In this document: positions 1 to 64,000 of the stretch, one piece after another
Position numbering within the stretch: the first letter of the stretch is position 1
Layout of the letters: each line of letters opens with the position of its first letter
DNA from: a virus
Taxonomy: Duplodnaviria; Caudoviricetes
Reading direction: 5' to 3' (one strand)
IMG/VR virus record: IMGVR_UViG_3300035501_001769
Coordinates: 1-64,000 of that record
Length of the DNA stretch: 64,000 nucleotides
Position numbers and translations under genes: made by a program
Notes under the pieces: generated by a model
Database searches by the model: none
The model's input: only the letters and a program-made list of their open reading frames with translations
Told to the model about the DNA's origin: nothing

Positions 1-837
1 TCAACTGCTTGCATTTTTTATTTTCAGTCTAAGCAGCTTTACGAAATTTTCGATGGCTATTGATAAAATTACACCCGCCTTACGCAATGCGTTATATCCA
101 CTATATTTCCGAATATAGTAAATTCGGGAGGTTCGGATATCAGCTAAACATTCCCTTGAGTATTCTTCATTCAAAACGTTATTAAACACCGCATTAGCTG
201 TCGATACATAATACATTTTCTTCCCTGCTTTTTCCACCTGCTTTGACAATATATCTTCAACACAAAATTGAAATACACTCTCATCAAACATGTCTTGCGC
301 CAATATAAAATCCATATCGATAATAAAGCATTGACGCGATAGCTTTGTGCAATATCTACTTTTCGAACTATCCATTCCACAGCCAGCGCTATCTTTACCT
401 GCAATCCATTCAAAAGGACGCATCCAACCAGCATCTTCCGGCATTGGATTCATATGTACTCCCGATGGCGTAACTATATCACCGGCAGCTACTACACCAT
501 CCGACTTGTGCATTTCATTGACCAAGGTAGCCACATAATTTTTATCACGAATTACCATATCCGGAGTCAAAATTAGTGCATAATCACCCTCTACAGATTC
601 TGCATAACGCAAACCGGCATTACATCCGGCATTGAATCCTCTGTTCTTGCTTGTAGCGACAAATATTGTGTTCGTATCACGGCAATAATCAATCAATCTC
701 TCACGATTGTTATGCTCAGAATAATTATCCACTATTACCACCTCAAGATTAACGCCTTGCTGCTCGCGTAGCAATTCGGCACATCGCCGACTCTCATCTG
801 CGGCGTTATAGTTAATTATGATAGCCACTACCCTCAT
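1..837 (-). CDS. Glycosyltransferase family 2 (probably host or flanking gene)
   Basis: GT-A fold N-terminus (IIINYN, VVIVDNYS, NRGFNAGCNAG, LILTPD) and FDESVF motif; complete ORF ending in TGA at 1-3. Confidence 0.85.
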   Translation of the reverse strand: MRVVAIIINYNAADESRRCAELLREQQGVNLEVVIVDNYSEHNNRERLIDYCRDTNTIFVATSKNRGFNAGCNAGLRYAESVEGDYALILTPDMVIRDKNYVATLVNEMHKSDGVVAAGDIVTPSGVHMNPMPEDAGWMRPFEWIAGKDSAGCGMDSSKSRYCTKLSRQCFIIDMDFILAQDMFDESVFQFCVEDILSKQVEKAGKKMYYVSTANAVFNNVLNEEYSRECLADIRTSRIYYIRKYSGYNALRKAGVILSIAIENFVKLLRLKIKNASS

Positions 838-1191
838 TGTATATCCTCCAAATTAATCCGGCTCTTAACCAGTATGGAACTATTCATAGATAATAGTTGT
901 CTTATAGTAGGAGCTGTTATCACGAAATAAACTTCTATATATAAAACGTTTTAGCACTTCATTTTGTTTCCATATAACTGCATAATTTCAGTTTATTACA
1001 CATTAGAACATTTATCACGACACATCAACGTCTAAATATTATCAATTAGCTAACTAAACTTAATTGCCAATCATATTCTTAATTGTCTTGTAACAATCAC
1101 AACGCATTGTTACACTTTGGAATATAATCGAGCTAAATACCCGTATTTTAGTGGAGTCAGCATTCTTAAACTAAAGAATTTATGCAATTAG

Positions 1192-1223
1192 TTTGCATAT
1201 AAGTGTCGATTGTAATATATTTG
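1192..1223 (+). promoter_or_regulatory. Bacteroidota primary-sigma promoter (-33/-7)
   Basis: TTTG (1192-1195), 20 nt spacer, TATATTTG (1216-1223): matches the TTTG-N19-21-TAnnTTTG consensus. Confidence 0.6.
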
Positions 1224-1315
1224 CAACGTCACAGGTTTAGAACCCATTTGTATTTGTATATGCTATTAAGTTGTTGATTATAATTGGATTATGCAAATAA
1301 TTAACGACAAAGTTT

Positions 1316-1593
1316 TGTGCATTTTTGTGCATTTTCGTGTAGTTGATGCACAAGTAAACAGATTTCACTGCTCCAGATTACAAAACTATCAAAGAACCTC
1401 TCATGATTCCGTAGTACAAAGGTAAGCCAAAGGTTAGAGAACTGGCGTTAAATAAATGCTAACTTTTTTCGTTGCTTTGTGAATAAGGGTTAAGAATTTT
1501 ATCTGACCTGAAGTTGGCTCGCCTGTCACGCCACCACCCCAGTTTTTAACGTTTTTGTGCATTTCAAATGTTAAAAGGCGATTGAAATGCACA
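1316..1593. repeat. Five TGTGCAT motifs (direct pair, inverted copy, 12-bp inverted repeat); candidate att arm sites
   Basis: TGTGCATTT at 1316 and 1326; inverted copy at 1346-1352; TGTGCATTTCAA (1556-1567) / TTGAAATGCACA (1582-1593). Confidence 0.5.
1417..1424 (-). promoter_or_regulatory. Outward-facing -7 promoter element
   Basis: TACCTTTG on the minus strand; no canonical -33 at the correct spacing. Confidence 0.35.
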
Positions 1594-1598
1594 TAAGA

Positions 1599-1623
1599 AA
1601 GCCACCCCTTTTGAGAGTGGCTT
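1599..1623 (-). terminator. Intrinsic terminator ending the lysis operon
   Basis: AAGCCAC/GTGGCTT stem followed by TCTT on the minus strand, about 35 nt after the last stop codon. Confidence 0.6.
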
Positions 1624-1656
1624 CTACGTATATTTATGAAGGTATGTAATGTTTTT

Positions 1657-1980
1657 TTATTCTTCTGCCTGTGTGTTGTAAATCTTCTCGACAAACGCCC
1701 AAAAATCGTCAGGGTAAGCAGTATCAACAATTGCTTCGCTTGCCTTACGGATGAACTGAAGTTCTTGGTTAGTAAACCCGACAACGAGCGGATTTTTCAT
1801 ATCCAATTCAACATCCCAAGTAATCATATCCGGTTGCTGTTGGATATTGAATTTTTCTTTATCTGCTTCGGTTATTCCAGCCTTCTTAATGATTTCATTC
1901 TTTAGGTTGTAATCCATGAACGTATTTGTCTGCGGAAGCATACGCATTAAATAAAATCGTTCTTTGATATGTAGTTCCAT
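1657..1980 (-). CDS. Hypothetical phage protein
   Basis: ORF 1657..2028; likely start MELHIK at 1980, 16 nt downstream of a CTATTC motif. Confidence 0.7.
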   Translation of the reverse strand: MELHIKERFYLMRMLPQTNTFMDYNLKNEIIKKAGITEADKEKFNIQQQPDMITWDVELDMKNPLVVGFTNQELQFIRKASEAIVDTAYPDDFWAFVEKIYNTQAEE

Positions 1981-2040
1981 AATTTCTTTTATTAATGAAT
2001 AGCTGGAGGATTTTTGGGTGGTTGTCAATAAAAGATAAAA

Positions 2041-2535
2041 TTACCAAGTAAGGATATTATAGCTTACACCCACACCAACATAAGGGGAAACCTGATTGGG
2101 AGTGTAACCAACGCCAACCTGTACGCCTAAACCCCATTTATTTGTCTTTTTAACGACTTCTTTCTTCGTGATGATAGTTTGCTTAGGATAGACGCAAATA
2201 CTGTCTAAACGAGCCTGAAAACCACTCACCCAAGCCGTATAATCTTCATCTGAATACTGAAGCTGAGATATAGGCAATTCTACCGTAACACTATCGGTGA
2301 TTTTCTCTACAACTGTAACGAAAGTTGTGTCTGCAATCGGCACCTTTACGAGTTGGCGAGTTACCACAACGCTATCAATCGGTCGTGGGTAATTTACCAT
2401 GACCGTATCGTAAATCTGAATCGTATCGCATAGGCTCATCTCAGTGTTGCTTGCTTCAAAATTCGCTACAAAACACTGAAGGATGATACCTGCGATAACA
2501 CCGATAAGTAGAGAGATAATATTTCTACGGTTCAT
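2041..2535 (-). CDS. Spanin-like lysis accessory membrane protein
   Basis: N-terminal TM helix and C-terminal beta-rich KWGLGVQVGVGY...YVGVGVSYN segment; directly after the endolysin. Confidence 0.55.
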   Translation of the reverse strand: MNRRNIISLLIGVIAGIILQCFVANFEASNTEMSLCDTIQIYDTVMVNYPRPIDSVVVTRQLVKVPIADTTFVTVVEKITDSVTVELPISQLQYSDEDYTAWVSGFQARLDSICVYPKQTIITKKEVVKKTNKWGLGVQVGVGYTPNQVSPYVGVGVSYNILTW

Positions 2536-2930
2536 TAGTAATGAATTATCTTTTTACGGTTGCGCGGTCCATAAGAAACATGAACCCACTTGTAGCCATA
2601 TTCATCAATCAGCTGGTCAAACGGAAGGTTCAGCTTTTGGATAAGTTCAAATAGCTTCTTATTGCCTTCCACCGAACCGATAGAAATATCTGCTGCCTGA
2701 CCCATCATGTGCTGAGATGTCTTAGAGCCGCCTACCTTAGTGTTGAGAGCAGCGCAACGATAGCCACTATTAATCGTGATAGGTCTGCCATACGCTTCTC
2801 TCAGGGGGTCAAGGATATTATCAACCAAAGCGGTTAAGCATTTGGTGATTTCAGCGTCAGGGGTATTGTCAATACCGTACTTAGTTGCCGTTGTACTGGC
2901 GGTTAATTCTTTGATTGTAAAGTATTTCAT
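2535..2930 (-). CDS. Endolysin, peptidase M15A family
   Basis: ITINSGYRC..LN..VGG...SQHM.GQAAD and WVHVSY Zn-peptidase motifs. Confidence 0.9.
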   Translation of the reverse strand: MKYFTIKELTASTTATKYGIDNTPDAEITKCLTALVDNILDPLREAYGRPITINSGYRCAALNTKVGGSKTSQHMMGQAADISIGSVEGNKKLFELIQKLNLPFDQLIDEYGYKWVHVSYGPRNRKKIIHY

Positions 2931-3169
2931 TCAATAATAGAGTTATAAGGGATATACCATTCTTGTTCACCGAGGAACGGTTCACCAATCAATGACAGCC
3001 AATAGCCTTTTACCGCACCTGTATCGGTGTAACGCGCTTCTAATACTTCTCCTTGTCTACCAATCAATTCTTCTAATCTACATTCAGATATAGTGACTGA
3101 AGGGATAATGGTGACAACCTTGGGTGGTTTAGGTAGTTCTTGTAATTCTTGTAGTTCTTCTGTTTCCAT
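2927..3169 (-). CDS. Hypothetical protein in the lysis cassette
   Basis: 80-aa ORF coupled to the flanking genes (4-nt overlap with the endolysin). Confidence 0.6.
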   Translation of the reverse strand: METEELQELQELPKPPKVVTIIPSVTISECRLEELIGRQGEVLEARYTDTGAVKGYWLSLIGEPFLGEQEWYIPYNSIIE

Positions 3170-3172
3170 AAA

Positions 3173-3517
3173 TTAATAACCTGTTGGGGGTTTTCGATTT
3201 GGGCATTTCGGAAGTTCGCATTTAAGTAGGCAGAGCTTAGTATTTTCCACCTCCAGTTCCGTATTAGTTTGGCGCAATTGCGCTTTAGTGTCGCGATGCT
3301 GAGTTACTTCCTCATACAGTTGTTCAATCTTTGTTTCGTAGGCTTGCGTTCTCTGTTTCAGTTCTTCATGGGTTTCTTCATATAGTTTACGCCATTCCTC
3401 AGATTGTTTAGCTTCATTTTCAAGCACCTTCGTTTTTCGCATCTGAGGGAAAAACAAAAACATTGCTACATTACCGGCAAATAGACCGATGATAGCAGCA
3501 ATAATGTTATCAATCAT
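3173..3517 (-). CDS. Putative holin
   Basis: N-terminal TM (IIAAIIGLFAGNVAMFLFF), coiled coil and C-terminal CELPKCPNR, upstream of the endolysin; likely start MIDN at 3517. Confidence 0.55.
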   Translation of the reverse strand: MIDNIIAAIIGLFAGNVAMFLFFPQMRKTKVLENEAKQSEEWRKLYEETHEELKQRTQAYETKIEQLYEEVTQHRDTKAQLRQTNTELEVENTKLCLLKCELPKCPNRKPPTGY

Positions 3518-3983
3518 CTTTGTTTGTGGTCTTTGCCGGTGCTGACGGTACAATCACGTTAAACGTAATACCACTGCCGCCTTCACCTGAATCGAGAGAG
3601 ATTTTACTTATTTGCGCTTCTTTGATTGGGTGCATATCCATTAAGGCTTTAGCTGCGTTAACTGCTACGCTTCTCATAGCGGCAGGACTTTGAACCCTTC
3701 CTTTCCTATCAAAGTAAGTCGCATGACTTGCTTCTTTCACGATTGACACCAAGTTTTTGGTCAGGAAACGTTTAAGATGTTTTGCTTCAATCAAGTTGGC
3801 TGTTTCAAGTTCTTCGATGTAGTCCTTGATGTCAGTTCGTTGTACGAATGTTTGAGCTTGTAGCGCAACCATTTCCGATTTGTCGTTGAATACCTTAGAA
3901 TAACATTCCACAATATCACCAACATACGGAGGCTCGCCATTGATGTAAAGCTCGCACACCAGTTTTTCTTCTTTAGTTAACAT
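3510..3983 (-). CDS. Terminase small subunit-like protein
   Basis: N-terminal LTKEEKLVCELYING...ECYSKVF helix-turn-helix pattern typical of TerS. Confidence 0.55.
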   Translation of the reverse strand: MLTKEEKLVCELYINGEPPYVGDIVECYSKVFNDKSEMVALQAQTFVQRTDIKDYIEELETANLIEAKHLKRFLTKNLVSIVKEASHATYFDRKGRVQSPAAMRSVAVNAAKALMDMHPIKEAQISKISLDSGEGGSGITFNVIVPSAPAKTTNKDD

Positions 3984-3998
3984 TATGATAAGATATTT

Positions 3999-4028
3999 AA
4001 AAAGCCTCGACTATCTAAATCGAGGCTT
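3999..4028 (-). terminator. Intrinsic terminator ending the replication operon
   Basis: 9-bp AAGCCTCGA/TCGAGGCTT stem plus T-tract on the minus strand. Confidence 0.65.
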
Positions 4029-4045
4029 GGTTTAAATATGAATAG

Positions 4046-4339
4046 TTACTTATTATTCTGGTTGTTAGGTGTGTTAGCGTCTATTTGTGTGTTCTTTAGC
4101 AACTCATCCATAATGATTTTGCGGAACATTTCTGTTAACCCATCAAGAGCAGCTTCCACATCTTCGAGAGATTTTAGGTACTCCATATTGAATCGAATTG
4201 AAAGGTCATATCCTGAGATTTCGACCAAGTTCGCTTCAATATCGGGATTGTGAATAATGAAGGCTTGGCGGTCAGTAATCGCCTTAAACTTAACTTCGCC
4301 TTCAGGAACGTTGTCAAATTGTGCTGTTAATTCTTCCAT
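4046..4339 (-). CDS. Hypothetical protein
   Basis: 97-aa ORF coupled to the exonuclease gene. Confidence 0.65.
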   Translation of the reverse strand: MEELTAQFDNVPEGEVKFKAITDRQAFIIHNPDIEANLVEISGYDLSIRFNMEYLKSLEDVEAALDGLTEMFRKIIMDELLKNTQIDANTPNNQNNK

Positions 4340-5130
4340 TATATCTTGAAGTGTTTACGTGATTTTTCTGCTTTGTTGAGTGTTAGAGCTTCAGCATCAG
4401 CAAACCCACCTGAGTTACGCATACGCTGAGATAGTACCTGAACAACATTGGCAGTAGCAGTAACATCGGCATCTGCATCGTGAGCGTCATCAAGGTCGAT
4501 ACTCAAATGCTCGCACATAAGCTCCAATTTGTACGAGCTGATTTCAGGCTTGTGGCAGAGAGCAAGCTGACCGAGAATAATTGTATCAAGTACGGTAGGC
4601 TGCCAGCATCCGTAGAAGTCTTTAATGCCTCTCAGCAATTTAGATGCCTGTTCGACAAGACCGGTATATTCAAGCATCTGCAAGAAGAACCCCTTATCAA
4701 ACTCAATGTTCTGTCCTATGATGAATGGTTTTGAACCTTTGCTTACTTTGGTTGACATATCACTGATAAACCGGAGTGCGCCTTCAGCTACTTTGTCTAT
4801 GTGTTCGCCTTTATCATAAAGCATTGACATTGTAATAGCTGAGTAATCTAACGCCACTTGACCGTACTCCATCAGTTGTTCACCTTGCGCTTCATCATCC
4901 CATTTGCTGCGTAATACCTTGCGTTTGGGAGTTGCACTTTTCAGCTCTTTCTTTGCATAAGGATAAACATATCGTACATATTTGCCGACAACTTCAAAAT
5001 TATCAAGTCGTACCGCGTGGATAGCAATCTGAGTAATTGCGCAAGTTTGTGGCGTTAAACCTCCTGTTTCAAAGTCAAGCACAAATGCCATCAGTGGTTG
5101 ATTATCTTGTTTTGGTGCCATAGCTATCAA
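4339..5130 (-). CDS. dnaQ: DEDDh 3'-5' exonuclease (Pol III epsilon-like)
   Basis: ExoI LDFETGG, ExoII GQNIEFD and ExoIII HDADAD motifs. Confidence 0.85.
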   Translation of the reverse strand: MIAMAPKQDNQPLMAFVLDFETGGLTPQTCAITQIAIHAVRLDNFEVVGKYVRYVYPYAKKELKSATPKRKVLRSKWDDEAQGEQLMEYGQVALDYSAITMSMLYDKGEHIDKVAEGALRFISDMSTKVSKGSKPFIIGQNIEFDKGFFLQMLEYTGLVEQASKLLRGIKDFYGCWQPTVLDTIILGQLALCHKPEISSYKLELMCEHLSIDLDDAHDADADVTATANVVQVLSQRMRNSGGFADAEALTLNKAEKSRKHFKI

Positions 5131-5644
5131 GATGTTTGATTAGGTTAGAGATGTGCGTAACAGACTCATTTAAAAACACGTTCAACTCAGCATTATTGTC
5201 GAGGACCAAATCATACGTAGCATCTGATAGGGTTACGCGGTCTTTATCTCTCGCCAAACGTTGTGTATCAACATCATTATCCGGTCGATTAACTTTGATT
5301 GCGATAATCTTATAGCGTTGTGACCAATTACAGATAAGCTCTAACAAGCCTTTTTCGTCAATCACATAAGTACATAGTCTGTACTTATCCACTTGCTCCA
5401 GTGTTGTCCAGTAATGATAACCGCCAAAACACGTATAAGCAAGACGTTCTGCCGGTTCAGGTGGCTGGGTATTCTCCGGCATAAATTTATGCTCAACTCC
5501 ATCAGTTTCACCTTCTCGCATAGGTCTGGTAGTATAGGAACATATAGCCGGGATGTTGTAGTTCTCTTGAAGGTGCAGCGATAGTGTTGTTTTACCACTA
5601 CCTGAAGCACCAACGATTGCGAGGATAATTGGTTTTGGTTTCAT
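5102..5644 (-). CDS. gmk: Guanylate kinase-like nucleotide kinase
   Basis: GASGSGKTT P-loop, SYTTRPMREGETDGVEHKF, GGYHYWT, YVIDEKG. Confidence 0.85.
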   Translation of the reverse strand: MKPKPIILAIVGASGSGKTTLSLHLQENYNIPAICSYTTRPMREGETDGVEHKFMPENTQPPEPAERLAYTCFGGYHYWTTLEQVDKYRLCTYVIDEKGLLELICNWSQRYKIIAIKVNRPDNDVDTQRLARDKDRVTLSDATYDLVLDNNAELNVFLNESVTHISNLIKHLDSYGTKTR

Positions 5645-7821
5645 TATAATATTGCTATTTGGGTTGTTTTAGTAAATGACAGTACATTGGTGTGTGTGTA
5701 GTCACTATATTTAACTACACCTGAGAAGATTATCACTTTATCTTTAGCCGTTGATAGCAAGTCCTTAAACTTAACATATTCTTCAGGCCAGATTGTACAT
5801 TCGCAGGTATCGTTATTTTGCTGAAGTACAAGCGAGCAAAACGTTTCCTCATTGCCTGTTCTACTGCTGACAAAGTGCTTTTCTTTCATGTCGGCTATTG
5901 TGGCACATACGATTGCTCTACGACCGTCATTTTCGTCATAAGCCACCTCAGCTAATGACAAATAAGATGCTTTACCGCGAAGGCGGTCTTTTATCTCGTT
6001 GGTATCATATATACGCCTGTAATCAATTGCACCAATACCTGATAATCTGATTTGTTGCTGACTCCACCAATAATGCTTGCTGATAAGGTCATCGGGGAAG
6101 TCAGATTCTTTAACCTTGAATCCTAAATCTTCAGCGGCTTTTATAACAATTGCATAACGTTCTACTACCGATTGAGCGTTCTCCACTTTGTCAAAACAAC
6201 CTGAGAGTATCATGTTGAGTACATGACGAGCGTTGACAGGACATTTAGTAGCTTCTTCTTCGTTGTCAGGGTCATCCCAATACTGATACATCTTCAGCTT
6301 GTATTTAAATACGCGCTCAATGAAGTTAGTAATGCCGGTATAAGGTCCATTCTTATCTCTTTCAGCTACAATCCATTCAACCGCTTTTAACCCCACGTGC
6401 TTAATGCCTGTGAGTGACCAAAAGATTGTATCTGTACTGAAGTCGGTATAGAATCTTGAACGGCTATAATTTATGTCGGGAGCTGCCACTTTAGCAATCG
6501 AACAGCGTTCCATCTCAGTCATGATTGCCGGTATATCATCGTCATCTGCCCACTGAAGTGCCACGGTATAGAACGCAGTTGGAAATAAAGCCTTCAGATA
6601 AGCACCTACATAAGATGTGATAGCGTATGCGGTAGCGTGTGACTTGTTAAATAGATAAGAACCACAAGCCTCAATCTGCTCCCATATCGCTTCTGCATCT
6701 GTCATTGGGCAACCATTCTCTTTTGCACCCTTCATAAACTTATCTCGCATTGACTGAATTTTCTCGGTCTTTTTCTTTGAGATGAATTTCACGAGCTTAA
6801 CACCGTCACCCAAACTAAAGCCACCAACTTGACGAGCGATGAATACGACCTGTTCCTGATATGTAATTAAGCCATAGGTGTCTTTCAGTGCATCATACGT
6901 ACCCCAAAGATATACAGGTGCTTTATAACCGTTCTTACAGGCGATATAAGAATCGGTTGAACCGTTGGTGAGCGTAGCCGGTCTGAACAATGCGTTAGCT
7001 GCAATGATGTCGGCTATACACGATGGTTTCATTTCGGTAATAAACTTAGTCATGCCGCGTGATGATAGCTGGAATACATTCTGCGTATGTCCTTCACTCA
7101 GCAATTCATAAACCTTTGGCTCATCAAGTTGGCTGGTGGCGATTGCTTCAAGCGTCAAGTTAGTACCGTAGTTAGCGTTACATAGTTCGAGAGTTTGCTG
7201 AATTTTAGACAACTCCTTAGTAGCCAAACAGTCATTCTTCAGCAACCCACATTCGTCAAGTACATAGCCATCAAACTCTGAAACCAACTGACCATCTATC
7301 TTCTTAATTGGTGTGTAGTCAAAGCACTCCATATCTTCCCCATCAAGCGTATCAGGCGTAACGAGCAATGCCGAAGCGTGAATAGAACTTGAACGAGGTT
7401 GATTGAGCAATGTTCGGATAGCTTCAAAAAGCTGAGGATATGTTTCAACGAATTTGGCTACTTTCTTATTAGTTGCAGCCAACTTGAAGATGTCAGTATA
7501 AGTTACCACATCATTGTCAAAGATGGCTGTAATGTAGTTAACAAGTGATACAGGAATACGCATTGTACGTGCCACATCCTTAATCACTGCTTTTACCTTC
7601 AGTGTCGTTAATGTACCTGCTGAGAACACACGTTGTTTGCCGTTATGGTTGTAACGTTGCTCCATATAGGCTTTAACTTCTTGGCGGCGGTCACTCTGAA
7701 AGTCGTTATCAACATCAGGGAGTGAGCCTGAATCGCCTTGCAAATATCCTTTATCAATGCGAGTATCAATCACATCGACAGGACATCTATTTTTAATTAT
7801 TGATACGTGCTTGATTTCCAT
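5644..7821 (-). CDS. dnaE: DNA polymerase III alpha, C-terminal fragment (palm, thumb, fingers, OB), with an IntC-like leader
   Basis: SLPDVDNDF catalytic Asp pair, SIHASALLVT, KNDCLA, ANALFRPA, YQEQ, FNKSHATAYA, C-terminal OB fold; no PHP domain. Confidence 0.92.
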   Translation of the reverse strand: MEIKHVSIIKNRCPVDVIDTRIDKGYLQGDSGSLPDVDNDFQSDRRQEVKAYMEQRYNHNGKQRVFSAGTLTTLKVKAVIKDVARTMRIPVSLVNYITAIFDNDVVTYTDIFKLAATNKKVAKFVETYPQLFEAIRTLLNQPRSSSIHASALLVTPDTLDGEDMECFDYTPIKKIDGQLVSEFDGYVLDECGLLKNDCLATKELSKIQQTLELCNANYGTNLTLEAIATSQLDEPKVYELLSEGHTQNVFQLSSRGMTKFITEMKPSCIADIIAANALFRPATLTNGSTDSYIACKNGYKAPVYLWGTYDALKDTYGLITYQEQVVFIARQVGGFSLGDGVKLVKFISKKKTEKIQSMRDKFMKGAKENGCPMTDAEAIWEQIEACGSYLFNKSHATAYAITSYVGAYLKALFPTAFYTVALQWADDDDIPAIMTEMERCSIAKVAAPDINYSRSRFYTDFSTDTIFWSLTGIKHVGLKAVEWIVAERDKNGPYTGITNFIERVFKYKLKMYQYWDDPDNEEEATKCPVNARHVLNMILSGCFDKVENAQSVVERYAIVIKAAEDLGFKVKESDFPDDLISKHYWWSQQQIRLSGIGAIDYRRIYDTNEIKDRLRGKASYLSLAEVAYDENDGRRAIVCATIADMKEKHFVSSRTGNEETFCSLVLQQNNDTCECTIWPEEYVKFKDLLSTAKDKVIIFSGVVKYSDYTHTNVLSFTKTTQIAIL

Positions 7822-9133
7822 TTCTCATCATGCGATATACATCGCGATTAAATACATAATTAGCGTTTCGATAAGCATCTACAAACATAAGCAGTTCTCT
7901 ATCAGCAAAGATATGTTTGGGAGAGATAAAAGCATCTGTTGAGATACCTGAGAGAGATGTGCAACGGCTTAGTGCGACATACATTTGACCGGGGGCAAAC
8001 ATTCCCTTTGTATGGATAACAATGTTGTCAAAGGTTAGACCTTGGCTCTTGTGGATTGTGATTGCCCAAGCCAATGTTACCGGATATTGGGTGCATGAGC
8101 CTTTCTCCTTTTTAACAATCTTGCCTTCACATTCGACATATTCTATATCAGTCCAAGTGTGCCGAGTAACGAAAGCCAACAAACCTGAATCAAGCCGCAC
8201 ATCCATACCGTCATCCGATAGACCAACAACTACACCAAGAGAGCCATTGTAATATTTTTTTTGGGGGTCATTAACTGTCATCATTACACGTGCGCCAAGT
8301 CTTAATGATAATTCAAGGTCGCAAGGTGCTGACATGGGGTTGAAGTCATTGGTTAAGGTCGCTGTAAATGTATGGGTTGCTTCTCCTAATAGCTTGTTGT
8401 TGATTTCTTGAACTGTTGATTTTCGCGCACATAAATGTACCGCTTTATTCTCAAAGTCATCGGCAGATTTAATACTTCTGCAACATTCTAATTCTTCAAT
8501 ATCATCATCTGTCAATTGGTATTCTCTTGTGCGGTTCAGAATGTTCACAAACTTGCTATCAGACTGGCGAAAGACTTGATTAAGTTCTACAATCTTAAAC
8601 TCCGTTTTACGCCACACCTCCGCGTGAAAAAAGTAAGAACCACGATAATAGTGCTGAAGGACCACCAATTCTTCTTTCTTAACCACAGGAGGGAGCTGGA
8701 ACAGGTCACCAATCATGACAATTTGAATACCGCCAAAAGGCTGTTCGTTGCTCAGTATTAACCTTAGCTTACGGTCGATATAATCAAGTACATCAGGGCG
8801 TACCATACTAATCTCGTCAATGATGATAGTATCAACCATCTGGAGCATTTTGATTTTGTTAGGCGATACATTTCTCTTAATCACATCATCGGGGGCGAGA
8901 ACACCGAAGGGAATTGATAATAGGCTATGAAGCGTACAACCACCGGCATTAATAGCGGCTACACCGGTAGAGGCGGCTATAACAAAGTTCTTTTTAACAG
9001 TCCTGAGAATGTGGCGAAGCAAAGTTGTTTTGCCGGTTCCTGCTTTGCCTGTAAGATAGAGATGGTCTGTGCTATATTGAATGATGTCAATAGCTTGTTG
9101 CATCTCAGGCGTTATTACGATTTCAGATTTCAT
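7793..9133 (-). CDS. Pif1/RecD-family SF1B helicase
   Basis: GKAGTGKTT, DEISMV, GDLFQLPPV, VFRQ, LAWAITIHKSQGLT, YVALSR; likely start MKSEIV at 9133. Confidence 0.9.
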   Translation of the reverse strand: MKSEIVITPEMQQAIDIIQYSTDHLYLTGKAGTGKTTLLRHILRTVKKNFVIAASTGVAAINAGGCTLHSLLSIPFGVLAPDDVIKRNVSPNKIKMLQMVDTIIIDEISMVRPDVLDYIDRKLRLILSNEQPFGGIQIVMIGDLFQLPPVVKKEELVVLQHYYRGSYFFHAEVWRKTEFKIVELNQVFRQSDSKFVNILNRTREYQLTDDDIEELECCRSIKSADDFENKAVHLCARKSTVQEINNKLLGEATHTFTATLTNDFNPMSAPCDLELSLRLGARVMMTVNDPQKKYYNGSLGVVVGLSDDGMDVRLDSGLLAFVTRHTWTDIEYVECEGKIVKKEKGSCTQYPVTLAWAITIHKSQGLTFDNIVIHTKGMFAPGQMYVALSRCTSLSGISTDAFISPKHIFADRELLMFVDAYRNANYVFNRDVYRMMRNGNQARINN

Positions 9134-10838
9134 TGATAGTGAATAATTTATCCTTATTGTCAAATAATATGTAATCACCTCGTTGTAATTCATCGGCATA
9201 AACTTCAATTGGTTCATCTTCGCCTTCACGTTTCACAACCAATTCAGCATTAACATCAAGGCTGAGAATGTGGTTATTGTCGAGAGTGACATTGACTGAT
9301 TCAATTGCTTGCTTTTTGCCACATACAACCGTTGTATTTGCCGGATATAACCCTGCGCGTTCAGGAAGTAGAAAACGTTCAAAAATCAGGTCATATTTCA
9401 TCGGATCTACAAGCGTAATGCCAAGCAGATACAGCAATAGAGAACCGGCAGCAGAGCCACGACCACAACCAACTAAGATACCGTTACGCTTACACCAGTT
9501 AACTGTGTCGTATTGTACAAGCAAGTAGTCGATATTGTCGGTGGATTCTATGATGTACTTCTCATATTCCATCTGCTTACGATACTTGTCAATCTCTGAA
9601 GCCGGAACAAGGCGTTGCAGACCATCTTCCAACAACTGATTAAACATATTGTGAGTTGTCTTATATTTTGCGGCTTCTTCTTCGGTCATGTAGTACTTAG
9701 GCATATAGTTACGAGATGTTTCCCATCTCGCCTTAGCACCATCAGCAATCACGATTGTATTAGCGCAACATTCACGGAATATGCCTAACACATCCCACTT
9801 ATCGGCATCGAATAGCTGAAGGAAATACGCATAATGCTCATCTATGTCTTTAAAGTATTGGTCCTCGGATTGTTGATGAGCAGCACCGATAGCAATCTTG
9901 TTCAGGATAATCTTGTTTCTTGCATCATCCTTGTCAAGATAGTAGCAATCGCCAATAAGCACCGGTGGCACCAAGCCTGAGTTATACACGTTATCAAAGT
10001 AGTGTTTGGTTGCTGTCAGCGTAACAATGTCAATACGTTCTGCTTTATATTCAGATAAGTCCACTTGGTATAATACGTGAATAAACTTGTCAATAAACTC
10101 AGTATCAATTAAATCCATGTGACCGCTAATCCATTCAGCAGTATTCTTGCCAAACACAAGCACGTTACCTTCAGCATAACTTAATAATTGGTCTATTGTC
10201 AACGTCTTATCATCCGGATTATCAACCATTATTGTCTTTTGGATTCTCAGCAGATTACGTAGACCTTTTTGAGTTTGCACGTACACTTTAGCTTCTACTT
10301 TGTTATCGTCATCGTCTGTAAAAACCAAACTGTAACCAAAGACAGGATTGATATTGGCTGAAGCACATTCTTTTTGCAACACAAATAAACTCGCCATCGT
10401 GTTAAGGTCACACACGCCAAGAGCTGCATGACCAAGATATTTAGCCTTAGTAACCCATTGTTTGGGCATAAAGCTACCGTTAAGTAGTTCGTAAGGCGTA
10501 TGTACACCAAGATTAACATACGGTATGTCAATCTCTGTCGACACTCGTTCACCTATGTATTTGAGGATATTGAGAGAAAACTCTGAATTGAAGTTGTGGT
10601 AATAATAATTATCTCCAAACTTGAAGATAACATAGTGAATATCTTCTGCTTCAAGCGCTTCTCTATCTTCGACAAGGTTAAACTCCATCTCACCTGTTTC
10701 GGTGGGTTTAAAAATTGATTTGATTTTGGTCATGTTCTGGTAGAACATCTTGCCGACTCCATCAATCAACACACATTCCTTATCGATTACTGCGTGTTTG
10801 ATTTTATTGTTTCGGAGCCATTCGGTTAACTTATTCAT
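9123..10838 (-). CDS. dnaE: DNA polymerase III alpha, N-terminal fragment (PHP plus start of palm), with an IntN-like tail
   Basis: HTPYELLNGS, LGVCDLN, GLRNLLRI, GCGRGSAAGSLLLYLLGIT.VDPMKYDLIFERFLLPER, then 75 extra residues and a stop. Confidence 0.92.
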   Translation of the reverse strand: MNKLTEWLRNNKIKHAVIDKECVLIDGVGKMFYQNMTKIKSIFKPTETGEMEFNLVEDREALEAEDIHYVIFKFGDNYYYHNFNSEFSLNILKYIGERVSTEIDIPYVNLGVHTPYELLNGSFMPKQWVTKAKYLGHAALGVCDLNTMASLFVLQKECASANINPVFGYSLVFTDDDDNKVEAKVYVQTQKGLRNLLRIQKTIMVDNPDDKTLTIDQLLSYAEGNVLVFGKNTAEWISGHMDLIDTEFIDKFIHVLYQVDLSEYKAERIDIVTLTATKHYFDNVYNSGLVPPVLIGDCYYLDKDDARNKIILNKIAIGAAHQQSEDQYFKDIDEHYAYFLQLFDADKWDVLGIFRECCANTIVIADGAKARWETSRNYMPKYYMTEEEAAKYKTTHNMFNQLLEDGLQRLVPASEIDKYRKQMEYEKYIIESTDNIDYLLVQYDTVNWCKRNGILVGCGRGSAAGSLLLYLLGITLVDPMKYDLIFERFLLPERAGLYPANTTVVCGKKQAIESVNVTLDNNHILSLDVNAELVVKREGEDEPIEVYADELQRGDYILFDNKDKLFTINEI

Positions 10839-11870
10839 TTACAGCGTTGTTAATTTAAATTCTGTTGGCGTTTGCAGATTTGTGCTGAAAGTGTCGTAAA
10901 TATCCCAGAAGTCCATTTCATCCCAGTCCTTACCATCGCTATCAATTTTGGCTATTAATACATCAAAATATTCTGATAGTTCTGCTGCGACACGGTTAAT
11001 TGCTTCTGTTGCATCGGAGTCATATCCAACTACAATCGTTGATACTCCTTTGGATTGTAGTTTAAAGATTTGAGCCTGAGAGATTTTCTTGCCGAAGGTT
11101 GCCACAGGTACAATTCGGTGATTATCGTAGAGGTTCAATTTTCTTGTTAAGGCGATAACATCAAAGATACCTTCACACAGAATAACTGTATCAGTTTCAT
11201 CTTCTATTACTGCATCGTAGTTGTATAACAGCTTAACATAGTCGTTTTCAGTGCTATTGTTGTAACGTCTGATTTCATACCTGCCTTTGCGCCTTGCTTC
11301 ATCATTATATTCATCAATAGTATCTTTGGTCCATTTGTGTCTGCCAATATAACCTACAATATCGCCTGAATCAATGATGGGAAATAAGACATAGTTATCG
11401 TATTTAAAATTCAGTCCTCGTGTCGTACCTACCGGAAAATAGTCATAATCATCATAAACAAAGCCACGACATTTAAGATACTTATCCTGAAAGCAGCGTT
11501 TCCATCCTTCAGGCATATTGACGATAACAAGTTCATCATCAATCTCCTCATCATTATTCAGCGAATAGAAAGACGATACTTCTAATGGTGCAATCTGTGT
11601 TGTTTCCTCAGCAATTAAATCAGGTCTACCAATATCTTTGAGCAGCTGAGGTAGTTCTTTTGTTGTGTGACCACATTTAAAGCAGTGCGACATGAATGGC
11701 TTTTTACGCCCGGTTTCAGGACCGATGTAAATGCCGAACTTTGAGCCGCCCTTACCGCAATAAGGACACTCAGGTACAAGCAGATTTTTACGACCACCAT
11801 CATAGTTGGCGTGAAGCTCAATTATCAGCTCTTGGATAATGTGTTCGCGCTCGTCTTTTGAATAATACAT
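10839..11870 (-). CDS. dnaG: DNA primase (Zn finger plus TOPRIM)
   Basis: CPYC...HCFKC zinc finger, ILCEGIFDVIAL, VVGYDSDA. Confidence 0.85.
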   Translation of the reverse strand: MYYSKDEREHIIQELIIELHANYDGGRKNLLVPECPYCGKGGSKFGIYIGPETGRKKPFMSHCFKCGHTTKELPQLLKDIGRPDLIAEETTQIAPLEVSSFYSLNNDEEIDDELVIVNMPEGWKRCFQDKYLKCRGFVYDDYDYFPVGTTRGLNFKYDNYVLFPIIDSGDIVGYIGRHKWTKDTIDEYNDEARRKGRYEIRRYNNSTENDYVKLLYNYDAVIEDETDTVILCEGIFDVIALTRKLNLYDNHRIVPVATFGKKISQAQIFKLQSKGVSTIVVGYDSDATEAINRVAAELSEYFDVLIAKIDSDGKDWDEMDFWDIYDTFSTNLQTPTEFKLTTL

Positions 11871-11876
11871 AATACA

Positions 11877-12746
11877 TTACATACCTTTATTTAGCCAATA
11901 CTCTATTAGTTTTTGTTCTCTATCTTCAATGACTTTAAGCTGTTCGCTATCATTTATATCGAGGGTGGGGTAGCCCTCACCTAAAATCTCCAATTCTTTT
12001 TCGTCAAGTAGTCCTTCTTCGAGAGCTATCTGAATAGTCCATTGTTCAGCTATTGCACGAGCGATACCCGGAAAAGTCTTACTGCGCAATCGTCTACGAG
12101 CTTCAGGGGTTCTTGTCTTGCTGAACGCTTCGTGATACCATTTGGCCATTTTGCTACCACTTTTAAATACAACATATTCACCGTGGTCATCGGTTTCTTT
12201 ACTGGGATGAAGTGGCTTTAAGTTCTTCAACCACAGGCAAGTATTTTTGCTGTATGGGTCGCCAAACATATACGGATGGATTTTAATATCCGGCTTTCGA
12301 TAGCGTGTACTCATAATGCCAATCGGGTTTTCTACTGCAATACGCTTTACATCGCTGTTTATCAAAGACATAAAGAAGTTAGCAGCTTCTTCTCTATCTT
12401 TCGCTCTGTTGGGGAATTTAGGATGAGGTCTGCGCCATTCAGTCGGAAGGTGTTTGTCATCAGGGTGATAATACCATCGAACTCCACTGCCGGCTAAGTA
12501 CGTACAGGGGGGGTGAGCTATCATAATATCCCAATCCCCACCTACCTCAGCTATTTGTCCATTCTGAAGTGTGAGATTTGATTTATCCAAAACGGTATTA
12601 ATATCGTGGTTAAAATGCCATTCTGGGTGTTCACCACTACAATCAAGTAAGTCACAACTGAAGGCTATATGACCCAGTTTGCGAAATGCCATACATACCG
12701 CTTGACTTTCCTCACACGCTATTAAAATGTTTAGTTTACGTTTCAT
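11877..12746 (-). CDS. Phage-type C5 cytosine DNA methyltransferase
   Basis: ILIACEESQ motif I variant, SCD, catalytic AHPPC, VENP, HPYMFG, KNTCLWLKNL. Confidence 0.75.
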   Translation of the reverse strand: MKRKLNILIACEESQAVCMAFRKLGHIAFSCDLLDCSGEHPEWHFNHDINTVLDKSNLTLQNGQIAEVGGDWDIMIAHPPCTYLAGSGVRWYYHPDDKHLPTEWRRPHPKFPNRAKDREEAANFFMSLINSDVKRIAVENPIGIMSTRYRKPDIKIHPYMFGDPYSKNTCLWLKNLKPLHPSKETDDHGEYVVFKSGSKMAKWYHEAFSKTRTPEARRRLRSKTFPGIARAIAEQWTIQIALEEGLLDEKELEILGEGYPTLDINDSEQLKVIEDREQKLIEYWLNKGM

Positions 12747-12748
12747 TA

Positions 12749-12868
12749 TCTGAGAGAATGTGGTTTATGCTTTCTCTCAGAATAGGTTGTTCAAATTCTC
12801 TCCGGTGTGATTTTTTGAGAGAAATTTGAGAGAAAAATTGAGAAAACTTAAACCACTGTCATCTCTCA
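12749..12868. repeat. Cluster of TGAGAGA direct and inverted repeats
   Basis: TCTGAGAGA (12749) / TCTCTCAGA (12773) inverted pair; TTGAGA(G/A)AA at 12815, 12826 and 12838; a further inverted copy near 12862. Confidence 0.6.
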
Positions 12869-14239
12869 GCTTCTACTACATAACGCTAAATTCATTGTTC
12901 GCTTCTTATCATAAAACCTTTCATGCTCATAATCAGTAGCAATTCTGAAAGCCTCACCCTTCCTGAAGAATCGAGCCTTAGCCACATGAAGCCGCATCGT
13001 ACCTTCTTTTTCCTCGCGTGATGACTGGTTAAGAGTTATCAAATGGGTAAGCGGTCGAGCAAGACCTTTGGCTTCCGCTGTGTTATAAGCTGTCAGTACA
13101 TTCTTTTCATCGTTTAACCACTCTTGGTTTTCGATGGTTGATTGATACGTTACGACAATCCAAACATTCTCATCACTCGCTAAGTCTTTCAGGTCATTCG
13201 CCACACTAATACGTTTCAAGCGTTCTCCTTGGTCGCTGTAATGTTTACCCGAAGCGTCTGTTAACAAGTCCATAGAGTCGATAATGATAATATCGGGTGC
13301 GAATTTGTATTTGCGCTTAAAGTCTTGAATCGCCTTATGAATATCTTTGGTTGATACCTGAGAATTGAACTTAGGGTAAGACTTAACATATAGCTTGCCT
13401 GATACCTGTTTAAGTTCTTCCTCAATCTCCTGTAATTCCTTGTCGGTCAACAAGCCATTCTCAAACTTATAGGTGCTACATGATGCCAATGAAGCTGAAT
13501 ATGCGTCAATAACTTCAGCTTCACTACCTTCAAGCTGAAAGTGAAGTACGTTAAGACCATCCATTTGACACGCACATTTACCTACCCAACGTGCGATGTG
13601 AGATTTACCAACACCGGTGGGTGCAAGAAAACATGATAACTGACCGCGAAGATTACGTGATTGGTTACGTATATCAAGCTCATCAATGTAGAAACGCACA
13701 ACTTCTTTAGCTTGTCCTTCAGTGTTACGCTTTTCTTTGTTTTGCACATATCGCTGGGTGAAGTTACCTGTAATATCGACAAACTCAGCAGATTGTAAAG
13801 AGAACTTATTAACCCAATCGCTATACTCCACCAACCGTTTTGTCGCTGCATCTACGCCTGTACGGTTGTATAAGTCGATAAGCTCCTGATACGTTTTTTG
13901 AAACTTGACCTGTTTGATATACGTTTCAAGCTGAGCCATTGCATCAGCGGTTGGCAGCGCATTATTATAGTCTGACAATATCTCATCAAACAAAGAACGT
14001 GCAGCACGTGATGATGCCAAAGACTGCATGATTACCGATTCTTGCGGTATCTTTTTATTCTTCTTATAATAGTCGGTTATGGCAGTGTGAAGTGCTTGAT
14101 AATCCTTGTTGGGTAGCATGGACTTATCAAGGTGTTCTGTCATAACCGCTAAGATGTATTCATTATTAAGACATGACGAATACAAATCCCCCAGAAATTC
14201 CTCCGTGAGAAGTGGATTTGATTTATTTAGCGGTGCCAT
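12866..14239 (-). CDS. dnaB: Replicative DnaB-like helicase
   Basis: APTGVGKS Walker A, FQLEGS, IIIIDSMDLL Walker B, TYQS, KARF arginine finger. Confidence 0.85.
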   Translation of the reverse strand: MAPLNKSNPLLTEEFLGDLYSSCLNNEYILAVMTEHLDKSMLPNKDYQALHTAITDYYKKNKKIPQESVIMQSLASSRAARSLFDEILSDYNNALPTADAMAQLETYIKQVKFQKTYQELIDLYNRTGVDAATKRLVEYSDWVNKFSLQSAEFVDITGNFTQRYVQNKEKRNTEGQAKEVVRFYIDELDIRNQSRNLRGQLSCFLAPTGVGKSHIARWVGKCACQMDGLNVLHFQLEGSEAEVIDAYSASLASCSTYKFENGLLTDKELQEIEEELKQVSGKLYVKSYPKFNSQVSTKDIHKAIQDFKRKYKFAPDIIIIDSMDLLTDASGKHYSDQGERLKRISVANDLKDLASDENVWIVVTYQSTIENQEWLNDEKNVLTAYNTAEAKGLARPLTHLITLNQSSREEKEGTMRLHVAKARFFRKGEAFRIATDYEHERFYDKKRTMNLALCSRS

Positions 14240-14813
14240 ATTCGCTTCTTAATCTATATAATTCCGGATAATTTTTTTGTGTTTCGCGTTTACAGTCATT
14301 GATATAACTACATTCATGACAAGCTGCTGAAAGCGGACTCCAACCTAATGTTGATTCCTGACACAGCACATATCCTACTCGTTGGTTCAACATTCTGCGT
14401 TTGGTCGGTTCCTCAGCTTCAACGTATATGTATTGAGCTTGTGGGTGTTGGCTAAGGTCGCGTATTTGGTCGAGTAAATAACTGCGAGAAATACCACCGC
14501 CTTCAAGCCACAAATCTTCATAATATCGCTGTTGGTGCTTTCGTTCCCTGAACTTAGATATAGCCGTAGGACCAAAAATCACGTTAGCTTGCTGAGGTTG
14601 TATGCTATTACGCCTGTTATATGCTGCAAAAATGATAAAGTCGGTTAACCGTTCTTCCCCCAGTTCACCATATTCTTTTGCCATCCTCGTATTGAAAGCC
14701 GCCAACGCTTTTTGGGTACTCCCCCCTTGTGATAATTTAAGAGGGGAGTTTAGCTTGTCTTGAAGGATTGATAGCAACTTAACTGTGTTTTTTAGCAATC
14801 TTCCTTGTTCCAT
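14223..14813 (-). CDS. Conserved hypothetical protein with a C-terminal Cys cluster
   Basis: Coupled ORF; CQEST.GWSPLSAACHECSYINDC. Confidence 0.65.
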   Translation of the reverse strand: MEQGRLLKNTVKLLSILQDKLNSPLKLSQGGSTQKALAAFNTRMAKEYGELGEERLTDFIIFAAYNRRNSIQPQQANVIFGPTAISKFRERKHQQRYYEDLWLEGGGISRSYLLDQIRDLSQHPQAQYIYVEAEEPTKRRMLNQRVGYVLCQESTLGWSPLSAACHECSYINDCKRETQKNYPELYRLRSEYGTAK

Positions 14814-15420
14814 TTCGATGTAGTGAGTTTCTTAACTGTTGTCGAGCAAGGAACAAGCGACTCTTAATTGTGTCGATATTAGGAGAACTTAGATTGCCCT
14901 TCTCGTACTCAATTTCAGCTATTTCCTTCAGTGAATAACCTGTTGTCTGAAGGATAAAAGCATCTCGGTACATTGGTTTGAGTCCATCTAAAGCTATCAA
15001 AATATCATCACTGAGCATTGTACGGTAGTTGTCAATTGTCATCGCATTAGCTGAGATGTCATCAAGTTCATAACTACCTGCCACCTGCTCAGATACATTA
15101 CAATCGAAGTCCTTGCGTTGTTCTTGCTTCCATCGCTCACGGTTCAACTTATACACATGACGTTTTGTGCAAATGTGAATCCACGGTCGAATATCTGTTG
15201 TCGGATCATAAGTTTCGATACCTTTATACAATATCGTGAGGACTGAGTAATAAAACTCTTTTACATCAGCGAAGTCATTGGTGTATTGGCGAGTCAACTT
15301 GTATATCATCCTAAATTTAGGCTTGATAAGTTCGTTGAATAGCTGATTACGCCTTTGAGTTTCTTCGTCAGTTAGCGTACTTCGCTTTCGCTTGGATTGG
15401 CTTGTTTCTTCTTCTCCCAT
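14779..15420 (-). CDS. ECF-type RNA polymerase sigma-70 factor
   Basis: Region 2 (FNELIKP...YDPTTDIRPWIHIC) and region 4 (ALDGLKPMYRDAFILQTTGYSLKEIAE...TIKSRLFLARQQL). Confidence 0.85.
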   Translation of the reverse strand: MGEEETSQSKRKRSTLTDEETQRRNQLFNELIKPKFRMIYKLTRQYTNDFADVKEFYYSVLTILYKGIETYDPTTDIRPWIHICTKRHVYKLNRERWKQEQRKDFDCNVSEQVAGSYELDDISANAMTIDNYRTMLSDDILIALDGLKPMYRDAFILQTTGYSLKEIAEIEYEKGNLSSPNIDTIKSRLFLARQQLRNSLHRNGTRKIAKKHS

Positions 15421-15656
15421 GAAGCTGCAACCTCTTGAACAAATAAATCAGATGCAGCCGCAGGTAAACCTTTAGCTTCACAATACCTTTTCCATGTATT
15501 GTTACGTTTATTAAATTCCACCCGAACTTCTTCATCAGATGGTTGTGGCTTCTTGGATAGGAAAGCGTAAAATTCCATTAGCAAATCCCCAAGTACCGCG
15601 AAATTTTGTGAGATAATCCTCTCTTTTAATCGCCTAAGCCTTCTACTTTGACTCAT
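15372..15656 (-). CDS. Hypothetical protein
   Basis: 94-aa ORF within the operon. Confidence 0.6.
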   Translation of the reverse strand: MSQSRRLRRLKERIISQNFAVLGDLLMEFYAFLSKKPQPSDEEVRVEFNKRNNTWKRYCEAKGLPAAASDLFVQEVAASWEKKKQANPSESEVR

Positions 15657-15677
15657 ATTGTTGTGATGATAGATTGG

Positions 15678-16166
15678 TTATAAGTTGTATTTGATGATGT
15701 AGTAATAGAAGATATGTGTTGCATCAGCTTCATTATCGTCAATTGGGGTAATTCCCCAACGTCTAACACAAAACAGCTTCATCATATCTTTATCAGCATT
15801 GCCGCTACCGGTTGCCCATTTCTTGACAGTTTTGGGATTTACAAAAGCAGGTTCGGGTAAGTTTAGCTCGTCACAGACTTCAAATAGGATTCCCCTAAAT
15901 TCAGCAAGTTTCACTGAGGATTTAAAGCCGCCGATGGCGTTGCCGGCACTCACATCTTCCGCGACAATTTGTTTGATGCCATACTTTTGTATGTAGTTGA
16001 TTAATGTGTCGCGGAAGGCTTTGTGTTGTTTATTGTCGTTTCGATGTTTAGCCTCGGTAAAATCCCACGTACCACTGGAATATACTGAGTGATAGCCGCA
16101 ATGTGTGGCGATGTCGAGGCTAAGAACTTGTTCTCTGGTTACTTTTTCTTTTACTTCATGATTCAT
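15678..16166 (-). CDS. ruvC: RuvC-like Holliday junction resolvase
   Basis: LSLDIATHCG, IVAED, VKKWATGSGNADK, DDNEADA acidic motifs. Confidence 0.8.
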   Translation of the reverse strand: MNHEVKEKVTREQVLSLDIATHCGYHSVYSSGTWDFTEAKHRNDNKQHKAFRDTLINYIQKYGIKQIVAEDVSAGNAIGGFKSSVKLAEFRGILFEVCDELNLPEPAFVNPKTVKKWATGSGNADKDMMKLFCVRRWGITPIDDNEADATHIFYYYIIKYNL

Positions 16167-18492
16167 TAATAATTATATTAGCTATGTTGTTATGTTTGAC
16201 CACCACTAATTTGTGGGGATAGTTCTCGTGTATAAGACCATGACTTACAACCAACGATGTAATTTGAAGGGAGTTGAGCGCATCAAACATACTTGCCAAA
16301 CCACTTTCATCAGTTGCATCCAAGATTTCATCGAGAACAAGCAAGTCAAGACCGTTACCCTTATCACTATCGAGATTGCTGAGGGTGTGCAAAGCCAAGA
16401 TACTTGCTAAGTTAACTCGTGTCTTTTCACCTTCGGAGAATTTGCCAAACGAACCACAATCAATGCCGTCACGAATAATTCCAATCGAGATTTTATCTCT
16501 AATTTTGCCGGATTTAAGTAGGGTAAAACCGGCAAAGCGCACACGAATGTCGCTGCCAATCTTTTCAAGGAAGTCGTTAGTAATTCGTGAAAGTGCATCA
16601 ATCTTAGAATTAGCCAAGTGCGTCTTAAAGTCAACAAACCTACGCTCTTGCATCTTCAACTCGTTCAGTTCGTTTTCGATGTTGTGTAATTCTTTGAGAT
16701 GGCTGCTTAAACTTATTTCTTGTCTGTTTTGTCGCTTTTTAGCATCAATCAATGCGTCATCGGTTGTCTGCTTTTCGAGCTTATCTATTGTGTCATAGTA
16801 AGTGGGTATCATATTATCCAACACCGTTATCTCAGCATCGTGTTGTCTGATAGTGTTTCGATAACCGCGTATTACACAGTCCAAACTATCAAAAGCATCA
16901 TCAAACATACGCTCTCTAATTTTAAGCATTGAATCTACCAAGTCATTCATTGACTTAACAGCGTTATCCACCTGCCACTGTACGTTTTGTAATTCGATTT
17001 GTTTTTCTCTGCTGGCAACTTTGCATTTGTGTAAGGCATCAGCTATTGCGTTACATTCAGCTCGTGCCACTTCTACAGAGTCCATTAGCTCTTTTAGTTG
17101 AGTTTCTTTTTGTTCTACCTGTATAGTCTTATTTTCGATGTCTTTCTTAATGGTTGCAATGGCTTCAGTTTGTTCCCTTACAATATCATTAAGCTCATCT
17201 ACCGATTGTCCTGAAGATACAACAAAGGCGTGAGAGCATTTCGGGCAAGCAATCGCGCTCATTAGCTTAGTCTTAGCTTGCATCAAAGCTGCTTCACATA
17301 CACTTAGTTTTTTCTTTTCACGAGCTATATCTTGTTCTATATCAGCTTGTTGATGCTTAATTGCAGTATATTCAACGCGCAAAGAAGCTAACTTGCTTTC
17401 TTTAACTTCTTCAGCTTGAACCAACAACTTGTTTGCCTTATCAACATCTATCTCTGCTGCACTCGCTTCATTTTTGAGGGTAAACAGCTTTTCTTCTAAT
17501 TGATTTGCTATTTTATCCTTTTCAAGAAACTCATCTTTGCTTCTTTGTGCTTTAACCAAATAGCTATCTGTTAATATTGCACCCTTGATAGGTTCAAGAA
17601 CCTTAATCACGCAACCATGCACAGTGAAAATATTTTGTGAACTATTCTGAAGTGATTGTAACTCCTTGTCAGCTTCTTCAACCTCATTAATAAGATTGTT
17701 ACACGTTTCAATTTCTTTTTTATGATTGGCAATATCTTCTAATGCACGTTCAATAGCCTGTTTGGTCTTTTCGATAGTCTGAAGTTTAGCGGCTTCTCTT
17801 TCAGGTGCGCTATTTTCAAGGCTTTCTATCTGGCTATTAATAGCTGACAGTTGACCTTGGTCGTAAGATACTGTAATCTCTTTGTTGTGTAAGTCAGCTT
17901 CAAGTGCGGCAATATCCTTTCCAAGATATTCAATAGACTCATCAACCAACACACCATTACTGAAACGATTGATAAGTTCTTTCTTCTCTCTGTCCGAACA
18001 AGTCAGGAATGATTTATACTTGTGCTTTGATAGAATGAAATTAGAGAACATATCATCCTTGCTGATACCAATTGTGTCGAGAATAAATCTATTATATTCA
18101 TTTACATTGGCTTGCACTTCAGCCACATATTCGCCATTAGAATTTAAATCTCTGAATGATACTGTGATAGCTTGTGAAGCGTTGCGACTAATGACACGTT
18201 TAATTATCATAGACTTGTTATTAGCCTGATTATCCAATGTTAATCGGATTGTAGCTTCATCATGTTCGTCATTGATAATTTCTTCTAACTTGGTTATGGG
18301 GCGTAAAGGTTCACCGGTCAGACCAATTGCAATAGCTTCTATTAAAGCTGATTTGCCTGAGCCGTTAGATTGTTGAGATTCATTGTCGGCATTATAACCG
18401 AAAATAAGGGTGGTGCAGCCTTGTTTCGGGGTATAATTAAGTTCTTCTAATACGCAGACATTTTTAGCGTAGATGTTTTTTAATTGCCACAT
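16156..18492 (-). CDS. sbcC: SbcC/Rad50-like SMC ATPase
   Basis: SNGSGKS Walker A, coiled coils, CPKC hook, FSEGEKTR signature, LLVLDEILD Walker B. Confidence 0.88.
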   Translation of the reverse strand: MWQLKNIYAKNVCVLEELNYTPKQGCTTLIFGYNADNESQQSNGSGKSALIEAIAIGLTGEPLRPITKLEEIINDEHDEATIRLTLDNQANNKSMIIKRVISRNASQAITVSFRDLNSNGEYVAEVQANVNEYNRFILDTIGISKDDMFSNFILSKHKYKSFLTCSDREKKELINRFSNGVLVDESIEYLGKDIAALEADLHNKEITVSYDQGQLSAINSQIESLENSAPEREAAKLQTIEKTKQAIERALEDIANHKKEIETCNNLINEVEEADKELQSLQNSSQNIFTVHGCVIKVLEPIKGAILTDSYLVKAQRSKDEFLEKDKIANQLEEKLFTLKNEASAAEIDVDKANKLLVQAEEVKESKLASLRVEYTAIKHQQADIEQDIAREKKKLSVCEAALMQAKTKLMSAIACPKCSHAFVVSSGQSVDELNDIVREQTEAIATIKKDIENKTIQVEQKETQLKELMDSVEVARAECNAIADALHKCKVASREKQIELQNVQWQVDNAVKSMNDLVDSMLKIRERMFDDAFDSLDCVIRGYRNTIRQHDAEITVLDNMIPTYYDTIDKLEKQTTDDALIDAKKRQNRQEISLSSHLKELHNIENELNELKMQERRFVDFKTHLANSKIDALSRITNDFLEKIGSDIRVRFAGFTLLKSGKIRDKISIGIIRDGIDCGSFGKFSEGEKTRVNLASILALHTLSNLDSDKGNGLDLLVLDEILDATDESGLASMFDALNSLQITSLVVSHGLIHENYPHKLVVVKHNNIANIIINES

Positions 18493-18495
18493 AGC

Positions 18496-19533
18496 TTAAT
18501 TGATTTTGTTGAGGTAATTTAAGCCTAATTGAACGTTGTCGATTTCTTTTTGAGTGCAGAAACTTTTGTATTCTTCTTTGATTCCTGCAATATCGAACTT
18601 GGAATCAAATGACCCGGTACCATCAGCTGATTGTGTTAACATTACTTCTTTAGACGCAATTTCAACTTTGGCATAACCGGCATTAATTAAAGCATTGCGG
18701 TTAATACTCTTAGCTTCTTCAGGCGCACATTCTACTTTCAGCTTTACTTTTACATTGCTTTCAGTGAGGGTGGGTAATGTATCAAGTTGATTGGCTTGAA
18801 CGGTAATTACTAAGTATCGTTGGTTTACTTCGTTCTGAATGAATTGGGTACTACCATCACTATAAACAATGGTGTAGCCTTTCATCTCATCTTCGCCAAA
18901 GTTGTGCTGACGTGATGCTCCGATATATTCTACATTGGTTCCGGGGATTTTACAGCGGTCGTGATAATGGCCTACAAGCACCTTATCGAAAGCCTTAAAC
19001 ATTGTAGCAGGTAATTCTGAATCACTGCTTGTAGATAATGCTCCGTTAATGCCTTGGTGAATGTAGAGAATGTTATAGCAATTAGGGTCAATCTCTTTAG
19101 CAATGCTTTCATAACGCTCAACAAAACTGCCGTTCTCAGGGAAATAACTCATAACAGTAAGAGCGACATTATCAACATGAGTAAGCATGAGAGCTTCATC
19201 AACAACGGTAACACCGGGATATTCACTGAAGATATGACTATAACCGATAGTTGCTTCTTGGTCCACTTTACAGTGATTCCCTTCTGCTATATACACATCA
19301 ATACCTTCTTGCTTCGCTTGCATTAAAGCGTCACGAACAGCAGACAATGTAGATAGTGTTTGGCCTGAACGAGATTCCCATAAATCACCACCGATAATAA
19401 TCTTGCTAATATCGTGAAAGTGAGCCACCGTCAATGCCTCATCCCAGTTATCACAAAACGCCTTAATATCATTCTTACTTACGTGTATATCATTGAGTAG
19501 TAAGAATATAGGTCTTTTTACTGTTTTTGTCAT
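18496..19533 (-). CDS. sbcD: SbcD/Mre11-like metallophosphoesterase nuclease
   Basis: NDIH, GGDLW, EGNHC, LYIHQG, VGHYH; likely start MTKTV at 19533. Confidence 0.88.
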   Translation of the reverse strand: MTKTVKRPIFLLLNDIHVSKNDIKAFCDNWDEALTVAHFHDISKIIIGGDLWESRSGQTLSTLSAVRDALMQAKQEGIDVYIAEGNHCKVDQEATIGYSHIFSEYPGVTVVDEALMLTHVDNVALTVMSYFPENGSFVERYESIAKEIDPNCYNILYIHQGINGALSTSSDSELPATMFKAFDKVLVGHYHDRCKIPGTNVEYIGASRQHNFGEDEMKGYTIVYSDGSTQFIQNEVNQRYLVITVQANQLDTLPTLTESNVKVKLKVECAPEEAKSINRNALINAGYAKVEIASKEVMLTQSADGTGSFDSKFDIAGIKEEYKSFCTQKEIDNVQLGLNYLNKIN

Positions 19534-19610
19534 AAGTATAAAAATGTACTTCGGGTGTGCTGTTACACACACCCTAATACATTGGTTGATATAAAGTTGA
19601 TTAAGCGGAT

Positions 19611-20891
19611 TTATCGTGTTCTGGGGTGAGTTGGGCGAACACGTACAGCCGGCTCGTTGGTATCATCGTTACGGCTGTTGCGAGGGTCATCGTCATCATC
19701 AGCTTGTGCAGCCGGAGCGTTTGCATCACTGTCAAAGCCTAAGATGTCAGCAATAGCTTGTACTGCTTCACCGTTAGTCATCTGACGTTTGATGTGGATG
19801 TCGATGTCGTTGTCATCTACGAAAGTTCTGAGGCGAGTGCGGAACTCGTTGCCTTCATCGCTGCGGTCATCAACTCCATCAGCCTCCATTTTCAGCCATT
19901 GAGCGTAAATCTGTTCGAAAGTATCGCTTTGGTTTGCTGCTTCATCATCGCTGTTAACGTCAATGCTGAAGTGTGATTGGTCATCTGCCGGCAAGTTCAT
20001 TTTAACTTGATCCAAACAGTCAATCATCTCTTGCTCTGCCATGATGTTAATGCCATGACGTGCATCCATTTGTTTGAGGAATACGATTGTACCTTCAAGC
20101 ATACGGCGAGTGTAGCGATATTGCAATTCAGGAAGTCTGGGCGCATCGAACAACGCTTGTATGGTCTTTTGGTCGAGGGGTTGGGTATCGCCAATTACGT
20201 CAATACTATAACGATAGGTTGTCTTGCCACCTTCTGTTCCGCGAGTAACTTCAAGGGTATAAGCATCTTGGATTGATGAAAGCGGACAGAACACTTGTTT
20301 ACCTTTAGCTTTAGAACTGAGTTTGCTCCAAAGGTCAAGTTTTACAGCTTCAAGCTCCTTATACTGAGGATGTGAAATTTGCATTACCTGAATACCCTTA
20401 GATAAATCTTCGAGGTTCAGGACATACATTGAGTGCTTGTAATCGTAACGGATGCCATTGTTGTATGAGCTTCCGGCAAGCGTTTTACAGAGCTTAGTAT
20501 CGTCAGAGTGGAGTTGATTAACAAGTTGAACGTACTTGTCAATCGGGTCTGCTGTAAGGTTGTTGAATACAAGTGCAGTGTGAATAACATTGACATAGGC
20601 GAACACATCTTTACCTTTGCTGTCTACCTTACCTGTGTCAATTTTAAGCAACTGTTCGCGGATGGGGTATTCATAGCCGGTGCGTTCCATAGGCAGGACA
20701 GGCTTACCATCAGCGTCAATCACCGGAACAAGAGGCAATACGCGAAGAAGGTATTTGCCATCTTTATCCATTCTGAAGTAGTTAGTCTGGGTAGATGTTT
20801 CTGAGGCAGCTTTCTTTTTTGCTTCATCATGGGTCTGCTGCGATGCCATGAGGATGTCAAGCATTGACATCGAGGATTCTTCAATTGACAT
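19611..20891 (-). CDS. Putative gp32-like single-stranded DNA-binding protein
   Basis: DGKYLLRVLP motif, acidic C-terminus, position upstream of the SbcD/SbcC pair. Confidence 0.6.
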   Translation of the reverse strand: MSIEESSMSMLDILMASQQTHDEAKKKAASETSTQTNYFRMDKDGKYLLRVLPLVPVIDADGKPVLPMERTGYEYPIREQLLKIDTGKVDSKGKDVFAYVNVIHTALVFNNLTADPIDKYVQLVNQLHSDDTKLCKTLAGSSYNNGIRYDYKHSMYVLNLEDLSKGIQVMQISHPQYKELEAVKLDLWSKLSSKAKGKQVFCPLSSIQDAYTLEVTRGTEGGKTTYRYSIDVIGDTQPLDQKTIQALFDAPRLPELQYRYTRRMLEGTIVFLKQMDARHGINIMAEQEMIDCLDQVKMNLPADDQSHFSIDVNSDDEAANQSDTFEQIYAQWLKMEADGVDDRSDEGNEFRTRLRTFVDDNDIDIHIKRQMTNGEAVQAIADILGFDSDANAPAAQADDDDDPRNSRNDDTNEPAVRVRPTHPRTR

Positions 20892-20910
20892 AATCTGAAT
20901 GAGTTATAAT

Positions 20911-21375
20911 TTAAGTGTCAAGATAGTTTCTCCACATTTCAGCATACGCGCCAATGTATAACTCCTGTGCGCTGGGCGATTTAATGATGTCCGAATCAGG
21001 CACCTTAATGCCCCAATGCTGTTCTGCGTGATGAATGACCTTAGTTATAACATCATTCATCTCAATTGATTTTTCGTTTTTAAGGTCACGGTAATCAAAA
21101 CGATGACCAGATACTTCGCAGGTATGAACAGGAGCAAATTGTTCCTCAAAATACCTGTAAAGAGCGTCTACCGGTGGGCGGTTCGGAAGTTCATCTGAGA
21201 TGGTTTTCAGAACTACACCAAATAGATACTTCAATTGAGGTAAAGAGCGATTCTTTTTATTGTCGTACAGTAAGTAGTTATACGTACCATTCGGCAATGT
21301 GTCCACAGAATCTAATAACTCATCAATGTCAGAACCTTCTTCGTGGACCGTGAAGGTTCCTTTCTTTTTAATCAT
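20911..21375 (-). CDS. Hypothetical protein (NinB-like pattern)
   Basis: KNRSLPQLKYLFGVVLKTISD motif; first gene of the recombination/replication operon. Confidence 0.55.
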   Translation of the reverse strand: MIKKKGTFTVHEEGSDIDELLDSVDTLPNGTYNYLLYDNKKNRSLPQLKYLFGVVLKTISDELPNRPPVDALYRYFEEQFAPVHTCEVSGHRFDYRDLKNEKSIEMNDVITKVIHHAEQHWGIKVPDSDIIKSPSAQELYIGAYAEMWRNYLDT

Positions 21376-21391
21376 CTCTATGATTTTGTAG

Positions 21392-21399
21392 CAAAGATA
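21392..21399 (-). promoter_or_regulatory. Host-type -7 promoter element for the recombination/replication operon
   Basis: TATCTTTG on the minus strand, 16 nt upstream of the ATG at 21375. Confidence 0.55.
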
Positions 21400-21612
21400 C
21401 TAAAAAGTTAATGATTTGGTTGATTAAAATTATTAAAAATTTCTGAATGATTATGTGTTAATTTCGTAAGTGCTTATGTAACAATGTTGTTACGACACAA
21501 TTTCATGCTAAATTTCTTCCATGAATTTAAATTTGCATATATAAAGTCGATACCACCGATATTTTTAAATCTCAGGGTGGAAGTTTATTTGCAATCCATT
21601 GCTCTTATTAAA

Positions 21613-22083
21613 TCAACAAATCGCTTCAGAGAAAAATTGTGCTTTGTCTATTACTCGTTGATTTGATGAACCGCGCCAGAGCAATTCTGAGCTTGCCAAC
21701 GCTTTGATGAATGGTCCGTCAACCAATGTGTCAATATAACGTAAAATCTCCGTGTAACGTTCTCTAATGAGGCTTAAACCATATCCTGACCACATCCAGA
21801 TTGTTTTGTGGGGATAACGTGTCTTAATCATCTTACATAAGGCGAGGATTTCTTCATATTGCATTAACGGTTCACCACCTAAAATAGAGATATTGAACTC
21901 ATCCTCATTCAGCTTATTGCAGACTTCTTCAACACTCATCTGTGTGCCTGATTGAATATCCCAAAACTTAGAGTTATGACACCCTTCGCAATGTATCGGG
22001 CAACCTGAAACGTATAAAGAGTTGCGAAGCCCAACCCCATCTACCGAGGTTGAGCTTACAATCTTAGCAACTGATAGATACAT
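21613..22083 (-). CDS. nrdG: Anaerobic ribonucleotide reductase activase
   Basis: DGVGLR.SLYVSGCPIHCEGCHN radical-SAM motif, LGGEP, LVDGPF, WRGSSNQR. Confidence 0.95.
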   Translation of the reverse strand: MYLSVAKIVSSTSVDGVGLRNSLYVSGCPIHCEGCHNSKFWDIQSGTQMSVEEVCNKLNEDEFNISILGGEPLMQYEEILALCKMIKTRYPHKTIWMWSGYGLSLIRERYTEILRYIDTLVDGPFIKALASSELLWRGSSNQRVIDKAQFFSEAIC

Positions 22084-22085
22084 AC

Positions 22086-24302
22086 TTAGTCGTGTGTAAC
22101 TCTATCGTTAAGTTCTGCAATCTTACCGCTATTCCATCGGTCAGTTGTACCTACGAGATAGCCTGTAATGCGCTGCAATCTGTCAATGTTCTCGCTACCA
22201 CATTTAGGGCAAACCTTTAAGTTTTTGGTAGCATCTTCATACCCACAATCCAAACAACGGTTACGATTATGATTAACTGAGCCATAACCAATGTTATACT
22301 TATCCATCAGGGTTACAATATCCATGATAGCTTCTACATTGTGAGTTGCATCGCCATCAAGTTCAACATAGAAGATATGACCACCGCGAGTAAGTTCATG
22401 ATACGGACCTTCAACTTCTGCCTTATGTGCTGCGCTACATTTATAAGCGACAGGCACGTGATTAGAGTTTGTGTAGTAGTCTTTATCAGTAATACCGCGA
22501 ATAATGCCATATTTGAGTTTATCACGCTTGGTAAACTTACCTGACAAGCCTTCTGCCGGTGTTGCGAGAACTGAGAAGTTAAGTTTATAATGGCTCGTTA
22601 ATACAGCAGCTTTATTCTTCATGCGAGTAACGATAGCCAAACCTAATTTTTGAGAATCCTCGTCTTGACCATGATGATGACCTGTTAAAGCAATCAAACA
22701 CTCAGCCAAGCCAATGAAACCTAAGCCTAATGTGCCTTGGTTTAATACCGACTCCACAGAATCGGTTGGTTTGAGATTTTCTGAATTAACCCATAAACCT
22801 GACATAAGCAAGGGGAATTGCTTTGCTTCGGCTGTACACTGGAATTTGTAACGGTCGTATAGTTGTCGTGCCATGATGTCAAGAGCCTCATCGAGTTTCT
22901 TATAAAACTCTGCAATGCGTTCTTCTTGGTCGTTAATATCCATGCAGCTCATTGCCAATCCGGGGAGATTAATGGTTGAGAAGCTGAGATTACCACGACC
23001 TACTGAGGTTTTCTCACCGTTTACGTTTTCGAATACGCGAGTGCGGCAACCCATAGTTGCGGCTTCATATATATAACGCTCAGGGTCATCAGCTCTCCAT
23101 TTCTCATGCTGATTGAAAGTAGCATCGAGGTTAATGAAGTTGGGGAAGAAACGTTTAGCAGTTACTTCGCAAGCCAACGAATAAAGGTCGTAGTTGGGAT
23201 CACCCGGCAAGAAGTTTACACCGCGTTTCTTCTTCCAAATCTGAATGGGGAAGATTGCGGTTGAACCGTTACCCACACCACGTTGAGTAGTTTTTAAGAG
23301 CTCACGTATTATACAACGACCTTCCGCTGAAGTGTCTGTGCCATAGTTGATTGAGCTAAATACAACTTGATTGCCACCACGAGAATGAATGGTATTTAAA
23401 TTGTGAATAAAGGCTTCCATAGCTTGATGAACTCGCTTAACAGTTTCGTTAATAGCGTGTTGTACCATTCTTTGTTCACCTGCTCCTTCAAGCTCTAAGG
23501 TAATAAAATCATCGACCTTAGCATCGTAATAGCTTGAAAGGTCAATACCTTGCAATGCTTCTATCTTCTTCAGTTCCTCAACAAATGTGCTGCGAACATA
23601 AGGAGCCATGTAAAAATCGAAAGCAGGGATAGCTTGACCACCGTGCATCTCATTTTGAACTGTTTCCATCGAAATGCAACCAAGTATGCTGGCTGTTTCA
23701 ATACGTTTTGCCGGTCGAGATTCACCGTGACCTGCTTGAAAGCCACCTGAAAGAATCTTGTTGATGGGATGTTGAAGGCAGGTCAGCGATTTTGTAGGAT
23801 AGTAATCAAAATCGTGTACGTGCAAGATATTATCTTCAACCGCCTCAGCAGCTTCTTTTGAGAGAAGGTAATTGAAGCCAAACTCCTTACTGCGCTCACT
23901 TGCGATTTTCATCATCATACCGGCAGGGGTATCAGCGTTCATGTTGGCGTTCTCTCTGGTGACATCGTTCTTCTTAGCGCAAACAATATCGTTAATAATT
24001 TGGTCGCTCTTAGAATTACGTACCTTGTTACGAGTGTCACGATACAAGATATATGCTTTGGCAACTGAGGGGTAATTGCTCACCATCAGTTCTTTCTCCA
24101 CAAGGTCTTGTATCTTTTCGACCGTGATGTTACGCGCATCTTTGGCTATTTGCGCTTGAACATTCGATGCAATTTGTTCAGCAGTTTTCTTAGACGCTTC
24201 CGTTTCAATCTTAACGGACTGCATCGCTTTAATGATGGCTTGTTGAACTCGCTCCTTTTCGAACTCAACGACACGACCATCACGTTTGGTAATCATAATC
24301 AT
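22086..24302 (-). CDS. nrdD: Class III anaerobic ribonucleoside-triphosphate reductase
   Basis: N-terminal ATP cone, MGCRT, ATPAEG, CLDC...CPKC, RITGYL glycyl-radical loop. Confidence 0.96.
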   Translation of the reverse strand: MIMITKRDGRVVEFEKERVQQAIIKAMQSVKIETEASKKTAEQIASNVQAQIAKDARNITVEKIQDLVEKELMVSNYPSVAKAYILYRDTRNKVRNSKSDQIINDIVCAKKNDVTRENANMNADTPAGMMMKIASERSKEFGFNYLLSKEAAEAVEDNILHVHDFDYYPTKSLTCLQHPINKILSGGFQAGHGESRPAKRIETASILGCISMETVQNEMHGGQAIPAFDFYMAPYVRSTFVEELKKIEALQGIDLSSYYDAKVDDFITLELEGAGEQRMVQHAINETVKRVHQAMEAFIHNLNTIHSRGGNQVVFSSINYGTDTSAEGRCIIRELLKTTQRGVGNGSTAIFPIQIWKKKRGVNFLPGDPNYDLYSLACEVTAKRFFPNFINLDATFNQHEKWRADDPERYIYEAATMGCRTRVFENVNGEKTSVGRGNLSFSTINLPGLAMSCMDINDQEERIAEFYKKLDEALDIMARQLYDRYKFQCTAEAKQFPLLMSGLWVNSENLKPTDSVESVLNQGTLGLGFIGLAECLIALTGHHHGQDEDSQKLGLAIVTRMKNKAAVLTSHYKLNFSVLATPAEGLSGKFTKRDKLKYGIIRGITDKDYYTNSNHVPVAYKCSAAHKAEVEGPYHELTRGGHIFYVELDGDATHNVEAIMDIVTLMDKYNIGYGSVNHNRNRCLDCGYEDATKNLKVCPKCGSENIDRLQRITGYLVGTTDRWNSGKIAELNDRVTHD

Positions 24303-25000
24303 TGGATTGCTCCTTTTTGTTTATTGGTGAAGTTGGATAAGTATTCTTTCAGTGTTTTTTTGAAAATTTCTGAAGTATTATAGCCACAACAACGCGGCTC
24401 ACCACATAGACCATTTCGATAAACACATTTAGGAACCATCAATGTAGCTAAATCGGGGTCTACTTCAGCAATCTTAGCTTTCAGTGCTTTAAATACTGTA
24501 ACCGTTTGCCAATGCGCTTGTTGACATAATCTCAGCTTTGCCATATCAATCAGGCTTTGAGCGTTGATACATAGGCCAAGATTAACAGGTGTGTAACGGT
24601 CGGTATTTTCTTGCATCCATGACATCTCGTTAATCATGCTACCTATCGTTTCCTGACAATCCCCCATACGATTGTTAGCAATGTCATCAGATAGAGCGCG
24701 TAACTGTTCCTTCATTTCCTCAGCTTTGAAGATTAAGCCGGGGTTGCCACCTTTACGGTCATCACGGCAAGTAAGTTGGAATGGAACCAAGCCAACGTGG
24801 TGACGGAGGATGTGAGTTGATACAAACAACGGAATGTTATGGAGTGTAATCCAAAATAGCTGAGTGCGGCACGGACTATGTTCTGATTTATACATAGATA
24901 GCAGTGATTGACCACTTTTTCCTATAAATGTCATTTCACACGCTTCTCGCATAAGGTCAGCATCCGTGAGCTTTTTTACAGTAATGGTAAAATCCTTCAT
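24299..25000 (-). CDS. thyX: Flavin-dependent thymidylate synthase-like protein
   Basis: EHSP, IPLFVSTHILRHH, CRDDR, INAQSLIDMAKLRLC, VPKCVYRNGLC. Confidence 0.75.
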   Translation of the reverse strand: MKDFTITVKKLTDADLMREACEMTFIGKSGQSLLSMYKSEHSPCRTQLFWITLHNIPLFVSTHILRHHVGLVPFQLTCRDDRKGGNPGLIFKAEEMKEQLRALSDDIANNRMGDCQETIGSMINEMSWMQENTDRYTPVNLGLCINAQSLIDMAKLRLCQQAHWQTVTVFKALKAKIAEVDPDLATLMVPKCVYRNGLCGEPRCCGYNTSEIFKKTLKEYLSNFTNKQKGAIQ

Positions 25001-25137
25001 TGGATTGTTGAAATATTAAGTTGAATTTTAGCTATGATAGCCACTTTCTAAGTGTGTCTATATTGTCACAAATATCACAACAAAAACTGGGACAACGTGG
25101 TATATAAAATGCAAAAAATCATTATATTTTTACAATT

Positions 25138-25539
25138 TTAATGTTGATGCGCCCTTCTGATTTTGTCATAATATAATTTAGTAGTCATTGTTACCGGTTT
25201 CGCTCTCTTAGCAAAACCCGGAGTTAAACCTGTTTCCCTATATAAAATCAATGCTTTACGGAACTTGGGTTTCTTGAATAATGGAGATAGCGACATATAG
25301 CCTATACCTTCAATCAGTTCAGGGGTAGGGGCAAAAGCACCGCTGGCTTCTACAATCAGGTTGTATTCCAGCGGTGCTTCATATTTTAGAAAATGCCCAA
25401 CTTTAGTTTGCTCGAACTTTACTTGCTTTAGTTTTGCTCCTGGCTTCCTCGGTCGTTTCTTTGGCTTCCTCGGTCTGCCCCTTTTCCTCTTGATTTTCTT
25501 TGGCTTCCTCGGTTGCTCCAGCATTTCCTCTAACGTCAT
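25138..25539 (-). CDS. Basic AT-hook-containing DNA-binding protein (possibly the C-terminal part of a frameshifted gene)
   Basis: KRKRGRPRKP AT-hook followed by a globular segment; overlapped by the 25403..25648 ORF. Confidence 0.55.
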   Translation of the reverse strand: MTLEEMLEQPRKPKKIKRKRGRPRKPKKRPRKPGAKLKQVKFEQTKVGHFLKYEAPLEYNLIVEASGAFAPTPELIEGIGYMSLSPLFKKPKFRKALILYRETGLTPGFAKRAKPVTMTTKLYYDKIRRAHQH

Positions 25540-25648
25540 CGGCTTCTATTTTTTGTTGAGCTTCTACTTCTAATACTGCGCGTTTAGCGGCTTCTAATTC
25601 GGCTAAACGCATACTTTGCGCGTTACGCGGTGCTTTGTGAATTTTCAT
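25403..25648 (-). CDS. Short ORF, possibly the N-terminal part of the frameshifted AT-hook gene
   Basis: Starts 2 nt after the upstream stop codon; overlaps the next ORF by 137 nt in another frame. Confidence 0.4.
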   Translation of the reverse strand: MKIHKAPRNAQSMRLAELEAAKRAVLEVEAQQKIEADDVRGNAGATEEAKENQEEKGQTEEAKETTEEARSKTKASKVRAN

Positions 25649-25650
25649 TA

Positions 25651-27225
25651 TTATACCATGTATGTTACGTTAATATAAATAGCTTCGTAAGTTACGTAAG
25701 GGTTGTATAGTATTTCAAGTGTACGGCTACCTGCTTCTATTTTCCATTGGATGCCGGATGCTACCAATCCTGAGCCTATTACTTGATTACCGGTAATTAT
25801 GCCATTTGATGATGTGCCTAAAGATACCGTTCCGCTTGCAGGGGCCACCCATGCTATTGTTTCGGTGGGTGCAGCTATTGTTTCGGGTAAAGTTAAGCCA
25901 TCAGCTAATCCGGATGTGATAACACCAACGATATTAACGACAGAACCCATCTGCTTAACTTTCACTCCTGTATTACCTAATGTGGTCCAATCTACAAGGG
26001 TGAACATTTCCTTCTCCAACTTAGTAAAATGCGCGTCTACGGCTTCCTTCTCAGCTTCAAATGTAGTGCTGGTGGTGTATTTGGTTGACAGTAGTTCTCC
26101 GTTTTCCTTGATGTCACAAGCAAAGTCAGCAATACCGTTAGCTTGGAAGCGTAAATCTCCAACTGTGTTCTGAACGATGAACGCCTTATCGCTATCGGTA
26201 ATATAACCAATCGTGCCAAACACTTGGTCATTGCGGTCTTTCCATGCGATAGATGCAAGTAAGGCGGCATTAGCGCAAGTATATGAACCATTCTTAACTG
26301 TCAAGCCATTCTTACCGGTCTTAGCTGCTACCAACTCACCATTAGCTGTAATTGCTCCGGTCTTACCTACAACATTCAATAAGGCAGTGCCTTTACCGCT
26401 ACCAATGACAGTATTACGATAATAAGCTGAAGTGGTTTCGCCTAAGTTAATATTGATAGTACCGGTGTCTAAAGCTGAACTATTGTTGATGATACAGTCA
26501 CTTGAAATTGTAATATCGCCTATGGTGGCTGTACCGAATTGAGCCGGCATACTTACGACCACACTCTCGCCTTCAACCTGCATGATAGTGTTACTATTCA
26601 CACCAAAGATAAAACCGTTGTCAGATATTTCCATCTTGTAGATTTTATCGTCAGTCTGAGATTGAACGGTTAGAACGTTGTTTGAGTATGAGATTGAGTT
26701 ATTAGATGTCGCAGAGCCAAATTTAACCGCATCATCCAAAATAATCGGACTGCTGAAGGTAACATTGTTGGTAAATGTCACTTCGTTGCCAATCTGACTT
26801 GAAGCTCCGTTGCTTGATAGGAGTAGGGCGTATTTTCCGAAGAAGGCTTCTTTGATACCTACCGCTCCGGTTGATGTTACGCTGATATATTGTTTGTTGC
26901 TTGGGAGCGTACTTGAAGCAGCACAGCCATAGTTGACACGACCAACCTTAGTGTTTCCATCAGCATACTTCAGCGATTCGTTGGTGTCGTTCTCATAAAT
27001 ATAGCAAGGGAACTTAACGTTTGTCGCTCCATCGAAACGCCTGATTTTGCCATTGAGATATACATAGCCGCTTGCAATTGTACTACCGCTAACCGAACAG
27101 CCTGAAACCACGAAGTTATCGCAATCCGCAAAGATGTTGTTGATAGCAAGAGCCAATTCCTGAAGGTTGATTATATCGTCAATGTAGGTGTATCTACCAC
27201 CTGTCTGAGAAGTAAATTCCTTCAT
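25651..27225 (-). CDS. Baseplate-attached tail fibre protein
   Basis: N-terminal GGRYTYIDDIINLQ..VVSGC.V.GSTIASGYVYLNG attachment region, beta-rich body, follows the baseplate genes. Confidence 0.65.
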   Translation of the reverse strand: MKEFTSQTGGRYTYIDDIINLQELALAINNIFADCDNFVVSGCSVSGSTIASGYVYLNGKIRRFDGATNVKFPCYIYENDTNESLKYADGNTKVGRVNYGCAASSTLPSNKQYISVTSTGAVGIKEAFFGKYALLLSSNGASSQIGNEVTFTNNVTFSSPIILDDAVKFGSATSNNSISYSNNVLTVQSQTDDKIYKMEISDNGFIFGVNSNTIMQVEGESVVVSMPAQFGTATIGDITISSDCIINNSSALDTGTININLGETTSAYYRNTVIGSGKGTALLNVVGKTGAITANGELVAAKTGKNGLTVKNGSYTCANAALLASIAWKDRNDQVFGTIGYITDSDKAFIVQNTVGDLRFQANGIADFACDIKENGELLSTKYTTSTTFEAEKEAVDAHFTKLEKEMFTLVDWTTLGNTGVKVKQMGSVVNIVGVITSGLADGLTLPETIAAPTETIAWVAPASGTVSLGTSSNGIITGNQVIGSGLVASGIQWKIEAGSRTLEILYNPYVTYEAIYINVTYMV

Positions 27226-27767
27226 TCAGTTATAATTATTTTGTAAGTTTTATTGGTGATTTTATATTTGTCGATGTAATACTTCAGTGAGTATAAGAAT
27301 ACTTCCTGCTTGATAGCGGCAGTGTTGATTGCCGGCACATTCACAACAAAGCTGAAACCGAGTGTGGTGTTTTCGGCTTGTGTAAAAAGTATAGCTGATT
27401 CTGTTATTCCTGAGTTGGTTACTTCAGTTTCAAGCCGTAAGGTTGGATTAACAGCTTCATCAGAATCGTTTTCTTGCGATTGAAAGTAAAAAGCCGTACC
27501 CTGAGATTCACCGTTATCAATTGTGATTGATGTTTGTGGATCTAAAAAATACTTGCTAAACTTGCGGTTCAAATACCACTCAAAAAGTATCACCTGAGAT
27601 GTCATGCGTGTTTCTATGCGCTTTTCTCGCGCCCATTCACACCATTCATCATTCAGTGATTGTAACGGCTCTACCAATGAGCGTATAACTAAAATCAACT
27701 TCCTACCGCAAAGGAAATGCGGCAGAAGTCGATTAATTAGCTTTTCAAAGTTAATACTGTATCTCAT
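27222..27767 (-). CDS. Baseplate wedge protein
   Basis: Follows the J-like gene; QVILFEWYLNRKF and FVVNVP pattern. Confidence 0.6.
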   Translation of the reverse strand: MRYSINFEKLINRLLPHFLCGRKLILVIRSLVEPLQSLNDEWCEWAREKRIETRMTSQVILFEWYLNRKFSKYFLDPQTSITIDNGESQGTAFYFQSQENDSDEAVNPTLRLETEVTNSGITESAILFTQAENTTLGFSFVVNVPAINTAAIKQEVFLYSLKYYIDKYKITNKTYKIIITE

Positions 27768-28663
27768 TAATTGTCAGTTTCAACTTCCAATACAATTGTT
27801 TCGTTCCACTTCTTAGTAACGGAACTATCATCGCTTTCTTTGATGTAGCCTGAGTTGGGGATAAAACGTCTTGCAATTGCTTGTTCTTCGCCCAATGTAC
27901 CGTTATCGCCACGCAATCTAATAAAGATACCTTGACCATCTTTGCTTGCGTCAACATCAACAACGTGGTCAACCGCCTGAATGGTGTCGATGATATGCTG
28001 ATAGTAAATCCAACTGTTAAAGTCGAGGTTCTTAATGAACTCATCTAAAGCTGTACGAATGTTATCCATCAGCTCGGTTGAATTAATCAAACCATCATAA
28101 TATACCGTCAGACGAGGAACAAGTATATCCCCTTCAAGACTGATTACCTCAACATGGGTTCCGGCAAAAGCAATTTGTTTAATGTAGCTATTGATTTGGG
28201 TAAGCTCACTTGCATCAATAGCCTGATAGTTACCTGCCGAACCTGTTGCAGCCTTCAAAATCAATTGTCTATCATGAAAGCCGGTTTCTTCAATTTCGGC
28301 ATAAGCTGCCTTAGTGACTACGCGCTTGGTTTCATTGACTTCGGCATAGCTGAATGTGGCTTTTTCTTCATCTACCACCAATGTATCGCCTGATTGATAT
28401 TTAAGAAGGGCATTGGCATAATAAGCCGGAGTACCGTTCACTCGCCCTTGCAAGTCATTCACAATATCAACTTTAAACACATCTAACAGCGTTTCAAAGG
28501 CGTTAATACAAGCTGCCGTTACCCAAGACAAGGCGTTAAGCACTGACATCTTGGAGGTAATACTTGAAGCATCTACCGGAGTTTCAACGTACTCAGCTGT
28601 ATTTAAGAACGTATTACGGCTGGTTACGATGTCCTCATAGATTTCTCTAATCGTTCTGCTCAT
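27767..28663 (-). CDS. Baseplate J-like protein
   Basis: GTPAYYANALLKYQSGD; FAGTHVEVIS; DTIQAVDHVVDV. Confidence 0.65.
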   Translation of the reverse strand: MSRTIREIYEDIVTSRNTFLNTAEYVETPVDASSITSKMSVLNALSWVTAACINAFETLLDVFKVDIVNDLQGRVNGTPAYYANALLKYQSGDTLVVDEEKATFSYAEVNETKRVVTKAAYAEIEETGFHDRQLILKAATGSAGNYQAIDASELTQINSYIKQIAFAGTHVEVISLEGDILVPRLTVYYDGLINSTELMDNIRTALDEFIKNLDFNSWIYYQHIIDTIQAVDHVVDVDASKDGQGIFIRLRGDNGTLGEEQAIARRFIPNSGYIKESDDSSVTKKWNETIVLEVETDN

Positions 28664-29535
28664 TATTTCAGTACTGTATCGTTAATATAAAATTCCCAGC
28701 CGCGTTCTTTGCCTACCGGGTCTGTAATAATCTTATTGATAATTGCCAAGCCTGTTTTAGAAGGTGGTGTTGTAAGATAGACCTTACAGCCTATTCTGGA
28801 AGCACACACCTTGTACAGCTCCGCCAAGTAATCATCTATAACACTGACACTTGCAAATCTCGCATCTTGAAGATTCAGGGTCTGCAATTGGTCGAGTGAG
28901 ATGACCGATGACAGGTCTGAAATCTTACAACCTTGCAGGTCGAGATTTGTAGTTTCATTGAATAAGAATAGGCTATCCATAATCGGGGCGGTGGAGTTAG
29001 TGATGTAAGAATACGCAACAATGGGAGCCGTTAAATATAGACTATCGCAAAGGTTGGTGGTATCAAATAAATGAAAGCCAAAGGTGTTGCCATAGATTTT
29101 AATGATATGCGATGAAAGCTCGTCATCAAACACGTGTTCCGTGGTCTTACCCTTAGTTGCTAACTTGATGACTTCCAAATCTGTATTATCACCCCAATCA
29201 ACGATAATATAGCCTGCACCTTGCGCCCTGAATGATACTGAGTCAACATCGCCAACATGACCAAAAGCACATAAACGTTCTGTAGTGCTTTTAAAATACA
29301 CGCCACGTTCACCGTTGACAGGTCTTAAACCTTCATCAGACAGTTTATCAAGTACCGTACTGCTTATTACATATCCCTCGTTGTATGTCAGTTTCGTTCC
29401 TGCTGTTAATTCCGTATCATATCCAAGTTCTTCGTTGGATGATAATAGGTCAAACACACCTTCAATTGAGCCGTAGATATGCAACGCCACATCGAAGATA
29501 TTTTGACCTTTACGCACAGTATATGTTTTAGCCAT
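28663..29535 (-). CDS. Baseplate protein with a LysM-like N-terminus and LRR-like C-terminus
   Basis: YTVRKGQNIFDVALHIYGSIEG; VDWGDNT; LDLQGCKISDLSSVISLDQLQTLNLQ. Confidence 0.55.
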   Translation of the reverse strand: MAKTYTVRKGQNIFDVALHIYGSIEGVFDLLSSNEELGYDTELTAGTKLTYNEGYVISSTVLDKLSDEGLRPVNGERGVYFKSTTERLCAFGHVGDVDSVSFRAQGAGYIIVDWGDNTDLEVIKLATKGKTTEHVFDDELSSHIIKIYGNTFGFHLFDTTNLCDSLYLTAPIVAYSYITNSTAPIMDSLFLFNETTNLDLQGCKISDLSSVISLDQLQTLNLQDARFASVSVIDDYLAELYKVCASRIGCKVYLTTPPSKTGLAIINKIITDPVGKERGWEFYINDTVLK

Positions 29536-30190
29536 TTAGCTGTATGTCTAAGTTGTTTGTATCTAAATCCATATTAGCTGAAGCGATAGACACTCCATCG
29601 GCTTCAAACTCGCTTGTAAGCACGTCAACCAAATCATTTGTATTACCGCTGCAATTTACCCAGCGCACAAGTCCTACACCGGCAGAAGGGTAGCGATAGT
29701 AGTTACCCGGAACGCACTCCAACAATAGGGCAGCGTTCTGGTTGATAGGGTCGATTATCTCCACATCGTTTATTTCGGCATTGTAAAGCTCCAATTCTTG
29801 CATATCATCAGTAAATCGCAAGTAATAATCACCTGACTCTGCCAACGCTATAAGTTCTGAAGCCTTGATACTGCTACCTTTGAGAGTAACGTCAAACCAC
29901 TCATCAGAATCTCCATCAAGCAGGGGTGGGCGTGGTACATAGTGAGATATACCGCCCGATTTAAACGTCACTTTCAGCCTAACACCCTTGAAATAAGGAG
30001 TGTAGGGGATATGGATATAAAACCCATTGCTCCGCAACTCCTTGTAAGTCACGCCTGAGATGGTTACTTCACCGTAGATATACTTTTCATCGGTGTTATC
30101 AACCCATTTAAAATCTCTGAGTGTGTACTTGTTTTTTGATGAAAGAGCCAAATCAAACGTAGCTAATTTTAGTGCTATGTCACTGCTCAT
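29528..30190 (-). CDS. Baseplate protein (gp25/wedge-initiator-like C-terminus)
   Basis: QNAALLLECVPGNYYRYPSAGVGL...SEFEADG; position in the baseplate module. Confidence 0.5.
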   Translation of the reverse strand: MSSDIALKLATFDLALSSKNKYTLRDFKWVDNTDEKYIYGEVTISGVTYKELRSNGFYIHIPYTPYFKGVRLKVTFKSGGISHYVPRPPLLDGDSDEWFDVTLKGSSIKASELIALAESGDYYLRFTDDMQELELYNAEINDVEIIDPINQNAALLLECVPGNYYRYPSAGVGLVRWVNCSGNTNDLVDVLTSEFEADGVSIASANMDLDTNNLDIQLNG

Positions 30191-30274
30191 TAGAATAGTG
30201 TTAATATGATTTCACCCAGAGTTAATAAATAACTACCGGGTGAAATGCGTGTGTTTATAGTATTAGATTATGTA

Positions 30275-30397
30275 TCAATCGGTATAAGCACCTTTTGAAA
30301 TGGTTTGGCTATCATTTAGGATACTTTGTATAGCCTCAATGTCACCTGAGATAGTAACTTGATAGTCTTGTAAAATGCTTGTACTGAAATGTTCCAT
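30275..30397 (-). CDS. Unannotated 40-aa ORF (MEHFSTS...AYTD)
   Basis: Translated by hand; fills the gap after the 1259-aa tail gene with an AT-rich leader. Confidence 0.3.
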   Translation of the reverse strand: MEHFSTSILQDYQVTISGDIEAIQSILNDSQTISKGAYTD

Positions 30398-30411
30398 AAT
30401 ATTTGTGTTAG

Positions 30412-33400
30412 TTATTCGAGATATTTCCAATCACCATTCTTGTTCTTGTACTTAATGCCGTCAGCGGAGAAGCTAAAGCCATAGCCATTATTCTCCATCA
30501 TGAAAGTCATGCCATTGGATGTTCTTCTTGCCATTACGTAGTTGTCATTACGTGTGCCGAGAACAAAACCGTTGGCAAAGAAACAAGTGGTGTATGTGTC
30601 TGTATTATAAGAAGCTGTGATGGGTATCTCAGTTGTGTCATTATAACCCCAAGACAATGAAGCGGTATCACCTGAAGATACTGACGCAACTGAGTAGGAC
30701 AATTTGATTACATGATAGCCGCCTGAATCGGCCTTAATGGTGTTGTCAGCAACTGAATAGGTGTTACTGTTTGTTTCACCTGCCGAAGCTGAAACGCCTT
30801 GCTCGTATATTGTCTTAGTGTTGAGTAATTTCTTATGACCTGCATCTGAATATGTCGCTATCGTAATCTTTATTGTCGCTGAAGCTGAGTGGGTTGTGGT
30901 TACAACCGTACTGCCGCCAACCAGTGTGTTGTTGTTACCATTGATTGCGCCTGTGGTGCTGATTATTGTTTTACTGTTGCTTGCCGCATGAGCATATAAA
31001 TAAATATAGCCTTGATTAAGCGTTATTTCAGTTGAAGTTGGAGTATAAATTTCACCAAGCTCAACTGTGCCTGTGGTGGATTTCGTAGATGAAAGTTCAC
31101 CTGATACAGCTGCAACGCTAATAGCTTCATGGCTCGCATTGTTTATCTCAATATCACCTGAATCACGTGTGCCGATAAGGTCTGACAAATCATCATCGTG
31201 ATAACTACCATCGAAGGTAGAGCAAAGGCGGTTTTCACTGTCGTAAATCTTGATGGCTTTTTCGGTCGGGTCTATGCTAACGTGTTGCCCCTCAGAATCA
31301 CCCACCAAAACATTCTGTGCCACCATATCTTCAGTGTTGATGAACTTAGCATCAATTGTGCCTGATACGATTTGTTCAGCTGATAGAGTGCCGGTATAGA
31401 TGCCATTTTTATCAATCGTAGTAACAGCCTTTTCCGATGAAGCTACATCGTATAAAGTAGCCGTAGCCACTTGCCATTCTACAGACTGATATATCTGCAT
31501 GGTTTTCTTAATGCCGGATGAAGAAATGGTGATTATTTCCAATTTGATTGACAAGCTACTATCACCTTTGACCGTCTGAGTGGGGATTAAAGCAAAGTTG
31601 CCAACGGTATCTAATTCACCATCACCGTCAGCATCACAAGTAATTACGCACTTGTATTCTTCCCAATCGCCTGTGCCTTTAGTAGATGTAATCCAATTTA
31701 CAGTACAGTTGTTGCTACATTCCTCTATTGCGAAGTTTGTCGGGATATTGGCTACAATACGTGCGAGGTATTTGGCTTTAGCTTTTGCCGGATTCTTGAA
31801 TGTGAAGCCACCCAAACGATAGTCACCTAATGCAGTCCAATAATAATCGGTTATTTGCATTGCCTTTGATGTGCTGTTGGGAGCTTCTTCATTATCCACC
31901 CATTGACGCTCCATGCCGGTTGTAAGCTGACCCATATCTTCACTGCTACCGGTCAAGTAAACTCTATCTGAAGCATACAGTTGTAATACAGGACCTTCGC
32001 CATGTAAAGTAATGCGTAATGTATCATCGTCATCAAAGGCAATGCCTGACAGGATTTCAGCACTTACAAACTCAACAATATCTTCCTCAGAAAGCTCTAC
32101 CGAACCGCTCCACAATTCGTTTACAGTACCGTCAGCTTTAACTATCGCAATATTCAATATTGTAATATCGGTACCTCTGAAGGTTAAGCCGGTGCTTGCA
32201 ATATAATCTTTAACATCTGAATAGCTGAATGTTAAGTACGAATACCCTAAATAGTCATCTGTGCCATTGTAGCCTTCATTGCTAAATTCAGGGTCACGAT
32301 ATAGCATCTGACTTGAAGCAAGCATAGAAGCATAGTCGGCACTACTTTGAATTTCGCTGTCGGCATCGGTCCACATCATGGTTACACTCTCATCGAAGGA
32401 TAAATCGCCTTCAGCGTTCCATGATATTTTACCACCTGCAATAGAGCCTGAGCCGTTCTTCTTCCATGCAATATTTCCTGCTGCAAAAGAGCCTGAGCCA
32501 TCTGAAGCGATACTCCAGTAATTGCCTGACAGACGTGAAGCAGATAGAACAATACTATTTGATGAAAGAGTATAACCGGTTGCGTCAAGTGTGTCTGTAT
32601 CACCACTGTAAATAGCTGTGTCGGTGAACTTCCAACCTGCTATAACATTAGGCCGCTCGCTGTTGGAGTTGAGGCAGAACACTTGCTTGCCTACTGAATT
32701 ATAACCTGATAATTGTGTATTGTCAGTGTCGGCAGCAATGTAAACACCTCCCTTTGAGCTGATTGTGCTACGATAATCGGTCACTGTTTCGCCCAATTCT
32801 CCAGTGGTCACATACAGACCGTTATAACCTGAAGTGGAAACGAGAGCAACTGTTTCTGTGCTGATTCTTTCTTGGCTAATATCCCATCCTGCCAACTTGC
32901 CGCCATCCGTACCTAATTGTACTGCTCCACCAAGGAAGCTAAAAGAACCGTCAGCGTCTATGTACCATTTATAGCCACGTATGCCGTTGGTTCCGATTGT
33001 TATGCTGCCCTCTACTGAAGTGGTGGACTGTGCGGTGTTTTTCTTGGTGCCGATGTATAGGCTGTTATCGTCAAAGTTCCAGCCGGCTATTGAATTGGTT
33101 GAACCTAAGCTGAACACCTTAACGGCTTGTGGCATTTGAAGATTAGAACCTTTGTTTGTGTCTTGAACTTTATAGCCTTCAAGGCCATAAGATGTACCGC
33201 TCTCATAAAACATAGCCACCCCACCGTGTAACGCAGTGTTACTTTTAAAGGCTTCAACCGTAGCACCAACGCCATCGCCTAATATCGCGCTAATGTTGGT
33301 TACACCGATATATTGAGCTTCGCCATCGAGCAAAATGCCTTTGCCATAAAGAGCTTTATCGTTAATACTCCAACTACCGATTTTACCGGCTGCGGCTGTA

Positions 33401-34191
33401 ATAGTGCCTTCAAAATCAGCACTACCGTCAGCATTAAAATGTACCTTATCTTTGGCAAATACCGCTGAACCATCGCTGTTGAGTTGCCATGCGGTTTCTC
33501 CATCAGGTTGAGCGGAAATAGCTCCTGAAGATAATAGCTGAAGTGAACCGTCAGAAGTGGCTATCTTATCGTTGTCGATTACCCAACCGCCAATCATGCC
33601 ACCGTTAGCATCGAGTTTGAAGATTTCCTCAAATTGCTTGTAACCGAATAAACCATAGTTACTTTCATCGCGGAACGATGGACCCATATAGACACCGGTA
33701 ATAGTTTCCGCTCCTTCTTCAGTGGTTTCTTTCTTACCTGCAAATAATTTGGGGGTAATGACGTACTGACCGCTGATAGTGGTTGCGCTGCTGTTCCATT
33801 CCAATATCCAATCGAGCATGGAAGTTTCGCGCACTACGGTGTATTGGTAGGTTACTGAAGTGTTGTACTCACCACCGTTAGCAGATATAGATAGAGTGAT
33901 CGACCCTGATTGTTCTTCGCTGCTAATGTCGATAAGCTGAAGGCTCATCGTGGTGTTATTAACTTGCTCTAAGACATATTCTAATTTGTCATCGCTTACC
34001 TCAGATACTTCAGCGGTAAAATCTACCGCTTCCTCTCCGCAGAACACGCGAATAGTGGCTGTGGCATAATCTAAGTCAGGATTTGCCCCATCATAATCAG
34101 CTTTAATAACACACGAACTCGGTGAAAGCGATACTGAATAAGCATCACTCACCGAGTTTATAATTATCATTTCTTGTGCTATCTTCGCCAT
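30412..34191 (-). CDS. Large tail spike/fibre protein
   Basis: 1259 aa with repeated G.IGGW.I / IAGW.F beta motifs, G/S/T-rich, in the tail module. Confidence 0.7.
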   Translation of the reverse strand: MAKIAQEMIIINSVSDAYSVSLSPSSCVIKADYDGANPDLDYATATIRVFCGEEAVDFTAEVSEVSDDKLEYVLEQVNNTTMSLQLIDISSEEQSGSITLSISANGGEYNTSVTYQYTVVRETSMLDWILEWNSSATTISGQYVITPKLFAGKKETTEEGAETITGVYMGPSFRDESNYGLFGYKQFEEIFKLDANGGMIGGWVIDNDKIATSDGSLQLLSSGAISAQPDGETAWQLNSDGSAVFAKDKVHFNADGSADFEGTITAAAGKIGSWSINDKALYGKGILLDGEAQYIGVTNISAILGDGVGATVEAFKSNTALHGGVAMFYESGTSYGLEGYKVQDTNKGSNLQMPQAVKVFSLGSTNSIAGWNFDDNSLYIGTKKNTAQSTTSVEGSITIGTNGIRGYKWYIDADGSFSFLGGAVQLGTDGGKLAGWDISQERISTETVALVSTSGYNGLYVTTGELGETVTDYRSTISSKGGVYIAADTDNTQLSGYNSVGKQVFCLNSNSERPNVIAGWKFTDTAIYSGDTDTLDATGYTLSSNSIVLSASRLSGNYWSIASDGSGSFAAGNIAWKKNGSGSIAGGKISWNAEGDLSFDESVTMMWTDADSEIQSSADYASMLASSQMLYRDPEFSNEGYNGTDDYLGYSYLTFSYSDVKDYIASTGLTFRGTDITILNIAIVKADGTVNELWSGSVELSEEDIVEFVSAEILSGIAFDDDDTLRITLHGEGPVLQLYASDRVYLTGSSEDMGQLTTGMERQWVDNEEAPNSTSKAMQITDYYWTALGDYRLGGFTFKNPAKAKAKYLARIVANIPTNFAIEECSNNCTVNWITSTKGTGDWEEYKCVITCDADGDGELDTVGNFALIPTQTVKGDSSLSIKLEIITISSSGIKKTMQIYQSVEWQVATATLYDVASSEKAVTTIDKNGIYTGTLSAEQIVSGTIDAKFINTEDMVAQNVLVGDSEGQHVSIDPTEKAIKIYDSENRLCSTFDGSYHDDDLSDLIGTRDSGDIEINNASHEAISVAAVSGELSSTKSTTGTVELGEIYTPTSTEITLNQGYIYLYAHAASNSKTIISTTGAINGNNNTLVGGSTVVTTTHSASATIKITIATYSDAGHKKLLNTKTIYEQGVSASAGETNSNTYSVADNTIKADSGGYHVIKLSYSVASVSSGDTASLSWGYNDTTEIPITASYNTDTYTTCFFANGFVLGTRNDNYVMARRTSNGMTFMMENNGYGFSFSADGIKYKNKNGDWKYLE

Positions 34192-34237
34192 TTTGTTTTT
34201 TAGAAGAATAGCTGAAATGATGTATGTTAGGTTGGGG

Positions 34238-34606
34238 TTATTCTATACTATTCATAGCCTCAGAAGCAATTTCTTTAGCGTGGTTTCGCCAAGACTGTAG
34301 CTCTGCAAACTCTTGCTTATATTCTGCTTGCTTTTCCTCTGAAGCATCTGACGTACCCGAAAGTACCGCCATCATGTTATTGTTGATTGCTTCGATTTGA
34401 CTGTCGGTGTACTTCAACGTAATGATAGCTGAAACAATAGTTCCATAGCTCCAGTAGCCGGGTTCTAAAGTTACACTTTTCCAACTATACTGACCGTCAG
34501 TTTCTTCGCAATCGAAATTTATCGTATATTGTTTTCTACCCAAATCATACACAAATGTTATTGGTTCGGGTTTATTATCACCAAACATAAGCATTGTTTT
34601 CTTCAA
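34238..34606 (-). CDS. Small tail-fibre-associated hypothetical protein
   Basis: 122 aa with a C-terminal EYKQEFAELQSWRNHAK helix; overlaps the RT 3' end. Confidence 0.55.
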   Translation of the reverse strand: MKKTMLMFGDNKPEPITFVYDLGRKQYTINFDCEETDGQYSWKSVTLEPGYWSYGTIVSAIITLKYTDSQIEAINNNMMAVLSGTSDASEEKQAEYKQEFAELQSWRNHAKEIASEAMNSIE

Positions 34607-36086
34607 ACTCCTTTCTTCGCATAAATAATTTGTAATCGTAACGCTTTTGAATTTTTACAGCACCGGTATTCTTGATTAAACAGCATCGTTTTATATTCTT
34701 TACATACGGTGCGTATAACTTTTCAGCCATACTTGCAGATTTATGGTGAACTACAAAACCTATATAAGAATTAACTGAAGATGCGGTGCGCGATAATTCT
34801 TTGAGTAGTTGCAGTGTTGGAACATTTTGAGATATTACTGCACATAACTTGTTTAAGCGAAACAAAGCGTCGTGTAAACCACCAAGTGTTCGGTTAACGA
34901 GATATGTTCTGTTAGGCTTAATCACACCACCGACAAACCTACATCCATGACGAATTGTCTGCAAATACACTTTATCAGGGTGTAATGTTACGTGCAAATA
35001 GATTTTCAACCACCTTTCAGCTATCTTTCTAATACGCATAATATCGTTTTTATCACCTACTATGGTAAAATCATCCACAAAGCGTTTGTAAAGACAATTA
35101 TACCGTATGCAGAGTTTTAGCATAATAGCATCAAAAAACGACATATAAAAATTAGCGCACAACTGGCTTGTAATATTTCCTATCGCCAACCCTAAATGGC
35201 GTGGATTGTTGAGCATGGATTTATGAGCCGGAAGTTTCGCTCTATCGCTGGCAGAGAATTTTTTAATACAATTATCTGAAGGCACATGGTATATCGTTAT
35301 CTTAGTAAGATTCAACAACATATCAATATCATCACCCACATATTCTTCTTTAATAAACTTTTCGAGCAATGACCATAAAATATTTTTGTCAATACTCATG
35401 AAAAAGCCTTTCAAGTCATATTTTCCCACCCAATTTTTATGCTGTCGCTTCTTGCAGCACCATATCATATCTTTTCTAAGAGCTTGTTGGGCTGCAAATG
35501 TTCCAAATCCCTTACGGCAATTAAATGATACATTCATTTGCCTTCGAAACCGACCTTCGAACAATGGATTCAAGCGTAGACAAATCCAATGTTGCACAAG
35601 TCTATCGCGAAATGCTGCGGCAAAAATTTCTCTATAAGAAGGGAATTTAACGATAAAACAAGTGGAAGTTGATGGCACATACTCTCCATAATAGATTTCG
35701 TACACCAACTCCCACAAATTTCGCTCGTAATCAACTCTCCACTTTTCACATTCGAGGGATGAGTATTTATTACGCAAACAGTCGTTCTTTGCAATAACCC
35801 ATCCAGTTTTAATCTCCTCATCAAGTGCGACCACAGCTCGGACTCTGTTACTGTTGTACTTGTTGTTGTTGTTGTTGACGTTGCCATTACCGAAGTTAAT
35901 GTTCCATGCGTTCAACGCTGAATACTCCAAAGCCGACTCCGCGATTATGCGATTGGGTTCAATATTTGAAATAACGAGTGGACTATTTATAAGTCCACCT
36001 GTATCGCATCCATTTAATTTAAGAAGATTATTTATATCCATAACCGTAATCGTGGGTATAAAATATGCGACTATCAGCGAAGCCAA
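34578..36086 (-). CDS. DGR reverse transcriptase
   Basis: REIFAAAFRDRLVQH, YDLKGFFMSID, GLAIGNITSQLCANFYM (DGR-type SQ), RFVDDF; adjacent TR and avd. Confidence 0.95.
   Translation of the reverse strand: MASLIVAYFIPTITVMDINNLLKLNGCDTGGLINSPLVISNIEPNRIIAESALEYSALNAWNINFGNGNVNNNNNKYNSNRVRAVVALDEEIKTGWVIAKNDCLRNKYSSLECEKWRVDYERNLWELVYEIYYGEYVPSTSTCFIVKFPSYREIFAAAFRDRLVQHWICLRLNPLFEGRFRRQMNVSFNCRKGFGTFAAQQALRKDMIWCCKKRQHKNWVGKYDLKGFFMSIDKNILWSLLEKFIKEEYVGDDIDMLLNLTKITIYHVPSDNCIKKFSASDRAKLPAHKSMLNNPRHLGLAIGNITSQLCANFYMSFFDAIMLKLCIRYNCLYKRFVDDFTIVGDKNDIMRIRKIAERWLKIYLHVTLHPDKVYLQTIRHGCRFVGGVIKPNRTYLVNRTLGGLHDALFRLNKLCAVISQNVPTLQLLKELSRTASSVNSYIGFVVHHKSASMAEKLYAPYVKNIKRCCLIKNTGAVKIQKRYDYKLFMRRKEFEENNAYVW
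35826..35937 (-). repeat. DGR template repeat (TR), 112 bp
   Basis: Identical to 36564..36675 except at 8 positions, all adenines in TR on the coding strand; rich in AAC codons. Confidence 0.96.
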
Positions 36087-36466
36087 GCCATCGCTTGACC
36101 TGCCAATTGGTTTACCAAGTCCAAGAAATTAGCTTCTTGTTTAGGAGAAATTAGCGGCACTTTACCATGCTTTTTGTCAGTATATTTTACCGCTGTTAAT
36201 ACTCGCACAGAAGTTTTAATGGCAATTATACGAGCGTTAATATTCGCATAACAGTGTCTGCGCGATTGCTGATAACTTGATAAATTAGAATCTAACTCAT
36301 AAGCCATCACAATAAAGTCCAATATCTCAGCTATGTTGCTTACAAGCCGACTTCCCAATATCTGATATGGTATAGATTTGGGAAGTCTTTCCACAGCAGG
36401 AACAGACCATTGTAACAGCCTTTCAGTTAACCGATAAATCGGAGTTTGTGATGCGTGATGCCTCAT
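36074..36466 (-). CDS. avd: DGR accessory variability determinant (Avd-like four-helix bundle)
   Basis: 130 aa, basic and helical, LPKSIPYQILGSRL motif, between VR and TR. Confidence 0.8.
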   Translation of the reverse strand: MRHHASQTPIYRLTERLLQWSVPAVERLPKSIPYQILGSRLVSNIAEILDFIVMAYELDSNLSSYQQSRRHCYANINARIIAIKTSVRVLTAVKYTDKKHGKVPLISPKQEANFLDLVNQLAGQAMAWLR

Positions 36467-36525
36467 GTTTGTAAAGTTGATTCATTTCAGAATAGCAAAC
36501 ATACTATATAAGGGTTTAATCAAAT

Positions 36526-36549
36526 GCGCGACTCTGAAAGGAGTCGCGC
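36526..36549. other. DGR target-recognition hairpin/cruciform downstream of VR
   Basis: Perfect 9-bp GCGCGACTC/GAGTCGCGC stem with a TGAAAG loop, 8 nt past the target stop codon. Confidence 0.8.
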
Positions 36550-36557
36550 TAAAGGGG

Positions 36558-39500
36558 TTAAAATGCGACCACAGCTCGGACTCTGTAACTGTTGTACTTG
36601 TTGTAGTAGTAGTTGACGTTGCCATTACCGAAGTAAATGCTCCATGCGAGCAACGCTGAATACTCCAAAGCCGACCAGTAATATGTGGATGTAAGCTGGG
36701 TAAAAACACCATCACTTACTGCCTTTGCAAAGATAGCGTTCTGAGTATCTACATTGTACCCTTTTGAATGATACCAATATAATCGACCTAAGTCACCCAA
36801 ATTCGGCAAGAACCATTTGCCGGTTTTAAATAAAGGAGAAAGCGTTTCACCGGACTTAACTTTTGGTTGATAAGCATAACAAAATGACGCTGCCGGATAA
36901 TAATATTGCTGATATTTACTCGAACCTTTCTCTGTGACGATTTCTGCCATTAGAGAGTTTAAACTTTCTAATTCAGTCATCTTGTCGGTGGCACATGGTA
37001 TCTGTAGATTAACTGAACTATCACCCAAAATAGTGTTACGGTGCTTAATGATATTTAGCGTATTGCGTAATCCTTTGGGTATTACATCTCCAATCTTATA
37101 ATCACCAACCTCGGATGTGAGCGTAGTAAAGCCTATTTCAGCCACAGCAGTGTTGACATTTGGTACTTTAAAGCCATCCGCATCGCCATAATTCTCATCT
37201 CGATAGGAATCATCTGTAATATAACTTGTACCTGAGCCTTGTGAGTTATATAGACCTGTGCTTGTAATATCAACTATGGTTGGTATATTGTATACTGAAT
37301 AGCCGGGAGTGTCTGCTAATTCAATATTACGAACATTATAATTGGCATCATTACTGCTTCCTTCTGACCAACCGCTATTAAAATAAAGCCCCCAAATACT
37401 ACTTGTTGATATATCTGACAAGGCTACAGCCAAGCGTTGTGACTTATCATCCGGATTGATGTAGAAACAAATACCCACAGGGGTTTTTGCAGTATTCAAC
37501 ACATCCGAAAAAGTACCATCAGCAAACACATAATCTCCCACTTTACATTTGTGTTCGTAAAAACATATCGTTGCCGTTTTAGTGAGTTTTTCTCCGTTAA
37601 TAAGCGTTGCAACCACTGTAACTTCAGCATCGGGGTGTGTTTCTTCAGTGCCAACCTTATTTACCGTTAATTCGCCTGTCGCAGAATTGATTGTGGCATA
37701 ATTAGTTGCAGTCATGCTCCAACTAATATTGGTGAAAGTATTTGCATTAACCGTGCTGGGAGTAATACTTAATTGATATGTGCCTACTTTATCATAGTAT
37801 CGTTCAGACGCTATTGACAGCGATGTAAGATTATATGCAGTATAAGTGATATATATTGGGTTATTTACATCATCAATATTGCCGAATTTCTCAATTAGTT
37901 TCCTCTTATTTTCAAACGTGATAATTTGTGTTTTATCTGTCGAACAAGCGATTTTACCTGTCAAAGTAATATCCGGCAATTCAGCTAATTTCATCAAGTG
38001 ATTAACTGAGAAATTAGTCCAATCAACATTCTTAATTACACATTTGGTCAAACCAAAATCATCCGAATCACAAATCTCAGCAATAATGCTTTGACAGTTT
38101 AGATTTGGACAATTTGAGAACTCGAACTCTTGCATACTGCCCACGCCTTCAATAGAGAAGTTGTTTGATGTGAGAGCTTCATAATCAACCAAAGATAAGT
38201 TAGTTAATGTTGAAGGCAATTGCAACTTAGTGATAATTGAAGGTTGACCGACTTTGATAGATGTTACAGATGTGCCACCTATCAAAATTTCTTCCAATCG
38301 GGTAAGGTCTGAGAAGTCTATATTACCATTCACAGATGAAGCTCCATTGATGTCGAACACTTTAAGTAATGGAGCGGTCACAGTGATTTTAGGCGGTCGG
38401 AACTCAATAGGTTGCTGAGATGCGTGAAACTCTGTCAGTCGTTCACCTGCCACTGTAAAACCATCACCCTCAATAGGCTTGTTGCCAAATTCACCGATAG
38501 ACCTGTAATTATCAATACCACAAAGCTGAATGTTCGTGTTACCATCACTGTTTACCCCCGACAAAGTAAACGCCTCTCCGGCTTTAACTCGCTGAGGTGT
38601 CGAATAACTTTTACCGTTTGTATCACGACCATAAGCTAATGAGCTACCTGTACTGATAGCCGGGTATAACCAAATATGCGGCACGAGGTCAAATGAATAC
38701 TCAGGTTGCGCACCTGCCAAAGTAGTGATAGAACGGAATGTGAGTGAGTTAGAGCCGTTCATAGCAAAGTCACCATAAGAAGCGTATGACTGCAAATACT
38801 TCAGGCGCAACTTAACCCATTGCATTTCACATTGAAGTTGGTCGCCAAGTGATTGTGTGATAGGGTGAGTAGAACCGGTATAACCATTACCCCAAACAGC
38901 AGAAGCCGCCTCATAAGAGATACGTGCATTTTCGTTATATGCTACGGCAGGAAAATAACGCTGTGTGGAGAAGAAATACTTATCCATGCAACCAAATACC
39001 TTATCGTCATAGCTTGAATCCTTAGCCAAGTCCGCCATCTGAGCGAACATCGTGTTCATCATAGAGCGAAGTTCGGTGGGATAAGCTAATTCAATCAGGT
39101 CATACAAAGCGTTTTGTTCACCATTCCAGTATGTCGCATTGCTGCTATCAACGTCATGTTCCTCAACGTAATAAGGCTTATTCTTACGGCCTACGTTGTC
39201 GGTTGCAAAGATGGTATCTAAGTCATCTTGCGCCCAGTGAATAACGAGCTTATCGTTTTTGTATGTCAGATAAAGATAAGTATTCTTAGCGCGGTTGTCG
39301 GATGCAGCTTTCAGCTTAATAAAGTTTGAGTGGTATAGTCCATCTTCAACGTTAATATAGTCAGATGCTTGCTCTTTAAAGTCGGTAATACGTGCGTTAA
39401 CAAATTGCTCGTTAATGTTTTCCCATAAACTTCCCGAAGGATAAATGCCTGTCTGAGATGCAATGTTGAGCTTTTCATATTGACCTTCACCTTTCTTGGC

Positions 39501-42491
39501 TACACCTGCATCAACCCATTGTGATGTAAGAGTGTCATAACGATATAAGTCAAATTGGTTAGCCTCAGAAGATGCCTTTGTAACCCAATAGAATGTTTGA
39601 CGGTCTGCCTCGCTTGAAGATGCTTTCTGAAGGTCTGTCACTGTGCCAACCCAAGGACTGATATGTGTACTGTGAAGATAGAAGAAATTGAACGCTTCTT
39701 GGAAATACGAAATAGATTCAGTATTACCCATAACAACTTCCCACTGCTTTGTGCCATTATAATAAATAACATCATCAGACAGTGTAACATCATCATTCCA
39801 AGGAACGCGGTGGTTGGTTAGTGGCGTACCGTTGTCACAACCTTCCAACATCAAATATTCAGGGAACACATTCTTATCATATCCGAAAGTAGGTTTATCA
39901 CCCTTGCCCGGACCAAATGTGTATAAGCCGTAAAATGTAGGTTCATCGCTCTCGGCTGAACGTGTAAAAACAAGGAAAGGTTTCTGAACGACCGTAACAC
40001 GACAATCTTCAAATCCTTCAGTGTTTGTGATATAAGAACCGCCTGTACACTTCTTCCATAGGTCTGTATAGAGATTAACACAACCCATTTTGTGAGATTG
40101 CATAGATGATGCCCAGTTACGTTTTGCAACGTTCTTAACGGAGTAGGGAACACCATCCATAAGCTGATATGCCGCGCCTCTGTTTACGCCATTCTCATCA
40201 AGCCAATAAGTAGCTGAGGTATTAGCAAATTGGAAGTTCCACATCCAGTATGAACGTGATGACGTACCTTGACCGGTGGTTTTAACCTGATAAAGCGTTC
40301 CTGAGTGTGAAGGGTCATCAATTATATGAATTTGAACATCATTAGTATATGCAACATTACCGGTTGAGTAAGAAGGAACTGTGCCGGTAATCACCATCGT
40401 GTTATATTTGTCGTATGCCTTTGTATAGCTAATAGTGTTGTCATCACCTAAGATGGCATTAGCCTCACGATATTCAAGTTTCTCGGCAACGGTAGACATT
40501 GCCGCCATGCAATCTTGTCGTATATCATTAGCTGATAAAGATTTACGATAGACACGCAAACTATAAATATCAATATCCGAAGTATCGTTGCCAATGCGAA
40601 TACCCATAGAGGTCTGCTTACCGTTTACATATTGCACGAACTTATCTGTCGTGGTCCACATAAACTCACGGTTAATAGTACCGTTGATGAACAAGCGCAC
40701 ATAGTTACATGACGTGTTGTTGATACCGTAAATGATATTAACAGCCAAGTGGGTACGCACACCTTCTTGCCATGCTACATCTTGGTCATCATGCACACGG
40801 TTGTTTTGTGTCATGAAGCAACCATCAGTCGGGTTCATCTCAAAACCAAGCGGCAGAGAGTCGTTCATGTAAGAACACATACGCAAGATAGCTGCATCCA
40901 TATCAGTTACATTTCGTGTTGCAAAATCCAACTCGATAGTAACTGAATTACGCATATCGGTAATAAAGTCCTGATATGGCTCGTAGTCAATCGTAAGAGA
41001 ACGACCGGCAAGCACTCTTAAACAGCGGTTGCCATCTTCATCAGTTACCCAACCGTCAGTTTTGAATTTAAAGCCGGACCAAGTGGAGCTAACAGTTGAA
41101 TTATCAGCAGTATTGATAATTGTAGCCGGGTTGGTTTCATCATTGGTGCGTAGACGAGGATTGAGAACAAAGTCAGCTCCCGAAGTAGGTGAAAAGTTGT
41201 CTTGATTGTCAACCTGAAGGTCGATCATCGTGCGGATCTCCGATTCACCCGAATAGAAATGCAAGTAAGCATCTACGGTGGTGTCATCGCTGTCAATTTC
41301 TACGAAGTTTGTCAGCTCATATTTGGTGCTGTTCGCTACGTTGCCAAGGTCGAGCTGCATATACTGTTCAGTGCCTTTGTAGTTGCTTAATAGAATACTA
41401 AAAGGTGTTGTTTCGGCATTGGGGTTATAGATAGAGTAGCTGAACAATGTCTGAGATGTCCAGTTGGTCGGCGTTTTATTGACATCGTTTAGAAGCAAGT
41501 AAACGGTTTTATCCGTCTTATCAGTAATCACCAAAACTTCAGTAGTAACAACATCACTAACGACATCAGAATCGTCTACTGTAAGCCACGCTTTAATCGT
41601 GTGAATACCCTGAGTGACAACCTTATTCTTGTCGGCAGATGTGTCTGTTACTTCAACCTGTCGGGGAGATTCAGTGTAGACAGCTGTACCAAGTGAATAG
41701 GCGTATGTTCGCGCTCCATCATCAATACTGATATTCAGCGTTTTCTTGATTGCACCTGTAATGTAGTAGCTGAGGAAAATCGTACCTGTATCAAAAGGCT
41801 TTTCCCATTGAGTTGCCGCTGTAAGTTTGAGCGTTGTTTTGGTTACGTTAAACTGAAGATAGCGTGTGCTTAACTCAGTAGTGTCGCCCTTAACAATGAT
41901 ACGAACTTGCTGTGTGCCTGTACTCAACATATTCGTAATATCCACCTCAGTCCACGAAGATGAATCAGCAGCCAAAGAAGATACAGCCACCGTACCCTTA
42001 GTTGCCCATGTAGCTGTTGATGAGCTACGTGTTTGCACGGTCAAAGTACCACCTTCAGTTGTGTCTTGTGTTGATTGCGTGATGGGGTTGTACTCTTGCG
42101 AGGTAAATCGGATATTGATTTTAACCGTATTATCAGTGGTTACAATATCGCTTGATGAATCTCGGTAAAGGTTAACGATATAGCTGACAGCCGATGAACC
42201 GCTACCTGTATCGGGCAAGGCTACATCACTTAAAAGCAAATCAGCATACGTGTCTTGGTCGCTGTTCCATTCGAGATAATCTGATTCTGAAGCAAAACCG
42301 TAGATGTGGTAGTTGTTATCACTACCTTTCTCGTCAGACCGTTTAAAATAAGCCGGTTTTTTGGCGAGAGCTTCCTGCGTATCAGCTTCAATTTGCTCAA
42401 ACTGGGATATGATGAAGGCTTGAATTTGTGAGCCTGTAAATCCATCCCAGTTCGTTTCCCTATCCGGAATCTGCGAATTGGTTGTTGCCAT
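36558..42491 (-). CDS. DGR target: 1977-aa virion adhesin with LRR-like and Ig-like regions and a C-terminal C-type-lectin fold
   Basis: VR at the extreme C-terminus (YYWSALEYSALLAWSIYFGNGNVNYYYNKYNSYRVRAVVAF); WFLPNLGDL CLec motif; Ig-like WSMTATNYATINSATGELTV. Confidence 0.85.
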   Translation of the reverse strand: MATTNSQIPDRETNWDGFTGSQIQAFIISQFEQIEADTQEALAKKPAYFKRSDEKGSDNNYHIYGFASESDYLEWNSDQDTYADLLLSDVALPDTGSGSSAVSYIVNLYRDSSSDIVTTDNTVKINIRFTSQEYNPITQSTQDTTEGGTLTVQTRSSSTATWATKGTVAVSSLAADSSSWTEVDITNMLSTGTQQVRIIVKGDTTELSTRYLQFNVTKTTLKLTAATQWEKPFDTGTIFLSYYITGAIKKTLNISIDDGARTYAYSLGTAVYTESPRQVEVTDTSADKNKVVTQGIHTIKAWLTVDDSDVVSDVVTTEVLVITDKTDKTVYLLLNDVNKTPTNWTSQTLFSYSIYNPNAETTPFSILLSNYKGTEQYMQLDLGNVANSTKYELTNFVEIDSDDTTVDAYLHFYSGESEIRTMIDLQVDNQDNFSPTSGADFVLNPRLRTNDETNPATIINTADNSTVSSTWSGFKFKTDGWVTDEDGNRCLRVLAGRSLTIDYEPYQDFITDMRNSVTIELDFATRNVTDMDAAILRMCSYMNDSLPLGFEMNPTDGCFMTQNNRVHDDQDVAWQEGVRTHLAVNIIYGINNTSCNYVRLFINGTINREFMWTTTDKFVQYVNGKQTSMGIRIGNDTSDIDIYSLRVYRKSLSANDIRQDCMAAMSTVAEKLEYREANAILGDDNTISYTKAYDKYNTMVITGTVPSYSTGNVAYTNDVQIHIIDDPSHSGTLYQVKTTGQGTSSRSYWMWNFQFANTSATYWLDENGVNRGAAYQLMDGVPYSVKNVAKRNWASSMQSHKMGCVNLYTDLWKKCTGGSYITNTEGFEDCRVTVVQKPFLVFTRSAESDEPTFYGLYTFGPGKGDKPTFGYDKNVFPEYLMLEGCDNGTPLTNHRVPWNDDVTLSDDVIYYNGTKQWEVVMGNTESISYFQEAFNFFYLHSTHISPWVGTVTDLQKASSSEADRQTFYWVTKASSEANQFDLYRYDTLTSQWVDAGVAKKGEGQYEKLNIASQTGIYPSGSLWENINEQFVNARITDFKEQASDYINVEDGLYHSNFIKLKAASDNRAKNTYLYLTYKNDKLVIHWAQDDLDTIFATDNVGRKNKPYYVEEHDVDSSNATYWNGEQNALYDLIELAYPTELRSMMNTMFAQMADLAKDSSYDDKVFGCMDKYFFSTQRYFPAVAYNENARISYEAASAVWGNGYTGSTHPITQSLGDQLQCEMQWVKLRLKYLQSYASYGDFAMNGSNSLTFRSITTLAGAQPEYSFDLVPHIWLYPAISTGSSLAYGRDTNGKSYSTPQRVKAGEAFTLSGVNSDGNTNIQLCGIDNYRSIGEFGNKPIEGDGFTVAGERLTEFHASQQPIEFRPPKITVTAPLLKVFDINGASSVNGNIDFSDLTRLEEILIGGTSVTSIKVGQPSIITKLQLPSTLTNLSLVDYEALTSNNFSIEGVGSMQEFEFSNCPNLNCQSIIAEICDSDDFGLTKCVIKNVDWTNFSVNHLMKLAELPDITLTGKIACSTDKTQIITFENKRKLIEKFGNIDDVNNPIYITYTAYNLTSLSIASERYYDKVGTYQLSITPSTVNANTFTNISWSMTATNYATINSATGELTVNKVGTEETHPDAEVTVVATLINGEKLTKTATICFYEHKCKVGDYVFADGTFSDVLNTAKTPVGICFYINPDDKSQRLAVALSDISTSSIWGLYFNSGWSEGSSNDANYNVRNIELADTPGYSVYNIPTIVDITSTGLYNSQGSGTSYITDDSYRDENYGDADGFKVPNVNTAVAEIGFTTLTSEVGDYKIGDVIPKGLRNTLNIIKHRNTILGDSSVNLQIPCATDKMTELESLNSLMAEIVTEKGSSKYQQYYYPAASFCYAYQPKVKSGETLSPLFKTGKWFLPNLGDLGRLYWYHSKGYNVDTQNAIFAKAVSDGVFTQLTSTYYWSALEYSALLAWSIYFGNGNVNYYYNKYNSYRVRAVVAF
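36564..36675 (-). repeat. DGR variable repeat (VR), 112 bp
   Basis: AAC>CTC, AAC>AGC and five AAC>TAC changes relative to TR. Confidence 0.96.
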
Positions 42492-42512
42492 AGTGTAATG
42501 TTAGTTATATTA

Positions 42513-42698
42513 TTATTTAGATTTCCAAGTGTCAGTGCTTTTCCAAGTCTTATCGCTACGCCAAATACCTGTACCAAAGCACGATGAAACTGCCGACCAT
42601 ATAAGTCTTGCAGTGGTTTTAGCACCAACATAGAGAGTCGAAACGTTCTTTGTTCCGACTCTCAATTGGCTGACAGTTTTATTGCCTATTAGAAACAT
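42513..42698 (-). CDS. Small tail-associated protein
   Basis: 61 aa; CFGTGIWRSDKTWKSTDTW; coupled to the upstream ORF. Confidence 0.55.
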   Translation of the reverse strand: MFLIGNKTVSQLRVGTKNVSTLYVGAKTTARLIWSAVSSCFGTGIWRSDKTWKSTDTWKSK

Positions 42699-42901
42699 TA
42701 GCTTTCTTCCGCTATAAAGTAAATCTGTCCTTCAACGATTTGGTTTTGCGCAATCATAGTTTCAAGAGCTTCTTCACTCTCAACTTCGATAGGCGTGTTA
42801 AGGTTAATTTGGTTGACAAGCTGATTGAACTCAGCGGCAGTCAATTTACCATTGGCTGTTAAGCCGTTGTTTTCTACTTTATTACCAATATCAAGTGCCA
42901 T
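42698..42901 (-). CDS. Small tail-associated protein
   Basis: 67 aa; GKLTAAEFNQLV motif; CTATTC upstream. Confidence 0.55.
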   Translation of the reverse strand: MALDIGNKVENNGLTANGKLTAAEFNQLVNQINLNTPIEVESEEALETMIAQNQIVEGQIYFIAEES

Positions 42902-42913
42902 TATGAAACCTGT

Positions 42914-45322
42914 TTAAAAAAGAATAGGGAAAAAGTAGGGGAAAGAGGCACCGTCAATAGTAGAAATTTCGCACACATAAGCCTCAGAACCCGATATTTT
43001 TCCATTAAGAGTAAGTGTCTTGCTAAAACGGTCGATGGTAGTTCCCATCGGAATCCCATTGTCATTGTAGATTGTTGTCACCCACCAGTTTTCAACCTCG
43101 TTCTCGGTGTCAGGGATTAAATACTTGCGCCACTGATAGGTAAAATGTTCTGCTACAAAGTCATCATCAACCGGCTCACCATGATACAAGACTTGCGCAG
43201 TAAGAACCGTGCTGCACGTACCGTTTTTGAATGTCGTACCACCTGAAGATGTAATCTTGACGGTGTAGCCATCCATCTGATATTTGCGAATGGTAGCTGT
43301 GTCAGTGTATTCTTGCGATTGATAAGTTACAACCACTTTGATAGTGAGTGTACTTGCCATGTCGCTCCACATATCGTTATCAGGATAGATTGTAAGCTGC
43401 GTATGCCCTGAATTAAAGTTAGGGGTGTCCTCAATCTCGATATACTTGCCATCTTTCTCATAATACCATTTGCGAGTTGCAGCTGTGGCATAGATGTTGG
43501 TTTCGGTCAGCTTTAATGTAATGTAGTCGGGAGAATACAATATGCCGGCTTCACTACTGCCCATAACCGCAAATGTGTCGGCACCTGAAAGAGAGATGTG
43601 TTTGTTTTCAATTTGGTGCTGCGTGTCTTGGTTGAAGTTATCCCAATTGAGCGTTACATTGCTGCCAAACTTAACCTTGCCATCTTCATCCCAGCTAATA
43701 TTGCCTTTAGCAACGTGTCCTTCTCCTGTCGGCTCTATGCGGAATGTGTCACCCCTTGAAGCAATAGACCCATCAGAATTAAGCTGTAATAGAGGGTTTT
43801 GCATTGTACCACCAATACCACCCTTACTGAACCATGCGCCATAATCATCTGAAGGAACTACGGTTGCATCGGTCGGCTGATATTGGGTTACATATTCACC
43901 GCTTTCCAATTGAGGGGCGGCAATGGCTATCTCAGCGGTATAAATACCTGATTCAGAACTTGATGCCGTTTCGTAGTTAGGTACAATACTGAACTGTAAA
44001 TCGGTGTCTGCCGCAGCTTGTAGCTTGAATGTGCATGAATAGCGTTTCCAAGCAAATGTATTTCCCCAAGAGATTGCAAAGCTACCGACCGTATTGTTAT
44101 TCTGAGTGACCGTTAATGTACAAGCCTTCTTAGCATATAGCCAAAAAGAGAGCGTATAAGTTTCGCCAACTCTCTCAGCTAACCATTCGGCTTCCTGAGC
44201 TTTAACTGTGGCATAAACGGTAACAGCAAGCTGCTTGCCTACGCCTGTCGGGTTTTCAGGTACTTCGTTGTTAGATGTTTTAGCTGCTACTACTTCATAA
44301 TCCAACGAATTAAGGAACGCATTACGGTGAATTTTACCGGCATAGAAAGTTGCACCAAAGCCGTTCTCATCTCCTGCCGTTAATGTGCCTGAAACGTGCG
44401 CTCCCTGCGTTGCGTACATCTGATTGAAGTGTGCGCCATAGCCTTTCAGTTCACCAAACACAGGGTCAGTTACGCCATCCAACTTACCGATACGCATTTG
44501 GCTTGAATTGGCAAACCCAAGCAAGCTGTTAACCCTGATAATGTTGAAGTCTGAAATATAAATCGTTGTGTCCTTTGCCAGAGCTTTCAAGTCAAGCGTA
44601 AATGAACGCTCGTGTCTGCCTGAATTGGCTACCTGAACAAGCTGGACTTTGTATGCCCAATCTTTAGTGATAGAAACAGTTTGTTTGCTGTCAACTTTAG
44701 AACCGGTGGAGTAACCGAACTTAACATCTAAGGTTTGTTCCTCAGAGCCTTTAATCCAATATGATACCAACACAAATTCAGCTGCATCAATCAGAGTGTT
44801 AAATGATTGTTTTAGCTGACAGGTGGTTTTGGTGTCATCAACTTTCTTGGTTATTTTGCATACACGGTTACGGCTTTGGTCTGTGTCATCGTAACTGAGA
44901 GAAAGTAAACTACTGCCATCGAACATATATTGGTTATTGTCCGCTACAACCGAAGTGGATATACCTTCAGGCCAACACAAGCTGCTTGATTTGCCGATAT
45001 TGTCGATAATATCCATGTAGGGTGCTTTATCATCAGAAGCTGTGAGATATAACGCGCCTAAACGGTCCTCATCAAACAAGTTGGTCATGCGTACAAAATC
45101 AAGCAATTCACCGTTGGAAGGAGCACCGCCATCAAGCAACAAGCCAACAAAGTAGCTGTTTTCCACTTCGCAACTCGACTCCACGACAACCATCAGGGAG
45201 TAGATTAAGTTATTGCCATCCCAGTATTGCCTTCTCACCACATCTCCGACTTGCAAGCTCTGTTGTTTCTTGCTGTCGGAGTTGAGTGAGATTTTATATA
45301 ATTCGTAATCCTTAATTGCCAT
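42914..45322 (-). CDS. Tail protein with carbohydrate-binding-like jelly-roll repeats
   Basis: 802 aa; two repeats (VSYWIKG...W.YK; YTLSFWLYAK...WKRYSCTF...APQLESG). Confidence 0.6.
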   Translation of the reverse strand: MAIKDYELYKISLNSDSKKQQSLQVGDVVRRQYWDGNNLIYSLMVVVESSCEVENSYFVGLLLDGGAPSNGELLDFVRMTNLFDEDRLGALYLTASDDKAPYMDIIDNIGKSSSLCWPEGISTSVVADNNQYMFDGSSLLSLSYDDTDQSRNRVCKITKKVDDTKTTCQLKQSFNTLIDAAEFVLVSYWIKGSEEQTLDVKFGYSTGSKVDSKQTVSITKDWAYKVQLVQVANSGRHERSFTLDLKALAKDTTIYISDFNIIRVNSLLGFANSSQMRIGKLDGVTDPVFGELKGYGAHFNQMYATQGAHVSGTLTAGDENGFGATFYAGKIHRNAFLNSLDYEVVAAKTSNNEVPENPTGVGKQLAVTVYATVKAQEAEWLAERVGETYTLSFWLYAKKACTLTVTQNNNTVGSFAISWGNTFAWKRYSCTFKLQAAADTDLQFSIVPNYETASSSESGIYTAEIAIAAPQLESGEYVTQYQPTDATVVPSDDYGAWFSKGGIGGTMQNPLLQLNSDGSIASRGDTFRIEPTGEGHVAKGNISWDEDGKVKFGSNVTLNWDNFNQDTQHQIENKHISLSGADTFAVMGSSEAGILYSPDYITLKLTETNIYATAATRKWYYEKDGKYIEIEDTPNFNSGHTQLTIYPDNDMWSDMASTLTIKVVVTYQSQEYTDTATIRKYQMDGYTVKITSSGGTTFKNGTCSTVLTAQVLYHGEPVDDDFVAEHFTYQWRKYLIPDTENEVENWWVTTIYNDNGIPMGTTIDRFSKTLTLNGKISGSEAYVCEISTIDGASFPYFFPILF

Positions 45323-47032
45323 TTATGATATTTTTTCTACTGTATCGCCTGAGCATGAATCAGATACCCATAAAGAGCCGTTTGTACTCTTAATCGTCTG
45401 TACTTCAAGCTCATATATTCGCATCTTACGCCTAACGGTCAATTCATCGAAAGTAGCTGTCACCGTAGCACCTGAATTGCTGATTTGCCAACCATAACCG
45501 GCAAAACCTGAAGCAAAACTCTGCGTTCCCAAAGTGCCGGTATAGTAGACATTGCCTGTTTGGAGCATACCTTCAGTAACCCCTTCGATAGCAACACCGT
45601 CAGCAAAGAATAGCTTGTTTTCGCCTAAGTACGTAGTGTAATTATCACTAATAATTGAAAAACGTGGTGACGAGATTTGCTTTTCAAAGTAGAACCGAGC
45701 TACATCAGTATTAAGAATTACACTCTTTGATGTTTCACCGTCTATGTTAACTGACAGATAGCCGGCAGATGTGGTAAAGTGAAAATCACCATCGGTTGAA
45801 CTGATATAAGAACTATCCTTATCACCAAGTCTTACACGTTTTGGCAGCAACACACCATAATCAGAAGTATTGACGTAGTATGTTGAAAAGGCTAATGAGT
45901 TTGTGCCTGAATCGCTATAAGCTGATAAGCCATGAAAGCTACCTATGCCCTCTTTTGAAATAATAACATAATCATTAGTGTAATTTTTCAGACCTGCTGC
46001 AAGGGTAAGGTAGGTGGCGTTTTTGCCGATAGTCATTGAGTAACCCGACATAGAACCCACCGCCAAGTTAACCACATTACCTTCGTGATAGAGTAGGGGT
46101 GAACCGCCTAATAATAGGCTGTGGTTATCAAGGTCAAGGTCTGTTCCGAGTTTAAGCTGCTCATCATAGCTGTAAAGTAATTCAGTGTCGTTATCTCCAA
46201 GGCTAAACCCCTTCAGAGCTTTAAGTGTATTGCCAAAGGTTGATTCACCTTCAACGGATAAATTACCTGAAACAATACCGTTAGCCATATACCAATCAAC
46301 TGAAGGCAGGTTGCTGTTTCCGCTATGCCAGTAAGTGCAATCCCATCCGTCATAATGACCGAATATTCCTTTGGTTGTAATGCTTGTGTTGCCTATTGTG
46401 AATGTTCCATCTGAAGGCAAGTTAACATTGCCTTTCAACAATATGCCATCCGAGCCGCCATTAACAACCGTCTGACCATTGATAAAAAATAATGTTTGAT
46501 TATCGCCCAAATACAACCCATTAGTTGTAAGATGAAGCAATCCATTAACTGTGGCTACATCGCTTACGATTAATTGACCACCTACGGCTAATTTGCCGTT
46601 TATTTGCGCTAATTTCGCCTTGTCGCTGTCAGTTGATACCTTGAATATCGTAAAACCATCAACGCCGGCAGAGAAGCCGTAAAGAGCTGAGAGCTGCCCT
46701 GCCATTGAATCACCTGCGCGTTGAACATAACCGGCATTTGTAGATGTTGAACCTGACTCTGCATCAGGCGTAAGAACACCGGCAATAGCGTTTGCCATTG
46801 CGTAGGCTTGGTTCTTCATCATCACATCTGTATGCTCGCTTAGTTTCTGCTGAACGGCATCTAAGTAGGCTTGTGTTGGTTCAAGATTCTCATCCAGTTC
46901 AACCTCATTATCGGAGAAGTCGGGGGCATCGCTTTCTTTAGCGTTTGCCATCATCGTCACAAAACCTGTGTATAGATGTTGCAACGCTGAACCATCAGGT
47001 ATGTTTGCTATGTTTGAGTCAAGTACAGCCAT
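45323..47032 (-). CDS. Tail protein
   Basis: 569 aa, beta-rich; FASGFAGYGWQI...DELTVRRKMRIYELEV. Confidence 0.6.
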   Translation of the reverse strand: MAVLDSNIANIPDGSALQHLYTGFVTMMANAKESDAPDFSDNEVELDENLEPTQAYLDAVQQKLSEHTDVMMKNQAYAMANAIAGVLTPDAESGSTSTNAGYVQRAGDSMAGQLSALYGFSAGVDGFTIFKVSTDSDKAKLAQINGKLAVGGQLIVSDVATVNGLLHLTTNGLYLGDNQTLFFINGQTVVNGGSDGILLKGNVNLPSDGTFTIGNTSITTKGIFGHYDGWDCTYWHSGNSNLPSVDWYMANGIVSGNLSVEGESTFGNTLKALKGFSLGDNDTELLYSYDEQLKLGTDLDLDNHSLLLGGSPLLYHEGNVVNLAVGSMSGYSMTIGKNATYLTLAAGLKNYTNDYVIISKEGIGSFHGLSAYSDSGTNSLAFSTYYVNTSDYGVLLPKRVRLGDKDSSYISSTDGDFHFTTSAGYLSVNIDGETSKSVILNTDVARFYFEKQISSPRFSIISDNYTTYLGENKLFFADGVAIEGVTEGMLQTGNVYYTGTLGTQSFASGFAGYGWQISNSGATVTATFDELTVRRKMRIYELEVQTIKSTNGSLWVSDSCSGDTVEKIS

Positions 47033-47988
47033 TATTGTTTGATTATTACGCTTTTAGATAGGAAACCTGAAGTGCTTGCTTTGTAGGCATCCACTTTGGC
47101 TTTAAGAGCAATGAAATTAGCGAAATTAATAGGTGGTTGAGGACCCATCATAGTTGTTGTTGTAAGCTGACCGAGATAGCCTAACATATCAGATAAGATA
47201 CTTGCAAGCTGTACGCCCAAAACGGCAGCTTCACCGCTATCTCCACCGACATATACTTGACTGTCTGTTACTTTGACTGAATAGCCGCCAACGGTTGATG
47301 TAACTTCATCGCTCGTAACCATGTGGGAAGCACTTCCATTTGAAACGCTTACACCATCACCACTCATATATACATCAGTTTCTCCGATAGCAATTTCCGA
47401 GTCTGTTGCGGTAGTGGTCTGAATAACACTATTACCGTCAGTATCAGCAACTTGGGTGGTAATAGTGTCTTTGGTCATGTCGATGCCTGTCTGATTGCCG
47501 GTCAATGCCAAATCTGAAATGTCATCACCTTCTTCGTCATCCAAGTCAAACTCCTCACGTTCAGCAACTCCGATGTGAACTTCCTCGTGTGAATCCAACT
47601 GAATACGTTGTACGTGCGAATACATACACACGTACTCTTTTAGCGTAGCCGGATCACACACGATAACCACCTCAGAATATAGTCTGGGAATGATTATCAT
47701 GCCGTTTGAGTTATCTTGAATTGCGCTGAGATAAACACCTTCATGATAACCTTGACCTTCAGCAATATTTTCATCATCCAAAAAATCATCACCGAACTCC
47801 TGCACATCAATCGTACCGGCTAAATCTCCTTCAGTATTAATTTTAGCCACATACCCCACCACACGCTCCATATTTCGTACAGTGCCTGTGTTGGGGTTTA
47901 CGATATTTCTTAATGCAATGTTTTCGATTAGTGTGGCAAGCGTTTTCGCGCTCGAACCAACCTGAGTTGTGCCAGTATTATTACTCAT
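47032..47988 (-). CDS. Baseplate central spike (gpV/gp45-like)
   Basis: N-terminal OB-like domain, beta-helix repeats, C-terminal GEAAVLG...GPQPPINFANF. Confidence 0.55.
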   Translation of the reverse strand: MSNNTGTTQVGSSAKTLATLIENIALRNIVNPNTGTVRNMERVVGYVAKINTEGDLAGTIDVQEFGDDFLDDENIAEGQGYHEGVYLSAIQDNSNGMIIIPRLYSEVVIVCDPATLKEYVCMYSHVQRIQLDSHEEVHIGVAEREEFDLDDEEGDDISDLALTGNQTGIDMTKDTITTQVADTDGNSVIQTTTATDSEIAIGETDVYMSGDGVSVSNGSASHMVTSDEVTSTVGGYSVKVTDSQVYVGGDSGEAAVLGVQLASILSDMLGYLGQLTTTTMMGPQPPINFANFIALKAKVDAYKASTSGFLSKSVIIKQ

Positions 47989-49444
47989 CAGTTATCTTAG
48001 ATTTAATACAGTATGGGAATGTAAGACTTTGACGATAACCGCCTGTACCAAACGATGTATTGACTTCACCAACAAGATAAATGCCGTTTTTATCATCATA
48101 GCGGTCATCTTTAAGTTGTACTATCTCACCGCTCTTAATTGCATAATCGCCAAAAATGGTTAGACTTCCATCAATACCGTTCATGTTAATTGAAGAATAG
48201 AACGCAATCGCCTCATCCAGTAACTTATCATGACTGAGATTATCTTTCTTTGCAATGTAGGTCATGACGGTGTAAGAAGATAAATCCACCTTGCTCTCGC
48301 CCTTACTACAAACTTTCACACCCTTCTTACGCGCCTTCTTAGATATTTTTGTTTCATTCAGGATTTGCCATTGGTCTGTTGATGACATTGATTCATCCCA
48401 GTCAGGCTTTTTGCGAATGGTTAGCTGATAGGTTTTTGTTGGCTGTCCTTTACTGTCATTCTCCTTACAAATAGCATGAACCGCCAAAAAGTCTTTGTTA
48501 GGCTTCATGGTGGTTAGTCCGTTGTTCGCTACGTTATAAGCAAAATCAATAACGTGTGATACTTGTGGGTTGTCAGTAATCAAAGAATCAGGACCGGGGT
48601 TAGAGAAGTACGAGCGTTTAACTGCAAGGTAGGGTGTATCATTCTCAAACACAAGGTAAGCAAATATCTTTTCTTTCGCCCACTTGTTGATGACATCGTA
48701 AATAGTTAAGTCAGTTGTTAACTTAGTAGCACCAACAACAATATCAGCATCAGTTTTATAATTGTCGGGGTGAAGCTGTAAACCTGACTTTGCCAATAAG
48801 TTATGCTGACCGCTCTTATTGCCTAACAACTGAGCGACTGTAAGCGATGAGCCAAAGTTTTTATTGGGGCATGAAATCTGCTTTAACTTGGTGGTCAGGC
48901 TTTCACATCTCAGTGTTATAGGCTGGTCGATACTGCATTTGGTAATAAAACCATCAAACATCAGCGTAAGATATGTGCGATATATTCCGAGTGTTTCCTT
49001 GCTTGTAAATATCGACTTCTTACCGCTCTTAATTTTAGCCATTGCCGCCACCGATGGGTCAGTTGTATAGCCTAAACTAATTCTAATGCGAGAATCAACT
49101 GCAAAGGTATTTGTTGTAGCTGCTTCGGTGGTTGTGCGAGTTTCATAGATAATACCCTTAGAATCTCGTGTTGCCGATACGCCTGTATTGTTCTCTTTCA
49201 GCTCCTGTTCTACCGCACTGTCAATTGTTTTTCTGATAATTGTACCGCGTGGAAATGTAAGAGTGGCTTCATCAACCAGATTAGTATAAGCGTTCTTAAT
49301 CTGGATATTCTCACATTCTGCTATTAATGTCGGAGATGTTGATGGGGTAGCCAGAGGATTGTCTTTATCAACATCCTCCGGCTTCCATATTTCAATCAGA
49401 CAAATCAGAATGTGATAACTGGGTTGTTCTGAATTGTAAGTCAT
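47981..49444 (-). CDS. Baseplate hub (gpD/gp44-like)
   Basis: Ends with GSLTIFG...GEIVQLKD...GIYLVGEVNTSFGTGGYRQ; upstream of the spike. Confidence 0.6.
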   Translation of the reverse strand: MTYNSEQPSYHILICLIEIWKPEDVDKDNPLATPSTSPTLIAECENIQIKNAYTNLVDEATLTFPRGTIIRKTIDSAVEQELKENNTGVSATRDSKGIIYETRTTTEAATTNTFAVDSRIRISLGYTTDPSVAAMAKIKSGKKSIFTSKETLGIYRTYLTLMFDGFITKCSIDQPITLRCESLTTKLKQISCPNKNFGSSLTVAQLLGNKSGQHNLLAKSGLQLHPDNYKTDADIVVGATKLTTDLTIYDVINKWAKEKIFAYLVFENDTPYLAVKRSYFSNPGPDSLITDNPQVSHVIDFAYNVANNGLTTMKPNKDFLAVHAICKENDSKGQPTKTYQLTIRKKPDWDESMSSTDQWQILNETKISKKARKKGVKVCSKGESKVDLSSYTVMTYIAKKDNLSHDKLLDEAIAFYSSINMNGIDGSLTIFGDYAIKSGEIVQLKDDRYDDKNGIYLVGEVNTSFGTGGYRQSLTFPYCIKSKITDE

Positions 49445-50553
49445 TATACTTGTGGAATCGTATCTAATAATGCTCCAAGTGATGCTTCTGTTGCACTTTC
49501 CATAATGCCGTTAGCAATCTGACCATATTTGCTTTGCATCATCTTATCGTACCATGCTGTTTGATTGTTCGATGCAATGGTTTCGTTTACAAAGCTGATA
49601 GTGTCGCTGCTAACGATAACATCTTCATCAGGCTCAATCGCAACGCAAGTAAAGCTATAAGGTTGAATGTTCTTATAGGTTGGCATTTCAAGGTCATACC
49701 CCTTAATGATTATGTTCTTCACATTCAGATTGCTAAACATAAAGTGGTCTACCTGAATGATACCACTGTACTGCATTATCTGAATGAAACGAGCAACGGC
49801 TGAACTGGGGTAAACTCCGGCTTTACCACTATTGATTTCACCTTTTACAGTAAAGCTCAAATCGCCACCTGAAACAAGTTCTTTGCGTGAGTAATCACGA
49901 CCTTGTACTTGTGTTTGAACGATGTTTTTATCGCTGTTTAATGATACGGTGGGAGCTAAGTCAACATGGAACATCGTGGTAAGCGACAACTTGGTTTCAC
50001 AGCTTGTTGAAGCGGTTGTAGAAACGCCATCAGTTATGGTATATGTTGTATCTGTACTGACTACTGTAAAAGTGTATGGGTCATCCACCTCGTAATGCAA
50101 GAACATCGCTTCATTAACTCGTCTACCTGCATAATCTTCGGCTATATAAGTGTACGTGCCTCCGGTAGCCATATTTAGCGCAAGTGAACCGCCATCAATA
50201 CTTGCAACACCATCAGCAATCAAAGTTTTGCTTTTCTCAGCGGCAATACTTTGTCTGGCTTGAAGCTGTTTCAGCTGTCGAAGGTATTGCTGAGAACTAA
50301 TGTAGTTACTAACCTTCTTCAATGCTTCATTGGTGAGTTTGCGCCTTTCAGTGAAGATGATAGCTGAGTTGTATGCTCTTGGTGCTTTGTATTGTACACC
50401 ACTTTGGTCCTTATTGAGATAGCCTCGCGCCAACCGCAAAAGCAAGGAACCTGCGCTTGCTTCTGCGGTGTATACGAGATTACTCCAAACCGAGCTTTTA
50501 GCGGCTGATTTAGCCGCATTAGAAGCTCCGCTTATGATTGATTTATAATTCAT
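49444..50553 (-). CDS. Tail tube initiator/hub-associated protein
   Basis: KNIVQTQVQGRDYSRKELVSGGDLSFTVKG; directly after the tape measure gene. Confidence 0.55.
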   Translation of the reverse strand: MNYKSIISGASNAAKSAAKSSVWSNLVYTAEASAGSLLLRLARGYLNKDQSGVQYKAPRAYNSAIIFTERRKLTNEALKKVSNYISSQQYLRQLKQLQARQSIAAEKSKTLIADGVASIDGGSLALNMATGGTYTYIAEDYAGRRVNEAMFLHYEVDDPYTFTVVSTDTTYTITDGVSTTASTSCETKLSLTTMFHVDLAPTVSLNSDKNIVQTQVQGRDYSRKELVSGGDLSFTVKGEINSGKAGVYPSSAVARFIQIMQYSGIIQVDHFMFSNLNVKNIIIKGYDLEMPTYKNIQPYSFTCVAIEPDEDVIVSSDTISFVNETIASNNQTAWYDKMMQSKYGQIANGIMESATEASLGALLDTIPQV

Positions 50554-50559
50554 TGTCTA

Positions 50560-53500
50560 TTAGCTGTGATGATTTGGATTAGCCAACTCCCATGCGTCTT
50601 GGAACATCTTATTTATGCACGTTCCAAGTCCTTCCTCGTCAAGCGGCTGGTTCATATTAACTTCTTTTATCGTAACATTAATATCGAAGTTAGTATCTCT
50701 GGTTACTTCTGCAATAGCTGTTGTACCTAAGTTTGATAATCTATAAGCATCTTGTTGAATTGATGGTACCGCTTCTTTAGCCATTTTATAGGCAATCATA
50801 TTTGCTGCCAAAGCGTCTTGGGGAGAACCTGAGATAGAGTCAGTAGGTGTAATATACGCAAGCGGTGCGCCCTTACCGGCTACAGGTTTCGCCTTACCCT
50901 GTGCCGCTGACTTAGCTGCTGCATCATTGAAAGCTGCGAAATTGTATGGCTGGTGCGTGTAGTTTTTAAGAATAATGCTGTCATTCTCAGGATTTGACCA
51001 GTTGGGCATCAACGTCTTTCCATCAGCTGTGTACACGCTCATGATACCGCCTGTGTTTTGGTAAAGGTCCATATCTGAGTAATCACCATTGCCAAAAATC
51101 TTAGCCATTTGAGAAGCTGTATACTTGCTAAATCCCGGCAAATAAGGTTGTTTACCTTCTTTATCGTATGCCCAAGCATTTGCGCTACCCATGATGGCAT
51201 AAGGTGTCGGAACCCAATATATACTGCGACCATTTTCGTCTTTGCCAGTCTTATTGTCTTTTGTACCCGGAGAAATACCACCTTCGCCAAGGGTAAGACC
51301 TTTTATACCTGTACCAATCCAGTTGCCACGATTAATCAACGGCAGCAACATTTGTTTGAGCGGTAGCATTGTGGTTGATGTGTACCAGTTCCATGCTTGG
51401 TCAAACATACCTGATAATACACTGGGGCTGTAGTCTTTACTGATTTTAGTGTACCATTCAGTAGTGCCAAATGTACCATATTTCTTATTGAGAATAGGGA
51501 ATACGGTAGCCATTGTGTTTTGCCAATCCGAAAGAGGCATCTGGAAGGCATCATCTTTGTATTTGTCGAGCAAATTAACGATAGCCATGTTGCCGTTAAA
51601 CATACGATTGACAATCGGGGAAAGGGCGTTATGACCGGCGCGAGAGTGCATAATATCTGCCAAGCTCTGCAATTGGGCATCTTCGAGATCATCTACGTCA
51701 AATCTTTTATCCCAAGCGATTTTTTGAGCCATAGATTTATGCGCTTCGTTGATTTTGTTTCTTAGTTCATCAACCGTTTTAGCAGTTGTAAACGCTGAAG
51801 CAAGTTGGTCAGCATATTGAGTAACGTATGGATTATCTGTTTTCTTACCAACAGAATACTGAGCGGCATATATCAAATCTCTGGCACTTGCTGCACTTGG
51901 GTCTATAATTGTGCCATTGCCAAAGTCATATTTACCATTCACCAAAGGAATATCAGCAGCTTCGGCTATGTCTTTGATGCGGTCACTCATACTGTACCCA
52001 TTCCAAAACTCAGTATTGGTCAAATCGCCATATTTTGCACCAAAAGCAGTGTCTTTTAGCGGAGTTTTATCATCAAGATTGTTTTCGTTGTGTTGGTCGT
52101 AAGCCTCTTTCCATAATCTGATATTCTCAGTTAATATCGTATTTTCATTGCGAATATCACCATAACGAACACGCATTGTAGCTGAAAGAACGTCTTGGAT
52201 ATTTGAGAACTTAACAGATTCAAAATTAAAGTTGTTGATGGTTTTGGTCCATTCAGCAACGCCTTCTTGCAACCTTGCAGTATTGTCCTTCCATTGCTTA
52301 ATTGAAGCCGCTAATAATGCCACTGCTGCCACTGCTACTGCTCCATAACCAATCACGCCCATCAAACCCGGTATACCACTTGCAGCTTGATATGCGACAC
52401 CTGCTAAACCGGCACCACCGGCAGAACCAACAGCACTACCAATCATGCCACCGATACCACTATCATCAGAAGTAAACGCACTACCGACTGTATCGCCTAA
52501 CATATAACCTAATACACCACCAACGCCTGACATACCAACAGCACCTGCTGATTGCCATCCGCTCATCCTCATGTGACGCTTCCACCAACCCGGATTATCT
52601 TTTGAGTTGCCAACATTAGAGCCGGGTTTTGTGTTGCCAAGACCTGAACCACCTGATAAGATTGTTGTCGAACCAACGTTACCACGACTTAATACGCGAT
52701 TTTCAAGTCGCTCACGTTCATCTTCAGTAAAGATAGGTAAAGCACCACCCGAAACGAGCTTCTTGCCTAATCCCCTAAAAGCTGTACCCTTCAAGCCTTC
52801 TCCGTGAATTGCGCCAATCATAGCTGCCATATTTCTCATCACAAAGCCTGAGCGGAAGATTGCAGCAACGCCATAAAACAATGACTTAACTGCTGTTAAT
52901 GTTTTAACGAGGGGAAGCAACAATAATTGCAGTTTCATCCAGAACGTAATAAACGGCTTATATGTATCGTAGAAGTGATAGAACTTAACCGACACTTCAC
53001 TGATAATGTCTATAAAGTGTTTAAAGTCTTGGAAAATCTCTGTGATTTTGTCCTTAGCTTCCGTAGTACCGAGCCATGCTGTTAAGTTTCTCAGCATATT
53101 TTTGATGGGGTCTTGAATACCCTTAAACGCTTCTACACCATCATCTGTTAATGTTGATGTTAATTGCGCCCAAAGACCGGCAATCGTATTCTTCTTCTTC
53201 TCAGCTAACTCATCAACAAGACCATCTGACATGAAGTTAGTTTTAACCAACTCATTCCACTTGTCAACATTAGCAGCAAGAGCAACAGCACCCTGAGCAG
53301 CGGTTTTATTGAATAGCTTGAAGAATGAATCTACTTTAACATCAGGGTTCTTACTAATATCCGCAAAGATGTCTGCAAGATTACGTAAATTACCGTTACT
53401 ATCGGTTCGCTGAATACCAAGTCGTTGCCATTCAGCTTCCATACTCTTAGTAGGCTTCACCAAGTTACTGAGGATAGTGCGCATGATAGTACCTGCCTGA

Positions 53501-55059
53501 GAACCCTTCATACCTGCATCACCCAACAAACCAAGTCCGGCAGTAGCTTCTTCAAACGAAATACCGCCAGCCTTCAAAAGAGAGCCTGCATACTTATATG
53601 ATTCTGCAATCTCATTCAAAGTAACGTTGCTTCGGGTAAATGTGTTGGTCATGACATCAGCTGTGTGCATCATCTGAGAAGATTTCATGCCGTAAGATGT
53701 CATGATGTTGGTTACAAGGTCGGCAGTTTCACCAAGGTCAGAGTCACCTACAAGAGCAATATCTGAAATGGGAACCATAGCGGTACTAATATCATCAACC
53801 GAAAGACCTGCCATAGCAAGGAATTTCGCTGCATCAGCTACTTCAGTAACCTTAAACTTAGTTTGCACACCGATTTGCTTAACGACTTGTTGCATACGGC
53901 TGAAACGAGAATCAAAGTCGGCACGTTTATCGTGTGAACCTAAGATATTGCTAACCGTAGCCATAGTGTTATCGTAATCCGTAGCTGAGTTGACAATATC
54001 TCCAATGCCGCTCATCAAACCGGTAAGACCATAAGCAATACCCATACCTTTCAGCATATCAATTGCCATACCACCGGTGTTGGGTAGGGGAGTTGCACCC
54101 AACAGCTTATAGGATAGGTTACTGGGTGATGGTTGGAATTTCTTTACACCACTCGCACCACTTTTACCGCCTAATGCCGTTGGAACAGGTCTACCTGTCT
54201 TAGCATCAGCTGCCACCCAACCTGAAGTAAGAACGCTTTCTCTAAATCGCAAGGCTTCTTGTGCCTTTTCAATTCTTTGCAATCTACTACTTGAAAGTGG
54301 GTTGTTCTTTTTTACTCTTTCTAAACGAGCTATGTTAGTTGAAATTTGGCTTGGTGTACCATGCAACATCCCTAAAAAGCCTAATATGGATTCATTTTCA
54401 CCAATAAGCCTTGTCAATCTTGCCGCTTTTTCAGGTGTTAATTTATTGGGGTTAACACTGTTTAGTCGTGTTAAATTATGAGATGCGTGTATTACATCGC
54501 GCTGAACATCTCTTAAATTACTTAGACTGTTTTCCAATCTAAGCATTTTTTGAGCAGACAAGGAGTTAACGCCCTTTACTCTCTGGTATCTGTCATAATT
54601 GGTTTTAACACGCTGTAACTCTGTAAGGCTCTTTGGGTCTTTTGGCATAAGTTGTGTTTTCTGCCATGTCTGACCTTCAGGCAATGCTATTGTTGGAGCG
54701 TTAGCACCTCGGTAATATAGTTTATTGCCATCGCGAATAAACCCATCTCTAAATGCGGCTCGCCTTGTCGAAGTACGTTTGGTAGCTGAAGTAGTAGCGG
54801 CTGTACCACCTTTTAAGACTGTGCTTAACCTCTCAGCTTTAATCAAAAGCGCATCAAGAGTAGAGTTTGCTTCAGAAGCATCAATAGTTACCTTCAAGCC
54901 AGTCAAGGCTTTACGCAACATCTCCGCTTGGCTGTTTATGTTTTCGAAAATGACAGCAATGTCCTGTAATTTCTGGGTAGCTGCGAGAAACTTGTCTACT
55001 TCAGCTACCGCATTGCCGGCATTGACATTAATTAAATAGTCTACTTGATATTGAGCCAT
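50560..55059 (-). CDS. Tail tape measure protein
   Basis: 1499 aa; TP901-type core (TKFKVTEVADAAKFLAMAGLS...LGLLGDAGMKGSQAGT) and Gly/Ala-rich hydrophobic segments. Confidence 0.92.
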   Translation of the reverse strand: MAQYQVDYLINVNAGNAVAEVDKFLAATQKLQDIAVIFENINSQAEMLRKALTGLKVTIDASEANSTLDALLIKAERLSTVLKGGTAATTSATKRTSTRRAAFRDGFIRDGNKLYYRGANAPTIALPEGQTWQKTQLMPKDPKSLTELQRVKTNYDRYQRVKGVNSLSAQKMLRLENSLSNLRDVQRDVIHASHNLTRLNSVNPNKLTPEKAARLTRLIGENESILGFLGMLHGTPSQISTNIARLERVKKNNPLSSSRLQRIEKAQEALRFRESVLTSGWVAADAKTGRPVPTALGGKSGASGVKKFQPSPSNLSYKLLGATPLPNTGGMAIDMLKGMGIAYGLTGLMSGIGDIVNSATDYDNTMATVSNILGSHDKRADFDSRFSRMQQVVKQIGVQTKFKVTEVADAAKFLAMAGLSVDDISTAMVPISDIALVGDSDLGETADLVTNIMTSYGMKSSQMMHTADVMTNTFTRSNVTLNEIAESYKYAGSLLKAGGISFEEATAGLGLLGDAGMKGSQAGTIMRTILSNLVKPTKSMEAEWQRLGIQRTDSNGNLRNLADIFADISKNPDVKVDSFFKLFNKTAAQGAVALAANVDKWNELVKTNFMSDGLVDELAEKKKNTIAGLWAQLTSTLTDDGVEAFKGIQDPIKNMLRNLTAWLGTTEAKDKITEIFQDFKHFIDIISEVSVKFYHFYDTYKPFITFWMKLQLLLLPLVKTLTAVKSLFYGVAAIFRSGFVMRNMAAMIGAIHGEGLKGTAFRGLGKKLVSGGALPIFTEDERERLENRVLSRGNVGSTTILSGGSGLGNTKPGSNVGNSKDNPGWWKRHMRMSGWQSAGAVGMSGVGGVLGYMLGDTVGSAFTSDDSGIGGMIGSAVGSAGGAGLAGVAYQAASGIPGLMGVIGYGAVAVAAVALLAASIKQWKDNTARLQEGVAEWTKTINNFNFESVKFSNIQDVLSATMRVRYGDIRNENTILTENIRLWKEAYDQHNENNLDDKTPLKDTAFGAKYGDLTNTEFWNGYSMSDRIKDIAEAADIPLVNGKYDFGNGTIIDPSAASARDLIYAAQYSVGKKTDNPYVTQYADQLASAFTTAKTVDELRNKINEAHKSMAQKIAWDKRFDVDDLEDAQLQSLADIMHSRAGHNALSPIVNRMFNGNMAIVNLLDKYKDDAFQMPLSDWQNTMATVFPILNKKYGTFGTTEWYTKISKDYSPSVLSGMFDQAWNWYTSTTMLPLKQMLLPLINRGNWIGTGIKGLTLGEGGISPGTKDNKTGKDENGRSIYWVPTPYAIMGSANAWAYDKEGKQPYLPGFSKYTASQMAKIFGNGDYSDMDLYQNTGGIMSVYTADGKTLMPNWSNPENDSIILKNYTHQPYNFAAFNDAAAKSAAQGKAKPVAGKGAPLAYITPTDSISGSPQDALAANMIAYKMAKEAVPSIQQDAYRLSNLGTTAIAEVTRDTNFDINVTIKEVNMNQPLDEEGLGTCINKMFQDAWELANPNHHS

Positions 55060-55117
55060 TTATATTGAAATTAATTTATAAAGAATAGACAGATAGCGAG
55101 TGAAGTGATATGAAATT

Positions 55118-55149
55118 AAAAGGCTACCACCTTGTAAGTGATAGCCTTT
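55118..55149 (-). terminator. Intrinsic terminator after the chaperone extension
   Basis: AAAGGCTA/TAGCCTTT stem with a T-tract on the minus strand. Confidence 0.55.
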
Positions 55150-55151
55150 AT

Positions 55152-55400
55152 TTATGTTCTCCTTCTTTTTCCTTTAGATGCCGGCTTGGCTGCTGCACCA
55201 CTCATAGCTCCACCGAGTAATCCCATCTGAGCTATTGATTGTTGATGAGCGTCTAACCATGCCGCATCATTGGATATTTCAGCAAATTCTTCTTCGCTGA
55301 GAGAGTTTATGTCAGTCCCCGGAAAATAATACCTTATCAGTATTATTCTTTGACGGAGGTAATCATGCTCTTTTACTTCCGAGGACTTGATATGTTTACC
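55152..55400 (-). CDS. Tail assembly chaperone -1 frameshift extension (G-T type)
   Basis: Open -1 frame (...EVKEHDYLRQRIILIRYYFPG...KRRRT*) with no ATG near its 5' end; overlaps the chaperone 3' end at GGTAAAC. Confidence 0.6.
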   Translation of the reverse strand, partial: GKHIKSSEVKEHDYLRQRIILIRYYFPGTDINSLSEEEFAEISNDAAWLDAHQQSIAQMGLLGGAMSGAAAKPASKGKRRRT

Positions 55401-55765
55401 AAGCGACCATTACGCATTTCGATGATTTTGCTTAATTGACCCATCAAGCCAAAGAGGAACAATGAATCATCGTTGATAAGGTCTTTGTCACCGGCAAGGA
55501 AACAATCGTTTGCCAAAGCTCGCATAGCCGCAGGACCGTTGTTGCTGCTGGTGGCGATATAACGAGAGAACGCGACAAAGCCGGGTTCTTTGAAGTATGC
55601 AATGTAAAGTTCTTTCTCATCACGGTCAGGCATACCTTCAACTACGATAGGGAATACTTGACGGAGTTTAGAGTCACCGGCTTTAAGCTCTGCTACTTTT
55701 GCGGTGATTTCAGCTTGTACTTCTTCTGAAAGTGCAATGCTGTCATTGATTTCTGTATCTTCCAT
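55373..55765 (-). CDS. Tail assembly chaperone
   Basis: Acidic 130-aa ORF between the tube and tape measure genes. Confidence 0.7.
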   Translation of the reverse strand: MEDTEINDSIALSEEVQAEITAKVAELKAGDSKLRQVFPIVVEGMPDRDEKELYIAYFKEPGFVAFSRYIATSSNNGPAAMRALANDCFLAGDKDLINDDSLFLFGLMGQLSKIIEMRNGRLVNISSPRK

Positions 55766-55823
55766 AATTATGTTAGTTATTAAAGTGATTTATATTTGAA
55801 TAGCACCATCTTCAGATAGGTGT

Positions 55824-55855
55824 AAAAAAAAGCGGATATTTTTTACATATCCGCT
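55824..55855 (-). terminator. Intrinsic terminator after the tail tube gene
   Basis: AGCGGATAT/ATATCCGCT stem plus a T-tract. Confidence 0.7.
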
Positions 55856-55882
55856 CGAAATAATCAACTTTATATCTAACAA

Positions 55883-56344
55883 TTAAACGGTAGCATGAGT
55901 GACTACGATGTCGAAGGGGTTAAGGTCAAATTCCATAGTGATTTGGGTATCGTCTTGTGATACTTCCAAACCTTCCTCGCTGAAGAAGCACTTTTTAAGG
56001 GTTACTGTTTCAGCAGTCAAGTCACCTTCGTTTGCCCATGAAATCGTAAGGTCAAATTCGCCCAAATCTTCAAGGCTATCAAGTGTGCCGCGAAGCTGTA
56101 CTTGGGTATTGTAATCCATTGTGATAGAAGCTGTATACTCGTAGTTGCCGAAGCCACGGTTAACAGGTTTGCCGCCAAGACCGTAGTTAGTTGCTACATT
56201 ACGCTTCTTATTCCATTTAATAGCTTGTACACCGCTAAGGATAGTGGGGTTGTCAGTAGCTGCTCCAGTCAAATCCAATGACTGAAGTGTAATCATAGAC
56301 CATGAATAAGCTACGTTATTAATAGTTGTTGTAGTATCTGACAT
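55883..56344 (-). CDS. Tail tube protein
   Basis: INNVAYSWSMI, YGLGGKPVNRGFGNYEYTASITM; follows the sheath gene. Confidence 0.8.
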   Translation of the reverse strand: MSDTTTTINNVAYSWSMITLQSLDLTGAATDNPTILSGVQAIKWNKKRNVATNYGLGGKPVNRGFGNYEYTASITMDYNTQVQLRGTLDSLEDLGEFDLTISWANEGDLTAETVTLKKCFFSEEGLEVSQDDTQITMEFDLNPFDIVVTHATV

Positions 56345-56352
56345 TTATTCAA

Positions 56353-57669
56353 TTATTTAGAAAGAGCCAACGCTTCGGTTACAACAATTTCGTTTGATGC
56401 ACCCATAGGAATAATTGAGTATGAAGCCTCGATTATATCCGTTTGGAGAACATTTTGATTTGCCGGTACATTTACAGTGCCAACGCCACTAAGCTCATCA
56501 GCATCAGCCATTGCGTTCAATGCGTCTGTAATAGCCAATGTGAAGTTAGAGATTACAGAAGTTGACAGTGTACCTTTGCTGGGATCTACCTTGATAGGTG
56601 AATTAACGTAAGGCAGTAAATTCAAGCGAACATTGCGGCGAGCTTTGTTAGCTGCGCGGTTACGAGCGATATTGCAGAAGTCACCGTCTGAGCAGGTATA
56701 ATCGAATGAGAAGTAAACACCATCCAAACCATTCTTCTTGCAATAGAAGTTGTAACCCTTTTCAACCAAAGAGTCAAGCTCGCGTTTGCGGAGCGAATCG
56801 TATGAAGTCGGGTTAGTGATTACGCCTTCAGCTACGGTTGAATCGCCAAAACCAAACTCAATGTCATCGACATAATCAGCAAGGTTGCATTGTTTAACCC
56901 AACCGATGCAATTACCAACAGCGGTAATAGCGATTTCACCAAGCACAACACCTACGTTACCTACAGGAGTGGTTGATGAAAGAGATGCTTGCATATCAGC
57001 TACTTCACCTGCATCATCTTGCTCTTGGCTAATGAATACACCAACAGAAGGAGCTTTTGCGTTTGTCAGGGTAGGGATTTTGCTGAGAACAACAGTGTTG
57101 TCAGTGCCGGTAGTGGTTTTTACTTTAGCAGTGTTAGCGTTCAGAACACATACGGTCGGAGCGTCGTATTCATCGAGCAATACATCCATAGCGTTTTGGA
57201 TGTAATCAACCAATTGGAGAGAATAGTTAGCTGACTCGCTTACTTTTTTCCAAAGGCATTGCTCAGTCCAAATACCAATGTTGCTAATAACGCCATTAGA
57301 AACACGTGACATTTGAGCGATTGCATCTTCCCAAGCGTCTTTATCTGAGCAGTCTGCGAACATCACGTACAAACGAGCTGTTGAGCTACTGCCAATTACT
57401 GAGAAGAATTTGCTGATATGGTAATAAGGAATACCATTCATGAAGCCGCGATTAGAGCTGCTCTCATAGGCTGTAATACCTAAACTTACTGCTTCTGAAG
57501 CTGAATCAAGCTCAACTACGGTGTTGTTAAGTGCTTCAGGTACCGACAAGCCTGTTTGAGAAGAAATGTCGAATAGTAGACCGCAGGTAAATTCAGGGTA
57601 AACAGTGGTGGCCTTAATACGGCCAATATTTCCGTCAAGTCTGGAAATATTTACGTTACCAAAAGACAT
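56353..57669 (-). CDS. Contractile tail sheath protein
   Basis: 438 aa; LVEKGYNFY...GVYFSFDYTC...IARNRAANKARR...IIPMG. Confidence 0.8.
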   Translation of the reverse strand: MSFGNVNISRLDGNIGRIKATTVYPEFTCGLLFDISSQTGLSVPEALNNTVVELDSASEAVSLGITAYESSSNRGFMNGIPYYHISKFFSVIGSSSTARLYVMFADCSDKDAWEDAIAQMSRVSNGVISNIGIWTEQCLWKKVSESANYSLQLVDYIQNAMDVLLDEYDAPTVCVLNANTAKVKTTTGTDNTVVLSKIPTLTNAKAPSVGVFISQEQDDAGEVADMQASLSSTTPVGNVGVVLGEIAITAVGNCIGWVKQCNLADYVDDIEFGFGDSTVAEGVITNPTSYDSLRKRELDSLVEKGYNFYCKKNGLDGVYFSFDYTCSDGDFCNIARNRAANKARRNVRLNLLPYVNSPIKVDPSKGTLSTSVISNFTLAITDALNAMADADELSGVGTVNVPANQNVLQTDIIEASYSIIPMGASNEIVVTEALALSK

Positions 57670-57677
57670 TGTGTTTA

Positions 57678-57965
57678 TTAATTTTTGTAAAACGGATTTT
57701 TATATAGAATAGCTTTACCCCTGATAGATTGTTGCGTATTAGGAGTATACACGTTTCCTGAAGGGGTTACGTAAAGTGTTTGATACTGAGGGAAGTGTTC
57801 AAGGATTTTGGCAACCTCAACAGGAATATCCTCGCTTTCAGCGGTTACTTCTGTTTTGGTTTCTTTAATCACTTCTTCAGTAGCTTCTTTGGTTGTTGTA
57901 GTTGCTTCTGTTTGCTCTACTGTTTGAGCTTCTTCAGTAGCTTCTTTGGTTTTGATACGTGCCAT
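57678..57965 (-). CDS. Hypothetical low-complexity virion-associated protein
   Basis: T/E/A-rich N-terminus and a globular tail; after the capsid gene. Confidence 0.6.
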   Translation of the reverse strand: MARIKTKEATEEAQTVEQTEATTTTKEATEEVIKETKTEVTAESEDIPVEVAKILEHFPQYQTLYVTPSGNVYTPNTQQSIRGKAILYKNPFYKN

Positions 57966-57984
57966 GTTTTATGTTGTTAGATAT

Positions 57985-58025
57985 AAAAAGAAAGGAGTGG
58001 AGTTTCGTTTCTTCTCCACTCCTTT
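57985..58025 (-). terminator. Intrinsic terminator after the major capsid gene
   Basis: 12-bp AAAGGAGTGGAG/CTCCACTCCTTT stem plus a T-tract. Confidence 0.75.
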
Positions 58026-58047
58026 GTGAATTATTTAGTTATGATAA

Positions 58048-59142
58048 TTAAGCTGCCGGAGCTTGGTATGCAGTCCAAACTACAATTTCACCCGGAAGTA
58101 CGAGATTGACATCAATCTTCATACGCATTTGGAAGAAATAGAGTTCAGAGTTGTTTTGCAAGCGGTCTACGCGAACTGATTCTTGGTCAGTAGCATAGTC
58201 AACACCCATCCAGAGGCAAGAGTCTGCACCTGAAGTGAATTTGCCAAGGAAGATGGTGTGTTCGGGCATACCGTTGATTACAACGATGCGTTTGCCTTTG
58301 AACTTAGCTTTGTTAACCTCAGCATTTTCGGTGTACTTAACATCTTTGCTGGTAAGGTATTGTTCGTACATATCCCATGCTTCCCAACCCATAACGAATT
58401 TCAAAGCAGCAGATTTGCGAACATTCTTAGGACATTTTGCCCACATTGCATAAAGAGCTTTTTCTACAGCTGCACCGTCAGTAAGTTCGGTGTTACCTGC
58501 TACGAGAACAGCACCTGAAGCAACTTCGTTCTTTTCTGCCTCTGTACGTTTGTCCTCAGCAACGTTTTGAGCTGCAACGTTAGCCAATACACGAGCGATT
58601 GCGCCATCGAAATAGCTCATATCACCGGCTGCGCTTTCACCACCGATTTCAGTTGCACCGGCAGGACCAGCAATTACTTTAGTGTCTACGCCACCCTTAC
58701 GAGCTGACCAGATGCAATCGCCAATGTATTCATCTTTTTTGTCGATGAGAAGGTGGAGCATTTTAGCTTGTACGCGAGGGTCAAGTTCGCGGAACAAGAG
58801 AGAACCTTGCGGTTGAGCGAAACGCCAGTATTCCTCGTAGTCACGAGGGTTAAACTCAACGTACACCATGAAGTCTTGGGGTTCAAGGTAGCGTTCTGAA
58901 TGAGTGAATGAGCCAACGCTGTTTGAGCTAATACCGTTGCCTTGGGGAGCTGCCGGAGTAGCTACGTTAGGTTGAATGATTTTGTTAAGGTTCAAGTGGG
59001 GGAGAACAAACTTCTTTTGAATACCCGGCTTGATATTGATAAGACCTTCGCGGAATGTGTCATTACCTTTCGCGGTATATACTAACAAGTCCTCAAGAAC
59101 TTCACCGCTGTAAGAATTGCCTGCAAAATTAATAGTTGCCAT
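58048..59142 (-). CDS. Major capsid protein
   Basis: 364 aa after the protease/scaffold gene, followed by a strong terminator; LEPQDFMVYVEFNPRDY. Confidence 0.75.
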   Translation of the reverse strand: MATINFAGNSYSGEVLEDLLVYTAKGNDTFREGLINIKPGIQKKFVLPHLNLNKIIQPNVATPAAPQGNGISSNSVGSFTHSERYLEPQDFMVYVEFNPRDYEEYWRFAQPQGSLLFRELDPRVQAKMLHLLIDKKDEYIGDCIWSARKGGVDTKVIAGPAGATEIGGESAAGDMSYFDGAIARVLANVAAQNVAEDKRTEAEKNEVASGAVLVAGNTELTDGAAVEKALYAMWAKCPKNVRKSAALKFVMGWEAWDMYEQYLTSKDVKYTENAEVNKAKFKGKRIVVINGMPEHTIFLGKFTSGADSCLWMGVDYATDQESVRVDRLQNNSELYFFQMRMKIDVNLVLPGEIVVWTAYQAPAA

Positions 59143-59154
59143 TGTGTGTTTCTG

Positions 59155-60387
59155 TTAGAATTTTTGGAGTTCTACATCACCATAAGCAGCTTCGATTTTA
59201 GCTTCAATTTCAGACATTGTAGCTTTTTTTGCTGCATCTTGGTTTTCTTTGTCTTGTGCGATTTCAGCTGAAATTACTTCGCGACCGGGAATAGAAGCAA
59301 GAGTTTTTTCAACCATATCAAGATTAGTTGAAGCCATTGCAACCCAGTCGGCTTTAGCTTCAGCACCGATTTTACCTGCTGCAACGGCATCTTCGATAAG
59401 AGCTTCAATGCGAGCTGTTTTAGCTGCTGCTTCTGCATCTTGGTATTCTTTAAGTGATGCTTTCACGGTAGCAAGTTCGGTGTTAAGGTTAGCTACTTCA
59501 GCTTCTTTGCCCATAAACTGAATGTTCAGCTCATCGAATTTAGCCTTAGCTTCATTCAATGCTTTTTCAGCTGACAAAAGTTCAGCAATGCGACCGGAAA
59601 CAGTAGCAACAGCAGTATCAGCGGCAAGGCCAAGCTGTACTGCGAGAACATTTAATGTTTCGTTTTCCATTACTTGTTTATTGTGGTTTTGATTGTCTTT
59701 GTTAAGAATAGCGAGTGTTTGATTAATGAGTTGGTCTGTCTTAATGCCTTCAGTTGCAGAAGCCATAATGTCGCGCAAAGACAAAGCATCGGTAACACCT
59801 TCAATTTGATTTGATACTTGGTCACGGATGATTTTAGAAGTCTTAATTACGCAAGATTTGTCAATGATACCTGCTGCAACAGCCTGTTTAGCAGTAAAGA
59901 ATGTGCCATCAGCTCCTTCTTCACCATCCATGATGTTCTTAACTTGCTCTTTAGAAAGACCGAAACGCTTTGTGTAAATGGTTTCGAGTTGAGAGCGGAA
60001 CGCTGAAACGATTTGATTTTCGTTGTCATCGCATGATTTGAGGAATGGATTGTGAATCATAAGAAGCGAATAATCGTGCATCATGATATTTTTGCCGGCA
60101 GACCAAATAACACTGGCCATTGATGCGGCAACACCTTCGATTACACATTCAACTTCAATTGGGCATGATTGAATTACTGAAAAGACGCTCATGCCATGAA
60201 CAACAGAACCACCCTCAGAATTGATAAGAACAACAATCTTAGACGGTTTAACGCAATCTTGGAGCCAGAGAAACTCGTCATTGAAACATTGGCAGTTGTA
60301 GCTATCCACAGCACCAAAGAATCGAATGACAGCAGGTTGGTTAAACTCTGCTTTTCCTACTACGTGTTTTAGATTATTTATGTCCAT
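59155..60387 (-). CDS. ClpP-type prohead protease with a scaffold-like C-terminus
   Basis: INSEGGSV, EGVAASMASVI, LMIHNP, TFFTAKQAV..GIID; Ala-rich coiled-coil tail. Confidence 0.9.
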   Translation of the reverse strand: MDINNLKHVVGKAEFNQPAVIRFFGAVDSYNCQCFNDEFLWLQDCVKPSKIVVLINSEGGSVVHGMSVFSVIQSCPIEVECVIEGVAASMASVIWSAGKNIMMHDYSLLMIHNPFLKSCDDNENQIVSAFRSQLETIYTKRFGLSKEQVKNIMDGEEGADGTFFTAKQAVAAGIIDKSCVIKTSKIIRDQVSNQIEGVTDALSLRDIMASATEGIKTDQLINQTLAILNKDNQNHNKQVMENETLNVLAVQLGLAADTAVATVSGRIAELLSAEKALNEAKAKFDELNIQFMGKEAEVANLNTELATVKASLKEYQDAEAAAKTARIEALIEDAVAAGKIGAEAKADWVAMASTNLDMVEKTLASIPGREVISAEIAQDKENQDAAKKATMSEIEAKIEAAYGDVELQKF

Positions 60388-60425
60388 TGTGTTTTTCTGA
60401 AGAATAGATTTTATATTCTGAAATG

Positions 60426-61145
60426 TTAACTTTTTCCGTTGGCTATCGTACTCACATCCTTGTACGATATATCTTTATGGTCAGGAAGATGATTGGGGTT
60501 TGCAGTTTCGTTTTGGTCCGAATGGTCAGTGAACGGAGGAACCACCAAATATCGAGTTACAAAATTCTTATAACGATATGAACTGTAATCACGAAAATAA
60601 ACCTCATACGTTATCCAACATTGCTGTAATCCGTCATCAAAACTTTCAACTTGGTCCCAGTATGTCAGTTGTAAACGCTCAGTCAAAACAGAGAACTTGT
60701 TTTTATTGTCATTGAGCGCAGTATTGATACGCTGAAAGACCTTCATACACTCCGTTTGATACTCGTCATCGTTATAATCCAAACGATTTAAGATGTAGCA
60801 TATTCGCAAATCTGCACGACCCTCACCAATACGGTCAGTAGACACCAACCATCGAACATTTATCAGGTGAGCCAAAGCTGCCGGAAAAGAGAATTGAGAT
60901 TCGGTGTTAGCTGTGGAGCTTCGGATGCGCGTAAGTTGTCCTGTGTTGGCTTTTACGGTCTTAAATAACTTCGGACCATCAGGGTTGTTTTCATCTTCCG
61001 GAATATCTTTTAAGATGCTCAAAATCGCTTCAATCACATCTACCATCGGGTTGCCATCGAAAATGGTAGCATCCGCAGTGTCTGTGCTTTCAATAGCATC
61101 TTCCGCATCCGGTACAATCGGAGATGGTTTTTTATCGACTATCAT
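60426..61145 (-). CDS. Head-tail joining / tail-completion-like protein
   Basis: FSFPAALAHLINVRW motif; position in the head-neck module. Confidence 0.45.
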   Translation of the reverse strand: MIVDKKPSPIVPDAEDAIESTDTADATIFDGNPMVDVIEAILSILKDIPEDENNPDGPKLFKTVKANTGQLTRIRSSTANTESQFSFPAALAHLINVRWLVSTDRIGEGRADLRICYILNRLDYNDDEYQTECMKVFQRINTALNDNKNKFSVLTERLQLTYWDQVESFDDGLQQCWITYEVYFRDYSSYRYKNFVTRYLVVPPFTDHSDQNETANPNHLPDHKDISYKDVSTIANGKS

Positions 61146-61160
61146 TAAGGTTATAGATTA

Positions 61161-61664
61161 TTATTTGGGGAACTTATCGAAAATCAGCTTTTCTAACTCT
61201 TGTAACTCGCCCAACAAATAGGTTGAATGACCCATAAATTTACGTTCATATTTAGGTCCGCACATTGGCTTAACAACAAGCGATTTAAAATTATTATGGA
61301 CCGCTGCGTAACAGAAACCTTTGTGTCGTTTCTGAGATGTGAATTTAGTTGGGTCTGTAAATACTTTAGCATGGTCTGTCAACAGATTAGGTGCAACCGT
61401 TGCGTGTGATGATGTGCGTGCTACGATTGAATTACGAAGTGTGCCTGTTTCTTGCAGCAAGGGGTGGCTCTGCTTTTTCTTTGATACTCGCTTGTGCCAT
61501 TTCTTACCGTCAGCAGAATAAAACCGTTTTTCGTCAAAAGATTTATCGAAAATCTCTAAAGCTGCCTTACTTGCCAACACGGTAAAGTTATGCACGTTGA
61601 CAGTAATCGCATGGGGCAGATCAACCCACTGAGCATGGAGTGTTTCAGGCTTTATCTTTCTCAT
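61161..61664 (-). CDS. Phage virion morphogenesis protein (Mu gpG-like)
   Basis: W.KR...LLQETGTLRNSI...YAAVHN...RKFMG. Confidence 0.7.
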   Translation of the reverse strand: MRKIKPETLHAQWVDLPHAITVNVHNFTVLASKAALEIFDKSFDEKRFYSADGKKWHKRVSKKKQSHPLLQETGTLRNSIVARTSSHATVAPNLLTDHAKVFTDPTKFTSQKRHKGFCYAAVHNNFKSLVVKPMCGPKYERKFMGHSTYLLGELQELEKLIFDKFPK

Positions 61665-62514
61665 AATACTTGCGCTTAATTCGTTTAGCTATCGCGGTAA
61701 GTTTGTCAAAGTGTTCTTCCTTAACTTCAAAATAAGGATGATACTCTGAAAAGATACGACCACCATAGGCTACGCTCTCCTGAAATGTCTTATTAAACCA
61801 TTCAGGCATTTCAATCTGTCTGCTTGTACTTGCCGCTTCAACGCTGTTAAATATGGTATCTTCCACCAAATAACAACGACATTGATGTTCTATCGGTGGA
61901 ATTAGCCATGAGGGGAAATCACGCTTAGGAGCGGTATAGCCTTCAAAAGCGAGGTGCCAAGGTCTAACACGTTCATCGCCTTGCGTCATGTACATCAGAA
62001 TGGTATTATTATCCCACTCGTAGATTTGTCGAGCAACATACATGGCATAGAATACATCTTCATTCTCCACCTTTGCATATCGCTGATTGTATTTGGCGCA
62101 AATTGCAGCTAAGAACGCTTCATCAACCTCCTCATCAGATTCCTCAGCTTCCGAAATTTCATCAAGCATTTGATATTCTTCGACAACGGCAAAATCTACA
62201 AGATTGTCGATGGCTGCAACGATGATGTTAACTCGTTCCTGCTCTTGTGCGGTCAGGGTGTTGTTATCCTTCTCTGAAATGTAATCTAACGCTTCAGTAA
62301 CGGTAATACCAAAACCTTCACAAGCGTATTTAATCATCTGTCCGGCTCGTATATCCATGATGTCCTCTAATGAATCCCACGGCTCATCATCTTTTTCGAC
62401 ATTGTGAATAAACCGCCAAAAAGCAGCCAACAATACTTCAAAGTCCTTCTTATTGTCCTCATCAGAAATTGTTGGCACTGCTTTGGCATTTATAGATAAA
62501 AGTGGATTGCTCAT
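61645..62514 (-). CDS. Head morphogenesis protein (Mu gpF/SPP1 gp7-like)
   Basis: YMTQGDERVRPWHLAFEG...PPIEHQCRCYL. Confidence 0.85.
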   Translation of the reverse strand: MSNPLLSINAKAVPTISDEDNKKDFEVLLAAFWRFIHNVEKDDEPWDSLEDIMDIRAGQMIKYACEGFGITVTEALDYISEKDNNTLTAQEQERVNIIVAAIDNLVDFAVVEEYQMLDEISEAEESDEEVDEAFLAAICAKYNQRYAKVENEDVFYAMYVARQIYEWDNNTILMYMTQGDERVRPWHLAFEGYTAPKRDFPSWLIPPIEHQCRCYLVEDTIFNSVEAASTSRQIEMPEWFNKTFQESVAYGGRIFSEYHPYFEVKEEHFDKLTAIAKRIKRKYYEKDKA

Positions 62515-63812
62515 TTCTTTCCTCTCAGGAAATTAGCTACTGCACCTCTTGGATGACCATAACGCTTCAAATATTCGTCATCAGTCATAGCTCCTGCTTG
62601 GGAACCACCTGAAGTACCACCGGTGCTTGTTTGCATACTTTTGAATTGCTTGCCAACGACAATACCAAATGTCTTTTCAATCTCATCAGGCGCAACTTCA
62701 TAGTTGTTGAGCAACATGGTGTATAGGTCGATTTGGTCCTTATTTGACATCTCCAGACGTTTAGAGTATTTAAACTCCAATCCGGGTTTAATGTAACCCA
62801 TTTGAACAAGTCTGGGAATAACTTCCTCGTTCATCATGTTCTCAATGTATTCACGATACACTTCAACACGGTCACGGAAGATGTCCTCATGCGCTCTTGT
62901 TGAACCGACATAAGACTGAGTTGCACCTGCCATTGACTCAGAACCAAGAATCAAGTTAGACACTTCGGCATTTACCATCTCAATCAAACTGGTGAAGATT
63001 TTTTCCGAGTTAGACATCGTGAACGTCTTAACATCAAGTTCATCATCTTTGCCGGTCACGACAACCTTATTCTGAGCCGCGCTTGCAATCTCGTTGGCTA
63101 AACGCTGTCTATCCTCATTGCTTTCAGATACGGTTTTTCCGTGGATAATAGGTTGTCCGTAGGTATGTGAGAAGTTAACAAAGTTAGCCAGTGTAAATTT
63201 CTTAGCCAATATGATAGGAGAGGTAGCAGAAAACAAACCTAATGTGCCTGAGTTAATAAGGATGTAGTTGTTTTGATACACCTTATCATCGAAATTCCAA
63301 CCGGGGGTCCAAATGCCTTGTCTTTGTACGATACGGCGTTGGTCGGCAAGAATGTTTCTTCGCTCCAGAATATTCACGGTTTTCAATTTGCCTGTACGCT
63401 CATCTATATCGGGCAGAATTTCCAAAGCTGTATAGCCATAGAGTTTTGATTCAACAATACCTCTAATGATTTTGACAAACTGAGTGCCTTGAATTTTCTT
63501 GGTTTCCTCAACATCTTTGATGTATCTGCCTTTCTCATTTTGTCGGGCAAGCATATAGCGTTCACCAATAATCTGAGATTCCAAGGTTTCAAGTACGGAT
63601 GACAGGTGTGCGTCTTGTTGTACACACGCCTCGTAGATGTCCATTAATTTAGCGCGGTCATCCAGAATAGTGCCATCTATAACTTGGTGCTGAACGGATT
63701 TAAAACGACAGTATCGCTCTATTTCGCGCACATATTCCTGAATTGTCTTTTTATTGGTACGGAAGATACTTTCCAACAATTTAATATTGAATTGTTGTTC
63801 GTCTGTACTCAT
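62511..63812 (-). CDS. Portal protein (DUF935/Mu gp29-like)
   Basis: QDAHLSSVLETL, IVESKLYGYTALEI, FSHTYGQPII, VSNLILG; likely start MSTDE at 63812. Confidence 0.8.
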   Translation of the reverse strand: MSTDEQQFNIKLLESIFRTNKKTIQEYVREIERYCRFKSVQHQVIDGTILDDRAKLMDIYEACVQQDAHLSSVLETLESQIIGERYMLARQNEKGRYIKDVEETKKIQGTQFVKIIRGIVESKLYGYTALEILPDIDERTGKLKTVNILERRNILADQRRIVQRQGIWTPGWNFDDKVYQNNYILINSGTLGLFSATSPIILAKKFTLANFVNFSHTYGQPIIHGKTVSESNEDRQRLANEIASAAQNKVVVTGKDDELDVKTFTMSNSEKIFTSLIEMVNAEVSNLILGSESMAGATQSYVGSTRAHEDIFRDRVEVYREYIENMMNEEVIPRLVQMGYIKPGLEFKYSKRLEMSNKDQIDLYTMLLNNYEVAPDEIEKTFGIVVGKQFKSMQTSTGGTSGGSQAGAMTDDEYLKRYGHPRGAVANFLRGKK

Positions 63813-64000
63813 TGTAAATAGTTTCAATAGAATAGACACACGCATATTTATCTGTTGTGCGTTGTTACAGAAACGTAAAATGTTACAGCACACAAATCCT
63901 GTATTGTGATTAATTATCTTAATTGCGTATTATCAGCACTTTAAAAGTTAATAATATGTTAAGATGCTATTTTGCGGTTGTTTTTGTTAATCTAATGGGT

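Follow-up and report, generated by a model that had tools for sequence, protein, structure and literature searches.

A split phage DnaE polymerase whose two halves are probably held together, unspliced, by the fragments of a dead intein

The 64,000 nt stretch of viral DNA analysed here (the window) comes from a gut Bacteroides-type phage, and divides the gene for its DNA polymerase III alpha subunit, DnaE, into two, both on the complementary strand. The first, dnaE-N (9123..10838), specifies 571 aa and a stop codon, comprising a PHP domain, the first part of the palm, with the GRGS motif (9453-9464), and then a C-terminal tail of 75 aa resembling an intein N-fragment (9126..9350), which directly follows the sequence FERFLLPERAG (9351-9383). 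The second, dnaE-C (5644..7821; 725 aa and a stop codon), starts with a 32 aa leader resembling an intein C-fragment (7726..7821), right after which come the catalytic SLPDVDNDF motif (7699-7725), the remaining palm, the fingers, and the HhH and OB regions. These ORFs agree exactly with the tail and leader boundaries given in the initial annotation. Separating the two halves is 1.3 kb occupied by a gene for a Pif1/Dda-like SF1 helicase on the same strand (7793..9133; 446 aa, with its ATG at 9133), which matches Pfam PIF1 (E 4.9e-34) and the Dda-like helicases of PHROG 325 (E 3.9e-85), and runs into both neighbours, by 11 nt at the dnaE-N stop and by 29 nt at the dnaE-C start. This gene is not mentioned in the initial annotation. 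Each of the three ORFs uses a reading frame of its own.

A single Pfam domain, DNA_pol3_alpha, is shared out between the two polymerase genes: dnaE-N matches PHP and profile positions 3-99 (PHROG 405/13169, DNA polymerase), whilst dnaE-C matches positions 93-260, DNA_pol3_finger and HHH_6 (PHROG 405/12219). Hence the GRGS motif and the DxD aspartates are on separate chains, as was originally proposed. The break is one loop ahead of the catalytic DxD strand, a typical site of intein insertion, and the boundaries of the inserted residues could be defined because a contiguous relative was found: the DnaE of Chryseobacterium phage MA9V-3 is uninterrupted at the junction, reading FERFLNEGRVGK followed immediately by SLPDIDND. 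Searches of the record, of four relatives that are 92-97% complete and of the complete genome of phage BS-TP1 gave no polymerase of family A or B; judged by gene content, the split DnaE-type Pol III alpha therefore appears to be the phage's only replicative polymerase.

The arrangement is repeated, at 99-100% identity, in two independent IMG/VR contigs (L007 and L008), and a survey of homologues found the break with a homologous tail and leader much more widely (more than 50 IMG/VR loci; isolated Bacteroides phage BS-TP1; MT835494). Misassembly, considered as a cause of the break, is ruled out by these contigs, loci and isolate. Tail and leader always co-occur, and in marine Cbastvirus phages, which have the same break, both are shortened together, to 51 and 17 aa; these 68 aa cannot amount to a full Hint fold. 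In one natural relative, P0146 (locus L066), the two are fused in a single chain, although this fusion could be an indel artefact, as its sole source is one 4.3-kb metagenome contig. The helicase gene is present in most relatives, being missing from L049, L050, L052, L060, L066 and Cbastvirus. Tail and leader have median dN/dS values of 0.10 and 0.09, against 0.02-0.04 in the polymerase core; hence both evolve under purifying selection.

The window's tail carries a block A-like NTTVV and has a net charge of -8, whilst its leader has a basic N-terminal strand and a block F-like VDVIDTRID. Across the family, the median charge is -12 for the tails and +3 for the first 16 residues of the leader; an acidic N-fragment paired with a basic C-fragment is a feature of natural split inteins. 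The Pfam Intein_splicing profile matches the window's tail with an E value of 0.0026 and 34 of 42 homologous tails with a best value of 5.4e-5, every one of these matches falling short of the curated cut-off; in a six-frame scan of the whole record its sole match was at the dnaE break (E 2.7e-5). A profile of the tails gave weak matches to PDB sequences, enriched in Hint proteins (intein and hedgehog). Taken together, these sequence comparisons indicate a Hint-like resemblance exceeding chance.

Structure prediction strengthened this resemblance, which had been proposed from motifs. The high-confidence model is that of the fused relative P0146 rather than of the window's own two chains, with which it shares 49-57% identity over the folded segment (insert and flanking extein). 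AlphaFold2 modelled its insert with a pLDDT of 90-97, and the best 50 PDB entries listed by Foldseek were all inteins, hedgehog or BIL Hint domains (E down to 2e-4, probability 1.00). VIA-align, which is independent of Foldseek, searched 48,161 chains and likewise filled its top 22 rows with Hint-fold entries (Z 4.2-7.4). The scores are consistent in family but modest, with target-normalised TM values of 0.29-0.42 in all listed rows but one and Z below 8. With high confidence, then, the joined tail and leader of P0146 are predicted to form a Hint domain, the leader-equivalent segment contributing its long terminal beta-hairpin, and the break falls at the position usual for split inteins and endonuclease insertions. 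At 107 aa (75 + 32), the window's reconstituted domain is smaller than the known mini-inteins. When the window's tail was folded alone, its first 26 residues were disordered and the rest was of moderate confidence, as expected of a fragment needing a partner.

The residues required for splicing are missing, as the initial annotation had noted for the window. There, ERAG is followed by Leu at position 1, DVNA stands where TxxH would be, and the leader closes with GDSG in place of HN, Ser being the next residue. No position-1 nucleophile, TxxH motif or terminal Asn was found in any locus among the window and about 40-60 relatives: 59 of 61 tails have Leu at position 1, block B has become D-x-D-A (Thr to Asp and His to Ala; the tail-profile alignment pairs this with the TRSH of the TFIIB intein), and the last residue of the leader is Gly in 39/39. 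The same dead residues are kept in P0146. Relic features nevertheless persist in the relatives, namely a His in the last place but one in 15 of 39 of them, a block A-like DTTII and a block F-like VLDCFVD, and these point to descent from a once-active intein.

We consider it likely, by analogy with split inteins, that this is a splicing-dead split mini-intein retained as a non-covalent assembly module. The replicative DnaE would be produced as two polypeptides, broken just ahead of the catalytic DxD strand and sharing a trimmed Hint domain, with the acidic 75 aa N-fragment on DnaE-N and the 32 aa C-fragment on DnaE-C. These fragments would fold together like the halves of a split intein and then stop; as all splicing residues have been lost, we infer that they associate without splicing. 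The resulting stable clamp would hold the two palm parts together, presumably as a requirement for activity, and the Hint domain would remain a permanent appendage of the active enzyme, with no covalent product formed. Hence the DnaE halves probably clip together unspliced. As to history, an intein, with or beside a homing endonuclease, is likely to have invaded dnaE and been split; its chemistry then likely decayed whilst its association function was retained, the helicase gene likely settling in the gap afterwards.

Several known systems resemble parts of this arrangement. In the hedgehog C-terminal domain, BIL domains and the yeast HO endonuclease, the Hint fold similarly serves a purpose other than mobile protein splicing, and hedgehog and BIL structures appear among the fold matches; however, those domains consist of one chain and for the most part retain an acyl shift or cleavage activity, whereas here the domain is divided over two polypeptides with no nucleophile or catalytic His or Asn left. 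The cyanobacterial Ssp and Npu DnaE proteins belong to the same host protein family, and are also two chains meeting through Hint fragments, the N-fragment acidic and the C-fragment short and basic. Cyanobacterial split DnaE inteins lie between the Y and C of YCFNKSH, and their halves, encoded at separate loci, trans-splice. In the window, by contrast, the genes neighbour one another, the domain is both shorter and chemically dead, and the insertion site is elsewhere, the region of the cyanobacterial split being intact in dnaE-C (FNKSHATAYA, 6622-6651); the two fractures thus appear independent, as previously suggested. One relative, L038, has a canonical intein elsewhere in DnaE, between FNK and SH, adjoining the cyanobacterial site.

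Among phage-like sequences, the 'fractured genes' described by Dassa et al. (2009, PMC2677866), which include three metagenomic DnaE loci, are interrupted by a split intein, and a homing endonuclease is encoded by a free-standing gene in the gap. The likeness, not raised in the initial annotation, extends to an essential replication gene in two adjacent ORFs with another gene between, a Hint N-fragment ending the N-part and a Hint C-fragment beginning the C-part. However, those inteins retain the full catalytic set of five residues (Cys1, Thr, His, Asn and +1 Cys) and are expected to splice, whereas here only a +1 Ser is left, and the window's intervening gene encodes a Pif1/Dda helicase rather than an endonuclease. 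The closest functional precedent for non-spliced assembly is NrdA of Aeromonas phage Aeh1 (Crona et al. 2011, PMC3045599), another phage enzyme with its active site fragmented by a mobile element, the mobE endonuclease. There, insertion-derived C- and N-terminal tails acting as interaction domains are reported to restore function, with neither RNA nor protein splicing involved. These Aeh1 tails are described as unique sequences that came with the insertion of mobE rather than as a Hint fold, whereas the dnaE tails are recognisable as two halves of one ancient domain and are widespread, in gut Bacteroides phages and marine Cbastvirus.

An alternative to the assembly module, which we regard as unlikely but the best of the remaining explanations, is that the Hint remnant is kept for another role, the palm pieces pairing via their own interface. 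This role might, for instance, be contact with another replisome protein, such as a clamp or the helicase encoded alongside, control over assembly, or higher-order oligomerisation like that of the Aeh1 NrdA tails, which are reported to be essential for activity yet dispensable for heterodimer formation (PMC3045599). Such a role would suit the near-invariance of the DxDA, YADEL, FDNKD and DCFVDSGY motifs, beyond what a passive zipper seems to need, and the retention of the domain in P0146, which needs no zipper; the leader may also be untethered from DnaE-C in eight relatives. However, no partner was identified, the pairing and joint shortening of tail and leader argue against it, and both the canonical split-intein position of the break and the charge pattern suit fragment association.

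It is considerably less probable that the fragments constitute an atypical active split intein, trans-splicing the halves into one DnaE chain without Cys1 or Ser1, TxxH or a terminal Asn. Besides the fold and split position, the +1 Ser that the window shares with at least 90% of relatives would be in keeping with this, and a candidate nucleophile follows the invariant Asp19 of the leader, in a class 3-like block F; this residue is always Cys (at least 90% of aligned leaders), Thr (the window and L038) or Ser (P0146 and MT835494), a restriction that makes some unknown chemistry faintly conceivable. Class 3 inteins, found in phages, also lack a position-1 nucleophile. However, the invariant terminal Gly of the leaders leaves no Asn, Gln or Asp that could cyclise, the block B His and Thr are replaced, the class 3 position in block B holds no Trp, some intact relatives have Gln or Ala as their +1 residue, and at the putative block F site the window carries Thr instead of Cys. 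Least credible of all is that the extra residues are functionless by-products of a mobile insertion, arising where dnaE-N reads through into an intron-like or inserted element and where the dnaE-C ORF already opens within it, or that dnaE, being split, is decaying as a pseudogene and the host polymerase is used: the helicase ORF with flanks of about 217 and 67 nt is roughly of the size and layout of a group I intron carrying an ORF, and the three ORFs differ in frame, but an Rfam search of 5000-11500 gave neither an intron nor any credible RNA family, tail and leader are constrained and fold as a protein domain, and both halves are intact in over 50 loci and a propagating isolate, with no other polymerase encoded.

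Some relatives have a different gene in the break. An HNH endonuclease gene lies between the dnaE halves in L005, L010, L047, L057, L058 and L062, and in eight relatives the leader ORF is cut off from DnaE-C by a stop codon and a frame change. In these eight, an HNH gene adjoins a short untranslated gap of 7-8 nt within the split replication gene; the gap opens with the stop codon, directly after the last sense codon, and a conserved hairpin lies nearby. This hairpin-gap element is absent from the window. From sequence, the combination is a possible candidate for translational bypass; if no recoding occurs, the leader would be untethered from DnaE-C and the idea of an obligate clamp weakened. 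The HNH gene beside the gap, in the eight relatives only, recalls the mobA and gene 60 bypass cassette of phage T4 (bioRxiv 10.1101/2022.08.31.505936), although the T4 gap is 50 nt long and the relatives' hairpin is 5' of the take-off codon, the putative take-off and landing codons being CCG and NCG.

The polymerase of the window is encoded by two genes on the minus strand, dnaE-N (9123-10838, 571 aa; Pfam PHP and positions 3-99 of the DNA_pol3_alpha profile) and dnaE-C (5644-7821, 725 aa; DNA_pol3_alpha positions 93-260, DNA_pol3_finger, HHH_6 and a weak OB match). The only gene separating them, on the same strand, encodes a 446 aa PIF1/Dda-like SF1 helicase, identified through Pfam and PHROG (7793-9133, starting from the ATG at 9133); no endonuclease gene is found there. 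According to the ORF calls, these genes are tightly packed in three different frames, such that, counting from the respective ATG codons, the first 11 nt of the helicase gene overlap dnaE-N and the first 29 nt of dnaE-C overlap the helicase gene. DnaE-N continues for 75 residues beyond FERFLLPERAG (the 'tail', 9126-9350, minus strand), and 32 residues precede SLPDVDNDF in DnaE-C (the 'leader', 7726-7821, minus strand), such that the fracture described in the initial annotation is exact in its coordinates and residue counts. As also noted there, the GRGS motif (9453-9464, minus strand) lies on dnaE-N and the catalytic aspartates (7699-7725, minus strand) on dnaE-C, and the FNKSH region, the site at which the cyanobacterial gene is split, is unbroken. 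The features of a DnaE-type C-family enzyme are complete across the two chains: PHP, a palm with GRGS and the catalytic Asp residues, FNKSH fingers, HhH and OB. The surrounding replication module includes a DnaB-like helicase, a Toprim primase, a DEDDh exonuclease, a kinase-like gene, SbcCD, NrdD and a methyltransferase. The source record is 72 kb long, classed as a provirus in IMG/VR and around 65% complete; megablast of this region against phage records returned no match.

The same three genes are present on two independent IMG/VR contigs at 99-100% identity, the same tail and leader recur in more than 50 further loci at 57-66% identity, and BS-TP1, an isolated Bacteroides phage of 111.7 kb, has the gene order dnaE-N, Dda-like helicase, dnaE-C found in the window; all agree that the fracture is conserved, rather than a misassembly. 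A length-restricted protein search listed 120 clusters of about 570 aa, in all of which the tail was fully covered. The helicase occupies the gap in most loci. However, the gap is empty in L049, L050, L052 and L060, where the two dnaE ORFs overlap, and contains a methyltransferase and a NUMOD4/HNH_3 endonuclease in MT835494, a relative with a homologous tail and leader. An HNH endonuclease lies 3' of the helicase in five IMG/VR loci, and a free-standing endonuclease (NUMOD4 and HNH_3) is found between the halves in L005, L010, L047, L057, L058 and L062. As the content of the gap varies whilst the tail and leader are constant, the helicase appears to be a later lodger, outside the mechanism. 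In one locus, L037, approximately 390 additional bases (6707-7095) separate the end of dnaE-N from the helicase gene.

A reduced form of the arrangement is found in the marine Cbastvirus phages (L002, 5857-9457; L003, 5812-9392; Cellulophaga phi13:1, phiST and Tenacibaculum Larrie), in which dnaE is broken at the same point, the two genes are directly adjacent, and the tail and leader comprise 51 aa and 17 aa respectively, which is too small for a full Hint (hedgehog/intein) fold. Each half is simply labelled 'DNA polymerase III alpha subunit' in the annotation. The DnaE of Chryseobacterium phage MA9V-3 is uninterrupted at the junction, reading FERFLNEGRVGK followed directly by SLPDIDND; hence the insert can be defined as everything between ...R-x-G and S/T-L-P-D. 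When the tail alone was compared by phmmer with 1.84 billion representatives, 19 of the 20 matches were C-terminal, in proteins that are short or split, and one was a multi-stretch match in a 2830 aa protein; none showed an internal tail-like insert within a full-length DnaE, so that this search yielded no ancestor.

A search among longer proteins revealed one natural relative, P0146, whose tail and leader are continuous within one polypeptide, through ...LLFCMGYNTGVLRISNVK.... This 1052 aa protein is encoded at 7-3165 of L066, a 4.3-kb JGI contig that shares the downstream kinase-like gene and has no helicase between tail and leader; it could be the ancestral cis form, a secondary fusion or, as the product of a single metagenome contig, an indel artefact. 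The P0146 insert (L066:622-1320) was modelled using AF2 with 45 and 60 flanking residues, from an alignment in which split tails and leaders were included as partial rows anchored on the exteins, the DnaE parts flanking the insert. The insert is predicted to be all-beta with one short helix, at a pLDDT of 90-97, the extein stubs being poorly modelled out of context. The top 50 matches listed by Foldseek against the PDB are all inteins, hedgehog or BIL domains (E down to 2e-4, probability 1.00), and the top 22 rows from VIA-align, which is independent of Foldseek, are all Hint-fold entries (Z 4.2-7.4). The scores themselves are modest (TM by target of 0.29-0.42 in all listed rows but one; Z below 8), hence the assignment to the Hint fold is made on the uniformity of the hit lists. 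With 49-57% identity between the two, the predicted fold can be transferred to the window.

In this model the break maps to a loop (residues 127-131) between the short helix and the terminal long beta-hairpin, around 70% of the way through the domain, the position at which split inteins are broken and endonuclease domains inserted. The layout is that of a naturally split intein, with the fragments on separate ORFs, each fused to an extein half, and the break in the loop that precedes blocks F and G and accepts endonuclease insertions. Modelled alone, the window tail has a mean pLDDT of 61, with its first 26 residues disordered, as would be expected of a fragment needing its partner; eight of its ten top Foldseek matches are Hint proteins, none of them significant.

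The signal in the primary sequence is consistent, but weak. The window tail matches the Pfam Intein_splicing profile with an E value of 0.0026 and 18.0 bits, relative to a curated cut-off of 35.8. This profile matches 34 of 42 homologous tails at E ≤ 1, with a best value of 5.4e-5, and the Hint profile matches four, all below the curated cut-off. A profile of the tails gave eight matches to PDB sequences (E 0.3-2), five of which are to Hint proteins (the TFIIB intein, the Pab PolII (PolC) intein and hedgehog). An hhalign comparison of the concatenated tail and leader profile with the single canonical intein of L038 was not significant (E 0.13), although it paired TANH with D-x-D-A, matching the register of the PDB alignment. 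The Hint resemblance originally suggested from the sequence is upheld by the model of the fused homologue, with Pfam matches remaining sub-threshold.

These data show an essential polymerase interrupted one loop ahead of the catalytic strand, with the two fragments of a single Hint-like domain at the break; this domain is conserved, under selection and devoid of splicing residues. The tail is strongly acidic (median charge -12; -8 in the window) and the start of the leader basic (median +3; +1 in the window). We infer that the fragments fold on each other in the manner of split-intein halves and halt at the non-covalent complex, which would clamp the two palm pieces together. On balance, we lean towards a dead split intein that was domesticated to hold an essential replicative polymerase together, as an obligate, non-covalent heterodimerisation module conserved across a large lineage of approximately 100-kb gut Bacteroides phages and, in further reduced form, in the marine Cbastvirus phages. 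Mobile elements still contend for the junction in this lineage: a canonical HNH intein is found in one relative, and eight have an HNH endonuclease and/or a hairpin, stop codon and 7 or 8 nt gap, perhaps a new short-gap programmed translational bypass from CCG to NCG. The proposal in the initial annotation, that a dead split-Hint pair serves as a non-covalent zipper for a two-chain DnaE, is thus supported on every point open to computation, the binding of the fragments being inferred.

The Hint domain might instead serve a role other than holding the halves together. This we regard as improbable, although the near-invariant motifs within the domain, its retention by the fused P0146 and the precedent of phage Aeh1 all speak for it. 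Since P0146 carries the same dead residues, its domain must stay in the mature enzyme.

Whether the pair might still splice can be judged from the residues involved. An active class 1 intein has Cys, Ser or Thr at position 1, Thr-x-x-His in block B, a C-terminal Asn (rarely Gln or Asp), usually with His before it, and Cys, Ser or Thr at position +1; class 3 inteins have a 'WCT' signature (a block B Trp, a Cys at position 4 of block F and a block G Thr) and a terminal Asn. To our knowledge, none of the three known splicing classes operates without a cyclising terminal residue. The position 1 nucleophile is absent, as PER is followed by A-G-L in the window, and Leu follows AG in 59 of 61 tails. 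In place of Thr-x-x-His, the HMM alignment has D-x-D-A (DVNA in the window) opposite TRSH of the TFIIB intein, the D and A being conserved in at least 90% of cases. The residue preceding S/T-L-P-D is Gly in all 39 leaders, with the window ending ...DSG, rather than Asn; the penultimate residue is His in 15 of the 39, giving HG where inteins have HN. Consequently, the previously reported loss of the first Cys/Ser, the TxxH His and the terminal His-Asn is confirmed. Nor are the features of class 3 present: the residue two positions beyond that of the block B His is Leu, not Trp, and both the block G Thr and the terminal Asn are missing, with the register of block F assigned by eye.

A nucleophile is found at +1, where the window has Ser33, at least 90% of relatives also have Ser, and the Cbastvirus phages have Thr; the intact relatives L019 and L066 have Gln at this position, and L039 has Ala. 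This Ser is already present in the contiguous enzyme of the Chryseobacterium phage and, as a native residue, has no diagnostic value. The position following the invariant leader Asp19 (alignment column 20; 7753-7773 in the window) is also always occupied by a potential nucleophile: most relatives have Cys, within a block-F-like VLDCFVD, whereas the window and L038 share Thr, and P0146 and MT835494 share Ser. Two further cysteines were considered and rejected, that of PERCG in MT835494 as an intein Cys1, because this column varies (V/M/A) in contiguous and split relatives and precedes the insert boundary, and that of VVCGKK in the window tail as a splice junction, because nearly all relatives have Gly. 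The sequence therefore argues against ligation of the exteins by the tail and leader through trans-splicing, and an atypical but still active intein is very unlikely, given the invariant terminal Gly and missing His. The block-A-like DTTII, the block-F-like VLDCFVD and the penultimate His in 15 leaders appear to be relics of an active ancestor.

In codon-level comparisons of moderately diverged pairs, the median dN/dS was 0.10 across 20 pairs of tails and 0.09 across five pairs of leaders, relative to 0.04 and 0.02 for the adjacent polymerase core. With values around 0.1, the extra residues are functional protein rather than read-through. They were also considered as an intron, which was rejected: scanning 5000-11500 against Rfam at E ≤ 10 gave three chance-level matches only, and no intron family. 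No family A or family B polymerase, or second DnaE, was found in the record, in the complete genome of BS-TP1 or in four relatives that are 92-97% complete; with dN/dS in the core also very low, this implies that the two-chain enzyme works. Hence the notion that the extra residues are junk, or the split dnaE a pseudogene, is barely credible, with purifying selection at work and no other polymerase found.

Split inteins are known as splicing machines, and we know of a single case of a fragmented phage enzyme held together by tails, the Aeh1 NrdA. This NrdA was fragmented by mobE, its activity depends on tails made by the insertion, and it is the nearest functional precedent for the two-chain DnaE (PMC3045599). 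The nearest architectural precedent is the fractured gene, including three DnaE loci, in which a split intein is combined with a free-standing endonuclease; unlike the domain in the window, these inteins keep all of their catalytic residues (PMC2677866). Fractured genes also have the endonuclease in the gap (Dassa et al. 2009), where the window has a helicase and some relatives NUMOD4 and HNH_3. We class the present system as a split intein or fractured gene turned non-splicing assembly domain. A literature search found no paper on a natural dead split intein used in this way, although this is not proof of absence.

If correct, a selected, dead split-Hint clasp on a two-chain polymerase would link split inteins with tail-held fragmented enzymes, define an evolutionary exit for inteins through domestication as an assembly domain rather than loss, and account for the survival of an essential gene despite a break at its active site. 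Protein engineers would also gain a small natural heterodimerisation pair (75 + 32 aa) that does not splice and is probably orthogonal. The system is testable, as the cultured phage BS-TP1, which grows on Bacteroides salyersiae, has the same arrangement, and uninterrupted (MA9V-3 and DAC22), fused, minimal and active-intein forms of DnaE are available as natural controls.

The last of these is found in L038, where an in-frame 281 aa canonical intein with an HNH domain (9204-10046) interrupts dnaE-C between FNK and SH, a site adjoining, but not identical to, the cyanobacterial split site. Cys1, TANH and a terminal Asn followed by Ser are all present, and the intein matches Intein_splicing (E 1.4e-8) and HNH (E 2.7e-7); hence active inteins do invade this very polymerase lineage.

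In eight loci (L005, 9380-9520; L010, 3100-3900; L017, 7950-8240; L040, 7930-8160; L047, 7930-8670; L057, 7940-8680; L058, 7960-8700; L062, 7990-8710), a stop codon closes the leader ORF directly after ...GSLP, and DnaE-C resumes in a different frame. The gap is 7 nt long in five of these and 8 nt in three, and always ends NCG immediately before the Asp codon GAT. The last sense codon is CCG in all eight, whereas in-frame loci mostly have CCT. A perfect 10-bp GC-rich hairpin, in three sequence versions with compensatory changes between them, ends just 5' of the CCG, with energies of -20 to -27 kcal/mol in the seven gap loci that were folded; the median for this region in in-frame loci is -9, and the window value -5.9. 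An endonuclease (NUMOD4 and HNH_3) lies directly upstream in six of the eight, and in none of the in-frame loci. These loci may therefore carry a homing endonuclease along with a short recoding element causing translational bypass, a cassette analogous to T4 mobA and the gene 60 gap (bioRxiv 10.1101/2022.08.31.505936). At either gap length, hopping from CCG to NCG would recreate ...GSLP joined to DVD... exactly. Alternatively, a separate 35 aa leader peptide and re-initiation of DnaE-C would give a three-piece polymerase, which, if true, would weaken the obligate clamp model.

Elsewhere in the window (34578-42491), a reverse transcriptase gene (RVT_1, E 1.4e-10) adjoins a gene for a 1977 aa protein with a C-terminal match to Lcl_C (25.4 bits, below the curated cut-off), a pairing that fits a putative diversity-generating retroelement.
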